A stretch of DNA of 64,000 nucleotides from Heterodontus francisci (lineage: Eukaryota). The notes below the pieces were generated by a model. That model was given only the letters and a program-made list of their open reading frames with translations, made no database searches and was not told where the DNA came from. This document shows positions 1 through 64,000 of this stretch, piece after piece (the stretch's first letter is position 1; the number at the start of each line of letters is the position of its first letter). Made by a program: the position numbers and the translations under genes. The stretch is taken from NCBI RefSeq assembly GCF_036365525.1, contig NW_027140159.1:62001-126000 (forward strand), written 5' to 3'.

Positions 1-99
1 GGACGGGAGACTGTAGCTGTTGTTTTTTCTCCTGTACAGTAGGGAGCTCTCTGAACCTCTCCTGGCCCTTTTCTGCGTGGTCCACCCAAGGTCAACTCT

Positions 100-520
100 C
101 GGCTGCTGCCCCGCTGCTCTTCGCCATGTGTAAATCACCACACCCGCCATTGCATCTCTGGTCATTCAGCTGTTGATCACCTCTTGCCCACCACCCCGCT
201 TTCCTTTGCTGTACGTGATGCGCCCTCCCAAGTCTATTCTGAGTCATCCAGCTGTCAGTCACCTCTTACACGTCGACTCCCTGCTCTTTGCCATGTGGGA
301 TCCCACTTCCCCTTCTGTCAGTGTATTTCGGGTGATCCAGCTTTGGTCATATCGAGCATGCCGCCCTGCTGCTCTTCTCCGTGTGTGACCATCCACTCCA
401 GTATATTTTGGATGAACCAGCTCTAGGTCACCTCTTGCCCTCCACCTCGCTGCTCTTTGCCATGTCCGACCAGCCGTACCAAGGCATTTCAGGTGATGCA
501 GCTGTCAATAACCTCTTGAC
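100..520. repeat. Degenerate tandem repeat, unit about 84 bp, about 5 copies
   Basis: The motif CTGCTCTT(T/C)GCCATGT...GATCCAGCT...TCACCTCTT recurs at about 114, 199, 281, 368 and 450. Confidence 0.7.
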
Positions 521-581
521 CATTGGGGGAAAATGTTACATTGATGGCCTGGAAACATTGGACCCCGCCTCTGGGACGCTT

Positions 582-1492
582 TCAGTTGTTTTGTTTATTA
601 ATTAATTGAATAATTGTTGTAACTGGATATTTTACAGCACTTTTGACCTGCTCTCTGAACTTGGACTGAGTCACTCCATAAATGAATGTATTTGTGCAGC
701 AATTTAAATTCAGCAGCATATATCCAACGAATCGAAATATATATTAAGAATCATTGTAAACACGGGTATCTTTTCCAGACATTTTATATTTTATAAATTC
801 TATGACATACGCCAACCACAGAAGTAGGAAACTGCCGGATATGGTGAGGAGTAAAATAACAGACTTCCTTCTGCTCTCCATTTCTGGGTCACTATGATTC
901 TCTCCCTTCTTTTTACCTCGCAGTCTCTTACGTAGTCGACGAGCCACTAAAATGTGGTTGACAGTCAGAGCATTGAGCAACAGAATTAAAGTGAATGGGA
1001 GCAATGGGCTTAAAACCTTATCAAACCAATCATATCCCACCCATCCGGACTCAGTAAAATAGCTTGACTTCATAGGACAGAACCATGGTACATTGTCAAT
1101 TACCTCTCTAGGTTCAAATATGAAGAACTGGGGGATGTTTTTGAAACAGAGAAGAATGCAGATTGCTGCTAGAACCACAGCTGCAGTTTTCCCTGTGCAA
1201 TATTTTGTTTTCAGTTTCTGGCAAGAAATGGCCACAAATCGATCAAATGTGAAAGTGATGGTGAACCAGACAGAACAGTCCCTTGCTGCACGTAACAGGG
1301 CAAAAATAGCACTGCACACAGGGGTGATATTCAGAAAAGAACTCGGGAAATAATAATAACTGATCCGCCACAGTATAACATCAATGATAACGACCAGTAG
1401 ATCCGCCGTTGCCATGGCCACCAGGTAGCGAGTGGTGCAGGTGGAGAGACCGCACTTTCCCCGGGACAGGATCACAATGGCCAGTAAATTAA
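582..1492 (-). pseudogene. Exon 2 of a GPR139-like class A GPCR (TM1 end to C-terminus) with an in-frame premature TAA at 744-746
   Basis: Polypyrimidine tract and AG acceptor (ttctctctcttgcag|TTAAT) at 1493-1494. Motifs include MATADLL (TM2), TFDRF (TM3), PFTLILLLN (TM5) and SGSFLLLW (TM6). After the TAA the same frame continues YIFRFVGYMLLNLNCCTNTFIYGVTQSKFREQVK...NKQNN to TGA at 582-584, supplying TM7 and helix 8. Confidence 0.88.
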
Positions 1493-1869
1493 CTGCAAGA
1501 GAGAGAAGGGAAAGAAACTGGAAATTACTGATCAAACATTCTCTGTGTCTGACCCACACAGTAAGGGCAGAATTTTCGCACCAAATACGGGTGGGCTGGA
1601 GGCATGTCAGAGATTAAAATATAAAAATCTTAACTCTGGCCACAACAAAGCTGCAGCCCGCCAATTCCAGCATCTAACATTGCTTTGTCACACGGCGGGA
1701 GATAACCACTCCCATGTGGTTTATTGACAATTAATTGTTTTAATGAGGCTGGAAGTCTCTGATTTAATTAATTTTATTGGTTTAACTCTGACAGGCTGGG
1801 TTTCCTCAGTAAACTCCTCACAATACACAACGTCACTTGGGATTAGTGAACAGTACTGTCACTCCCGCC

Positions 1870-2620
1870 CCTCCTCCTCCCCCAGAATTTGACCCCTGCC
1901 TCATGATCGAACACTTCCGCAACAGTGACTGCATAACCCACGGGATCAAACATTCGCACCCCAGTATCAGACTGGCCAGCTGGGATTGGACCACACTTCT
2001 GGGATCAGACCCCTCTGGATTCTGAGTATCAGACTGCGCCATCATGCCTTAGATTCGGCACTAACTCGCCCCTCTCTCTCCCCAAATTCAAACTATGCAC
2101 CGGGTTGGGAGACACCTCCCTGTGTTGAGAATTAGAAACACCCCCTACCCATTCTGAACCCCAGTCTTTGACGCCGCTACAGAGTAGGAGAGCCGGACCT
2201 GTTTGAGGATTAGAAAGACCCATTATCCCATCCCATCCGCAGTCTTGGACGCCGCTACAGAATAGGAGACCCCAACTCGGGTTGAGGATCAGACACCCAC
2301 CCTTCCCCTTAGCCTAAGCTTCAGATAATGCACAAGGATGGAAGACATCTCTTCGGTTTTGGGGTTCAAACGTTCCTTCTCACCGACCCCTTCACCAGAC
2401 ATGGATCCCACACAGGATAGGAGACACTTATCTCTGTTTGTATATCGGCCACTTATTCTACCCCTCCCCCTCGCCAGACACGGATCCCTCTGCAGGATAG
2501 GAGACTTCTATCTGGGGTTGGGTATAAAACACCCCTTCACCCTTTCTGTCTCGTCTTCTTTAGACTTGGACCTTGCCACAGGATAGGTAACCCTCACCAC
2601 AGGGGTAAGCATCAGAAACT
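1870..2620. repeat. Degenerate tandem repeat, unit about 80 bp
   Basis: Core CAG(G/A)ATAGGAGAC...GG(G)TTGAGGAT(C/T)AGA(C/A)ACCC recurs at about 2170, 2248, 2330, 2410, 2490 and 2572. Confidence 0.6.
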
Positions 2621-2679
2621 GCCCATGTCAGTCACTCCTGTTAATATTTAGGCGAAAACAAAATATTTAAACTGTTGAG

Positions 2680-3200
2680 ATAATATAGTAGCATGGTTAA
2701 ACAAAAAGAACAGATCAGGCAGCACCTGTGACGTGGAAAATAGAGTTAATGTTTCAGGCGAATAGGCTGTGTTCAGAAATATAATATATCAGCGATTACA
2801 GTTTTAAGTCAATGATGGAAAGTGGGTTATGAGAGGAAAGGTCGGATGGAAGGCCAGAGTGATTCCGTGCCAAAAGAGATGGAGATGCAAGATGAATTGA
2901 ACAAGTAAAGCAACAGAAGATGGTGCCAGAGGAGAGTAAATTGTTATGGCAAAATAGTAGAAGAGACGGGGACATGGGAAATATGGCAAAGAGTAGATAT
3001 TGCCAGGAAGTGAGATAAAAAAAAACAGGTTAATGTGGGTAGAACCCAAAGGTGTGGACCAGCCTGCCAACAGTGTACCAATGGGTGATCCCCAGCCGAA
3101 ATTACAGTCCACAGCCCTGCCACTCCAAGTGACTCTGGTGTGGGTGCCATCCATTACCAGCAAAGGCAGTCTGAGAAAGTGAATGCAATGTTTATAATAT
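2680..3200 (-). mobile_element. Old, decayed 3' end of a Penelope-like element
   Basis: Reverse-complement similarity to 6940-7480, e.g. CAGGCAGCACCTGTG...AGAGTTAATGTTTCAGG. Confidence 0.5.
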
Positions 3201-3279
3201 CAAGTGTTAATCTCAATCTTGAGTCTGTCAGAAAATAAAACGCGTAATCAAAATAATCAGTGCTACTCCTCGTTGACAT

Positions 3280-4361
3280 CACAGAATTACAGCATCGTTA
3301 CAGTGCAGAAGGAGGCTATTAGGCCCATTGTACCGACACTGGCTCTCCGAAAGAGCAACTCCCTCAATTCCATTCCCCTGCCTCCTCCCCATAACCTTGC
3401 ACATACTTCCTTTTTGATATAACTAACACATTTCCTTTTGAATGGTTCAATTGAACCTGCCTCCACCGCACTTTCAGGCATCGCATTCGAGATCTTAACC
3501 ATTCACTGCGTGAATATGTTTTTCCTCATGTCACCTTTGCTTCTCTTAACAAATAATTTAAATATGTACCCTCTTGTTCTGGATAATTTCACGAATGGGG
3601 ACAGTTTCTCTCCATCTATTCCATCCAGACCCCTCATAATTTTGAATACCTCTATCAAATCACCTCTCAGACATTCTCTTTTCCAAGGAAAACAGATCTA
3701 ACTTCTCTAATCTATCTTCATAACTGAATTCACTGATCCCTGGAATCAATTTCGTGAATCTTTTTTGCACCCTATCCAATGCCGTCATGTCTTTCCTAAA
3801 GGGCGGCAACCAGAACTGGAGGCAATACCCCAGCTGAGGCCAAACTAGTGTCTTACACAGGTAGTTCATAACTTCCGTGCTTTTGTACTCTGTGCCCCTA
3901 TTAATGAAGTCCAGGGTGCATTATTAACCGCTCTCTCAACCTTTTCTGCATCTTCAATGACTTATGCACAGATACACCTAGGTCCTTTCCTCCAGCACCC
4001 ATTTTAGAAAGGGACCCTTTATTTTATATTTTCTGTCAGTTGTCCTCCTACCAAAATGAATCACTTCACATTTCTCTGCATTGAACTTCATCTGCCACCT
4101 CTCTGCCTATTCCACCAACTTGTCTATGTCCTTTTAAGGATCTACACTATCCTCCTCACAGTTCACAATGCTTCCAAGTTTCGTATCATCTGCAAACTTT
4201 GAAATTATGCCTTGTATACCAAGGTCTAGGGAATTAATATATATCAGGAAAAGCAAGGATCCCAACACTGATCCCTGGGGAACTCCACTACAAACATTCC
4301 TCAAGCCTGAAAAACATCCATTAACCACTACTCTTTGTTTTCTGTCACTCAGTCAATTTAT
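3280..4361 (-). mobile_element. CR1 LINE, 3' part (RT C-terminus and 3' UTR), which continues at 7481
   Basis: ORFs 4134-4328 (SGVPQGSVLG...ISKFADDTK) and 3660-3869 (LVWPQLGYCLQFW), plus a CR1-type 3' UTR. Confidence 0.9.
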
Positions 4362-4550
4362 CTACCAAAACTCGTTTTCACAGCCACATCTCCTTCCTCA
4401 GTGACTGTCTCCGGCTCCGACTGATTCCACGTGGATTCCAACTGCAGTTTCACCCATCATGCTTTGAAACCACCCAGGATCACAGGTATCTCCGAGAAAT
4501 ACAACGTTCCTCGGACTGCTACTCTCGCCGCATCCTGAGATCCACACTCA

Positions 4551-6997
4551 GTGCTATGCGCCGCCATATGCACACACTGGACCTCTCTCCAGCAGCACCG
4601 TCTCACCTTATCTCAAATCTGTTCTACTCCGCAGTTTCATCTCATCTTACGTCTCATGCGACGCATTAACAAAAAACTTTTTTTCTTCCTTTCAGGTGTT
4701 AAGGAACGCAAGCTCCAGCAGCTGATGGGGACTAATGCCCCTCCAGATCCTCCTTCCGCTTCACTTCCCTCTGACCCCACCCCTTCTGATCTGACCCCTT
4801 GCCGTGTATTCACTATACCCTCTGACCTCCCCCTCTCCGATGCTGAGCGTTCTGTACTCAGCAAAGGTCTCAGTTTTATCCCCTTACGCCCCCACCTCAA
4901 TGAATTTCGCGCTCGGCATGACGTTGAGCTCTTCTTCCGTCGCCTCCGCCTCCGGGCTCACTTCTTCGACCAGGAGTCCTCCCCCCGACCAGCAGACCCA
5001 TTCACCCGCCTCCAGCATTCTCCCTCTACCTGGACCCCTCACCCTGGCCTCTTACCCGCTCTTGATCTCTTCATTGAAAACTGTCGGCGAGACATTGGTC
5101 GTCTCAATTTCTCTGCCCCCCTCACTCACTCTAACCTGTCCCCCTCTGAACTTGAGGCACTCCGTTCTCTCAGGCCTAACCCCGACATGGTCATCAAACC
5201 TGCAGACAAGGGTGGTGCTGTTGTTGTATGGCGTACCGACCTCTACCTTGCAGAAGCTCAACGCCAACTCACAGACACCTCTTCCTACCTCCCTCTGGAC
5301 CATGACCCAACCACCGAACATCAAGCCACCGTCCAAAGGACTGTCACTGACCTCATCTCCTCTGGAGATCTTCCCTCTACAGCTTCCAACCTCATAGTCC
5401 CGCAACCTCGGACAGCCCGCTTCTACCTCCTTCCCAAAATCCACAAACGGGACTGTCCCGGCAGACCCATTGTGTCAGCCTGCTCCTGCCCAACTGAACT
5501 TATTTCTTCCTACCTAGACTCTATTTTTTCTCCGCTGGTCCAGTCTCTTCCCACCTACATCCGTGACTCTTCTGACGCCCTACGTCATTTTGACAATTTC
5601 CAGTTTCCTGGTCCCAACCGCCTCCTCTTCACTATGGACGTCCAATCGCTCTACACCTCCACCCCCCACCAGGATGGTTTGAGGGCTCTCCGCTTCTTCC
5701 TGGAACAGAGGCCCAACCAGTCCTCATCCACCAACACCCTCCTCCACCTGGCTGAACTTGTTCTCACATTGATCAACTTCTCCTTCAACTCCATGCATTT
5801 TCTTCAAGTAAAAGGTGTCGCTATGGGTACCCGCTTGGGTCCTAGTTATGCCTGTCTTTTTGTGGGATATGTCGAGCATTCTTTGTTCCAGTCCTACTCA
5901 GGCCCCCTCCCCCAACTCTTTTTCCGGTACATTGATGACTGTATCGGTGCCGTTTCCTGCTCCCGCTCCGAACTAGAAAACTTTATCAACTTTGCTTCTA
6001 ATTTCCACCCTTCTCTCACCTTTACATGGTCCATCTCTGACACTTCCCTTCCCTTCCTCGACTTCTCTGTCTCCATCTCTGGGGATAGGTTGTCTACCAA
6101 TATCCATTATAAGCCCACTGACTCCCACAGCTACCTCGACTACACTTCTTCACACCCTACCTCCTGTAAGGACTCCATTCCATTCTCCCAGTTTCTCTGT
6201 CTCCGACGCAGCTGCTCTGATGATGCTACCTTCCATGACGGTGCTTCTGATATGACCTCCTTTTTCCTCAACCGAGGATTTCCCCCCACTGTGGTTGACA
6301 GGGCCCTCAACCGTGTCCGACCCATTCCCCGCACCTCTACCCTCACCCCTTCCCCTCCCTCCCAGAACCGTGACAGGGTTCCCCTTGTCCTCACTTTTCA
6401 TCCCACCAGCCTCCATATCCAAAGGATCATCCTCCGCCATTTTCGCCACCTCCAGCGTGATGCCACTACCAGTCGCATCTTCCCCTCCCTTCCCCTGTCA
6501 GCATTCCGAAGGGATCGTTCCCTCCGCGACACCCTGGTCCACTCCTCCATTACCCCCATCACCTCGTCCCCGTCCCAGGGCACCTTCCCTTGCAATCGCA
6601 GGAGGTGTAATACCTGCCCATTTACCTCCTCTCTCCTCACTATCCCAGGCCCCAAACACTCCTTTCAGGTGAAGCAGCGATTTACTTGTACTTCTTTCAA
6701 TGTAGTATACTGTATTCGCTGCTCACAGTGTGGTCTCCTCTACATTGGGGAGACCAAGCGCAGACTGGGTGACTGCTTTGGGAAAATCTCCGCTCAGTCC
6801 GCAAGCAGGACCCTGAGCTTCCGGTTGCTTGCCATTTCAACACTCCCCCCTGCTCTCATGCTCACATCTCTGTCCTGGGATTGCTGCAGTGTTCCAGTGA
6901 ACATCAACGCAAGCTCGAGGAACAGCATCTCATCTACCGATTAGGCACACTACAGCCTGCCGGACTGAACATTGAGTTCAATAATTTCAGAGCATGA
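4551..6997 (+). CDS. Penelope-like RT, Cys-rich linker and GIY-YIG endonuclease, with a frameshift at about 6780
   Basis: Motifs PADKGG, YLLPKIHK, RPIVS, MDVQSLY, GVAMG, RYIDD, CNRRRCNTC and VVYCIRC..C.LLYIGET. The native C-terminus ...GLNIEFNNFRA* continues in another frame to TGA 6995-6997. Confidence 0.85.
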
Positions 6998-7377
6998 CAG
7001 CCCCCCACTTTACTTTCATTTTTAGTAATTTTTAGTTATTTTTTCTTCCTTTTTTTTGCATTCCTTTTTACATTTTTTACAATCTTTTTTTGCATGTATT
7101 TCATTTCATCTTAGTTTGTTCAGTTTGCTTACCCACTGTTTTTTTCAGGTTGTTTTTCTTCAGGTTTGCACTTGCTGATGTTCATTATTCAGTATATTCA
7201 CACCTAATCTGTCCTAATGCTTTGTCTTTCAACACACCATTAACATATTGTTTGCCTTTGCTCCGTGACTTTTTGGTCAGCTATGTGGCCTGGTCCAATC
7301 TGCACCTTCTCCTTTGTTATCTCTTGCCCAACCCCCACCTCACTTGTTTATAATCTGTGACTTTTCTAATATTTGTC

Positions 7378-7414
7378 AGTTCCGAAGAAGGGTCACTGAC
7401 CCGAAACGTTAACT
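7378..7414 (+). ncRNA. Minimal type I hammerhead ribozyme motif in the Penelope terminal repeat
   Basis: AGTT-CCGAAGA-A-GGGTC-ACT-GACCC-GAAA-CGTT-AACT gives stem I, a CUGANGA-like core, stem II, GAAA, palindromic ACGT and a GUU cleavage triplet. Confidence 0.75.
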
Positions 7415-7480
7415 CTGCTTCTCCTTCCACAGATGCTGCCAGACCTGCTGAGTGAATCCAGCATTTCTTGTTTTTGTTGT

Positions 7481-10400
7481 AATTTATTATCCATGTTGCT
7501 CCTGTCCCTTTTATTCCATGAGCTACAGGTTTGCTCACAGGTCTGTTGTGTGGCACTGTATCAAATACATTTTGAAAGTCTATGTGCACCACATCAACAG
7601 CATTGCCCTCGTCAATCATTTATGTTACCTCCTCAAAAATCTCCAGCAAGCTAGTTAAACATAATTTGCTATTAAGAAATCCATGCTAGCGTTCCTTATG
7701 TAACTCGCATTTGTCCATGTGACTATTTATTTTGTCCAATATTATTGTTTTCCAGAAGTTTTCCCACCACTTAAGTTAAACTGACTGGCCGGTACTTGCT
7801 GAGCTTATCTTTACATCCTTTCTTAAACAAGGATGTAACGTTTGCAATTTTCCAGTCCTCTGGCATCACCCCCGAATTTAAGGAAGACTGCAAAATTATG
7901 GCCAGTGGCTCTACGATTTCCAACCTCACTTCCCTCAGTATCCTTGGATGTAGGATCTGGTCCTGGTGCTTGATTCACTTTAAGTACAGACAGCCTATCT
8001 AATACTTCCTCTTTATCAAATTTAAATGCCTGCATGTCTGACTTACCTCCTCTTTCAACATTGCCTGGGTTGCATCTTGGTCCTTGAAAAAGATAGATGC
8101 AAAGTATTCATTTAATACCTCAGCTATGCCCTCTGCCTCCATGGACTGTTATGATCCATAATCGGCCCCCTTCCTTCTTTTACCGCCATCTTACTATTTA
8201 TATGCCTATAGAAAACGTTGGGAGTTCCTAAAATGCTAATTGCCAGTCTCTGTTCATTCTCTCTCTTTGATTCTCTAATGTGTTTTTCACTTCCCCATGG
8301 ACCTTCTGTATTAAGCCTGGTTCCGAATAGTATTTTCTACCTGGCATCATCATACACAAACGTTTCCTTCTTTACCTTAATATCTATTTCTTTTGTCAGC
8401 CAGGTAGCGCTTGATTTGTTTTTCCTAATTTTCCCTTCGAGGGAACATACATTGACTGTGCCAGAACTATCTCTTCTTTGAAAGTGGCCCATTGTTTATC
8501 TACCGGTTTTCCTGCCAGCTTTTGACTCCAATGTATTCGCCCCAGCTCCATTCTTGTTCCATTCTTTCTCCCAGTTAGTTATTGTTACCCTGGATTGCTC
8601 TTTGTCCCTTACCATAGTCAGCCTAAACCTTATGATAAAATGATTGCTATTCCCTAAACGCTCTCCTACTGATACTCGATTCCCAAGAACCAGATCTAGC
8701 AGTGCCTCCATTCTCGTTGGACGAGTATCATAGTATTCAAAATTTTATTTTTTTCTGAACACACTCCCAGAACTCTTGCCACTCACCGCCTTTTACACTA
8801 CTATTATCCCAGTGTATGGTTGGATAATTAAAGTCCCCCATGAAAGAAAGAAGAAGAAAGAAAGAAGAAATAATTTTTGCACCTTACTGTAATTCCATTG
8901 CAAATGTATTCCTCCACGTTCTTCGCACTAGGTGGTGGTCTATGGGCAACACCGAGCAATATAACTGTATTTTTTTTTATTCCTTAGCTCTAGGCAAATT
9001 GATTCTGTCCTCGACCCCTCTGGGACATCCTTTTTCTCCAGCACTGCAATGCTCTCCTTTATCAATGCAGCCACACCTGCCACCTTTCTCCCCTCTCCTA
9101 ACTTTCATGAACACCTTGTATCCAGGAATATTTAACACCCAGTCGTGCCCTTCTTTGAGCCATATTTCTGTTGCAGCCACACCATATTTCCACATGGTAA
9201 TCTGCGCCTCCAACTCACTAGTCTTATTAACCACACAACGTGCATTCATGTACATGCACATTCACACTGATTCGGACTTTATTACTTTCCCTCTTACTCT
9301 GACACCACCTAATAACTTGCTATTTCGTAGTCTCGTGCTCTCTATAATCCCCCAGTATTCTGTGCTCCTTGGTATTTCTATCTGATACTTGCTTATGGTT
9401 TCGAAACCCCTGCCATGTCGCCAGTTTTGCTTCCATCCCATCTCATCTCCCTCTCAGGTTCCCATCCCCCTGACAATTAAGATTAAACCGTCCCCAACAG
9501 CACTAGAAAATCTCCCTGCGACGATATTCATCCCAGTCCTGGTAAGATGCAACCCGTCCATCTTGTACAGGTTCCACCTGCCTTAGAACCAGACCCAATG
9601 TTTCAGAAATCTGATGTCCTCCTTCCTACACCAGTTCTCCAGCCACTTGTTCAATCGCTCAGTTCTCATATTCCGATGCTCACTTGCGCGTGGGACAGGG
9701 GGTAATCCTGAGATTACTGCTTTTGAGGTCCTGATTTTTAATCTCCTTCCCTGCTCCCTAAAATATGCTTTCAGGATTCATCCCTCTTCTTACCTATGTC
9801 ATTGGTACCAGTGTGGATCACGACCTCTAGCTGTTCAGCCTTCCCCCAGCGGAATGTCCTGCAGCCACTTGGTGATATCCTTGACCCTGGCACCAGGCAG
9901 GCAACACACCATCCTGGAGACAAGTGTGCCGCAGAAACGCCTGCCTGTTTCGCTAACTAAGGAATCCTCTACCACTGCAGCTCTTCCACGCTTCTTCCTC
10001 GCCATTCCTTTGCAGCTAAGCCAGCTGTGATGCCGCAAACTTGGCTCTGAGTGCTCTCCCCTGAGGAATCATGACAGTCACCAGTGTCCAGAATGTAAAA
10101 TTGATTGGCAAGTGAGATCATAACAGGGAACTCTTGCACTACCTGCCTAGTTCTCTTAGACTGCTTGCTGATCACCCGTTCCCTATCTGCCTGCATACGC
10201 CTTACCTGTGGTGTGATCATCTCCCTAAACGTGCTATCCATATAGTCCTCTGCCTTGTGGATGCACAACACTGACTCCAGCCATCGTTCGAGTTCTGAAA
10301 CCCAGAGCTCAATCTCTGCAGCTGGTGACAATTCCGACAGATGTGTCTGTCTCGGTCACATGGTGCATCCATGATTTCCCACATGCCGCAGGATGTACAT

Positions 10401-10600
10401 ACCACTCGGTCGAGATGTCCTGCCGTACCTAAACTTAGCAGAGTATTTATTATAAGTATAAATGCTTACCAGGTACTCACCAAACAGTTCCTTCTACTCC
10501 ACCAAAGCAAGAAACAAATAAAGAACCAAAAAAGAACCAAAAACTGAAGGGTAAAAAAAAGTAGGAAAAAGGGAGCACCTCCACCCCCTTCCCCAAATTC
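7481..10600 (-). mobile_element. CR1 LINE, 5' part: decayed ORF1 (Zn finger and SGNH esterase) and ORF2 (APE endonuclease, RT)
   Basis: ORF fragments CTSCGMWE...HICRNC, VVEDSLV...VCCLPGARVKD, CMYMNAR...ATEIWL and GNAVDVVHIDFQNVFDTVPH. Confidence 0.9.
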
Positions 10601-10919
10601 GCCACTTACAAAACTGTACACTCAGCTTGCAATCTGCACACCATGCATGCTGCACCCAGACTCTCTATTTATCCCTTTTGAAGCTGAAACTGCAGCAACC
10701 AGATTTGAATGGTCAGCGACGTTACTAATCAGCAACTCTTCAAGCAGAGCCTGCTATTCCCTGCCAAAGACAGTAAGAAACTCACTTTACATTATTAACC
10801 TTTCTTTATTTTATTAACCTTCCTTTGCTTTCCTAACCCTATTTTAACTAGAGGGTAAATCCCAGTCAAATGCTAACTGCAGACGATACTTTTATAGAGA
10901 TAACACTTAAAATACCTAT

Positions 10920-11220
10920 TCACCAAACTCGAATCTCCACACTCAACTTTCAATCTGCACACTGTTTCCACTTGCAGTGGAAGAGCGTAGGATGCCGAGG
11001 ATAGGGAGGTCAAAGTGTGATTGGAATGTAGAATTAAATTGGCAAGTGACCAGAAGCTTGTATTCGCAATTGCCGACCGCATGCAAAAGTTCAGCAACGC
11101 AATCACCCAAATGTAGTGTCTCCTCTCCAAATGTACAGGAGTCTCCATCGTGAGCATCAAATACAGTTAGCAAATTGGCAAAAGAACATGTAAATCACTG
11201 TTGCACCTGGAAGACGTTTT
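10920..11220 (-). mobile_element. Decayed Penelope GIY-YIG fragment
   Basis: Reverse-complement similarity to 6660-6990 (C...LLYIGET.RRLGD.F region). Confidence 0.6.
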
Positions 11221-11239
11221 CGGGGCACAGTCTGAGGAC

Positions 11240-11525
11240 AAAAGAGAAAGCTATTTAGGACTGAGCTGAGGAGGGATTTCTTCACCCAGAGAGTGGTGAT
11301 CGTGTGGAAATCTGCAGCACAGAAAGCACTTGAGGCCAGATAATTAAATATATTCAAGAAAGAGTTATATATATATATACTTCTGAGGGATAACGGGATC
11401 AAGTGATAGGGGGAGAAAGCGGGTACAGGGTACTGAGTTTGGATGATCAACCATGAGCGTAATGAATGGTGGAGCAGGCTCGAAGGGCGGAATGGCCTAC
11501 TCCTGCTCCTATATTTCTATGTTTA
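11240..11525 (+). mobile_element. CR1 3' end fragment
   Basis: GAGGAGGGATTTCTTCACCCAGAGAGTGGTG...GGCTCGAAGGGCGGAATGGCCTACTCCTGCTCCTAT, ending in a TTTCTATG tail. Confidence 0.8.
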
Positions 11526-11910
11526 TATACCAGATATATGGAGAGAGGACGGATGTTCGATAACCAGTGTTAACAGTGCTGGGTTCCAGGTACGAGATAT
11601 GTAGAGCTGGGGAAGGAGGCTGGATGACGAATGAGCACAGCTCTGGATACCAAATACTAGATATACAGAGGGAGGTGGAATAGGTAGTTTGCACAAATCT
11701 GGGCTCCAAATACTGGGCATATAGAAGGAGGAAGCCAAGCTGAAGGCGGTGTAAGCAGACCTCTTGTCACCAAATTACAAATATATAGAGGGAGCGAGGG
11801 CTGGAGGCTGGTAGAGGGCACCAGATAATGCATAGGCAGAAGGGGGAATGGGAGGGGCGCTGGGTATAAATGGTGCATAGCTCTGGGCTCCAGATGCGAC
11901 ATGTAGGATC
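11525..11910. repeat. Degenerate tandem repeat, unit about 60 bp
   Basis: GGG(C/T)TCCA(A/G)ATAC...ATAT(A/G)(T/C)AGAGGGAGG recurs at about 11581, 11643, 11701, 11766, 11816 and 11885. Confidence 0.5.
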
Positions 11911-12690
11911 ATGCGATCATAGGAAATAGCAGCAGGATTAGGCGATTCGTTTGTCGTACCTGCTGTGCTATTCAAACAGATCATGGCTGATCATCTACCC
12001 TTTTGCCATTTTTTCCCCAATAAAGGCCTTTCCCTTTAACATCATTAGTATCCAGAAATCCATCGATTTTGACCTTGAACGTGCTCAATAATTGAGCCTT
12101 CACAGCCCTCTGGGGTAAAGAATTCCCAAGTTTCTCAACGCTCAGAGTAAAGAAATTTCTCCTCACCTCAGCCCCTTATTCCGTGACAGTGTCCCCTGGT
12201 TCTAGACACACCAGTCAGAGGAAGCATCCTATCCACATCTACCCCGTCTCGACCTGTAAGAATTTTGCAAGTTTCAGTGAGATCACCTCTTATTATTCGA
12301 AAACTGTAAGGAATACAGGCACAGTTTCGGCAATCTCTCTTCATAAGGCCATCCCACCACAGGGATTAGTCTGATGAACCTACGCTGCACTCCCTCGATG
12401 GCAAATATATCCTTCCTTAGATAAGGAGACTAAACCCGTGCACAATACTCGAGGTGCAGTCTCACAAAGGTTCTATATAATTACAGAAAGACAACTTTCC
12501 TCCTGTACTAAAATCCCCTTACAATGAAGGCCAAGGTGCCATCAGCCTTCCTTAATGCTTACTGAACCTGCATACTATCGTTTAGTGACAGCAACATTTC
12601 CCAAACTCTAACCATTTAATAGATACTCTGCCTTTCTGTTTTTCCTAATAAAGTGGATCACTTCACAATTCTTCACATTTTATCCATCTG
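11910..12690 (-). mobile_element. Decayed CR1 3' portion
   Basis: ORF 11981-12166 MRRNFFTL..V..NSLPQRAV and a CR1 3' UTR. Confidence 0.8.
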
Positions 12691-12694
12691 CCAA

Positions 12695-12805
12695 AAGAAG
12701 GGAAGTGTCTGGAACAGACCATGTGAAGATGAGGGAGGAGTGTAATGAGAAGCAAATTTGATGAAAGTTTCCATTTCCCGGCAAAAAGAAAAAGAAATGG
12801 CATCA
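12695..12805 (-). mobile_element. Old Penelope RT fragment, with its other half at about 14009-14130
   Basis: DAISFSFCREMETFIKFASHY resembles GAVSCSRSELENFINFASNF. The reverse strand of 14009-14130 encodes the preceding ...FFRYIDDC region. Confidence 0.6.
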
Positions 12806-14008
12806 GATCGGTTGGAGACTTGGGCGGAGAAATGGCAGATGTAGTTTAATCCGGACAAATGTGAGGTAATGCATTTTGCAAGGTCTAATACAGGTGGGAA
12901 GTATACAGTAAATGGTAGAACCCTTAGGAGTATTGACAGGCGGAGAGATTTGGGCATACAGGTCCACAGGTCACTGAAAGTGGCAATGCAGGTGGATAAG
13001 GTTGTCAAGAAGGCAGACGGCATGTTTACCTTCATCGGTCGGGGCATATAGTATAAAAATTGGCAAGTCATGCAGCAGCTGTACAAAACTTTAGTTAGGC
13101 CACACTTAGAATATTGCGTGCAATTCTGGTCGCCACACTATCAGAAGGATGTGGAGGCTTTGGAGAGGGTAATGAACAGGTTTACTGGGATGTTGCCTTG
13201 TCTGGAGGGCATTAGCTATGAGGAGAGGTTGGATAAACTCGGATTGTTTACGGCGGCACAGTGATGCAGTGGTTACCACCGCAGCCTCACAGCTCCAGCG
13301 ACCCGGGTTCAATTCTGGGTACTGCCTGTGTGGCGTTTGCAAGTTCTTCCTGTGTCTGCGTGGGTTTTCTCCGGGTGCTCCGGTTTCCTCCCACAAGCCA
13401 AAAGACTTGCAGGTGGTAGGTAAATTGGCCATTATAAATTGCCCCTAGTATAGGTAGGTGGTAGGGAAATATAGGGACAGGTGGGGATGTGGTAGGGAAC
13501 ATGGGATTAGTGTAGGATTAGTATAAACGGGTGGTTGATGGCACAGACTCGGTGGGCTAAAGGGCCTGTTTCAGTGCTGTATTTCTAAACTTAACTAAAC
13601 TAAACTGGAAGGACGGAGTTGGAAGGGTGATATGATAGAGGTTTACAAGTTATGAGTGGCATGGACAGAGTGGATAGTCAGAAGAGTTTCCCAGGGTGGA
13701 AGCGTCAGTTACTAGGGGACATAGGTCTCAGGTGCGAGGGGCAAACATTAGAGGGGATGTGCGAGGCACGTTCTTTACACAGAAGGGCGGTGAATACCTG
13801 GAACTTGCTGCCGGGGGAGGTGGTTGAAGCAGGTTCGATAGCGACATTTAAGAGGCATCTTGACAAATACATGAATAGGATGGGAATAGAGGGATACGGT
13901 CTCTGGAAGTGCAGAAGTTTTTAGTTTAGACAGGCATCAAAATCGGCGCAGTCTTGGAGGACCGAATGGCGTGTTCCTGTGCTGTACTGTTCTTTGTTTG
14001 TTCTTTGT
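12806..14008 (+). mobile_element. CR1 3' portion, interrupted by an HE1 SINE
   Basis: ORFs MHFARSN..., LYKTLVRPHLEYCVQFWSP and MSGMDRVD..., with a TTCTTTGT tail. Confidence 0.88.
13252..13604 (+). mobile_element. tRNA-derived HE1-like (V-domain) SINE
   Basis: Box A-like TGATGCAGTGG, box B GGTTCAATTC, central GTCTGCGTGGGTTT..CCGGGTGCTCCGGTTTCCTCC, a CR1-like tail and (TAAAC)n. A second copy is at 47003. Confidence 0.88.
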
Positions 14009-14639
14009 ACAGTCGTCAATGTATCGGAAAGAAATATGTGAAGCAGGGACCTGAATAGCATTGGAACAAGGAAAGAACCACGTATCCTATACAAAAAAAC
14101 TATAAAGCTAGGATTCCTTTATGCTCCCATTTTGACGCCACTTGAGTGAGGAATATTTCAATGTTTACACACCAGGTCACCGCACATACACTATTTAACA
14201 GGGCCCCTGCACAGGGACCAGAATAAGGAACCTTCAAAGGTGTTCATTCTCAGAGCAGAGAGGCTGAGGAAAACTGGAGTTCCAGTAAGAATGGCAAATG
14301 AATGAAACTAAACTAATCAATTCCAAATGGGGCTCTCACAATGTACTAGCAGGATATGGTGGAGGGAAACTGCCCAGAAACAGCCTCCAGATGTCTGTCA
14401 GGGAAGGTCCCATCCACTGTGAGTTTATGGGCAGCTCGGCTTCACTGGGCTTTGGATTAGAGAGCGGCAGACTGCCATGGACAGAAATGTAAATGGACTT
14501 CTGCATTGCATCTCCAAGCTCAGTAGGAGGGATGTCTCCAGGGTTGTGGGACTGTCACAGCAAGGAGAATTAGTGTATCAGGCTTCTGAGCCTTGCATAA
14601 GAAGATGAGATCTCTGATGGAAGAACTAAACTTAAATAA

Positions 14640-15560
14640 TAGTGAATACATTTAACAACAAACTGCAAGACATTTAAAGTAGAAATTGGGCAGATATTTG
14701 ATAAAATAATCAAAGAGCGTGTAAACTCTCTTGTTCAGATGGATTGTCTCCACACATACTAAAAAGATAGGGAAGAGATAGCAGAGGTGCGCTTATCTGT
14801 GTATTAGTAATCATCAGAACAGAAAGTAGTGCAGAAAAATGAGGGACAGTTAATGCGCTTCTTGCATTTCAAACCAAATAAAGAACAATTCCAAAGAATT
14901 ATAGACCAGTTATCATAACGCCAGTTGGTAGGAAATATAATGGAATCCGTATTCAAAGATGGAACAAGAAAATATCTATAAACACATAAGATAATACAGA
15001 GTAGTCAGCACATATTCCAAAAGGAAGATCATACATGAACAAACGTATTGAATTATTTCAACAATGCCATAAGCTTAGTACAGTAAATGTAATATACTTT
15101 GTTTTTCTAAAGGCCTTCGCTCTGGTAGCACATAGTAGACACGTGAATAATCTCAGAGCACGTGGAATTTGGTGGGGGCAAGAGACAGAATGAACAGCAA
15201 GATGGCTACAGAAACAGGAACCAAGAGGTCAAATATAATTCCTCAGAATGTTGGAAGGTGAGAACTAGTGTTCACATGGATCAGCACTGAGAACACTGTT
15301 GCTCACCATTTACATAAGTGATCTGGAATTGGGAAGCAGAATCAAAATTCGCAGATTTGCAGACAAATCCAAATTGTAATGATTGTTGATATAGAGGAAG
15401 AGTGTGACAAAATACCGAATGGATTTAATGATAATCAATAAACTGGCACAATAGGCATTTAAAATGCAATTAATTTTAATGTAGCTAAATGTATTGAGCT
15501 CAATTGTGGTTGAATGATTAAGCTTCTCAAATATTCCATATGATAATAAAAGGCCTAAGA
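14640..15560 (+). mobile_element. Highly decayed CR1 RT fragments
   Basis: Remnants of NYRPV, SQH.F.KG and DF.KAF, plus CAGATTTGCAGACAA (FADD region). Confidence 0.6.
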
Positions 15561-16790
15561 ACACCATAACTGAAGAAATAGGAGCAAGAGTATAACAACA
15601 TGGTTGGTAGAACCTGCTCCGTGATTCAGTATGATCCTGCAGTCTTCTACTGCAACTCCACTTTCCCGTCCACTCCCAATATCCCCTAGTTTCCCGAGAG
15701 ACCAAAAATCTGCCTAGTTGTTCATACATTCAATGCTGCAACATTAACAACCCTCTGGGGTAGAGAATTCTAAGGAGTCACAACTCTTAGAAGAAATTTC
15801 ACCTCATATCTGTCCTAAATGACCGGTCCCATGTCTTGAGATCAGTGGAATAAAAGTCTTTCAGCATTTACCCTATCGTCGTAAGATTTGGATTTGTCTG
15901 CAAATTTGGGAATTGTGCGTCTGCTTCCCAATTGCAGGTCATTTTTGTAAATGGTGAGCAACAGTGTTCCCAGCGCTGATCCATGTGGAACACCAGTTCC
16001 CACCTTCCAACAATCTGAGGAAATACCTTTAACCCCTATTCCCTACTTCCTGTTTCTGTAGCCAACTTGTGGTCCATTCTGCAATTTGCCCCTCCCCCCG
16101 CCCCACCCAATTCCTCCTACTCTGAGATTAGCCTTGTGTCTGCTACGTCAAGCCCATTCAAAATGTTGTATCTTGCAATGGCATCACATTACATTCTTCT
16201 TAACGCCGGAACATAGGTCCAATTTAATCATCCTCTCATCATAGGACAACCCTCTGATCCCAGGGACCCATCTAGCAAACCTCCGCTGTACCACTTCTAA
16301 TGTAAATATATCTGTCCTTTTTATATGGAGGCAAAAACTGCACAAAATATTTCAGATGCAGTTTCACCAAAGCCCTGCCCAATTGTAGCAAGCGTGTTTA
16401 TTCCTGTACTCCAATGCCCTTTCAATAAAAAAACACATGCCATTTACCTTCCAAATTGCTGTATCTGAATGTCAACATCTGGCGTTCCTTGTCCAAGCCT
16501 TTTTGGACATCGACATCTAAAATTATCATACCTTTAAAAAATATTCTTTTTTTCTATTCTTACGACGAAAGTGAATAACTTCACACTTCGTCTATCATGC
16601 GCCATTTGCCATGTTGTCTCCCATTGATTCAACCTGTATATTTCCCTTTTCAGCCTCTCTGCGTCCTCACAACAGCACTCCCATCTAGTTTTTCATCGTT
16701 ACCAAACTTAGCTAGCCTATTCATTTAAGTAATTAATATAGGTTGCAAATAGCTGAGGGCACAGCCCTGATCCTTGCAAAACAAATATTT
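15560..16790 (-). mobile_element. Decayed CR1 pieces, one of which continues at 17715-17843 and 20205-21880
   Basis: Reverse-strand CR1 3' UTR and RT remnants. The sequence resumes in register after the inserted elements. Confidence 0.65.
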
Positions 16791-16799
16791 ATAGTAACG

Positions 16800-17712
16800 T
16801 AAATTGCATAGAGGATATAAGGAGCTTGCAGAACGATATAGATAGGTCGAGTGAGTGGGCACAAATCTGGCAGATGGAGTATAATGTGGGAAAATGCGAA
16901 GTTGCTAATTTTGGCAAGAAGAATAAATAAACAGAGTATTACTTTTACAGAGAATGACTGAAGAATTCCGAGGTGAAGAGGGATCCAGGTGTTCTAATGC
17001 CTGAGTCACAAGCAGTTAATATGTAGGTACAGCAAGTCATAAAGAATGCGAATTGAATGCTATCCTTTCTTACGAGAGTAATTGAAAATAAAGGTAAATA
17101 TGCTATGTTTCAGTTGTACAGGGCATTGATGAGACCATATCTTGCATATTATGTGCAGTTTTGGCCTCTTTATTTAAGGAAGGAAGTAAATGCGTTGGAG
17201 GCTGTTCAGAGGAGGTTTACTGGATTGATACCTGGAATGGGCGGGTTGTCTTATGAGGAAATGTTGGAGAGACTGGGCTTGTTTTCACTGGAGTTTAGAA
17301 GAGTGAGGGGACATTTGATTGAAATTTACAATATCCTGGACGGTCCTGACAATGTGGATGTAAAAAGAATGTTTTCTTTTGTGGGTGAGTCCAGAAATGG
17401 GGGGCACCCTTTTCAAATTGTAGGGCACCCTTTTAGGACAGAGATGCGATATTTTTTGTTCTCTCAGAGGGCTGTGCGACTTTATATCTCTTGGCCTCGG
17501 TGGATGGTGGAGACGGGGTCATTGAATATTTCTATGACGGGGTTAGATAGATTCTTCTGAGGCAAGAGGATTAATATCTATCAGGGTAGATGGGAATGTG
17601 GAATTTGAGATACAAACAGATCAGCCATGATCGTATTGAATGGCAGAGCAGGCTGGAAGGGCCGAATGACCTACTTCTGCTCCTAATTCGTATATTCATA
17701 TATTCGTATGTT
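16800..17712 (+). mobile_element. CR1 3' portion
   Basis: ORF 17057-17560 (LYRALMRPYLAYYVQFW...LEAVQRRFT), ending in a (TATTC[A/G]TA)n tail. Confidence 0.88.
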
Positions 17713-17844
17713 CAGGTGACACTCCACCACTTCAGATTGCGAACTTGAAAATTCCCCAATTGTTGCCTCTATTTGCGTCCTTTCCGTTAATCAATGCTCT
17801 ATTCATGCTAATATATTATCTGCAATACCATGATCCCGTACCTT

Positions 17845-20204
17845 GCGGAAGGACGGCATTACCCCTGAATTAATCAAGTGTGCCAAGCCTGCTATAGTTT
17901 CAGCACCCTACAAACTGCTTTGCCTGCGCTGGGACGAGGAAGCAGTACCACAGGCCATGCACGATGCCAATATCATCACCCTCTATAAGAGCAAGGGTGA
18001 CCACAGTGACTGCAACAACTGTCGTGGAACCCCCCTGCTCAGCATAGTGGGGAAAGTCTTCGCTTGAGTCGCTTTAAACAGGCTCCAGCAGCTTGCTGAG
18101 CGCGTCTACCCTGAGGCACCATGTGGCTTTCGAGCGGAGAGACCCACCATTGATATGCTGTTCTCCCTTCGCCAACTACAGCAGAAATGCCATGAACAAC
18201 AGATGCCCCTCTACGTCGCTATCATTGATCGCACCAAAACGGCTTTAACCTCGCCAGCAGATGTGGTATCTTCAGACTATTAGAGAAGATCGGATGTCCA
18301 CCAAAGCTACTAAGTATCATCACCCCATTCCATGACAATATGAAAGGAGCAATTCAGCATAGCGGCGCCTCATCAGTCCCCTTTCCTATCCTGAGTGGCG
18401 TGAAATGTGGCTGTGTTCTCGCACCCACACTGTTTGGGATCTTCTTCTCCCTGTTGCTCTCACATACGTTCAAGGATTCAGAAGAAGGACTTTTCCTCCA
18501 CACAAGATCTGGTGGAAGGTTGTTCAACCTTGCCCATCTAAGAGCGAAGACCAAAGTACAAAACTCCTCATCAGGGAACTCCTCTTTGCTGACGATGCTT
18601 TTAGAGGGTTAAGTTGTGGCCAATGCAGCTAAATAAAGACACACACATATACAAGATGAAAGTGTAGCCACATATTGTTACAAAATGGAGTATTTACCCT
18701 AAGCATTGTGGTTCAAGTTAGTTAGCTTGCAGCATTGGGTATGGTACTGCTTCTGACAGGCAATTAGCCTGACCAATGAGGGCCCCCCATATCAGTGCAT
18801 AAGACAGCTGCTCTGTCTAATTGCGGACTACACAACGCAACTAGGAATGCAGGCCTGATAGAGGTAGAAGGATTCATTGTGAAGACCCAAGGATAGGTGA
18901 TAAAGGGTGTTTGGAAAACAAGCTGAAATGGTCAGGGGCGTACCATGAGCTATCCTCACAACTACATGATACATAATTAATAATTTTATTGGTAATGAAT
19001 GTAATATATGTCATCAATAACCGTTATGATTGGATTGTGTCCAGCCGGGATGGGCTGAGTAACTGTATGTCTGTTGTGGATTTTCCTTTGTTGAGTGGAG
19101 AAGCGCATGGGAAGCCCAGCGTCTTACTCCCCACCGGTGTAAAATAAACCTTTTGACAATTGGAACAGACCTGAGCATCAAGTGGTTAATTTTAGTCAAT
19201 TCCACTCTAACAATGTTGCATTAATATCTCACACTGAAGAGGATCTGCAGAGACTCATCGACAGGATTGCGACTGCCTGCTACGAATTTGGCCAAACCAT
19301 CAGCCTCAAGAAAACGAACATCATGGGACAGAACGTCTGAAATGCTCCATCCATCAATACTGACGACCACGCTCTGGAAGTGGTTCAAGAGTTCACCTAC
19401 CTAGGCTCATCTATCACCAGTAACCTGTCTCTCGATGCAGAAATCAACAAGCACATGGGAAAGGCTTCCACTGCTATGTCCAGACTGGCCAAGAGGGTGT
19501 AGGAAACTGGCGCACTGACACGGAGCACAAAAGTTCGAGTGTATCAAGCCTGTGTCCTCAGTACCTTGCTTTATGGCAGCGAGGCCTGAACAACATATGT
19601 CAGCCAAGAGCGACATCTCAATTCATTCCATCTTCGCTGCCTCCGGGGAATTCTTGGCATCAGGTGGCAGGCCCGTATCTCCAACACAGAAGTCCTCGAG
19701 GCTGCCAACATCCCCAGCGTATACACCCTACTCAGCCAGTGGCGCTTGAGATGGCTTGGCCATGTGAGCCGCATGGAAGATGGCAGGATGCCCAAGGACA
19801 CATCGTACATCGAGCTCGCCATTGGTATCAGACCCACCAGCCGTCCATGTCTCCTCTTTAAAGACGTCTACAAACACGACATGAAGTTCTGTGACATTGA
19901 TCACAAGTCGTGGGATTCAGTTGCCAGCGATCGTCAGAGCTGGGGGGCAGCCATAAAGGCGTGGCTAAAGCGTGGCGAGTCAAAGAGCTTTAGCAGTTGG
20001 CAGCAAAAAAAAAGACAGAAGTACAAGCGGAGAGCCAACTGTGTAACAGCCCCGACAACCAATTTTAACTGCAGCACCTGTGGAAGAGTCTGTCATTCTG
20101 GAATTGGCTTGTATAGCCACTCCAAGCGCTGCTGCACAAACCACTGACCACCTCCAGGGGCTTACACATTGTCCCTCGAGGCAAGGAGGCCAAAGAAGAA
20201 GATG
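17845..20204 (+). mobile_element. RTE-clade LINE, 5'-truncated, interrupted by a solo LTR
   Basis: GKDGI, DANIITLYK.KGD..DCNN.RG, GVK.GCVLAPTLF, LFADD and RWLGHVSRMEDGR motifs, with a (GAA)n tail. Confidence 0.9.
18599..19212 (+). mobile_element. Solo LTR (614 bp) inserted in the RTE RT
   Basis: Ends T(T)TTAGAG...CTCTAACA form an inverted terminal match (TG mutated), with a 4-bp TSD ATGC/ATGT and AATAAA at 19143-19148. Excision restores FADDAAL. Confidence 0.75.
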
Positions 20205-21880
20205 AAAAACATTTCTGTGGCACTTTATCGAATGCCTTTTTTTGGAAATCCATCTATACTACAACTACTGATTCTGCTTTATCGACCACAGTAGTTACAT
20301 CCTCTAAATATACTAACACATTTTTCAAACAAGATTTCCCTTTCGTGAAACCATGTTGACTAATTCTAATAATATTATGTTTTTCTCAGTGCACTGTTAA
20401 GACTTCCTCTATAATATATTCCAGTCATTTCCCACCGACTGATGTCAGGGTAACTGCCCTGGAGTTCCCTGTTTTATCTTCCCCTCCTTTCCGAAAAGCG
20501 GTATTACATTTGCAAATTCCAATCTAATGGGAGCATTCCAGAATGTATGGAATTTTGGAAAATCATATCTCGCACGTCCAGTATCTAGACAGCCATTTCT
20601 GTTAGGATCCTGGGATGCAGGCAATCAGGTTCCAGGTATTTGTTGGATTTTAGTCCCTTAGGTTTCACCATTTTTTTCTCTGCTGATAGTAAGTAGGTTA
20701 ATTTCCTCACTATTGTTCGCCCCTAAGTTACCTTTTATTTATGGTGTGCAACGTGTGTCTTCTACTATGAATACCGTCAAAAAATATTTTCTCAATGCTT
20801 CTGCCATTCCTTCATTCTCCATAATAAGTCCTTCTGTCTCTGCTTCAAAGGTACCAACGTTCACCTTAGTTAATCTCTTCTTTCTTTAATTACCTGTAAA
20901 ATGTCCTACAATTTTTTATTGCATTTCTGGCTATTTTACTCTCCTATGCTTCCTTTTTTATCATTTTTTGTGGCCCTTTGCTGGTATCTAAAAAACTCCT
21001 AACCACAAAGCATGCTACAGTTCTTTTCAACAGTATAAGTCTCTTATTTCAACCTATACCACCTTTGCCTTCCTCAGGAAGCCATGGTTGGACCTTTCTC
21101 TCTGAGCTTTTATTTTTCTATACGATATATTTTTGTTGAACATTTTGACATTTTCGATAAATGTTTCCCACCATTTGCTAACTGCCATATTTTTTAAAAT
21201 ATTTACCCAATCCACCTTAGCCGTCTCCCCCTCATACCTATGTAATTGGCTTTGTTAAGTTTAATGTTATTGTTTGTGACTGGAGTATGTCACTTTCCAA
21301 CGTAACATGAAACTCAATGGTATCATGATCACTATTTCCAGCGCATCTTTTACGATGACATTACTAATTAAACCTGCCTTATTAAATAAATACTGGGTCA
21401 AAATAAAATAAACTGCATACCTAACTGGTTCCACAACGTATTGCGCCAGGAAACTGTTCCAAAAGCATAGTACAAACTCAACTTCTAAAACATTCTTGCC
21501 AATTTGATAATCCCAGTCTAGTTAACGATTCAAGTCCTCCACAAATTTTGCATTGCCTATGTTACAAGCCCAATAATTTATTGCTAGGTGCTTATCGGGC
21601 TTATAAACTACTTCCAACAGCAGTTCCAACTCTTGCTATTCCTAATCTCTACCCATACTGATTCTACTTCGAGGGCGTCTGAGCCCTGATGTCCTAATGT
21701 CATCCATTACTATCAGCCTCCTTTGCCACTCTGCCTGTATTTTCGAAATATTGTGTACCTTGGATTATTTAATTCCCAACCCTGGTCACCTTGTAACCAT
21801 GTTTCTATACTGGACATTAAATCAAAACTTTTTTTTATCTCTATTTGTTCCAGTCATTCCATGAATCCAAACCCCTTCTT
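20205..21880 (-). mobile_element. Decayed CR1 ORF2 (endonuclease to RT)
   Basis: MDFQKKAFDKVP on the minus strand, plus remnants of QHGF.KGK and PG.D. Confidence 0.75.
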
Positions 21881-23424
21881 GCCACACCACTCCTTTTGCC
21901 ACACATTTACTCTTCTGATCTGCTTGGCCCTATGCCGGAATGGAGCAGGGGGCCAATGGATTTAGGAGTACAAATTCACAAAACATTTACAGTAACAACA
22001 TAGGGTAACACGACAATAAAAATTTCAATTTCAATAAGATAACAATTTCCAGTGGAATACAATTTTTAAAAACCCACAAAGTTCAGATACTAACCAACAT
22101 ACAACCTTGGTTATACAACACTTAGCGTGATGTGTATAGTTCTGGTCACCATATTACAAAATGTATATTGATGCACAGGGGAAGATGCAATTATTTTAAC
22201 CAGGATGATACCAAAAGAGAGAGAAGTGATCTGTTTATTTAAATATTTACTGACAGTTTTCTGATGTTATTATTTATTGCTCGTTGTCTGATTACTGCAT
22301 TATGAAAACCCCATATGTATGCATCTCAGTTATAGATGTGTTCGCCTCACAGGAACACCCGTCAGTGAGCTAAGAGGAGTAATGGGTGCAGGTCACAGGT
22401 GTAAAGACTCTGAATCAGTGATAAGAGCTGATCTTCCAAAATGCAATCAATTACAGAAGAGGACAATTCAATAACCACAGCTCAATATTCATCGTGATCA
22501 AACCAACACAATAACATTCATCACTCGTGACCCATGGATTCCGAGGACCCTGGTGTAGGAAAGGGATGATTCAGCACGAAAATAACTAAAGTGTTTACAG
22601 TAACTATACTCAGCGTAAGAAACTTCATTATGCAGAGGACCTGAATATTGTTGTCTGTCCTGCCGTTTCACTGTCAGTAAATAATAAATATATGTATGTG
22701 TTTCAGCAATTTAATAGGAGACAGAGCGATATGAATACATTTCTATTGCTATAATTATTATCATGGTATCAGCAGAAACTCATCCCCATTTCAATCAATT
22801 AGATTCATAAAAACAGAGGCAGCTCCATGGAATGGAGAGATCAGTCACGTGAAACAATGATTTCAAAATATAAGTCGTTTCCATAATTGTACTCCGTAAA
22901 ATTCTACAGGGAGAGATACTCTAAGTAATGCATGGCCACTGGGGGTCAGATGTTCAACTATGGTTAGTAATCCACGCTCAATACAACTCTACAGTGACAG
23001 ATGCTTCCAGTAATAAATGGCCACTGGTGTTCCACTCCTGATGTGACCACACTCGCTACCATTCTATGGTGGCAATTATTCCCATTAATCGTTTGACACT
23101 GACTCTTATTCCCACTGAGTTCTTCAGTCAGAGAGTTGACTTCACTGAAAGCTAATTTAACATTGCATGATCTTCCAATAAATGAACTAACTTGATAATT
23201 CAGAAAGCCTGCGAGTTTCAAACAGAGGTTTATTATCAGATGTGGAAATGAAATTGAACAGCAGAGATAGTTCAAGACATTTGACATACTTACATGATAT
23301 CACTGATCAGGTTCTTGCATAATGAAGACTGCAAGACCAGCATATCACAGAATGAGTCACCGAGTAAAACCGGAGGCCAGGCCACACTGAGATTTGCACA
23401 ACTTCAATGGTTATCGTGACTTAC

Positions 23425-23491
23425 CAGGAACACCAACGACAGCAAGGAAGAGGTAATATCTTTTCACTACATTGGCAAATGTTTCACGCAT
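23425..23491 (-). CDS. Exon 1 of the GPR139-like GPCR: MRETFANVVKRYYLFLAVVGVP
   Basis: ATG at 23491 in AAAATGC context and a strong donor CTG|GTAAGT. Phase 1 matches the phase-1 acceptor at 1492, giving YYLFLAVVGVPVNLLAIVIL, a continuous TM1. Confidence 0.85.
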
Positions 23492-23577
23492 TTTTAGTAT
23501 GAAGTGATCTGTCCCTTCGTGCTGCCTGTAACCTGCCTGTATTAAACGCTGTGGTGATACATTCACAGAGCCTGTAA

Positions 23578-23583
23578 TTTATA
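23578..23583 (-). promoter_or_regulatory. Candidate TATA box of the GPCR gene
   Basis: Minus strand GGTTATAAATT lies about 87 bp upstream of the ATG. Confidence 0.45.
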
Positions 23584-23849
23584 ACCCTTGGGATCTCCAC
23601 GGGGACAGTCAAGTTGCAACATTATTCAAAAATATTTTTTTTTAATTTGAGCAAACAGATTACGACATTGAGTTCACGCCATCTTTTGATACAGTATATT
23701 CATTTCTGAGATTGAATTGGAAAACTCCAAAGGCTGTGCAATTCTGTTTATGATAATGAACTATTGAAAATTAGAAGCTGTATTCACCGAAGATTGAGGT
23801 TGCTCTTTCAAAGACCATCGGTCCCAGATCTAGATCTCATGTTGTTTCT

Positions 23850-26800
23850 GTGGTAGCATTCAGTCAACTGACTGCATTCAGTCATTAAACACAAAAAATG
23901 TAATAATGCCTTTTAGAGCTGTCCTACTCACAGTGGTATTTGGCCGTGCTATTCAACTGTTACTGAATTGTATAAATATCGAAATTTAGCTTACTTGATT
24001 CAGGACTGTTCTACTTCACTCTGGGATGTGGCTGTCCAGTATAACTGTGCCATTTCAGTTATTAAATTCCAAATGGCTCGCTCAGGTCTTGTATACTGTT
24101 ATCCGAGATGTGGTTTGTCCTCCTTAACTTTGGCATTCAGTAATTCAATTACAAATTTTACAGTGCCTCTCTCAGGGCTGTTCCAGTGCACTCTGGAGTG
24201 CAGCTGTCCACTTTAACTGTCTACAATCCGTCATTGCGTTTGAAATGTAACAATGTCTCCCTCAGGCTGCTCTACTGCACTCTGGTCTGCGGCTGTCGAC
24301 TTTAACCCAGACTATACTGTTATTAAATTCCAAAGGTTATAGTGTCTCTTTGAGGACTGCTCTACTGCTCTCTGTGATGTGGATGCCATCTTTATCCGTG
24401 GACATTCAGTAACTAAATTCAAAATGTTAAAGGATATCTCTCAGAGCTGCAGTACTGCACGCTGGGATCTGACTGTCCATTTTAATTGTGACTATTCAGT
24501 ACCCAAATCACAACTGCAAGGCTGCCTTTCTCACTGCTGTTCTACTGCACTCCAGGATGCGTTTTTTCCAATGGCTTTGTTTATTCAGTAAATAAATTCT
24601 TAATGTTCGAGAGTCTCTCTCAGGGCTGCTCTATTGTGCTCTGGGGTGTGACTATCTGAGAAAACTGTGTCAATTGCGAAAATAAATTTTACATGCTCGA
24701 GCGTCTCTCTCAGGGCTGGACTACTGCGCTCTCAGCTGTGATTGTCCTATAAACCCGTGTCTATTCAGTAAATACATTCTAAATGGCAGAATGTTTTTTG
24801 TTTTTTTTCCCCTCCGGGCTGCTTTACGCTCTCTGGGATGTGGCTGTCCTCCTTAGCAAAAGACATTCATTAATTAAATTCCAAAAGGTAAGTGTCACTC
24901 TCAGAGCTGCTGTACTGCAATCTGAAATGAGGCTGCCACTTTAATTCTGTCCATTCAATAATTAAATAGCAGCTGTCAAAATGTCTTATTCAGGACGTTT
25001 GTACTGCAGCCCTGAATCCAGCTATCCGCTTTAATTCTGTCTATTCAGTAATCAAACTCCAAATGCCAGAGTGTCCTTCTCAGTACTGATCTTTGGGATG
25101 TTGCTTTCCTCTTTAACCTCTTTCCTTCAGGATCTATCCGCCAAATTGTAAATCTCTCTCTTAGGCTGTATTTACTGCACAATGAAGCGAGACTGTCCTC
25201 CTTAGTTGTGTCCATTCTGTATTTAAATTCCAATGGCTATAAAGTCACTCTCAGATCTGCTCAAATGCACCGTGGAATAAACAGGGGACAATTAGTAATT
25301 AGGCTGCACATGTTCTAGAGTATCTTTCAAGACTTATGTAGTATACTCTGCTGTGTGGCTGTCCTTTTTAACAGTCACTCTTCAGTCATTAAATTCCAAA
25401 TGTTAGAGTGTCTCTTTCGGGGCGTTTCTGCTACAATTTTGAATGTGGCTCTCCTCTATAACAGTTTCCATTCAGAAATTAAACTCCAAAAGTCAGTGTG
25501 TCTCTCTCTGGACTACTCTATTGCACTTGGGATGCGGCCTTCCTCTTTAATTGTATTCATTCAATGATTAAATTCCAATGCGACAACGCTTCAATGAGGG
25601 CTCTTCCACTGTGTTCACTGAGTTGCAAATATTAGAATATCTCTCTCAGAAATGGCCTACTGTACTCTGGGATCTGGCTGTCCCCTTTAACTGTGATCAT
25701 TCAGTAAGTAAACTTCAAACATTATAGTGCCCCTCTCTGGATTGATCTAATGCGCTCTGGGATGTGGAAATCCTCTTCAATCGTGACCATTCATTGTTTA
25801 AACTCCAAATGGTAAGTGCCTGACTCAGATTTGCTCTACTGCCCCTTTCAATGAGGCTTTCTCTTTAATTCTGTGTACTCAGTAATTAAAGTCCAAATGT
25901 TAATGTGTCGCTCCCACACTGCTCCACCGTTCTCAGCCTGCTCCATGTCTCTCTCAGATGAGGCTGACCTCTCTAACGGTAGCCATTCAGTAATTAAATT
26001 GCAGCTCTTAGATATGCGCTTTCAGGCATGCTCCTAGTGATTAGGCAGTGACTTGTGAGGCACCGCAGGGATCAGTCCCAGGAGTCCAGCTATTCATAAT
26101 ATATATTAATGATATAGATGAGGGAATTAGATGCAATATATCGAAGTTTTCAAACGACACAAAGCTGGGTCGGAGTGTGAGACGTGAGGAGAATGCAGAG
26201 AAGCTCCAGTGTGATTTGGACAGATTGAGTGAGTGGGAAAATACATGTCAGATGCAGTATCATGTGGATAAATATGACGTTATCCACTTTGGTGGCAAAC
26301 ACAGAAAGGCATATTATTATCTGGACGGCGATAGATTGGGAAAGGGGGAGGTGCAGCGAGACCTGGGTGCCCTTGTGCACCAGTCACTGAAAGTAATACT
26401 TCAGGTGCAGCAGGCAGGTAAGAAGGCAAATGATATGTTGGCCTTCATAGCAAAAGGATTCAAGTACAGGAACAAGGATGTCTTGCTGCATTCATACAAG
26501 GCTTCGGTGAGGCGACATCTGGAGTATTGTGTGCAGTTTTGTTCTCTTTATCTGAGGAAGGATGTTCTTGCTATGGAGGAAGTGCAGCGAAGGTTCACCA
26601 AACTGATTCCTGGGATGGCAGGACTGACGTATAAAGAGAGATTGGGTCGATTTGACTTGTATTCGCTAGGGTTTAGAAGAATGAGAGGGGATCTCATACA
26701 AATCTACAACATTCGAACAGGACTGGACGGACTAGACGCAGGAACGATGTTCCCGATGGCAAGAGAGTCTAGGACCAGGGGTCAGAGTCTAAGGATAAGG

Positions 26801-28702
26801 GATAAGCGATTTAGGACTGCGATGAGGAGAAATTTCTTCTCCCAGGAAGTGATGTACCTGTATAATTCTCTACCACGGAAAGCAGTTGAGGCGAAATCAT
26901 TAAATATATTCAAGGAAGAGTAGATAGCTTTCGTAGGGCTAATGGGATCAAGGGATACGGGAAGAAAGCGGGAACAGGGGTCTGAGTTTGGATGGTCAGT
27001 CATGATCATATTGAATGATGGACTAGGCTCTAAGGGCCGAAAGGTCTACTCCTGCTGCTATTTTTCTACGTTTCTATGTTTCACTCTTGGGTACAGCCCA
27101 CTTCTTTAACTGTGCACATTCGGTAATTCATCTCCAAATGTTAAAGTGTTCCCTCAGGACTGATCTACTGAACATTGGGAATGTAGCCACCCTCTTCAAC
27201 TCTGACCCATTCAGTAATTCAGTTCCAAATGTTACACTGTCTCTCTCAGAGCTGCTGCACTGCTCTCTGGGATGTATATGCGTTCTTTCACTGTGACCAT
27301 TCATTAATTAAACTCCAAATGTTAGATTATTTATAACAGGGCCTTTCAACTGCACGCTGTCCTCTTTACCTATGTTGATTCTGTAATTAATTTACAAAGG
27401 ATAGAATATCTTGCTCAGGGCTCTTCTGCTGCACTCTGGGATCTGACTGTCCTCTTTCACTTTGACTATTATGTAACTAAATCACAAATGTTAGAAGGTG
27501 GTTCCTAGAGCCGCTGTACTGCACCCTGGAATGTGGCTCTTCGCTTTAACAGTGTTAATTCAGCAATTAAGCACCATATGTTACAATGTCTCTCTCTGGA
27601 CTTCTCTACTGCACTTGGATTGTAGCTGTTCCTTTTAACTGTGACCATTCAGTAATTAAATTCTAAATGTTAGAGCGTCTCTCTTAGAAATTTTTCAAAG
27701 CTCTCTGCGATGTCACATTTCTCTTTATCTGTGGCCGTTCAGCAGCTAGATTCCAACTGTTAGAGTTTCTTTATCACAGCTGGTATTCTATAATCTTGGT
27801 CGAAGATTTCCTCTATTACTGTGTCTACTAATAATTAAATTCCAAATATTAGAATGTCTCTCTCAACACTGACCACAATGGTATGTGACTGTCCTCTTTA
27901 ACTGTGCCCATTCAGTAACTAAATTCCGAGTGTTCCAATGTCTCTTTCAGAGCTGCTCAACTGCTTTTTGGAATCTAGCTGTCCTCTTTAATGATGGTCA
28001 TTTCGTAATGAAATTCCAGTTGGTACGGTGTTTCCTTCGGACTTTACTACTGCACTCTGTAATGTGGCTGTGCTTTTAACTGTGACCATTGAGTGGAAAC
28101 TCCAGATGTTCGAATGTCCCTCTCACGACTGACATACTGAACCTTGGGATATGGTTGTCCACTTTCACAGAGTTCATTCAGTAATTAACCTTCAAATTTG
28201 AGAACGTCGCCGTCAGCGCTGATCTACTGCATTCTGTGATGGAGATGTCCTCTTTAACTGTGACTATTCAGGAATTAAATTCCAAACGTTGGAGTGTCTC
28301 TCTTAGAGCTGCTCTACTGCAGCGTGGAATTAGGCTGTCACCATTAACTGTATCCATTCAGAAAGTAAACTCCATATGTTTGAATGGCTTTCAGGACTTA
28401 TCTACTGCACTGTCGATGTAGTTGTCCTCTTCAGCTGTGTTTATTCAAAAATAAAATTCCAAATGATCTCAAGTCTCACTCGGGGATTTTCCAATGCACT
28501 CTGGGATGTAGTTGCCGTATTTAACTGTGAAAATTCATTTTATAACATTCAATTAAATTCCAAATGTTAGAGTGTATCTCAGGACTGAACTACTGCTCGC
28601 TGGGGTGTCGCTGGCCTGTTTAACTGTGACCATTTATTAATTGGATTCCAAATGTTAGCGTGTCTCTCAGAGCATCCTGGAATGAGTCTGTCCTCTTCAA
28701 CT
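23850..28702. repeat. Diverged 90-bp satellite array of about 42 units, split by a CR1 insertion
   Basis: Unit starts at 24280, 24370, 24460, 24550, 24639, 24729 and onward. By-eye consensus: CTCTGGGATGTGGCTGTCCTCTTTAACTGTGACCATTCAGTAATTAAATTCCAAATGTTAGAGTGTCTCTCTCAGGGCTGCTCTACTGCA. Confidence 0.92.
26041..27082 (+). mobile_element. 5'-truncated CR1 inserted in the 90-bp satellite
   Basis: ORF 26048-26923 (PQGSV...YIND...ISKFSNDTK...HLEYCVQF) and a (TTTCTATG)n tail. Confidence 0.92.
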
Positions 28703-30883
28703 ATCTATTTTCGCACTTTCCAAAATTGATAACACCTCCTCCTTGTGAACCTCAATCCCATCTAGTCTAATAGCCTGAATCTCAGTATTCTCCTCGACAA
28801 TTATTTCTTTCTCTACTGTATATACTGACGCAAAATATTCATTTAACACTTCCCCTATCTCCTCTGATTCCACACACAACTTCCCACTACTATCTTTGAT
28901 TGGCCCTAGTCTAACTCTAGTCATTCTTTTATTCCTGATATACCTATAGAAAGCCTTAGGGTTTTCCCTGATCCTATCCGCCAATGACTTCTCGTGTCCT
29001 CTCCTTGCTCTTCTTAGCTCTCCCTTTAGATCCTTCCTGGCTAGCTTGTAACTCTCAAGCGCCCTAACTGAGCCTTCACGTCTCATCCTAACATAAGCCT
29101 TCTTCTTCCTCTTGGCAAGCGCTTCAACTTCTTTAGTAAACCACGGCTCCCTCGCTCGACAACTTCCTCCCTGCCTGACAGGTACATACTTATCAAGGAC
29201 ACGCAGTAGCTGCTCTTTGAATAAGCTCCACATTTCGATTGTTCCCATCCCCTGCAGTTTCCTTCCCCATCCTACGCATCCCAAATCTTGCCTAATCGCA
29301 TCATAATTTCCTTTCCCCCAGCTATAATTCTTGCCCTGCGGAATATACCTGTCCCTGCCCATCGCTAAGGTAAACCTAACCGAATTGTGATCACTATCAC
29401 CAAAGTGCTCACCTACATCTAAATCTAACACCTGGCCCGGTTCATTTCCCAGTACCAAATCCAATGTGGCATCGCCCCTGGTTGACCTGTCTACATACTG
29501 TGTCAGAAAACCCTCCTGCACACACTGGACAAAAACTGACCCATCTAAAGTACTCGAACTCTAGTATTTCCAGCCGATATTTGGAAAGTTAAAGTCCCCC
29601 ATAACAACTACCCTGTTACTCTCGCCCCTGTCCAGAATCATCTTCGCTATCCTTTCCTCTATATCTCTGGAACTATTTGGAGGTCTATAAAAGACTCCCA
29701 ACAGGGTGACCTCACTTCTCCTGTTTCTAACCTCGGCCCATACTACCTCAGTAGACGAGTCCTCAAACGTCCTTGCTGTCACTGTAATACTCTCCTTGAT
29801 TAACAATGCCACACCCCCCCCCCCTTTTACCATCTTCTCTGTTCTTACTGAAACATCTAAATCCCGGAACCTGCAACATCCATTCCTGCCCCTGCTCTAC
29901 CCAGGTCTCCGAAATGGCCACTACATCGAGATCCCGGGTACCAACCCATGCTGCAAGCTCACCCATCTTATTCCGGATGCTCTTGGCGTTGAAGTAGACA
30001 CACTTTAAACCAGGTTCTTGCTTGCCAGTGCCCTCTTGCTTCCTTGTAACCTTATCCCTGACCTCACTACTCTCAACATCCTGTACACTGGAACTACAAT
30101 TTAGCTTCCCATCCCCTGCTGAATTAGTTATACCCCCCCGAAGAGCACTAGCAAATCTCTCCCCCAGGATATTCGTACCCCTCTGGTTCAGGTGAAGACC
30201 ATCCTGTTTGTAGAGGGCACACCTACCCCAGAAAGAGCCCCAGTTATCCAGGAAACCAAAACCCTCCATCCTGCACCATCCCTGCAGCCACGTGTTCCAC
30301 TCCTCTCTCTCCCTATTCCTCGCTTCGTTATCACGTGGCACGGGCAACAACCCAGAGATAACAACTCTGTTTGTTCTCGCTCTAAGCTTCCACCCTAGCT
30401 CCCTGAATTTCTGCCTTAAATCCCCATCTCTCTTCCTACCTATGTTGTTGGTGCCTATGTGGACCACGACTTGGGGCTGCTCCCCCTCCCCCTTAAGGAT
30501 ACCAAAAACACGATCCGAGACATCATGAACCCTGGCACCTGGGAGGCAACATACCAACCGTGAGTCTCTCTCGTTCCCACAGAACCTCCTATCTGTTCCC
30601 CTAACTATGGAGTCCCCAATGACTAATGCTCTGCTCCTCTTGCCTTTTCCCCTCTGAGCAACAGGGACAGACTCTGTGCCAGATACCTGTACCCCATTGC
30701 TTACCCCTGGTAAGTCGTCCCCCGCAACAGTATCCAAAACGGTATACCTGTTGTTGAGGGAAACGGCCGCAGGGGATCCCTGCACTGCGTGCTGGTTCCC
30801 TCTCCTTCCCCTGACGGTAACCCATCTACCTACTTCTTTTACCTGAGGTGTGACTACCTCCCCATAACTCCTCTCAATAACCA
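28703..30883 (-). mobile_element. Young-subfamily CR1 internal segment (part of ORF1 esterase and ORF2 endonuclease), lacking both ends
   Basis: VIGDSIVRG, VCCLPGA, HIGTN, DGLHLN, CVYFNA.SI, GVFYRPP, MGDFN and SDHN motifs. It stops abruptly at ESAKID against the satellite. Confidence 0.9.
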
Positions 30884-33800
30884 CCTGTATATCATCCTGT
30901 AATCTAAGGTTTTCCTCCTCACTATTTACGACGCCACCAATTTTCGTGTCATCTGTGAACTTACTTATCATACCTCCTATATTCATAACTCAATAATTAA
31001 TATACACTACAAACAGCAAAGACCCCAGTACCAATCCCTGTGGTACACCACTGGTCACAGGTTTCCACTCGCAAAACAAACCCTCTACCAGTACCATCTG
31101 CTTCCTGCCACCGATCCAATTTGCCAAATTGCCCTGGATCCCATGGACTCTTACCTTCTTAACCAATCTCCCATGTGGGAACTTATCAAAAGCAGTACTG
31201 AAGTCCATGGAGCCTACAACAACTGTCTTACCCTCATCTACACATCTCGTCACCTCCTCGAAAAATATAATCAAGTTAGTTAGACATGATCTCCCCCTGA
31301 CGAAGAAGCCGTGCTGACTATCCCTGATTATTCCCTGCCTTTCCAAGTGGAGATTAATCCTGTCCCTCAGAATTTTTTTCAATAGTTTCCCGACCAGTAA
31401 TGTTAGACTCACCAGCCTATAATTACCCGGTCTATCCCTGCTGCTCTTCTTGAATAATAGTACCACATTCGTTGTTATCCAGTCCTCTGGCACCTCTCCC
31501 GTGGAAAGAGAGGATCTGAAGATTTGTGTCAGAGCCCCTGCTTTCACCTCCCTTGCCTCAGACAACAGCCTGGGATACATCTCATCTGGGTCTGAGGATT
31601 TATCCACTTTTAAGCCCGCTAAAGGACCTAATATTTCTTCCCTTTCAATGTTAATATGTTCAGGTATATCGCGATCCCCCTCCCTGATCTCTACACCTAC
31701 ATCGTCCTTCTCCACAGTGAAAGCAGCTGAAAAGTAATAATTTCAAACCTCAGTATGTCCTCCGGCTCCACACACGTATTGCCACTTTGGTCCCTAATGG
31801 GCCCTACTCTTTCCCTGGTTATTATACTTATAAAACGTCTAAGGATTTCCCTTTATATTGACCACCAATGTTTTCCTGTCCTCTCTTCGCTCTCCTAATT
31901 ACTTTTATTAAGTACCCCCTACACTTTTTAAACTCCTCTAAATGCCTTAGCTCTTTTCAGCGCTCCTAACCTGCCATAAGCATCTTTTTTTTTCCTGATC
32001 CAATACTCTATATACATTGACATCCAAGGTTCCCTGGATTTGTTAGTCCTACCCATCACCTCAAAAGGCACATGTTGGCTCTGAACTCTCACTATTTTCT
32101 CTTTGAATTCCTCCCATTGGCATGCCGTAGACTTTCTTACAAGTAGCTGCTCCAAGTCCACGTTGGCCAGATCTTCTTTCCCCAAATTCAGTGCCTTTAT
32201 TTCTGGCCCGTCTTTGTCCTTTTCCATAACTACCTTAAATCTTACAGAGTTATGGTCACTATCCCTGAAATGCTCTCCCACTGATACTTCTACCACTTGT
32301 CGAGCTTCATTCCCTAGGATTAGGTCCAGTACTGCCCCTTCTCTTGTAGCATTTCTACGTACTGGCTCAAAAAGCTCTCCTGTATGCATTTTAAGAATTC
32401 TTCCCTCTTTAAGCCTTTTGCACGAAGACTATCCTAGTTGATAGTAGGTAAGTTGAAATCACCAACTATTATTCCCTATTATATTAACACCTTTCTGAGA
32501 TTTGCCTCCATATCTGTTCCTCTATCTCGCCCTGACTGTTTGGAGACCTATGGTACACGCCCAGCCGAGTGATTGGCCGCCTTTTGTTCTTAAGTTCTAC
32601 CCATAGGGCCTCATTTGAGGAACCTTCCAAGATATCATTCCTCCTTACTACAGTAATTGAATCCTTGATCAATAGTGCAACACCACATCCTATTTTATCC
32701 CCTCTCTTATCACGCCTGAAGATTCTGTACTCTGTAATATTGAGCTGCCAGTCCTGCCCCTCCCTCAGCCATGTCTCTGTGATAGCAATAATATCCCAAT
32801 CCCATGTGCTAATCAATGCCTGCAATTCATCTGCCTTATTGATAAGACTCCTTGCATTAAAGTATATGCAATCACACCTTGCATTTTCCACTCGTGCCTT
32901 AACAGGTCTATATTTGCTCTGCCTTCCAGACTGACTCAGTTTCTCTTCTGTATTTGGATGTGCCTCAGCCCCTACTGTACCTCCACTCTGTATCCCATCA
33001 CCTGCCAAATTAGTTTAACCCCCCCGCCTCCTACCCCCAACAGCACTAGCAAACCTCCCAGCAAGGGTGTTGGTCCCGCTCCAGTTCAGGTGCAACCCGT
33101 CCAACTTGTGCAGGTCCAACTTTTGCCGGAAACAGGCCAAGTGACCCAGGAACCTCAAACCCTCCATCCTGCACCATCTCCTCAGCCACGCATTCCTCTT
33201 CTCTATCTTCCTATTCCTATACTCGTTAGCACATGTCACGGGGAATAATCCAGAGATTACAACCTTTGAGGTCCTTCTTTTCAATCTGCTACCTAGCTCC
33301 CTAAATTCTTGTTGCAGGACCTCATCCCTCTTTCTACCTATGTCGTTAGTATCAATTTGTATCCCGACCTCTGACTGCTCACCCTCCCGCTTCAGAATGT
33401 CCTGCAGCTGCTCCAAGACATCCTTGACCCTAGCACCAGGGAGGCAACAGACCATCCTGGAGCTTCGTTTGCGGCCACAGAAACGCCTATCTGCACCCCG
33501 TACGATAGAATCCCCTATCACTATAGCTTTTCCACATCTTTTCATCCCTTGCTACGCAGCAGAGCCCTCCATGTTACCATGAAATTGGCTATACCTGCTT
33601 TCCCATGGGAGGCCATTCGCCCCCAAAGCGGTATATCTGTTTGAGAGGGGGATAGCCACAGGGGACACCTTCACTCCTGCCTACACCTACTACTCCGCCT
33701 GATTTCACCCATCCCTTTTCTGCCTGTGCAGTCATGCCTGTGCGGTGTGACCACCTCGCTAATCGTGCTATCCATGATTTTCTCAGCATCGCGGATGTTC

Positions 33801-34100
33801 CACAGTGGATCCAACCGCAGCTCCAGCTCCATAATGCGGGTAGACAGTATCTGCAGATGGATACACTTCCTGCACACATGATTGTCAAGGACACTGGAAG
33901 CCCCCCTGATTTCCCACATAGCGCAGGCGGCGCATAGCACTGGGCTGAGCTCTCCTGTCATGACTTACCATTAAATTAATTACTTACTACCTTAATTAAA
34001 AAATACTAATTACACTAGGGGCCTTATTCGCACCACTACAATCTAAAGTCCTTAATAAGTTACATAGAATTTTTTTATAAAACACTTTACTAGTATGCAC
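30884..34100 (-). mobile_element. CR1 with ORF1 (33015-33961) and decayed ORF2, truncated within the RT
   Basis: CAACAMWE...HVCRKC Zn finger, GDS/DGLH esterase, YFNARS, SDHN, SQHGF and KFTDDTK motifs. Confidence 0.9.
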
Positions 34101-34299
34101 CTTATCACCAGAGGTTTTATTTCGACCAAAAAAAAATCCCTTTATTTTTTCAGCTATCTAAGTGCATTAACAGCTGCTACTCACCCAACCAACCACATGG
34201 CAGATTTCCCGTGATGTCACAGTAAGTTATTTTTCAAGCATTAGCGCGCGCCCAGAGAGAGCAGGCCCACCAGCCGCCGTCACTCCTGTCTTCAGGTCA

Positions 34300-34930
34300 T
34301 GTAGAACTTTGGGGCATAATCTCACAATAAGGGCATGCTATTTTGGACTGCGATGAGGTGACATTCCATCACCAGAGGGTTATGAATCTTTGGAATTCTC
34401 TACCCAGAGGGGTGTGCGTGCTCAGTCACTGATTATATTCAAGGCTGAGATCGATAGAGATCTTTTGGAGTCCAAAGGAATGAGCGGATATGGGGATAAG
34501 CAGACAAATGGAATTGAAGATCAGCATGAGCTTATCAAATCATGGAGCAGTCCGAGGGACAGAATGGCTTACACCTGCTCATATTTCATAAGTTATAATG
34601 TTCTTATAACAGGCTGATATATTAGAAAAATCTGTAAGTGTTAAATGATAAAATGGGATAAATAGAAACAGGCTGATACCAGTCATTGATGGGGCCAGAA
34701 TGAGAGATTAGAACTGCAGAGACGTCATTACTCAAAGGCTGCGGTGGCTCAGTCACTGAGTACGTTCAAGACAAGAATTGATCGATTTAGATTGACAGAT
34801 ATCAAGGAATATGAGGAGAACGTGGGAAGATGGCACTGAGACAGAAGATCGGCCATGATCTTGTTGAATGGCGTAGCAGGTTCGAGGGGCCAAATTGACT
34901 TCTACTGATCCTATCTCTTATGTTCCTATT
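34300..34930 (+). mobile_element. Two short CR1 3' end fragments
   Basis: TGGAATTCTCTACCCAGAGGG...TTCAAGGCTGAGATCGATAGA and GGCCATGATCTTGTTGAATGGCG tail motifs. Confidence 0.7.
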
Positions 34931-35604
34931 GTGCAGATAGTTGTGGGGTTGCCGAATTCACTTCCGTGTTCAGTGCTGAAGCCTGAAATTACTTCAAGAC
35001 ACAAGATTAGCTCTGGTAGGCAGATGATGGAAAGGTGGTTGACTAGATATAGAAAAAGACTGAGTAAATGTGATCAGAACTATCTGCTGTTGGTCAGCAT
35101 GAAAGGTGACACCGATTGATTGGGCCAACTGCGCTGTTTAACTTCGATGTATTTCTATGTTAGAAAGAACAAACGATGGTGTGAATTGGCAAGTAGAATC
35201 CTGAAGTAAAAATTATCTTCGTCTATGAATGCTGTGGAGTTTACCTGAGCCGTAATATAACTGAAATATGTGTTAAATAACAGCAGGCTATTGATCAAAT
35301 GTTGAATAAAAGTGTTTTGGGTCAGGATTTCACCTTGTCTTCATTCTCTCGACAATGATATGAAATGTTTGCACTGCCATTAGCAACTCGGCAACTTGTG
35401 TGCAAAGTACTCTCCCGTTATTTCATCAAAAGCTTTCTTTACTCTCTGCTCATAACTGAAGCCTCACACCCTTCGTTTCAGCTTAACTTGGTCAACGTTT
35501 ATACACTATTAACACATTCAGTTTGACTTTTCAGTTATCTCAATGCTGTGTGTGGGACCTGGTTGTGCAAAAATTGTCCGTCAGACGTGCCTCCAAAAAC
35601 AATA

Positions 35605-36405
35605 GCGACAGGCTTGGACTGATAAGTGGCAAGTAACATTCGTGCCACACAAGTGCCAGGCAATGACCATCTCCAACAGGAGAGAATCTAACCATCTCCC
35701 CTTGACATTCAACGGCATTACCATTGCTGAATCCCCCACTATCAACATCCTAAGGGCTACCATTGACCAGAAACTGAGCTGGAGTAGCCACATAAATAGC
35801 GTGGTTACAAGAGTAGGTCAGAGGCCAGGAATCCTGCGGCGAGTAACTCACCTCCTGACTCTCAAAAGCCTGTCCACCCTCTACAAGGCACAAGTCAGGA
35901 ATGTGATGGAATACTCTCTACTTGCCCAGATGGGTGCAGCTCCAACAACACTCAAGAAGCTCGAAACCATCCAGGACAAAGCAGCCCGCTTGATTGGCAC
36001 CCCATCTACATACATTCACTGTCTCCACCACCGACGCACAGTGGCAGCAGTGTTTACCATCTACAAGATGCACTGCAGCAATGCACCAAGGCTCCTCAGA
36101 AAGCACCTTCCAAACCCACGACCTCTACCAACTAGAAGGACAAGGGCAGCAAATACATGGGAACACCACCACCTGCAAGTTCCCCTCCAACTCACACACC
36201 ATCCTGATTTGGAACTCCATCGCCGTTCCTTTACTGTCGCTTGGAACTCCCTTCCTAACAGCACTGTGGGTGTACCTACCCCACATGGACTGCAGCGGTT
36301 CAAGAAGGCAGCTCACCACCACCTTCTCAAGGGCAATTAGGGATGGGCAATAAATGATGGCCTGGCCAGCGACGCCCACATCCCATGAATAAATAATAAA
36401 AAAAT
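35605..36405 (+). mobile_element. 5'-truncated CR1/L2-group LINE 3' end, inserted in a Deu-type SINE remnant
   Basis: ORF 35642-36340 (KCQAMTIS...LYKAQVR..MEY...IQDKAARLI) and an A-rich tail. The flanks resemble the SINE piece at 53575. Confidence 0.75.
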
Positions 36406-36489
36406 AATTCATTGACTATTAGGCAATTTCGATCTGCAGTAGACATTGTGTGCTGTACAAATGGAACGTTGTCTTTCCTTTTTTCCCAC

Positions 36490-38160
36490 ATTGAACAAAT
36501 TCTCGTTCAACTCCACTCACATCCTTCAAGCAAATGGTGTTGCTATCGGTACCCGCATGGGTCCTAGTTATGCCTGTCTTTAAGTGGGACATGTCGAACA
36601 TTCCTTTTTCTAGTCCGACTCTGGCCCCCACCCCCAACTCTTTTTCTGGTACATTGATGACTGTATGGGTGCCGTTTCCTACTCCCATCCCGAACTAGGA
36701 AACTTTATCAACTTTGCTTCTAATTTCCACCCTTCTCTCACCTTTACCTGGTCCATCTCTAACACTTAGCTTCCCTTCCTCGACTTCTCTATCTCCATCT
36801 CTGGGGATAGGTTGTCTCAAGTATCCGTTATAAGCCCACCTACTCTCACAGCTACCTCGACTTCAACTCTTCACACCCGGCCACCTGGAAGGACTCCATT
36901 CCATTCTCCCAGTTTCTCTGTCTCCGACGCATCTGCTCTGATGATGCTACCTTCCATGACAGCGCTTCTGATATGTCTTCCTTTTTCCTCAACCGAGGAT
37001 TCCCCCCACTGTGGTTGACAAGGCCATCAACTGTGTCCGGCCCATTTCCCGCACCTCTACCCTCACCCCTGCCCCTCCCTCCCAGAACCGTGACAGGGAC
37101 CCCCTTGTCTTCACTTTCCACCCCATCAGCTTCCATATCCAAAGGATCATCCTCCGCCATTTTCACCACCTCCAGCGTGATGCCACTACCTAGTGCATCT
37201 TCCCCTCCCTTCCCTTGTCAGCATTCCGACGGGATCATTTCCTCCGTGACACCCTGGTCCACTCCTCCATTACCCGCACCACCTCATCCCCTTCCCACGG
37301 CACTGTTCCCTGCAATCGCAGGAGGTGTAATACCGACTCAATTACCTCCTCTCGCCTCACTATTCAAGGTCCCAAACACTCCTTTCAGGTGATGTAGCGA
37401 TTTACGTGTACTTCTTTCAATTTAGTATACTGTATTCGCTGCACACAATGTGGTCTCCTCTACATTGGATCCCAAACCCAGACTGGATGACCGCTTTGCG
37501 GAAGACCTCTGCTCATTCCGCTAGTATGACACCGAGCTTCCGTTTGCTGGCCATTTGATCACCTCCCCGCTGCTCTCATGCTCATATCTGTGTCCTGGGA
37601 TTGCTGTAGTTTTCCAGCAAACATCAACACAAGCTCGAGGAACAGCGTCTCATTTGCCGGTTAGGCACACGACAGCCTGCCAGACTGAACACTGAGTTCA
37701 ATAATTTCACAGCATGCTGCCCCACCCCCATTTTTATGTTTAGTTGTATTTTCTGCCTTTTTCTTTTTGACTTGGTTATTTTATTTTAGATTTTTTAAAA
37801 TTTGTTTAGTGTGTTTCAGCTCTGCCTGCCCACTGTTTCTGTCTGTTTTATTTATGTTTGTGCTTTACGGTCTATTCACACCCTCTCTATACTAACGCGT
37901 TGTCTTTCAGCAGACCATTAACATACCGTTTGCCTTTGTTCCATGACATTCTGATCAGTTATTCTCTGTGACCCTCTGTCCTATCGCCTTCTCTTTTGTT
38001 ATTGCTTGCCCCACCCCCGCTTTACTTGCTTATAACCTTCTACATTTCTAATATCTGCCAGTTCTGATGAAGGGTCACTGACCTGAAACATGAACTCTGC
38101 TTCTCTCTCCACAGTTGCTGCTGGACCTGGTGGGTATTTCCAGAATTTCTTGTTTTTATA
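36490..38160 (+). mobile_element. Second Penelope-like element, 5'-truncated and decayed
   Basis: Aligns by eye with 5770-7480 (RT C-terminus, GIY-YIG, terminal repeat) and contains stops and indels. Confidence 0.9.
38060..38096 (+). ncRNA. Minimal hammerhead motif with canonical CUGAUGA core and mutated cleavage triplet
   Basis: AGTT-CTGATGA-A-GGGTC-ACT-GACCT-GAAA-CATG-AACT. Confidence 0.65.
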
Positions 38161-38169
38161 TTTAATGTT

Positions 38170-39200
38170 ATTGTTCAAATGGATTTGTGTGTCCTTGGTA
38201 CATAAATCACAGAAAGTTAACATGCAGGCACAGCCATCAATTAGGAAGGCAAATGGAGTGTTGGCCTTTATTTCAAGCGGGTTGGAGAACAAGAGAGATG
38301 AAGTCTTACTGCATGGTCTGGTGAGCCCACACCTGAAGTACTGCGTACAGTCCTGGTCTCTATACTGAAGGAAGGATATATTTGTCTTGGAGGTGATGCA
38401 ACAAAGGTTCATCAGATTTTAGCAGAACAGGTTGACGGGCCGAATGGCCTAGTCCTGTTCCCATTTCTTATTTTCTTATGACAGGAAGGGAGAAAAGTGC
38501 AAAGTGATGTTGAAAGAGTGAAACACATAGCGAATGATGGGGAGAGGCAGAGGACGAGGTGGACAGATAGTGAGAGAAAGGTGGGATGGATCACACAGAT
38601 GAATAATGCACTGGATGTCTACACAAAATTCAAAGTCAGTTCTTCAGTGTGCAGTCAGTCGGATGGTGTGGAGATGGATTTGTACCCTGTATCCACTAAT
38701 CAACAGCTGTAAATGTTACCACTATACAGAAGCCTCCTTCCAGGCCAATCTTGCCAATGAACTGATGGATTTCTGGAGTCCCCTTAACCCTCCCGCCAAC
38801 CTTGGAACGGCTCGTTGATTCATGTCTAAGGGAACTGGTTAATGGCTCAGGTAGAATGCCTCTCTTTGCTGACGTGTTAATAAAGCAGATAGGATGCTGA
38901 GCTTTATAAACAGGTATACAGTATAAAAGTCAGGAAATGATGCTAAACCTTTGTCAAATAATCAGTTTTCCCCAGCTTGTGTATTGTATCCTGCAACCAG
39001 TGTTTATGGTTTGTAATGCGCTGCCTGCTAGGGCACTGGATACAAATTCCCTAGTAGCTTTTCAAAGGGAATTGAATAAATAATTGAATGGTGACAAAAT
39101 TGCAGGGATGGGGAAAGGTGTGGGATGAACTGGATTGTTCTTCCAAAGAGCCAGTAGTGTCTCTATGGGATGAATATACTGCAATATTCTGTGATTCTAT
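38170..39200 (+). mobile_element. Mosaic of CR1 fragments
   Basis: IRKANGVLAFIS...VSPHLKYCVQ and 3' UTR remnants. Confidence 0.65.
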
Positions 39201-39939
39201 AGTACTCTTCTTATCACTATTATTTACATCTACACACATTGCTCCGGTACAGTTGGATATTTAAAAAAAAACATTCCCCGCAAATCCCTTCAGCCTTTTC
39301 ACTCTGCTCTCTCCAGATGGAATTGACTACAAGACAGCAAGAAACAAACAGGAAACACGGGTTTTAAGAGAGAAAGATTTCACCTGATTTTCTTGTCGAT
39401 GGATTCTCCGTTATTGGAGAGGTCATTGCAGATCCGACAGAAGGAAACAACTCATTAATTTGAGTAAAATATAGACCAGATAGACGAAAGCTTCCTGTAT
39501 GTAATAAGAAGTGAAATGGTTGATCAATGTCCTTATGGGAGAGGCCTGGCCCACATTTGACTCCATTTGCACAGATAGGTAGAGAGATATCAATATAAAT
39601 AATTATATATATTTGTCTGGGTTGGATAATGCAATCATCTTTGGTCATTAGAATACTTTCAGTCTTGTTACTAGCGATCAGCAGCTTGTAAATTTCTAAT
39701 TCCTCTGATTTGATGTGGGTAATATTTGTGTTTAACATAATGATGTGTAATCTTATAACAAATCGCAGAGATGAAGTGCGATTGAGGGACTGAAATAAAG
39801 GTCAGAAATGGTGCAATGCACTTTGCATGACTTAGTGACAAACTCTGTTCTGTTAAAGATTACTAATTCACACTTGTTTTGCACTGTGACAACTGCTGAC
39901 AGTTTTTTTTTGCAGGATTGTCAATTGAACTTTCTTTTA

Positions 39940-40420
39940 TTGGACGATGGGCAGGATTTCAGAACAGGGAGGTCATGCGAGAACTATATAAATTTCTAGT
40001 TAGACCACAGCATATAGTTCTGATCACTACATTACAGGAAGTAAATGATTGTACGAGAATAGGTATAGAGGAGATTTACAGAGGATGTTGTCAGGAAGGG
40101 AGAACTTTAGCTATGATGAATGATTGGACAGGCTGTAATTGTTTTCTTTGGAACACAGGGGGCTGAGGCGAGATTTAATTGAGGTGTATAAAATGATGAT
40201 GGGCCTAGATAGAGTGGTCAGGAAGGAGCCATATGCATTAACAAAGCGGTCAGTATGCAGAGAATAGATTTAAAATAATTAGTAGAGGATGAGAAGAGAG
40301 CTGAGGGTTTTTTTTCACACAGGTAGGTGACTGCAATTTACAGCCTGAACGGGTGGTAGAGACAGAAACCTCATCACATATAAAAACACTTGGATATGCA
40401 CTTGAAGGAATAACTTCTCC
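39940..40420 (+). mobile_element. Decayed CR1 3' fragment
   Basis: REVMRELYKFLVRP and TTTTTCACACAG remnants. Confidence 0.6.
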
Positions 40421-40429
40421 ACGATGACC

Positions 40430-40502
40430 CTGTCCCATCTAATGCATTCAGAGAAGGTACAGCACTGGTTAGATAGAGAGTAAAGCTCCGTTGAAACTGT
40501 CA
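40430..40502 (+). repeat. Solitary unit of the 69-bp repeat
   Basis: GGTACAGCACTGGTTAGATAGAGAGTAAAGCTCC matches the units at 53751-53950. Confidence 0.65.
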
Positions 40503-40829
40503 CTGGAGTGTCGGATTAACCCGGGTCACTCACTGTGCCAGGGTCAAGCTCAAGTCCCACCTACCTCAGTCACTGAGACGCTCCTGTATCACTTGTCTTA
40601 ATGTAAGCAGATGCTGTGTTTGGAAGCAGGACAGGCATACTGGCTTCGAAAGACTGCTCATGTGCAGGATAAACTTCACTAATCTCTCAGAGAATCAGAA
40701 CTGACCAGGGAATATCAAAAAGTGGAAACTTGTGTTGCATTTTTCAGCCTTACATTGTGGAATGCTTTAGTATTTGGTGAGAATGTTGAGCCAGTGAAAT
40801 TTTGCCCCAGTGAATAGAATCTATATGAT

Positions 40830-43800
40830 CTTCCTCTATCTTTGGCCTCCTTGTCTCTAGAGACAATGGGTAAGCGCATGGAGGTGGTCAGTGGTTAGTG
40901 AAGCAGCATATGAAGTGGCTGTAAAGGCCAATTCTAGAGTGACAGACTCTTCCACAGGTGCTGCAGATAAAATTGGTTCTCAGGGCTGTTACACAGTTGG
41001 CTCACCCCTTGAGCTCCTGTAATTTTTTCCTGCCAACTGCTAAGTCTCTTTGACTCGCCACGCTTTAGACCCGCCTTTATGGCTGCCCCCCAGTTCTGGC
41101 GATCGCTGGCAACTGCCTCCCACGATCAATGCCACAGGACTTCTTGTCACGTTTTCAGATGTCTTTAAAGCGGAGACATGGACCGCCGGTGGGTCTGATA
41201 CCAGTGACGATCTCGCTGGACAATGTGTCCTTGGGGTTCCTGCCATCTTCCATGCGGCTCACATGGCCAAGCCATCTCAACCGCCGCTGGCTCAGAAGGG
41301 TGTATATGCTGGGGATGTTGGCCGCCTCGAGGACTTCTGTGTTGGTAGTACGGTCCTGGCACCTGATGCCAAGGATTCTCAGGAGGCAGCGGAGATGGAA
41401 TGAATTGAGACGTCGCTCTTGGCTGACATACATTGTCCAGGCCTCGCTGCCGTTGAGCAAGGTACTGAGGACACAGGCCTGATACACTCGGACTTTTGTG
41501 TTCCGTGTCAGTGCAACATTTTTCCACACTCTCTTGGCCAGTCTGGACATAGCAGTGGAAGCCTTTCCTATGTGTTTGTTGATTTCTGCATCGAGGGACA
41601 GGTTAATGGTGATAGTTGAGCCTAGGTAGGTGAACTCTTGAACCACTTCCAGAGTGTGGGCGCCAGTATTGATGGATGTAGCATTTCTGACGTTCTGTCC
41701 CATGATGTTCATCTTCTTGAGGCTGACAGTCAGTCCAAATTCATTGCAGGCAGCGGCAATCCTGTCGATGAGTCTCTGCAGACACTCTTCAGTGTGAGAT
41801 GTTAATGCAGCATCGTCAGCAAAGAGGAGTTCCCTGATGAGGACATTCCGTACTTTGGGCTTCGCCCTTAGACGGGCAAGGTTGAACAAAATGCCACCCC
41901 ATCTTGTGTGGAGGAAAATCCCTTCTTCTGAAGACTTGAACGCATGTGAGAGCAGCAGGGAGAAGCAAATCCCATCAGTGTGGGTGCGAGAACACAGCCC
42001 TGTTTCACGCCACTGAGGATAGTAAAGGGGTCTGATGAGGCGCCGATATGCTGAATTGTGCCTTTCATATTGTCATGAAATGAGGTGATGATACTTAGTA
42101 ACTTTGGTGAACATCTGATCTTTTCTAGTCGTCTGAAGAGACCACGTCTGCTGACGAGGTCAAAGGCTTTGGTGAGATCAATGAAATCAACGTGGAGGGG
42201 CATCTGTTGTTCATGGCATTTCTCCTCTACCTGGCGAAAGGAGAATAGCATGTCAATGGTGGATCTCCCTGCTCGAAAGCCACATGGTGCCTCAGGGTAG
42301 ACGCGCTCAGCCAGCTTCTGGAGCCTGTTTAAAGCGACTCGAGCGAAAACTTTCCCCACTATGCTGAGCAGGGAGATTCCACGGTAGTTGTTGCAGTCTC
42401 CGCGGTCACCCTTGTTCTTACAGAGGGTGATGATATTGGCATCGCGCATGTCCTGTGGTACTGCTCCCTCGTGCCAGCACAGGCAAAGCAGTTCGTCCAA
42501 TGCTGAACGTATAGCAGGCTTGGCACTCTTGATGATTTCAGGGGGAATGCCGTGCTTCCCAGGGGCTTTTCCGCTGGCTAGAGAATCAATGGCATCACTG
42601 AGTTCCGATTTTGTTGGTTGTACGTGCAGCTCGTACATGACTGGCAGAGGCTGGGCTGCATCGAGGGCGGTCTCAGTGACAACATTTTCCCTGGAGTACA
42701 GTTCTAGGTAGTGCTCCACACAGCGGTCCATATGCTTGCATTGTTCGTGATTGTGTCCCCTGATTTAGATTTGTGGGGGGCGATCTTCTTGATAGTTGGT
42801 CTAAAAGCTCTGTTAATGCCATCATACATTCCTCTGATGTTGCCAGTGTCAGTGGCCAGCTGAATATGACTACATAGGTGTTGCCAGTAGTCATTTGCAC
42901 AGTGCCTGGCTGTTATTTCCGCAGCGCTTCTGGCTGCTTTAAATGTACGGATGTTAACTGACTGGGGGATTTCTTGTAGTTCAGCAATGCAATGCGGTTA
43001 GCGGCTATGACAAGTTCCAGCTCTTTAAAGTGAGATTTAAATCAATCTACATTCCGCTTCACACGTTTTCCATCGGTGGTCATTGCTGAGTCATAGATGG
43101 TTTTTCTGATGTGAGCCCACTTGTTCTCTACATCCGCTGTGGGAGTGTTTTGAAGGGCTTTTTCAAGTGAATTTAGAAACCTATGTAACTGCTGTGGATG
43201 AGAGATTTTGCTAATGTTGATGCGCGGACGGCCATTCTGCTTGGAGTGATGCAGCTTCTTAGGTTTGAGTCTAACCTTGCTGCACACCAGGGAGTGGTCG
43301 GTGTTGCAGTCCGCACTGTGGAAGCTGCGTGTGATTTGAACACTGTTTGAAGAGGCTCGCCTTGTGACGATGAGGTCCAGCTGGTTCAAACGACGTGATA
43401 TAGGGTGCCTCCAAGAAACCTGGGTTTAGTGTGAAAGAACGAATTGGTGATGCACAGGTTATGATCAGTACGCATCTCACGCAGTCTCTGTCCATTCTCA
43501 TTCATACATCCAATGCCATAGCGCCCAAGGCAGGAGGGCCATGAGTCATGGTGGGCCCCAACGCTGGAATTAAAGTCCCCCAGTAGGAACAGGTTTTCGG
43601 TATTGGGGATGCTACTCATGATATTATGGAGTTCCTCGTAGAATTGGTCTTGAGCTTCAGGTGCGGAGCACAGTGTTGGAGTATAGATGCTGAGTAGGTG
43701 TACTTGACCAGAGGTGGTGAACAGTCAATGGCCAGTATGCATTCCGTGCCATTTGAAGGTGGCTCTATCATGCTGAGCAAAGAGGTTCTGATGCCGAAGC

Positions 43801-44025
43801 CCACTCCATGCTGTCTTGGTTCTTTAGTATCCCTACCCTATCAGAAGAAGGTGTAGTGTTTGTCTCTTAGAGATCCACTCGCAGGGAGGCGTGTCTCCTG
43901 ATTTGCTGCAATGTCCACATTGAGTCTGCTGTGCTCGTTGTTGATAATGGTGGTCTTCCGAGATTCGTTGATTTGTGTAATGTCTTCCGACACCCTGGAC
44001 ACATAGTTCTGACGTTCCAGACCTT
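40830..44025 (-). mobile_element. Near-full-length decayed RTE LINE (endonuclease and RT)
   Basis: WNVRT, LLGDFN, LDLIV, TDHSLV, KAPG, NYRGISLL, FIDLTKAFD, GVKQG and LFADD motifs. It is the same family as 17845-20204, in opposite orientation. Confidence 0.92.
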
Positions 44026-44138
44026 TTTACAACAGTGAGTTACCGTCCGTACTGTAAATATGGCCCAAAATGCCTGTAATAACAATGTACCTATCAATTT
44101 TCAGCTGAATACTTTAACTACAGCTATGCCTGCTATCC

Positions 44139-45023
44139 TGTGAGAATGTACATAAGACAAGATGGGATGAAGTCAAAGTGGCCACAGTTGAACTTGCTAT
44201 CTTGATCTTTGTGGGAACACAAGGGTTAAGTAAGTTAAAAATATTAAATGGTCAATTTACTTGTACAAGTAAACGTTTAAGAGAAATGGCTATGGAATGT
44301 CCCAGGTGTTGCATTCCTAAGACAACATATGGACAGTAAATGATCAAAGCCGGGAATTAAAAGAAGACTGGATATGGATAAAAAAAGACTTTTTTCATTA
44401 CAAGAAATTATGTACGGGTGAGGTTTGGATTGTAGAAGCAAATGCAATGTCTGTGTGGCGTGGTCCAGGCAGTATAGAAAAATATATTGATCACATACAG
44501 TGATTTATCAAACAGGGAATGATCCTAACACTGAGCCCAGTGACAAGTTGCATGAGGGGAGAGTGAGGATCAGTCCTGGACATAAGGGGGTCCTTTTCCC
44601 TTATCTAGCTCTGCAGTGAAGATGACTGGGCCAGCTATTAGAAGAAGAATCCTCCTGAAAGACTGATTATCGGTCAGTGGGAACTTGGTGAGATTTAAAA
44701 TGCAGAGTAGGTAAGAGTTTGTGGGGATCATTTGCAGCATTGTTTTTTTCAATGATATTCTCTGGGATTTTAGTGCTATTTTACTGGAATTCTGTGTAAA
44801 TTAAAGTACGTGTATTCTTTAATCTTGTAGTGCATGTGTAATGTTTAATTTTTTAAAGCCGTACAGAGTAAAGCTTAAGGTATTCCAACAAAATCAAGAG
44901 TGTTGGCATCTATTTCCTTATCGGGTTGATTCTGCAGTTAATAGGACTAGACTCGTGAGTAATTGTTTGAAAATTGTTTTTCGTATAGTACTAGTATCAA
45001 TCGATTTGCAGCATCCCATCACA
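44139..45023. mobile_element. Possible old solo LTR
   Basis: TGTGA...TCACA termini and no ORF, but no TSD is visible. Confidence 0.3.
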
Positions 45024-45384
45024 TAATGTACTTTGTTGTCTATATTGTATAAATACAGACAAAAGGTAACCACAGATGTTGCTATTTATGCCGGGGAAGA
45101 CAGCTGAAGTATTTATTTTCTCTGCGATTTAACTCGATCCCTAATGATAACTAACATGTCGAGAGAGAGTGATAGGCAGAGAGAAAGGGACAGAGGTGCA
45201 GTAACAGAGATTTAGGGAGAGATAGAAATGAAGAGAAAACAGATAGATAGTGAGGGGTATAGACAGAAGCAGAGAGATAGAAAGGGCCTGGATGCACTGG
45301 AACACTTTAGAAGCAGGGGGCAATGGAGATAGGCTGTGAGGGATCCCTGGAATTACATTATGGGGCCAGTGACAGAGACATACG

Positions 45385-45560
45385 CTCTTTCTGTCTACAT
45401 ATAAAGTGCAGAGAGCTCCCTCTGAGTATCAAATAGAGGGAGCTCTCGCTCTGTCTGCAAAATGGAAGGAGCTTCCTCTATGAATACAATTCTGCGAGCT
45501 CTCCCTCTGTGTATAAAATGGTGGAAGCTCCCCCTCTACATATCAAATGCAGGAGGAGCC
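45385..45560. repeat. Minisatellite, unit about 29 bp
   Basis: GAGCT(C)(T)CCCTCT(G/A)..TA..AAAT repeated about 6 times. Confidence 0.65.
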
Positions 45561-45699
45561 TACAGACACCTCGCCCATTTTTAATCACGTTTTGACCATT
45601 TGTATACCAGAGACAGGGCGAGTAAAACATAACCAGAAGCATGGTAAAGTCCAATCTTAACTGTTGCATTGCTAACCGAGACTAATGTAAACGGTGCAG

Positions 45700-46285
45700 A
45701 GGATACAGAGGTATGGAGTACAGAAGTCTGGAAGTGATGCTAAACCTTTATAAAATAATAGTATGTCTCCGACTGGAATATTTTGTCCAATTCTGGAAAG
45801 TACAGAAGAAATTTGCTAGAATGGTTCCAGGGATGAGATTCTTTCAATTACGCTGATAGACAGGAAAAGCTGGGGTTGTTCTCCTTGATGCAGAGAAGCT
45901 TAAACAGTGATTTCATAAAGCCGTTTAAAATCATGAAAGAATTAGATAGCGTAAACAAAGAGAAATTGTTTACAATGGTGAAGGATCGATAACCAGAAAG
46001 CAGAGACTGAAGGCGATTTGCAAAACAAACCAGAGGCGTCATGAGGGACAAACTTTTCTTTCAACAATGCGTGCTTCGGATTTGAAATTCACATTCTGAA
46101 TGGGTACTGGATATTGATTCAGTGCTATATTTCAATAGGAGAATTGGATAAATAATTGCAACAGAAAGAAAATGAAGAGTTGTGGCAGGAGGAGGAGAGT
46201 GGGACTAACTGGACTAATCTTCAAAGGTGCCAGAACAGATTCAATGGGTCGAATCGCCTCCTACTCTGTTGTACTACTCTATATT
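45700..46285 (+). mobile_element. Decayed CR1 3' portion, paralogous to 48770-49260
   Basis: Shares GTGATGCTAAA.CTTTATAAAATAAT and GGAGAATTGGATAAATAATTG with the other copy. Confidence 0.7.
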
Positions 46286-47002
46286 CCCCTGGTCCTCTTC
46301 TGGAGAGGGAGGAAGGGAGAGATGAATTGAGAGAGAGAGAGAAAGGGGGTGAGGGAGAGAGAGACAGGAGGAGGAAAAAGAGAGAGATGGGCTGAGGGGG
46401 AAAGAGTGAGACAGGGTGAGGGAGAGGGTCAGGAATAAAATGTCCCATAGGGATAGAACGCGATAGAGGCGCATAAAGACCTCCTCCTGTATTCCTAAGG
46501 GCTTTATTAATATTACATCCTGAAATAAACAAGGTCGTGACGATCATTTTGAGCAAATGAAATGGCATTAATTAATAATAGGTTCTCCTTTAAAATTATT
46601 AACACGAATTTACAGTATTATTTTTGTGCATTTAGATTATTTGCTGTTTCGTATCATCACTGAATAAATGAATATTGGAAGATTCAATGTTACTTTGTTC
46701 CCATCCTTGTGCAAACTCCTAATGACTCACTCGAAGGTCTAAACAGAAGGAGCAGTTCTGGCGGTGCAGAGTCCCTTTAAGAGGTTGAGACTAATCCTCT
46801 CCCTGCTCCATGTCCCCCCCACACACACACCCCGCCTACCCCCCCCCCCCCCACCCACCCCCTGCTTGGGATAACAGCGCTGGGTCAGGGGTCACAGACT
46901 GCACGGACACTGGAAATGCCTTCTGACACACAGACTCCAAAGGCAAGAAAAGGAAAGCAAAAAATCGAGGTGAAATCAGGTTGACAATACATTCACATCC
47001 CT

Positions 47003-47308
47003 GCTCAGTGGCGCAGTAGTTAGCACCGCAACCTCACAACTCCAGCGACCCGGGTTCGATTCTGGGTACCGCCTGTGTTGAGTTTGCAAGTTCTTCCTGT
47101 GTCTGCGTGGGTTTCCGCCGGATGCTCCGGTTTTCTCCCACATCCAAAAGACTTGCAGGTGGTAGGTAAATTGGCCATTGTAAATTGCCCCTAGTGTAGG
47201 GAAGTGAAAGGGAATATGGGATTACTGTCGGGTTAGTATAAATGGGTGGTTGTTGGTCGGCACAGACTCGGTGGGCCGAAGGGCCTGTTTCAGTGCTGTA
47301 TCTCTAAA
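47003..47308 (+). mobile_element. HE1-like SINE
   Basis: Box A TGGCGCAGTAG, box B GGTTCGATTC and tail GGGCCGAAGGGCCTGTTTCAGTGCTGTATCTCTAAA. Highly similar to 13252-13604. Confidence 0.88.
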
Positions 47309-47739
47309 TGGAGAAAAGAGAGATGTTGATGTATGTAAAAATATTATATACACGGAGGAAGTGTTTGTGTTTATCTGCCTAATTTGATCCATGTGAATAT
47401 ATATATCTCTGGATGGGTTTCTCTTTCTTTCTGTCAGTCTGAATGGATGAGCCTGGGTGTGAGTGTTTATCTTGACATGTTTGTCTACCTGTGTTTATTT
47501 GGCTGTATTTGGGTCTGTGTGTGGGTTTGTGTCTCTCTGTGTTTGTGTTTCCATTGCTGGATGTGAGGATGGGACAGGACACAGAAGGATACTCTTTAAT
47601 CTCTTGTCAAATATCTTTCATCTTAAACAACACTGAGGAATATACAGAAATATCCTCCACACAATATCAACCAGTTGTATCTTCATATATGTCAGGACAA
47701 AAGTGTCTGTCTGAAGCACTGCCTCTGTTAGATTTATAT

Positions 47740-50545
47740 GGGCTGACGATACAAAGTTAGTTTACAAAGAGATTGCAATGGAAGATGAACTTGTTAAGTG
47801 AGAGCGCAAAAAAGTGGCAGCTGGAATAGCATGCGGAGAAATGTGAGTTTATTCACATTGGCAGGAAGAATACAAACACAGAACCTTTTTCAAATGGTGA
47901 GAAACTATTAAATGTTGGTGTTCAGAGGGATTTGCATGTCATTGTATACAAATCACGGAAAGTTAACATGCAGGTACAGCCATCAAGTGGGAAGGCAAAT
48001 ATAGTGTTGGCCTTTATTGCAAGGGGGTTAGAGCACAAGAGTGAGGAAGTCTTGCTGCAATGGTACAGGGTTTGGTGGGTCCATACCTGAGTTCTGTATT
48101 CAGTCCTTGTCTCAGAGGCGAGGAGGAGAGAGAGACAGAGAGATGTAGTGAGGGAGGGGGAAAGAGAGATAGAGAAGGTGTGAGGGATAAGGCGAGGAAT
48201 ATAAAGTCCCAAAGGCTCTACACAGGGTCCACTATAAAACAAAATCTGACACCAAACCCACATAAGGAGAGATTACGGCTGATGACCAAAAGCTTGGTCA
48301 AAGAGGTTAGTTTTAAGTAGCGTCTTTAAGCAGGTATGAGAGGTAGAGAGGTGGAGAGGTTTACAGAAGGAATTCACCAGTGTTAACAGGCAGTGACATT
48401 AATTCTTGATTGTCGGTAGAGATTTCTTAGGAAAGGGCATTAATGTTTATGGAGCCAAGACAGCTCGATGTCTATAAGCAGCAAATCAGCCATGACCTGA
48501 GTGAATTGGCGGGACATGCTCGAGATCGAACGGCCTCTTCCTGTGTTCCTAAGGGCTTCATTAATATCAACATCAATGCATTGTTTTCTATTTGAAAAAA
48601 AGCTAACCATGTCGGGGTTCTCTCTGGACTCTACTAAACCCTCCCGCCAGCCTTGGAATGTCTGATGAATTCAAATCTCAGGGAACTGGTCAATGGTTCC
48701 GACAGAATTGCCCTCTTTACTGATGGCCTAATAACGTAGATAGGATACTGAGCTTTTTAAACAGAGGCCTAGTGTATAAAAGTCAGGATGTGATGCTAAA
48801 ACTTTATAAAATAATTTTTTGTCCTTAGCTGGAGTATTGTGTATATTTCTGGGGCCACACTTTAGGAAAGAGATGAAGGCTTTGGTGAATGCAGAGAACA
48901 GATTTACTATAACTATTCCAGGGATGTGTTTATGACAGTTATGCTGATAAGCTGGAGAAGCAGAGGTTGTCCTCCTTAGAGCAGAGAAGCTTAAAAGGAT
49001 ATTTTATAGAGGTTTTAGAAATCATGCAAGATTTAGATAGCATAAACAAACAGGAACTATTTCCAATGGCTGAAGGATTGATATCCAGAAACAACGGATT
49101 GAAGGTGATTGGCGAAAGAAAATGGAGGTGACAAGAGGGAAAACTTTCTTTTTAGCCCGAGTGCTTCAGATTTGAAATGTAATACCTGATAGTGTGGTGA
49201 AGACAGATTCAATGGTAGCTTTCAAAAGGAGAATTGGATAAATAATTGAAAGAGAAAAAACAACAGGCACCTGAAGAGGTTTGAGTTAATTAGGGAAAGC
49301 CAGCATGGATTTGTGAAAGGCAAATTGTACTTGACTCATCTAATTGAATTGTTTGCTGAAGTAACAGAGAAGGTTGATGAAAGGATTGCAATGGATTTTA
49401 TATGGATTTTAAGAAAGCGTTGGACAAAGTAGCACAGAGAAGTCTAAAACGCATGGAATAGAAGGGCTAGTGTCAGCTTGGATCGGGGGATCAGAGGAGA
49501 TGGTGGTTCCAGAATGGGGGATTTTAGCAAAATGGACTGAAAACAGCTACTTGAAGGTACATCAGTGTCAGAGCAGTGAGCGTCAGTGAGGGTTAAGAAC
49601 AAATATGATTGCACAAAGATAAACAAAAGGTGAGCATCGCAAAACTAGAGCCTCTTAGATATCAAGGAGCAACCTGAGTAGGATAAGGCACAAAAGGGAA
49701 GCTTATGTCAAAAACCGAGAGCTCAATGCCATAGAAAGCCGAGAGCAGTGAAAAAAATGCAGGGTTGACATAAAAAAAACTAATTTGACAATCAAAGGAA
49801 GGGTTGTAGAAATATTACGATTTATTCATAAATACATGAATAGCAAGAGGATAACTGAAGGGACCAAAAAGGGAATGTGTGATTGGAGGTGGGAGATGTG
49901 GGTGGGCATTCTTACTGAATACTTGTATCGCTCTTCATATAAGAGGGGGAACAATGCAGACATTGTAGTTAAAGAGGAAAAGTGTGAAATGTCGGAGGGT
50001 AAATATTCAGGTGTTTGGCATCTTTGAAAGTGGATAACTGGTCAGGCCTGGATGTATTGGAATAAGTTCAGGGAAGGTTCACTGTGTTGAATCCTGAGAT
50101 GAAGGGATTGTCTTATGAGGAATGTTTGAACAAGTTGGGCCTATACTCATTGGAGTTCAGAAAAATGAGAGGTGAGCTTAGTGAAATATAGAAGATTCTG
50201 AGGGGACATTACAGGGCAGCTGCTGGGAGGATGTTCCCCTTGTGGGCATAGTTTAGAATTAAAGGGTCTCTCCTATATGTCAAAGATGAGGAGGATGTTT
50301 TTTTTCTCTCAGTGGTTGGTTATACTTTGGAATTCTCTTCCCCAGAGAGCAGTGGAAATTGCATCATTGAATATATACAAGGCTGATTTATACATATTTA
50401 TGATCGAGAAGGGAATCAAGCGTTATAGAAAACAGGCAGGTAAGTGGAGATAAGGACACTGTCAGATCACTCATGATCATTTTGAATGGCAGAGCAGGCC
50501 CTCGGGGTGAATGACCTACTCCTGCTCCCATTTTCTAGGATCGTC
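47740..50545 (+). mobile_element. Mosaic of decayed CR1 fragments, with a probable L2-like 3' piece at about 48240-48380
   Basis: Remnants of KCE..HFGRKN, SQHGFVKGK, DF.KA.DKV and several CR1 3' UTRs. Confidence 0.65.
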
Positions 50546-51549
50546 TGTACTAAATGAAGGGTGTTCTCTCCAGATGCGTAAAATTGGAGGGCAGGCCCAT
50601 GTACACTCAGTTTAAAACATATTTTATTATATCAGAGGCAGGGCCATGTGTAATATAAACTGACTGGGGGTAGTGCAGCCCAGCTAGTGCATTGGTAACT
50701 GAGATTAGTGTGAAAGGGATCAAGGCTTCAGAATTCATAAAATACATTCAGGGGAATTTATTTTAGGCCAGTACGTCGCAAGGCCAACACGAGATGGGTC
50801 AGTTTTGCACTTATTTTAGGAAATGAAGCTGGGCCAGTGGAAGGGGATTTAGAAAAAGTGGAGTGGAAAAAGCTACTTGATTTTAAATCAGTGTCAGAGC
50901 AGTGAGAGTGAATTATTTCTTCTTGCAGGATTTATTATACACGATGTATTCATTTTTCTTTTCAGATAAATTCAAGTTCACAAGAGCCCAATGTGGGATT
51001 CGAACCCCTGCTTTTTGCAGCATTCGCTCAAGTCTTCAGATTAAAAACTGAAAAATACATTCACCTTCCTATTGTTAACTGACTGTCTCAGCTTTTGTAT
51101 ATTGTCGCCAGTCTTGTTCTTCCATGTGTCTGATGTTATTACCAATTTGGTAAACCATTTTATTCTCTCATGATATCTACGGTAAAGACCTTCAGTTGTG
51201 TGTATCCGCAAAAGACGAAATCCACAATCTAATTCACACCCTATTCAATCAACTAAAATCTTCAACTCCATTTAAAAAACCTACATCAAGTCTCTACACA
51301 GATAACTGACAGTTCCACAATGCAGAAGTGTCTGAATGGAAGGGATGTGAACTGTTATTTTAAACAAGAAGTGTTCAGAGAAAAGTCAGGAACAGGTATT
51401 GAAAGAGAAAGAGAGTGCGCAGAATGGAGAGAGAGAGAGGGCGATGGAGCGAGAGAGAGACTGTCAGCTCCTGTATGTGTCATGTACTGTGGGTAAAATG
51501 TCAGATCTCTCTGTTCCTGCACCCGTTGCAACTTTATACCATTTCGTTT

Positions 51550-53286
51550 TTAGATTAGATTAGAATATTACAGCGCAGTACAGGCCCTTCGGCCCTCGAT
51601 GTTGCGCCGAGCTGTGAAACCATCTGACCTACACTATTCCATTTTCATCCATGTGTCTATCCAATGTCCACTTAAATGCCCTTAAAGTTGGCGAATCTAC
51701 TACTGCTGCAGGCAGGGCATTCCACGCCCTTACTACTCTCTGAGTAAAGAAACTACCTCTCACATCTCTCCGATATCTATCACCCCTCAACTTGAAGCTA
51801 TGTCCCCTCGTGTTTGCCATCACCATCCGAGGAATAAGACGCTCACTATCCACCCTATCTAACCCTCTGATTATCTTATATGTCTCTATTAAGTCACCTC
51901 TCCTCCTCCTTCTCTCCAACGAAAACAACCTCAAGTCCCTCAGCCTTTCCTCGTAAGACCTTCCCTCCATACCAGGCAACATCCTAGTAAATCTCCTCTG
52001 CACCCTTTCCATAGCTTCCACATCCTTTCTATAATGCGGTGACCAGAACTGCACGCAATACTCCAGGTGCGGTCTCACCAGAGTCTTGTACAGCTGCAGC
52101 ATGACCTGGTGGCTCCGAAACTCGACCCCCCTACTAATAAAAGCTAACACACCATATGCCTTCTTGACAGCCCTATTAACCTGGTTAGCAAACTTCAGGG
52201 ATTTATGCACCTGGACACCAAGATCTCTCTGCTCATCTACACTAACAAGAATCTTCCCATTAGCCCAGTACTCTGCATTCCTGTTACTCCTTCCAAAGTG
52301 AATCACCTCACACTTTTCCGCATTAAACTCCATTTGCCATCTCTCAGCCCAGCTCTGCAGCCTATCTATGTCTCTCTGTACCCTACAACATCCTTCGGCA
52401 CTAACAACAACTCCACCGACCTTAGTGTCATTTGCAAATTTACTAACCCACCCTTCTACACCCTCTTCCAGGTCATTTATAAAAATGACAAACAGCAATG
52501 GCCCCAAAACAGATCCTTGCGGTACACCACTAGTAACTAAACTCCAGGATGAACATTTGCCATCAACCACCACCCTCTGTCTTCTTTCAGCTAGCCAATT
52601 TCTGATCCAAAGCTCTAAATCACCTTCAACCCCATATTTCCGTATTTTCTGCAATAGCCTACCGTGGGGAACCTTATCAAACGCCTTACTGAAATCCATA
52701 TACACCACATCCACTGCTTTACCCTCGTCCACCTGTTTGGTCACCTTCTCGAAAAACTCAATAAGGTTTGTGAGGCATGACCTACCCGTCACAAAACCGT
52801 GCTGACTATCCCTAATGTACTTATTCTTTTCAAGATGATTATAAATCCTGTCTCTTATAACCTTTTCCAACATTTTACCCACAACCGAAGTGAGGCTCAC
52901 AGGTCTATAATTACCAGGGCTGTCTCTACTCCCCTTCTTGAACAAGGGGACAACATTTGCAATCCTCCAGTCTTCCGGCACTATTCCTGTCGACAATGAC
53001 GACATAAAGATCAAGGACAAAGGCTCTGCAATCTCCTCCCTAGCTTCCCAGAGAATCCTAGGATAAATCCCATCTGGCCCAGGGGACTTATCTATTTTCA
53101 CACTTTCCAAAATTGCTAACACCTCCTCCTTGTGAACCTCAATCCCATCTAGCCGTGTAGCCTGAATCTCAGTATTCTCAACAACATTTTCTTTCTCTAC
53201 TGTAAATACTTACGCAAAATATTCATTTAACACTTTCCCTATCCCCTCTGATTCCACACACAACTTCCCACTACTATCCTTGATTC
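51550..53286 (-). mobile_element. Young 5'-truncated CR1 with an uninterrupted RT ORF (51629-53122)
   Basis: 497-aa ORF with KSPGPDG, NYRPVSL, QHGF, DFSKAFD, GVPQGSVLGP and SKFANDTK (catalytic D to N), ending in a (TCTAA)n tail. Confidence 0.95.
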
Positions 53287-53574
53287 CCACAGTCTTCCTT
53301 CCAAAATCCATAACTTCCCATTGTTAAATAGTCATAAAACAGGGGGACGATGAAAACATTGTGGTTAAGGAGGAGTGTGGAATATTGGATGGTATAATTA
53401 TTTAGAATGATACCCAGACTCCAAGGGTTAAGCTAAGAGGGATAATCACAAACCAGAGGAAACAGTTTTAAATGAGATCTAGGAAAGTTCACGAAGAACT
53501 CATAGAATCTCAGAATGATCCACCACAGAAAGAGGCGAGTCAGCCACCCTGGCCGTGTGGGCCCGATACAGTTC

Positions 53575-53725
53575 TCCTTGGTATCCTGGCCAATATTTAT
53601 CACACAACCAAAATCACTAAATCAATGTACTGCTCATTATGACATTGATGCTTGTAGGAGCTTGCTGTGCACAACTGGATGTACATCTCAATCCAAGTCT
53701 GAGAGACAACAGTTCACAACTATTC
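53575..53725 (+). mobile_element. Deu-domain SINE fragment (SacSINE1/AmnSINE-like)
   Basis: GGTATCCTGGCCAATATTTATC...GGAGCTTGCTGTGCACAA, recognised from memory of the Deu domain. Confidence 0.55.
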
Positions 53726-53747
53726 TATACTACCCGTGGCTTGGTCA

Positions 53748-53952
53748 ATGTTAGATACAGAGTAAAGCTGCATCTACACTGTCACCATCAATCAATGCCA
53801 GGACAGGTACAGCACGGTGTTAGATACAGAGAAAAGCTCCGGCTACACTGTCCTCATCAAAGACTCCCTGGGCAGGTACAGCATGGGGTTAGATATATTG
53901 CAAAACTCCCTCTACACTGTCACCATCCCAGTTCAGGTACAGCACTGGGGTT
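53748..53952 (+). repeat. 69-bp tandem repeat, left part
   Basis: TTAGATACAGAGTAAAGCTCCCTCTACACTGTC.CCATCAA..ACTCCCAGGACAGGTACAGCACGGGG units at 53751, 53820 and 53889. Confidence 0.9.
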
Positions 53953-56900
53953 GGCTGCTGCCTAATTGGAGGTGCTGAGTGGTTAACAAGGTTCTGCTAA
54001 CTGTCGCTCTGCGCAGAGACTGGAGGCTGCAGGCTGTGTGACTGTTGCAAGAGGGAGAGACTGAGATTGAAAGGAAGGTGTTTCCACATTGACAACAAAG
54101 ACGACTGAGAACTGGAAGCTCTTCTGTGAGTTTGTTTCATATTGAACTATTTTTCATTGATTGTTGGAGGTGGGGAAGAAGTGATCTGAAGACCTTGGGT
54201 GGGGCTGTATTGTTCAATAGGGAGCTCCTGTCTTCAACACCTTTGGACAGGGAGCTCCTCCCCACACCAACTACCGAGCCTGGGACAGCTGGAGCTGCCC
54301 AGGTGAAGAGACTTATTATTTCAACATCGAAAGAGGCGTGTGCCTGGGCAGCTTACAGCTGGCCCAGATGAAGACATCACCCCACCCTCCCAACCAGAAG
54401 TCCAGCTAAAAGGCTTCTTTTAAAATACCAACAGAGACTGATTCAACCTGGCCTGCCTCTCCCTCAGCCTCTTCCCCTGTGTTACAATCCTTTAAGTATT
54501 TGCATTTCTGATTTATTACTGTATTTTGCCCTTTTTTTCTCTCAACACACAGTGCGTGTAACTCTTCTCCCCCATGGCTTCTCAGTCCTCTCCGGTGGCC
54601 GGGCCCTCCTATGTTGCAGCAGGAGTGGAAACCGTTACTGTGGCTCCTTGTGTTAAGGCAATGTCCGAGGTTGTCGGCCCCTCAGCCATTGTGGCAGCCT
54701 AAACATGTACGTGAAGGCTGTATTCTTCCTGAAGACTGGGCGGTCGGGGTCCCTCGTCCTAAGTACGGGGCTCACAGTGGGTGGGAGCTTCCTGCCAGTG
54801 GACCCACTGGGGGCCACTGCGCAGCAGATACTGTTGTCAAACATCATTCCTGATGAGCTCTTCCTCCCCCAACTGCGCCATCTGGGGGAGGTGATGTCGG
54901 GGATTACCCCAGTCCCGCTCAGTCTTTGGGAGCACAGCCTCTGACATGTCTACTCCTTCTGCCGCCAGCTATTTATGCAGCTGGCGCGGGAGGAGATCTT
55001 GGATGGACACATCAGTGTGGAGTTCCAGGGGATGGCCTACCGTGTCTTCTGAACCTTCGACAGGGCACGGTGCCATGTCTGCAAAGGGGTGGGGCATGTT
55101 CAGAAGAACTTCCCCAACCTCTCGGCCCCTAACTCCAACTCGGCGGCCCAGGGTGGCGCCTTTGCACCTCCTCCCACTCTCCCTAAGTCTCCTACAGATA
55201 CTCTTCAGTCGGTTCCAGAGGCTGTGATTTTCACGGCCTCCGGCAGGGAGGTGAGTACCCGTCGGGGTGGAAGGAAGGTGTGGAGGAAAAATATACATCA
55301 AGAGGCGCGTCCCCTGGACACCATGACACAACCCGAGCCTGAGCTCATCCCAAGGTCCGATTTTGGGAAGCCCACTTGCCCCAGTGCTGGGCTCAGTCCC
55401 AGGAAGACTAAAAAAAAGGACTGTGAGGAGGTGGAGGCCTCTGATGACATCGAGGTCTCTCATCCTCTGCGCCAAACTAGGCAAACAAGGCGAAGCCACC
55501 CCTCCACAGAGGTATCACAGGGCCCGGAGGGGCAGAGCCCATCTATTGGAGGGGAGCTGCCTCCTGTTTCGGGTCCCCAGCTTCCCCCTGCCACCACCAA
55601 CATCAAGGCTGCAAAGTCTGGGCAGGAGCACCCTACCCCTCAGGATGGAGGGGAGGGTGAAGCCCTTGTACATGAGGCCCCACCTGGAGGAGTAAGTGGA
55701 GGCCTGCATGTGGTGGGGGAGCCTTGGAACGCCTCCCATTCTGCCACTGCCACTGGGACAGGTGCCCTGATTGGAGGGGAGGGCGAGGCCCTAAAGTGAC
55801 GGACCTCCCAGTCGGAATCCACCCCAAACAAGCGACACCCTACCCGGTTATAATTGAAATTGTTGTCCCATCATCTGTGTCTGTGTGTTCTGGTGGAGCA
55901 GGAGATGGCCTCCTGTCTCCACCCGTGGTACCGGCTCTGGCTGGATTTCAGGAGTTGGGCACTTCTATCGCCCCTGAACCGCTCATTGGTCTGGGGATGG
56001 AGGTGGGGTCCAGAATCGCTGGTTTGCAAAGGCTCCAGTTCCTTTCTAGAGCCCAGAGACGACTCCCCCGCCATCGGTCCTGCGGGTGGGATCGTGATAG
56101 CGGCAGGACCAGCTGGCGCATCCGGAACGTGCACCTCTTAATGTGTGGTGGGTGTGTCGGCCGCTTGCGGTGACGACCCGGAGGAGGATGGGGATTCGGT
56201 ATGGGGCACGGAGGACGACCTTGCTTCCATCGCCTGTGAGGTGGTGTAATCCCTCATGCCTCCCACCGAGTCTCCTCTCATGCCCACGGCTGAAATCTGG
56301 GATTTCCTTGCGGCTTGCTGGGGTTGCCACAATAAAGTTCAGCTGGCCCTCGGCCGTTGGTCGAGTCTGGTGCTGATCATCCAGACCTTCCGTGCCGCTC
56401 TCAATAAAGTGGATAAGGGCGCAGGCATGAAACTGGTTGAGAGGCTCCGATTTAATGCGTTCCTCAATGGTTGTTGGGGGAGTGGAAGGCCAGGTGCACT
56501 TCCACTCCCTCCTCACAGTGAGGTGTTGGTGACGGTTTCTATGTACCTTTGACATGAAGATAACCATAGCCAGCCTCAACATCAACGGCAGCAGGGGGTC
56601 TCACTGCAGATTTCACAATCTCTCAGTACTCAGGGAAGGGAGATATGCCATGGGCTTTCTGCAGGAAATCCATACCGTTCCAGGAGACGAAGCCACCTGG
56701 CTCCTGGAGTGGCAGGGTGGGGTCTACATGAGTCATGTCACCCATATTTCAAGTGGGGTGGCTATTTTGATGGCACCGACTTTTCAGCCGGAGATTGTGG
56801 AACCAGTGCCGGGCCGCTTGTTCCACATTGCCGTTCACCTGAGTAGCGTGCCGCTCCACTTTGTGAACGTGTATGCACCCTCGCCCGGCGCGTTACAAGC

Positions 56901-59900
56901 GCGCTTCTTTGAAGAATGCATCATACTTGGGGGGGGGGGGTTTAAACTGTACCCTGGAGGTGGGGGATCGCTCCGGTCCCCAACGCGGCCAAGTGTCAAT
57001 GGAGAGGTTGAGGGGACTGATCAGCTGCCTCAACATGGTAGACGTCAGGTGGAATCTCCATCCCAACTCCAGCGCATTCATGTGGAGGTCTGGAGGAGGA
57101 GGGTCCCGAATTGACCGCCTTTACATTTTGCAGGGGTACGTCTCCCGCGTCTCGGCGGCCTCCATGCGGCTGATGCCATGCTCGGACTACCACATGGTGT
57201 GGGCGGAGTTCACTCCGCTCTGCACGCGGGCGGGGTCGACGTACTGGCAGTTTAACATCCGGCTAGGGGAGGACGAGAGTTTCCGTAGTTTCTGGGCTGA
57301 CTGGAGAAGGAAGCAAGAGGGCTTCCTTCTTTGAGGCTATGGTGGGATGTGGGCAAGATTCACAGACGTGTCTTCTGTCTGTATGCGAAGGGGTCAACCA
57401 AGAGGCGGGAAGCCTAGATCGGGTGCCTAGATGGGGAGTTGCTCGACTTGGATTCCAGCCTCGGTCATGCCGGCATGGACCCGGCCCTGTGGCAGGATAA
57501 AAGAGAAGATGGTCTGTTGAGTGACTTGCAGCTCATAGGGCCCCGAGGCACGTACGTGAGATCCTTGATCCAGATACTGGAAGATTTGGATCGCACCTCA
57601 CCCTTCTTCTATTCGCTGGCAAAATGGCGGGAGTTCCGTAAGCAGCTCGTCGCGCTGCTAGCCGATGATGGATCCTCCGTCATGGATCCAGAGGAAATGG
57701 GCCTCCCGGTCTGTACTTACCACAGTGCGTTGTTCTCTCCGGATCCGTCCAGCGAGGAGGTGTGCAGAGTTTTGTGTGAAGACCTGCCGGAGGTCAGCCT
57801 GGAGGGCGTCGAAGGATTGGAGGCTCCGCTTACATTGGTGGAGCTGACTAGCGCCCACCACCAGCTCTTGAGGGGAAAATCCCCGGGGTTCGACGGGCTG
57901 ATGGTGGAGTTCCTCAGGGCGTCCTGGGACGTCCTGGGTGACAATTCTGAGAGCGGGCCCTGGGGGAAAGCCTGTCGACCGTTAGATGCCCCTTCGTGGT
58001 GCAGGGCAGTCAATGTCCTGTTGCTGAAGAGGGGCGTTCTTTGCCTGCTTATAAACTGGCGTCTGGTCTCCCTCCTCAGCACGGATTATAAGATCTTTGC
58101 CCGGGCTATGTCTACTGGCCTGGGCTCCGTGCTGGCCCACATGATCCACCCTGACCAGTCCTACACGGTCCCAGGCCAGTCCATCCAGCACAACATCCAC
58201 CTGGTCCGGGGCTTGATCCAGCTTTCCCAGAGGACTGGTCAGTCGGTCGCCTTTCTCTCCCTTTATCAGGAGAAGGCTTTCGACAGGATGGATCACAAAT
58301 ACCGTTTCGGGACTCTGAGCGCTTTCGGACTTCAGCCGCATTTTTTGGCCTGGGTCTGACATTTATACGCCACGATAGAGTGTCTGGTCAAAGTTAACGG
58401 GTCCTTGACGGAGCCCGTTCGCTTTTGTGAGAGGAATGCGTCAGGGCTGCCCCATGTCCGGCCAATGGTATGCCATCTGCAAGGAACCATTCCTGTGCCT
58501 GCTTCACAGTAGGTTGACGGGATTGGCTCTGTGCGAGCCGGCCATGTGGATAGTCCTCTCGGATTAGGCCGATGACATGCTCCTCGCGGTCACAGATCCC
58601 GTTGACTTACGGAGGATGCGCAACTGCCAGCAGACCTTTTCTGCTGTGTCCTCCGCAAGGATTGATTGGGAGAAATATTCCGGTCTCCTCGTGCGTCAGT
58701 GGTTGGTGGACTCCCTGCCGGAGGAGATGACAACTTTTGAGTGGAGCACCATGCACCTCCTCTATCTGGGAGTCCACCTTAGCCCCGCTGAGGAAGCCAG
58801 GCTGGCAAACCGGCAGGAGCTTGAGGCGAAAGTCACCACTGGGCTGGGGCGCTGGACAGGACTGCTCCGAGTGCTTTCCTACAGTGGCCCAGTGCTGGTC
58901 ATAAACCAACTGGTGGCCTCGATGCTGTGGTACCGGTTGGTCACTTTTCCCCGCCCCCTGTATTTGCCACCAAGTTGCAGAAGAAAATCGTTGATTGCAT
59001 CTGGGGCAACAGGAAACACTGGGTCTCTGCTGCGGTCCTGAGTCTCCCGATCGAGGAGGGCGGCCTGTCGCTGTTGTGCATCCACACCCAGGCTGCGACT
59101 CTTTGCCTTTGGACCCTGAAGCGATACCTGTACATCGAGCGTCCTCCCAGATGGTGTGCACTGGCGACGTTTTTTTTCTGCCAGTGTCACTTCCTTCAAG
59201 ACGACACACAGCTCCAAGCGGATACCGTTATCCGCGACTCTCTGAGGGAGTTGCCTGTTTTTTAGTGAGATCTATTCCGAGTCAGGAACATGGTCGCCTC
59301 CTGTCAGGGTGCTCCCACGCCGGCAGAGGAGAGCGCCTCGGCTGGCCAGGCAGCCGACTCAGGGGACGGACTGGTGGGCGGAGGAATAGCCGAAGTTCCC
59401 GGGATGCCCCTCACTGCGGGTGGCGAGTGGGTTCGGGAGAGCAGAGCGCTCCCGACCGAGCTGATCCCCGCTCGGCCAGAACTGCTCATCAGACCCAGGC
59501 CCCGACACCCTCCTTAGAGCCGGTCCCGCACAACCTGAGCCACATCTCGGGAATGACCTCTGTGCCATTCCAACTGGTGCAGAGGAGTTTCCTGTACTGG
59601 CTGCTCCTGTGCACTCTCCACTTCCTCGCCTTCATCAGCCAGCCAGACACGTCCTGGCGGCCCGCGCTGCCAGCTGGCGGTGAGGGGAAACCTCGATGGA
59701 GGTCTATCTATGCGGGTGTCCTCCACCTTTACATCGGGGACCTGGCGTGAAGATGCGACTCAGGGCGGTCCCATGCAATAGACTTTTCAGTAGGTTCACG
59801 GACTCCCAGTCCGCCTGTACTTCCTGCGGCCTGGACGAGTCCGTGTTCCACGTATATGTGAAGTGTGTGAGGTTGCAGCCCTCCTTTAAGTATTTGAAGG

Positions 59901-60393
59901 GGCTGCTCCTCAAGATTTGGTTGCAGTCCCACGCTCCTGATATTTGGGCACCCGGTGAGGAGGGGCGTGGGCAGGGAGGAAGGTATCATCGTCAGTCTGC
60001 TCCTGGGCCTGGGCAAGATGGCAATTCAGAGGTCCAGGCTGCGGGCCGTCAGAGTATCTGTCCTCCCTGATTGTCTGCCCCTCTTCCCCGGTGACGTTCG
60101 TGCCCGGGTGTACCTGGAGAAGGAGCATGCGGTGTCCGCCGGCTCGCTGGAGGCCTTCTGCGACCAGTGGGCAACGGAGGGATTGGAGTGCATTGTCGAT
60201 GCCGAGAATGGCATTGTAATATGAGTTTTTATTTTATTTTATTTTAATAAAGTTATTTTAAGAAAATATGCATATAAAGAGGGCCTGTGGAATAAAGGCC
60301 CCCTCAACATAACATATATATAATGTGCCTGGTGTTTAAAGGCCTTCTTAAAAAAAAGGTGTTAGTAAGAGTAAAGCTCCCTCCAATAAAAAA
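53953..60393 (+). mobile_element. Full-length decayed Tx1-clade (L1 group) retrotransposon, about 6.4 kb
   Basis: 5' UTR, then ORF1 from ATG 54574 with zinc-knuckle CHVCKGVGHVQKNF. ORF2 runs from 56554 (MKITIASLNING, FLQE, VNVYAP, SRIDR, SDY, GKSPGFDG, NWRLVSLL..DYKI, IHPDQ, QEKAFDR, QGCP, ADD, CTSC...ESVFHVYVKC) to about 60223, followed by AATAAA and A-tracts. Confidence 0.9.
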
Positions 60394-60570
60394 ACTGGGT
60401 TAGATACATTGTAAAGCTCCCTCTACCCTGTCACCATCAAATACTTACAGGACAGGTACATCACGGGGGTTAGATACATAGTGAAGCTCCCTCTACAATG
60501 TCTCCGTTGAACACTCACTTGTCAGGTACAGCAGCGATGGATGCAGAGTAAAGTTCCATCTACCATTGCC
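60394..60570 (+). repeat. 69-bp tandem repeat, right part
   Basis: Units at 60400, 60470 and about 60538, continuing the array in register. Confidence 0.88.
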
Positions 60571-61184
60571 AGCCTTACTCTTTCTCTGTTTCTTTCTCCT
60601 CATCTTTCACTATTTGCAACACACTTTCTCTGCTCTTTTTCTCCATCTTCCCATTCTGAGAACAAGTGTGAGAGACTGAGATAATGTACAGAGTGAGATA
60701 GCGATAGAGAGAGGGAAGGGGAGAGATTGACTTGGAAAGTGAGTAACAGAGAGAAGAAATGGGGTTTCAGAGAGTAAAACAGAGAGCAAGATAGAGATTG
60801 AGATGGAAGTAGATTACCATCAAAAAGAGATTACCAGAGATTACTTCTCTCTCGTGCTATTTGTTACCCTTTCCATCTATTTTTTCTCCCTCTATGCCGA
60901 TGTTTCACACACCGTGCCACTTTCTCGTATGTCTGTGTATACTGCAGTGAAAGATTACATCAGATTATTATGTTTTACATTTGCTCTTTCAATGTAATCT
61001 AATAATCTCGCTGCTGGGAACAGATGAACGTTGCAGTGATTGTCAACTGATTCCTGAGGGTAACAGGACAGGTGGATCAGGTGGTGAAGAAGGCTTACGG
61101 GATACTTTCCTTTCTTAGTCGATGTATAGAATATAAAAGCTGAGAGGTTATACTAGAACTGTATAAAACAAAATTTAGAGCACA

Positions 61185-61650
61185 GTGACAAAGGGAGACA
61201 GAGGGAGAGAAAGAGAGAGAGGGTGAGACAGAGGGAGGGAGAGAAATTGAGGGAGAGAGATACAGAGAGAGAGGGATATTCATAAAGAAAGAGGGAGAGC
61301 GAGAGGCAGTGATGGTGTGAGAGAGAGATAAATAGAGTCATGGGCAGAGAGAGACAGAGAGGGAGAGAGAGGCACACAGAAAGAAACAGAGAGAGATGGA
61401 GAGGCAGAGAGAGCGAGAGACATGGAGAGAGAGAGACACACACAGAGAAACAGAGATAGAGGGAGGGACTGGGTAAGACAGGGAGAGGGAAATGCAGATA
61501 CAGGGGGAGATGAAGTGGCGGAGATGAACAGGCAGACAGTGGGATAATGAGGCAAAGACAGACAGAGAGAGGGAGAGACAGTGATAGAGAAATATAATGA
61601 AAGAGTCAGAGTTGGGGGATAGACAGCGACAGAGGGAGAGCGCTAGAGAG
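61185..61650. repeat. Degenerate (GA)n/(GACA)n microsatellite
   Basis: A purine-rich GA run leading into the gap. Confidence 0.85.
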
Positions 61651-61837
61651 NNNNNNNNNNNNNNNNNNNNNNNNNNNNNNNNNNNNNNNNNNNNNNNNNN
61701 NNNNNNNNNNNNNNNNNNNNNNNNNNNNNNNNNNNNNNNNNNNNNNNNNNNNNNNNNNNNNNNNNNNNNNNNNNNNNNNNNNNNNNNNNNNNNNNNNNNN
61801 NNNNNNNNNNNNNNNNNNNNNNNNNNNNNNNNNNNNN
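61651..61837. other. Assembly gap (187 N)
   Basis: Run of N. Confidence 0.99.
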
Positions 61838-62044
61838 GAGTGACAGAAGAAGATTTTAATTTCCAAAAGACATAAGGTCAATCTTAGATATAGAAATGAA
61901 CAATTGATTTAGTATCAATGGGCGCTTACAGAAGACAATTCCAAACTTAGACACCTTTCGCGTGTGCAGCTGTTTCCTAACTTCATTTCTGCAAGGTCTG
62001 CCTCTATCTTTCAGGCTTTACTCGCTGGTCCCAGACACCCGAAA

Positions 62045-63000
62045 CATAAAGATGGACTGTAAAAGTTGCTATAGGTACGTAAAATGGAAACGTTTGGCTA
62101 AGACAAATGTGGGTCGATGACAGGCAGAGTCAGAAGAATTTATAATGGGGAATAGAAATGGCAGTGAAGCTAAATGATTAATTTGTGGTTGTCTTTATTG
62201 AGGATGATACAAGGGACTAGGGAGAATGAGGAATTGAAGGAAATTATTATTAGTAAGAAGGTTGTATTGGAGCAACGCTGAAGGTTGAAAAGTCCCCAGG
62301 ACCTGATATTCTACATGCAACAGTGTTGAAAGAGTTCGCTCTGGAGATCATGGATGCACTGGTGATCATCTTCCAAAATGCTACAGTTTCTGGAGCCGTT
62401 CCTGCAAATTGGAAGGTAACACATATCACCCCACTATTTAAGGAAGAATGGAGACAGAAAACGGAATTACAGACCTGTTAGCTTTATATCAGTCGTTGGG
62501 AAATGTTAGAATCTATTCTAAAGGAGGTGATAAATGGATATTTGGATAATAATGATCTGATTGGGCATAGTCAACATGGATTTCCGAATGGAAAATCATG
62601 TTTGACGAATCTGTTGGAGTTTTTTGAGGATGTTAGTAACATAATTGATAAAGGAGATTGGTTGATCTGGTAGACTTGGATTTTCAGAATGCTTCTGATA
62701 AAGTCCCCCATAGGAGGTTGGTTATCAAAATTAAAGTACATGGGATATGAGGTTATATACTGGCATGGATTAAGGATTGGTTAATAGGCAGAAAACAGAC
62801 ATTAGAATAAACAGGTCATTCTCGCATTGGCAGGCTGTGCCAGCAAGGATCAGTACTAGGGCCCCAGTTATTCACAATGTATATGAATTATTTGGATGTA
62901 GGGACAAAATGCAAAATTTCCAAATTCGCAGATGACAAAACTTGGGAAAGTGTGTTGCGTGGAAGATGCAATTCGGCTTCAAGGGGAATTGGGCCGGCAT
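62045..63000 (+). mobile_element. Decayed CR1 RT fragment
   Basis: KSPGPD, NYRPVS, SQHGF, DFQ.A.DKVPH and ISKFADD remnants. Confidence 0.85.
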
Positions 63001-63890
63001 TAAAATAAATGCAATCCAGCCTTGCAATATTCACTTCTGCATGAACAGATCTATATTTGCTATGCCTTCGAGACTGACTTCGTTTCTCTTCTATATTAGG
63101 CTATGCACCACTACCCCCACCCCTCACCCCCCTCGCCCCCCGGCTACTGTACCTCCACTCTATCACATCCGCCAGCTCAATTAGAATAATCCCGCCACAA
63201 AACCTCCCTTCAAGGATGTTGGTCCCATTCCGGTTCAGGTGCAACCCGTCCGACATGTACAGGGTCCACCTTCTCCAGAAACAGACCCAATGATCCAGGA
63301 AACTAAAGCCCTCCTTCATCCACCATCTCTTCAGCCACACCTTCATTTGGTCTATCCTCCTATTCCTATACTCACGAGCACGTTGCACAGGGAGTAATCC
63401 AGAGATTACAACCTTCGAGGTCCTGCTTTTCTATCTGCTACATAGCTCACTAAATTCTTGTTGCAGGACCTCATCCTTCTTTCTACTTATGTCGTCGCTA
63501 CCAATGTGAACCACAACCTCTGACTATTCACCCTTCCCCTTCAGAATGTCCTGCAGTGGCTCTGTGACATCTTTGACCCTAGCACCAAGGAGGCAAGATA
63601 CCATCCTGAAGTCGCGTCTGCAGCCACAAAAATACCTATCTATGCTGCTTACGATAGCCACCCCTACACTATAACTCTGCCACTTTTTTTCATTCCCTCC
63701 TTTGCAGCTGAGCCACCCGTGGTGCCACAGACTTGGCTTTTGTTGCATTCTGCTAAGAAGCTATCTTACCCAACAGTATCCTGAGGAGAAAATCTATTAG
63801 AGAGGGAGAAGGAGCCTGGGGACTCTGCACTGCCTGCCTAGTTCGTCTACTCTGCCTGGAGGTTACCCATTCCCTTTTTGCCTGAAATAG
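63000..63890 (-). mobile_element. Decayed CR1 ORF1 esterase and ORF2 start
   Basis: MVSCLLGARVKDV and WLKRW..KEGFSFLDHW...DGLHLNR.GTN motifs. Confidence 0.85.
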
Positions 63891-64000
63891 AGAGGGAGAG
63901 ATTTCCAGTATGAGTAAATCTCGAGCACTCTGTCCATGCGTATCCACACTTTTCTCTGTTACTCTCTTTCCATTGATAATTCCCCCTCTCTCCCAACGTT

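Follow-up and report, generated by a model that had tools for sequence, protein, structure and literature searches.

A Tx1L-lineage retrotransposon family with a relaxed preference for a shark minisatellite exports its own target

Mutsu and Dewa are target-specific retrotransposons of the Tx1 clade. Within the same clade, the literature describes Keno, Kibi and Koshi as target-specific (PMC4494074, PMC4640811) and Tx1L as inserting into another repeat by means of a sequence-reading endonuclease (PMC1950540), the target being Tx1D (PMC4494074, PMC1950540, PMC6719617). Tx1 families preferring transposons, microsatellites and satellites have already been described, some of them being listed with satellite targets under the label ‘Sat’ in Figure 3 of the same source (PMC4494074). 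Tx1-Mar and other crocodilian Tx1 families show a relaxed preference for a dispersed repeat, together with tandem insertion and trans-mobilised partners (PMC4494074). For a shark Tx1–minisatellite pair, no description was found in the open-access literature, and passages of PMC4640811 and PMC3747384 contain nothing on such a pair.

We consider it very likely that the locus described here holds a decayed copy from a Tx1L-lineage family that lands, in about four of every ten cases, at a single base of a dispersed 69-bp repeat and often carries pieces of the repeat elsewhere; its endonuclease likely nicks CAGC|ACGGGG, and read-through RNA likely plants targets that can be used again. The closest named protein is ORF2 of Xenopus laevis Tx1L (P14381, YTX2_XENLA; P0020 in our set), with 56% identity over 97% of the endonuclease–reverse transcriptase (RT) region. 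In an RT tree, a quick one of 48 rows from which P0157 was dropped as too short, the family and a ray-labelled protein are sister to Tx1L and to turtle- and sturgeon-labelled proteins (SH-aLRT 100). The family has two open reading frames, the second with an AP-like endonuclease and an RT, as in other Tx1-clade elements, and its copies show the poly(A) tail, 5′ truncation and target-site duplication that are hallmarks of the clade. The Tx1 identity proposed in the first-pass annotation is borne out, the nearest named relative being Tx1L and not the teleost elements: the pol-like proteins BAC82605 and BAC82609 are 39–42% identical to the shark family and belong to a different clade. Identity is 93% for a record labelled Heterodontus francisci, and words of the element occur in sequencing runs of five organisms at shares of at least 0.28. 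The pairing extends beyond this genome, since organism E has a single contig, at depth 111, that spans repeat and 5′ UTR; joints across the element site in other sequencing runs came from generic repeat contigs with short sides.

The family shares a well-supported clade with Tx1L and adds a new target for that lineage. In contrast to Tx1L, it targets a free dispersed minisatellite instead of a DNA transposon, misses this target in most of the sampled copies and often transduces it. Unlike the snRNA, 5S rRNA or tRNA genes targeted by the Keno, Mutsu and Dewa type, the repeat is no known RNA gene, since a search of Rfam gave no match over the repeat at three loci with E values up to 1. The relaxed preference for a dispersed repeat and the tandem insertion recall the crocodilian families, whose targets, however, are Mariner, Harbinger and LTR elements or microsatellites, and for which the available part of the description mentions no target spread by 3′ transduction (PMC4494074).

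The element and its array in the window

The window, that is the whole stretch of 64,000 nucleotides analysed, holds a decayed Tx1L-lineage retrotransposon, with its body at 53953–60349, within a pre-existing 69-bp minisatellite that TRF places at 53749–53927 (period 69) and 60397–60530 (period 70). The features are as follows, the two short flanking sequences having been confirmed in the window.

53749–53952, plus strand: left part of the minisatellite array, about three units, up to the 5′ junction CAGCACTGGGGTT (from the sequence, TRF and variants common to the right part)
53944–53952, plus strand: ACTGGGGTT, left copy of an apparent duplication, likely in part the element's own 5′ terminus (from CTG variant counts)
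53953–54573, plus strand: 5′ UTR of the Tx1 element, subfamily starting GGCTGCTGCCTAATTGG
54574–56480, plus strand: ORF1 remnant with stops and one frame break (tblastn with the intact frame)
56554–60224, plus strand: ORF2 remnant, broken, with AP-like endonuclease, reverse transcriptase and C-terminal zinc motif
60225–60357, plus strand: 3′ UTR and first poly(A) (60350–60357)
60358–60394, plus strand: 26-bp repeat fragment from the donor locus (60358–60383) and second A-tract (60384–60394)
60394–60570, plus strand: right duplication copy ACTGGGTT (60394–60401) and right part of the array, about 2.5 units

Pfam recovers the endonuclease and RT remnants, the endonuclease hairpin reads WRSGGGGSRID, and the ORF1 remnant has near 55070 what we take to be a CCHC knuckle. 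Against the intact ORFs of locus L172, which has an intact ORF1 frame of 683 residues, tblastn shows stops and frame breaks in both window ORFs. The 3′ part of the window ORF2 has a best identity of 87% among 121 aligned stretches of other sampled copies, and the window copy is therefore old. Together with its flanks the locus is present four times at 98.9–100% identity (window 53200–61650, and C694, C521 and C28 of G000); these are segmental duplicates, so the locus was counted once.

Both halves of the array carry rare private variants. TTG after AGATA[C/T]A is found on both sides of the element and in none of 502 other units, and a GTCACC variant, likewise on both sides, recurs in 3 of 216 units elsewhere. 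The 26-bp piece has the canonical GAG, unlike the local TTG, and its layout is that of the off-target copies described below. The array was thus there first and the piece came with the element. The first-pass annotation had array and element where they are; it overlooked the piece of target transduced at the 3′ side, the body ending at 60349.

Insertion at one base of the repeat

Across the genome, 430 of 1092 exact matches to a 17-mer at the 3′ end of the 3′ UTR have GGTTAGAT within 3–33 nt downstream, for which the chance expectation is about 0.05%; the repeat 24-mer has 25,050 occurrences in 6.0 Gb. The first 3′ query contained a repeat fragment and was hence biased, and the search was redone without the fragment; with a query of ORF2 only, the repeat directly follows the poly(A) in 24 of 26 independent copies. 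At the other end, 24 of 32 truncated copies have their 5′ junction within the repeat, 18 of these at TTAGATAC or a few bases from it; many of the loci in this set came from a repeat-containing query, a bias that acts on the 3′ side only. As truncated copies cannot bring a 5′ leader and yet join the repeat, the insertions are independent, and they share one position in a multicopy target far more often than chance would give, as in other target-specific Tx1 families.

The junctions map the first-strand nick to CAGC|ACGGGG (CAGC|AC(T)GGG). The on-target duplication is ACGGGGTTAGATAC, of 14 bp, and off-target duplications measure 9–15 bp with a mode of 14 (scored in 21 of the 31 tried). The insertion point GGGGTT|AGATAC and the duplication of 8–9 bp read earlier from the window alone both describe the 5′ junction of full-length copies: the flanks are present, in a form shortened at full-length ends, while the nick itself lies elsewhere and truncated and off-target copies give 14 bp. 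Sixty full-length 5′ ends matched the search pattern, four being discarded as an unrelated repeat, and all 56 true ends join the repeat at GGGGTT or GGGATT. A CTG variant is enriched at these junctions (44 of 64 full-length junctions, compared with 7 of 198 internal units), so that the element itself likely begins with bases that mimic the target. Directly in front of older full-length copies there are also new ones, with the poly(A) followed by CTGGGATT or CTGGGGTT, and in this way head-to-tail arrays build up.

At C28:7.418–7.438 Mb and C19:87.204–87.217 Mb, full-length 5′ ends stand about 6.7 kb apart, three or four consecutively and head-to-tail. In another group of loci (L251–L310, L024, L038, L044, L051) several types of 5′ UTR are joined to one type of body at one junction, which suggests that the 5′ UTR has been replaced repeatedly in the family.

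A scheme for the insertion can start from what is observed, namely the junction position, the 14-bp duplication, the poly(A) tail and the independence of the insertions. To judge from the junctions and the off-target motif, the endonuclease would nick the target, and target-primed reverse transcription would follow, with a second-strand cut about 14 bp downstream, as the family as a whole implies. The same relaxed enzyme would also nick lookalike sites off target, perhaps by way of a short glycine-rich hairpin. Transcription running past the element's poly(A) would then yield the repeat fragments and new poly(A) that are observed inside off-target duplications. A full-length 5′ junction keeps a usable site, which gives the head-to-tail arrays observed, and a planted site might be used again, for which one locus on C17 offers support.

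Carriage of the repeat and possible reuse of planted sites

In 3′ transduction by LINE-1, transcription reads through a weak poly(A) signal, and the inserted copies carry a second poly(A) or lie as orphan pieces. The shark family shows the same second poly(A) and orphan pieces, and read-through past the element's poly(A) would explain the carried repeat fragments; unlike LINE-1, the element here carries its own preferred target as cargo. At eight loci (L199, L202, L203, L204, L009, L210, L220 and L197) a duplication of 14–15 bp in unrelated DNA surrounds both element and cargo; inside it the element and its poly(A) are followed by repeat sequence, from 9 to more than 200 bases long, and then by a second poly(A). 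Three generations are stacked in L197, where the next element is also represented by its first 40 bases, and complete cut sites were delivered in L210, L220 and L197. L252 is an orphan piece: a duplication there encloses poly(A), a single unit and about 20 bases of 5′ end. In L217, L220, L197 and L211 the carried pieces include 20–40 bases of non-repeat donor flank, which could point to the source loci. Many carried fragments end 8–25 bases after AGTAAA in the repeat unit (AGAGTAAAGCTCCCTC), a hexamer that we assume may be a weak variant of the poly(A) signal.

Site-specific elements are usually limited by a fixed supply of landing sites, whereas this element exports its own target; the carried pieces likely give later copies new places to land, and they offer a testable route for the spread of a dispersed minisatellite. 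Reuse has support at one locus, C17:33.05 Mb, where a 15-bp duplication (one mismatch) encloses a truncated copy A, one repeat unit, a full-length copy B and a poly(A)-bearing fragment of 50 bp. Copy B is 99.6% identical to other copies, while copy A has a best identity of 93% in the sampled loci and of 96% in the genome at large, where 40 of 3228 candidates were scored. It appears that an old copy delivered the repeat here and that a young copy landed in it later, and the difference in age fits such reuse of a planted site. The case for reuse consists of this one locus and of finding no donor among the 40 scored of 3228 candidates, a donor in unassembled sequence being possible. At L321 a whole dimer (copy, unit, copy) moved as one RNA, so layouts like that on C17 can arise without reuse, and full-length 5′ junctions overstate on-target nicking. 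The presence of young, near-identical copies (99.6%) and of long intact frames in the genome means that the system can be assayed.

It is possible, though we think it doubtful, that element and repeat form a self-feeding pair, with the retrotransposon as a main source of new minisatellite loci, units planted by read-through RNA being hit again and growing into arrays, the full-length 5′ end regenerating the cut site and the short glycine-rich loop keeping the targeting loose enough for new ground to be taken; if so, the shark minisatellite would be largely the product of its own parasite. Transduction may be the repeat's main dispersal route, but the element-free arrays give this no backing: the eight such arrays in 180 kb of C1 all lack a terminal poly(A), and outer duplications, looked for around 50 on-target loci, were not found there. 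Most arrays therefore have another origin or have since lost these marks.

Off-target copies and the basis of the preference

Of 58 copies taken in positional order (the first sites listed, all on C1 or C2 and classified by hand), 20 had hit the target, 32 had missed it and 6 were left unclassified; the misses comprise 15 without repeat and 17 with repeat fragments and a further poly(A), in most cases within the duplication. At 25 off-target nick sites, 5.96 of 15 positions match the target, compared with 3.67 for background, and C precedes the nick in 23 of the 25; the likeness exceeds background even with C|A fixed (0 of 20000 resamples). A secondary site in another abundant repeat, GGTACACCC|ACAGTGCTGTTAGG, resembles the main target and was used at the same base in L009 (C44:21.68 Mb) and L203 (C1:112.68 Mb); L037 (C44:16.76 Mb) ends there too, a repeat fragment abutting the site. 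This resemblance of off-target sites to the target fits one endonuclease with a loose reading of sequence, which would make both kinds of nick.

The endonuclease hairpin segment (FTWRSGGGGSRID) has 13 residues and is glycine-rich, compared with 17 residues in Tx1L and seven other named relatives, a loop four residues shorter; in two further relatives the segment has 14 residues. In chimeras of the L1 endonuclease the hairpin loop changes the nicking preference (PMC1950540). In the shark family the short glycine-rich hairpin perhaps underlies the relaxed nicking. A natural endonuclease with a short loop gives a handle on what sets LINE endonuclease specificity.

The preference could instead be set by chromatin or a host factor at repeat clusters near chromosome ends, and not by sequence reading. 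The distribution of copies is in line with this, as the 21 Mb nearest a contig end contain all 20 on-target copies and 8 off-target ones, whereas further in there are none on target and 24 off (Fisher p 3e-8). Copies also lie toward the downstream end of their arrays: in 38 of 50 on-target loci the upstream part of the array is the longer one (p 0.0003; 24 of 30 full-length and 14 of 20 truncated), with median lengths of 158 bp upstream and 72.5 bp downstream, an asymmetry that is left unexplained by the model we propose. However, a regional factor does not predict single-base precision, nor the target motif at off-target sites, nor the use of one base of another repeat in both L009 and L203, with L037 ending there too, and we regard this explanation as improbable.

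A strictly sequence-specific family, with the repeat as a passive target, is a little less probable still. The base-precise junctions, including every true full-length 5′ end, speak for it, as does the presence of an element in 9 of 15 repeat clusters (counted by hand in a 180-kb part of C1 selected for its repeat matches). Against it, 32 of the 52 classified copies lie outside the repeat, contig interiors hold only misses, and the repeat was carried along in 17 of these. A rule of strict specificity was rejected on the off-target copies with clean 14-bp duplications. The target-specific family postulated from the window alone, and the comparison of flanks proposed as its check, thus come out in part: targeting is precise to the base, with truncated junctions at one position, but it is not strict, the majority of the position-ordered sample being off target.

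We give no better prospects to the reading in which the repeat belongs to the element's ends at both termini and the apparent targeting is cargo. The 3′ repeat fragments are indeed carried, the CTG variant suggests an element-borne 5′ terminus, and L321 moved a unit between two copies. Three-quarters of the truncated copies nonetheless join the repeat where no 5′ leader is possible, and truncated copies are seen that have repeat to either side but lack an outer duplication. The private variants of the window array are common to both sides of the element, and at L194 the duplication extends from the last unit into unique flank.

Another reading places the repeat within a non-autonomous DNA transposon, on the model of Tx1D and Tx1L (PMC4494074), or has the pairs spread by segmental duplication, as the window locus itself did. 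Its probability is negligible, since the array ends are ragged, truncation points vary among copies, and the outer flanks listed (53 left and 69 right array ends) are unrelated and share no terminus, which argues that the repeat is not the inside of such a transposon.

Directly to the left of the window array, on the minus strand, lies an open RT frame of 526 residues (51629–53209), presumably of CR1-like type. Pieces similar to it interrupt many of the sampled Tx1 copies.
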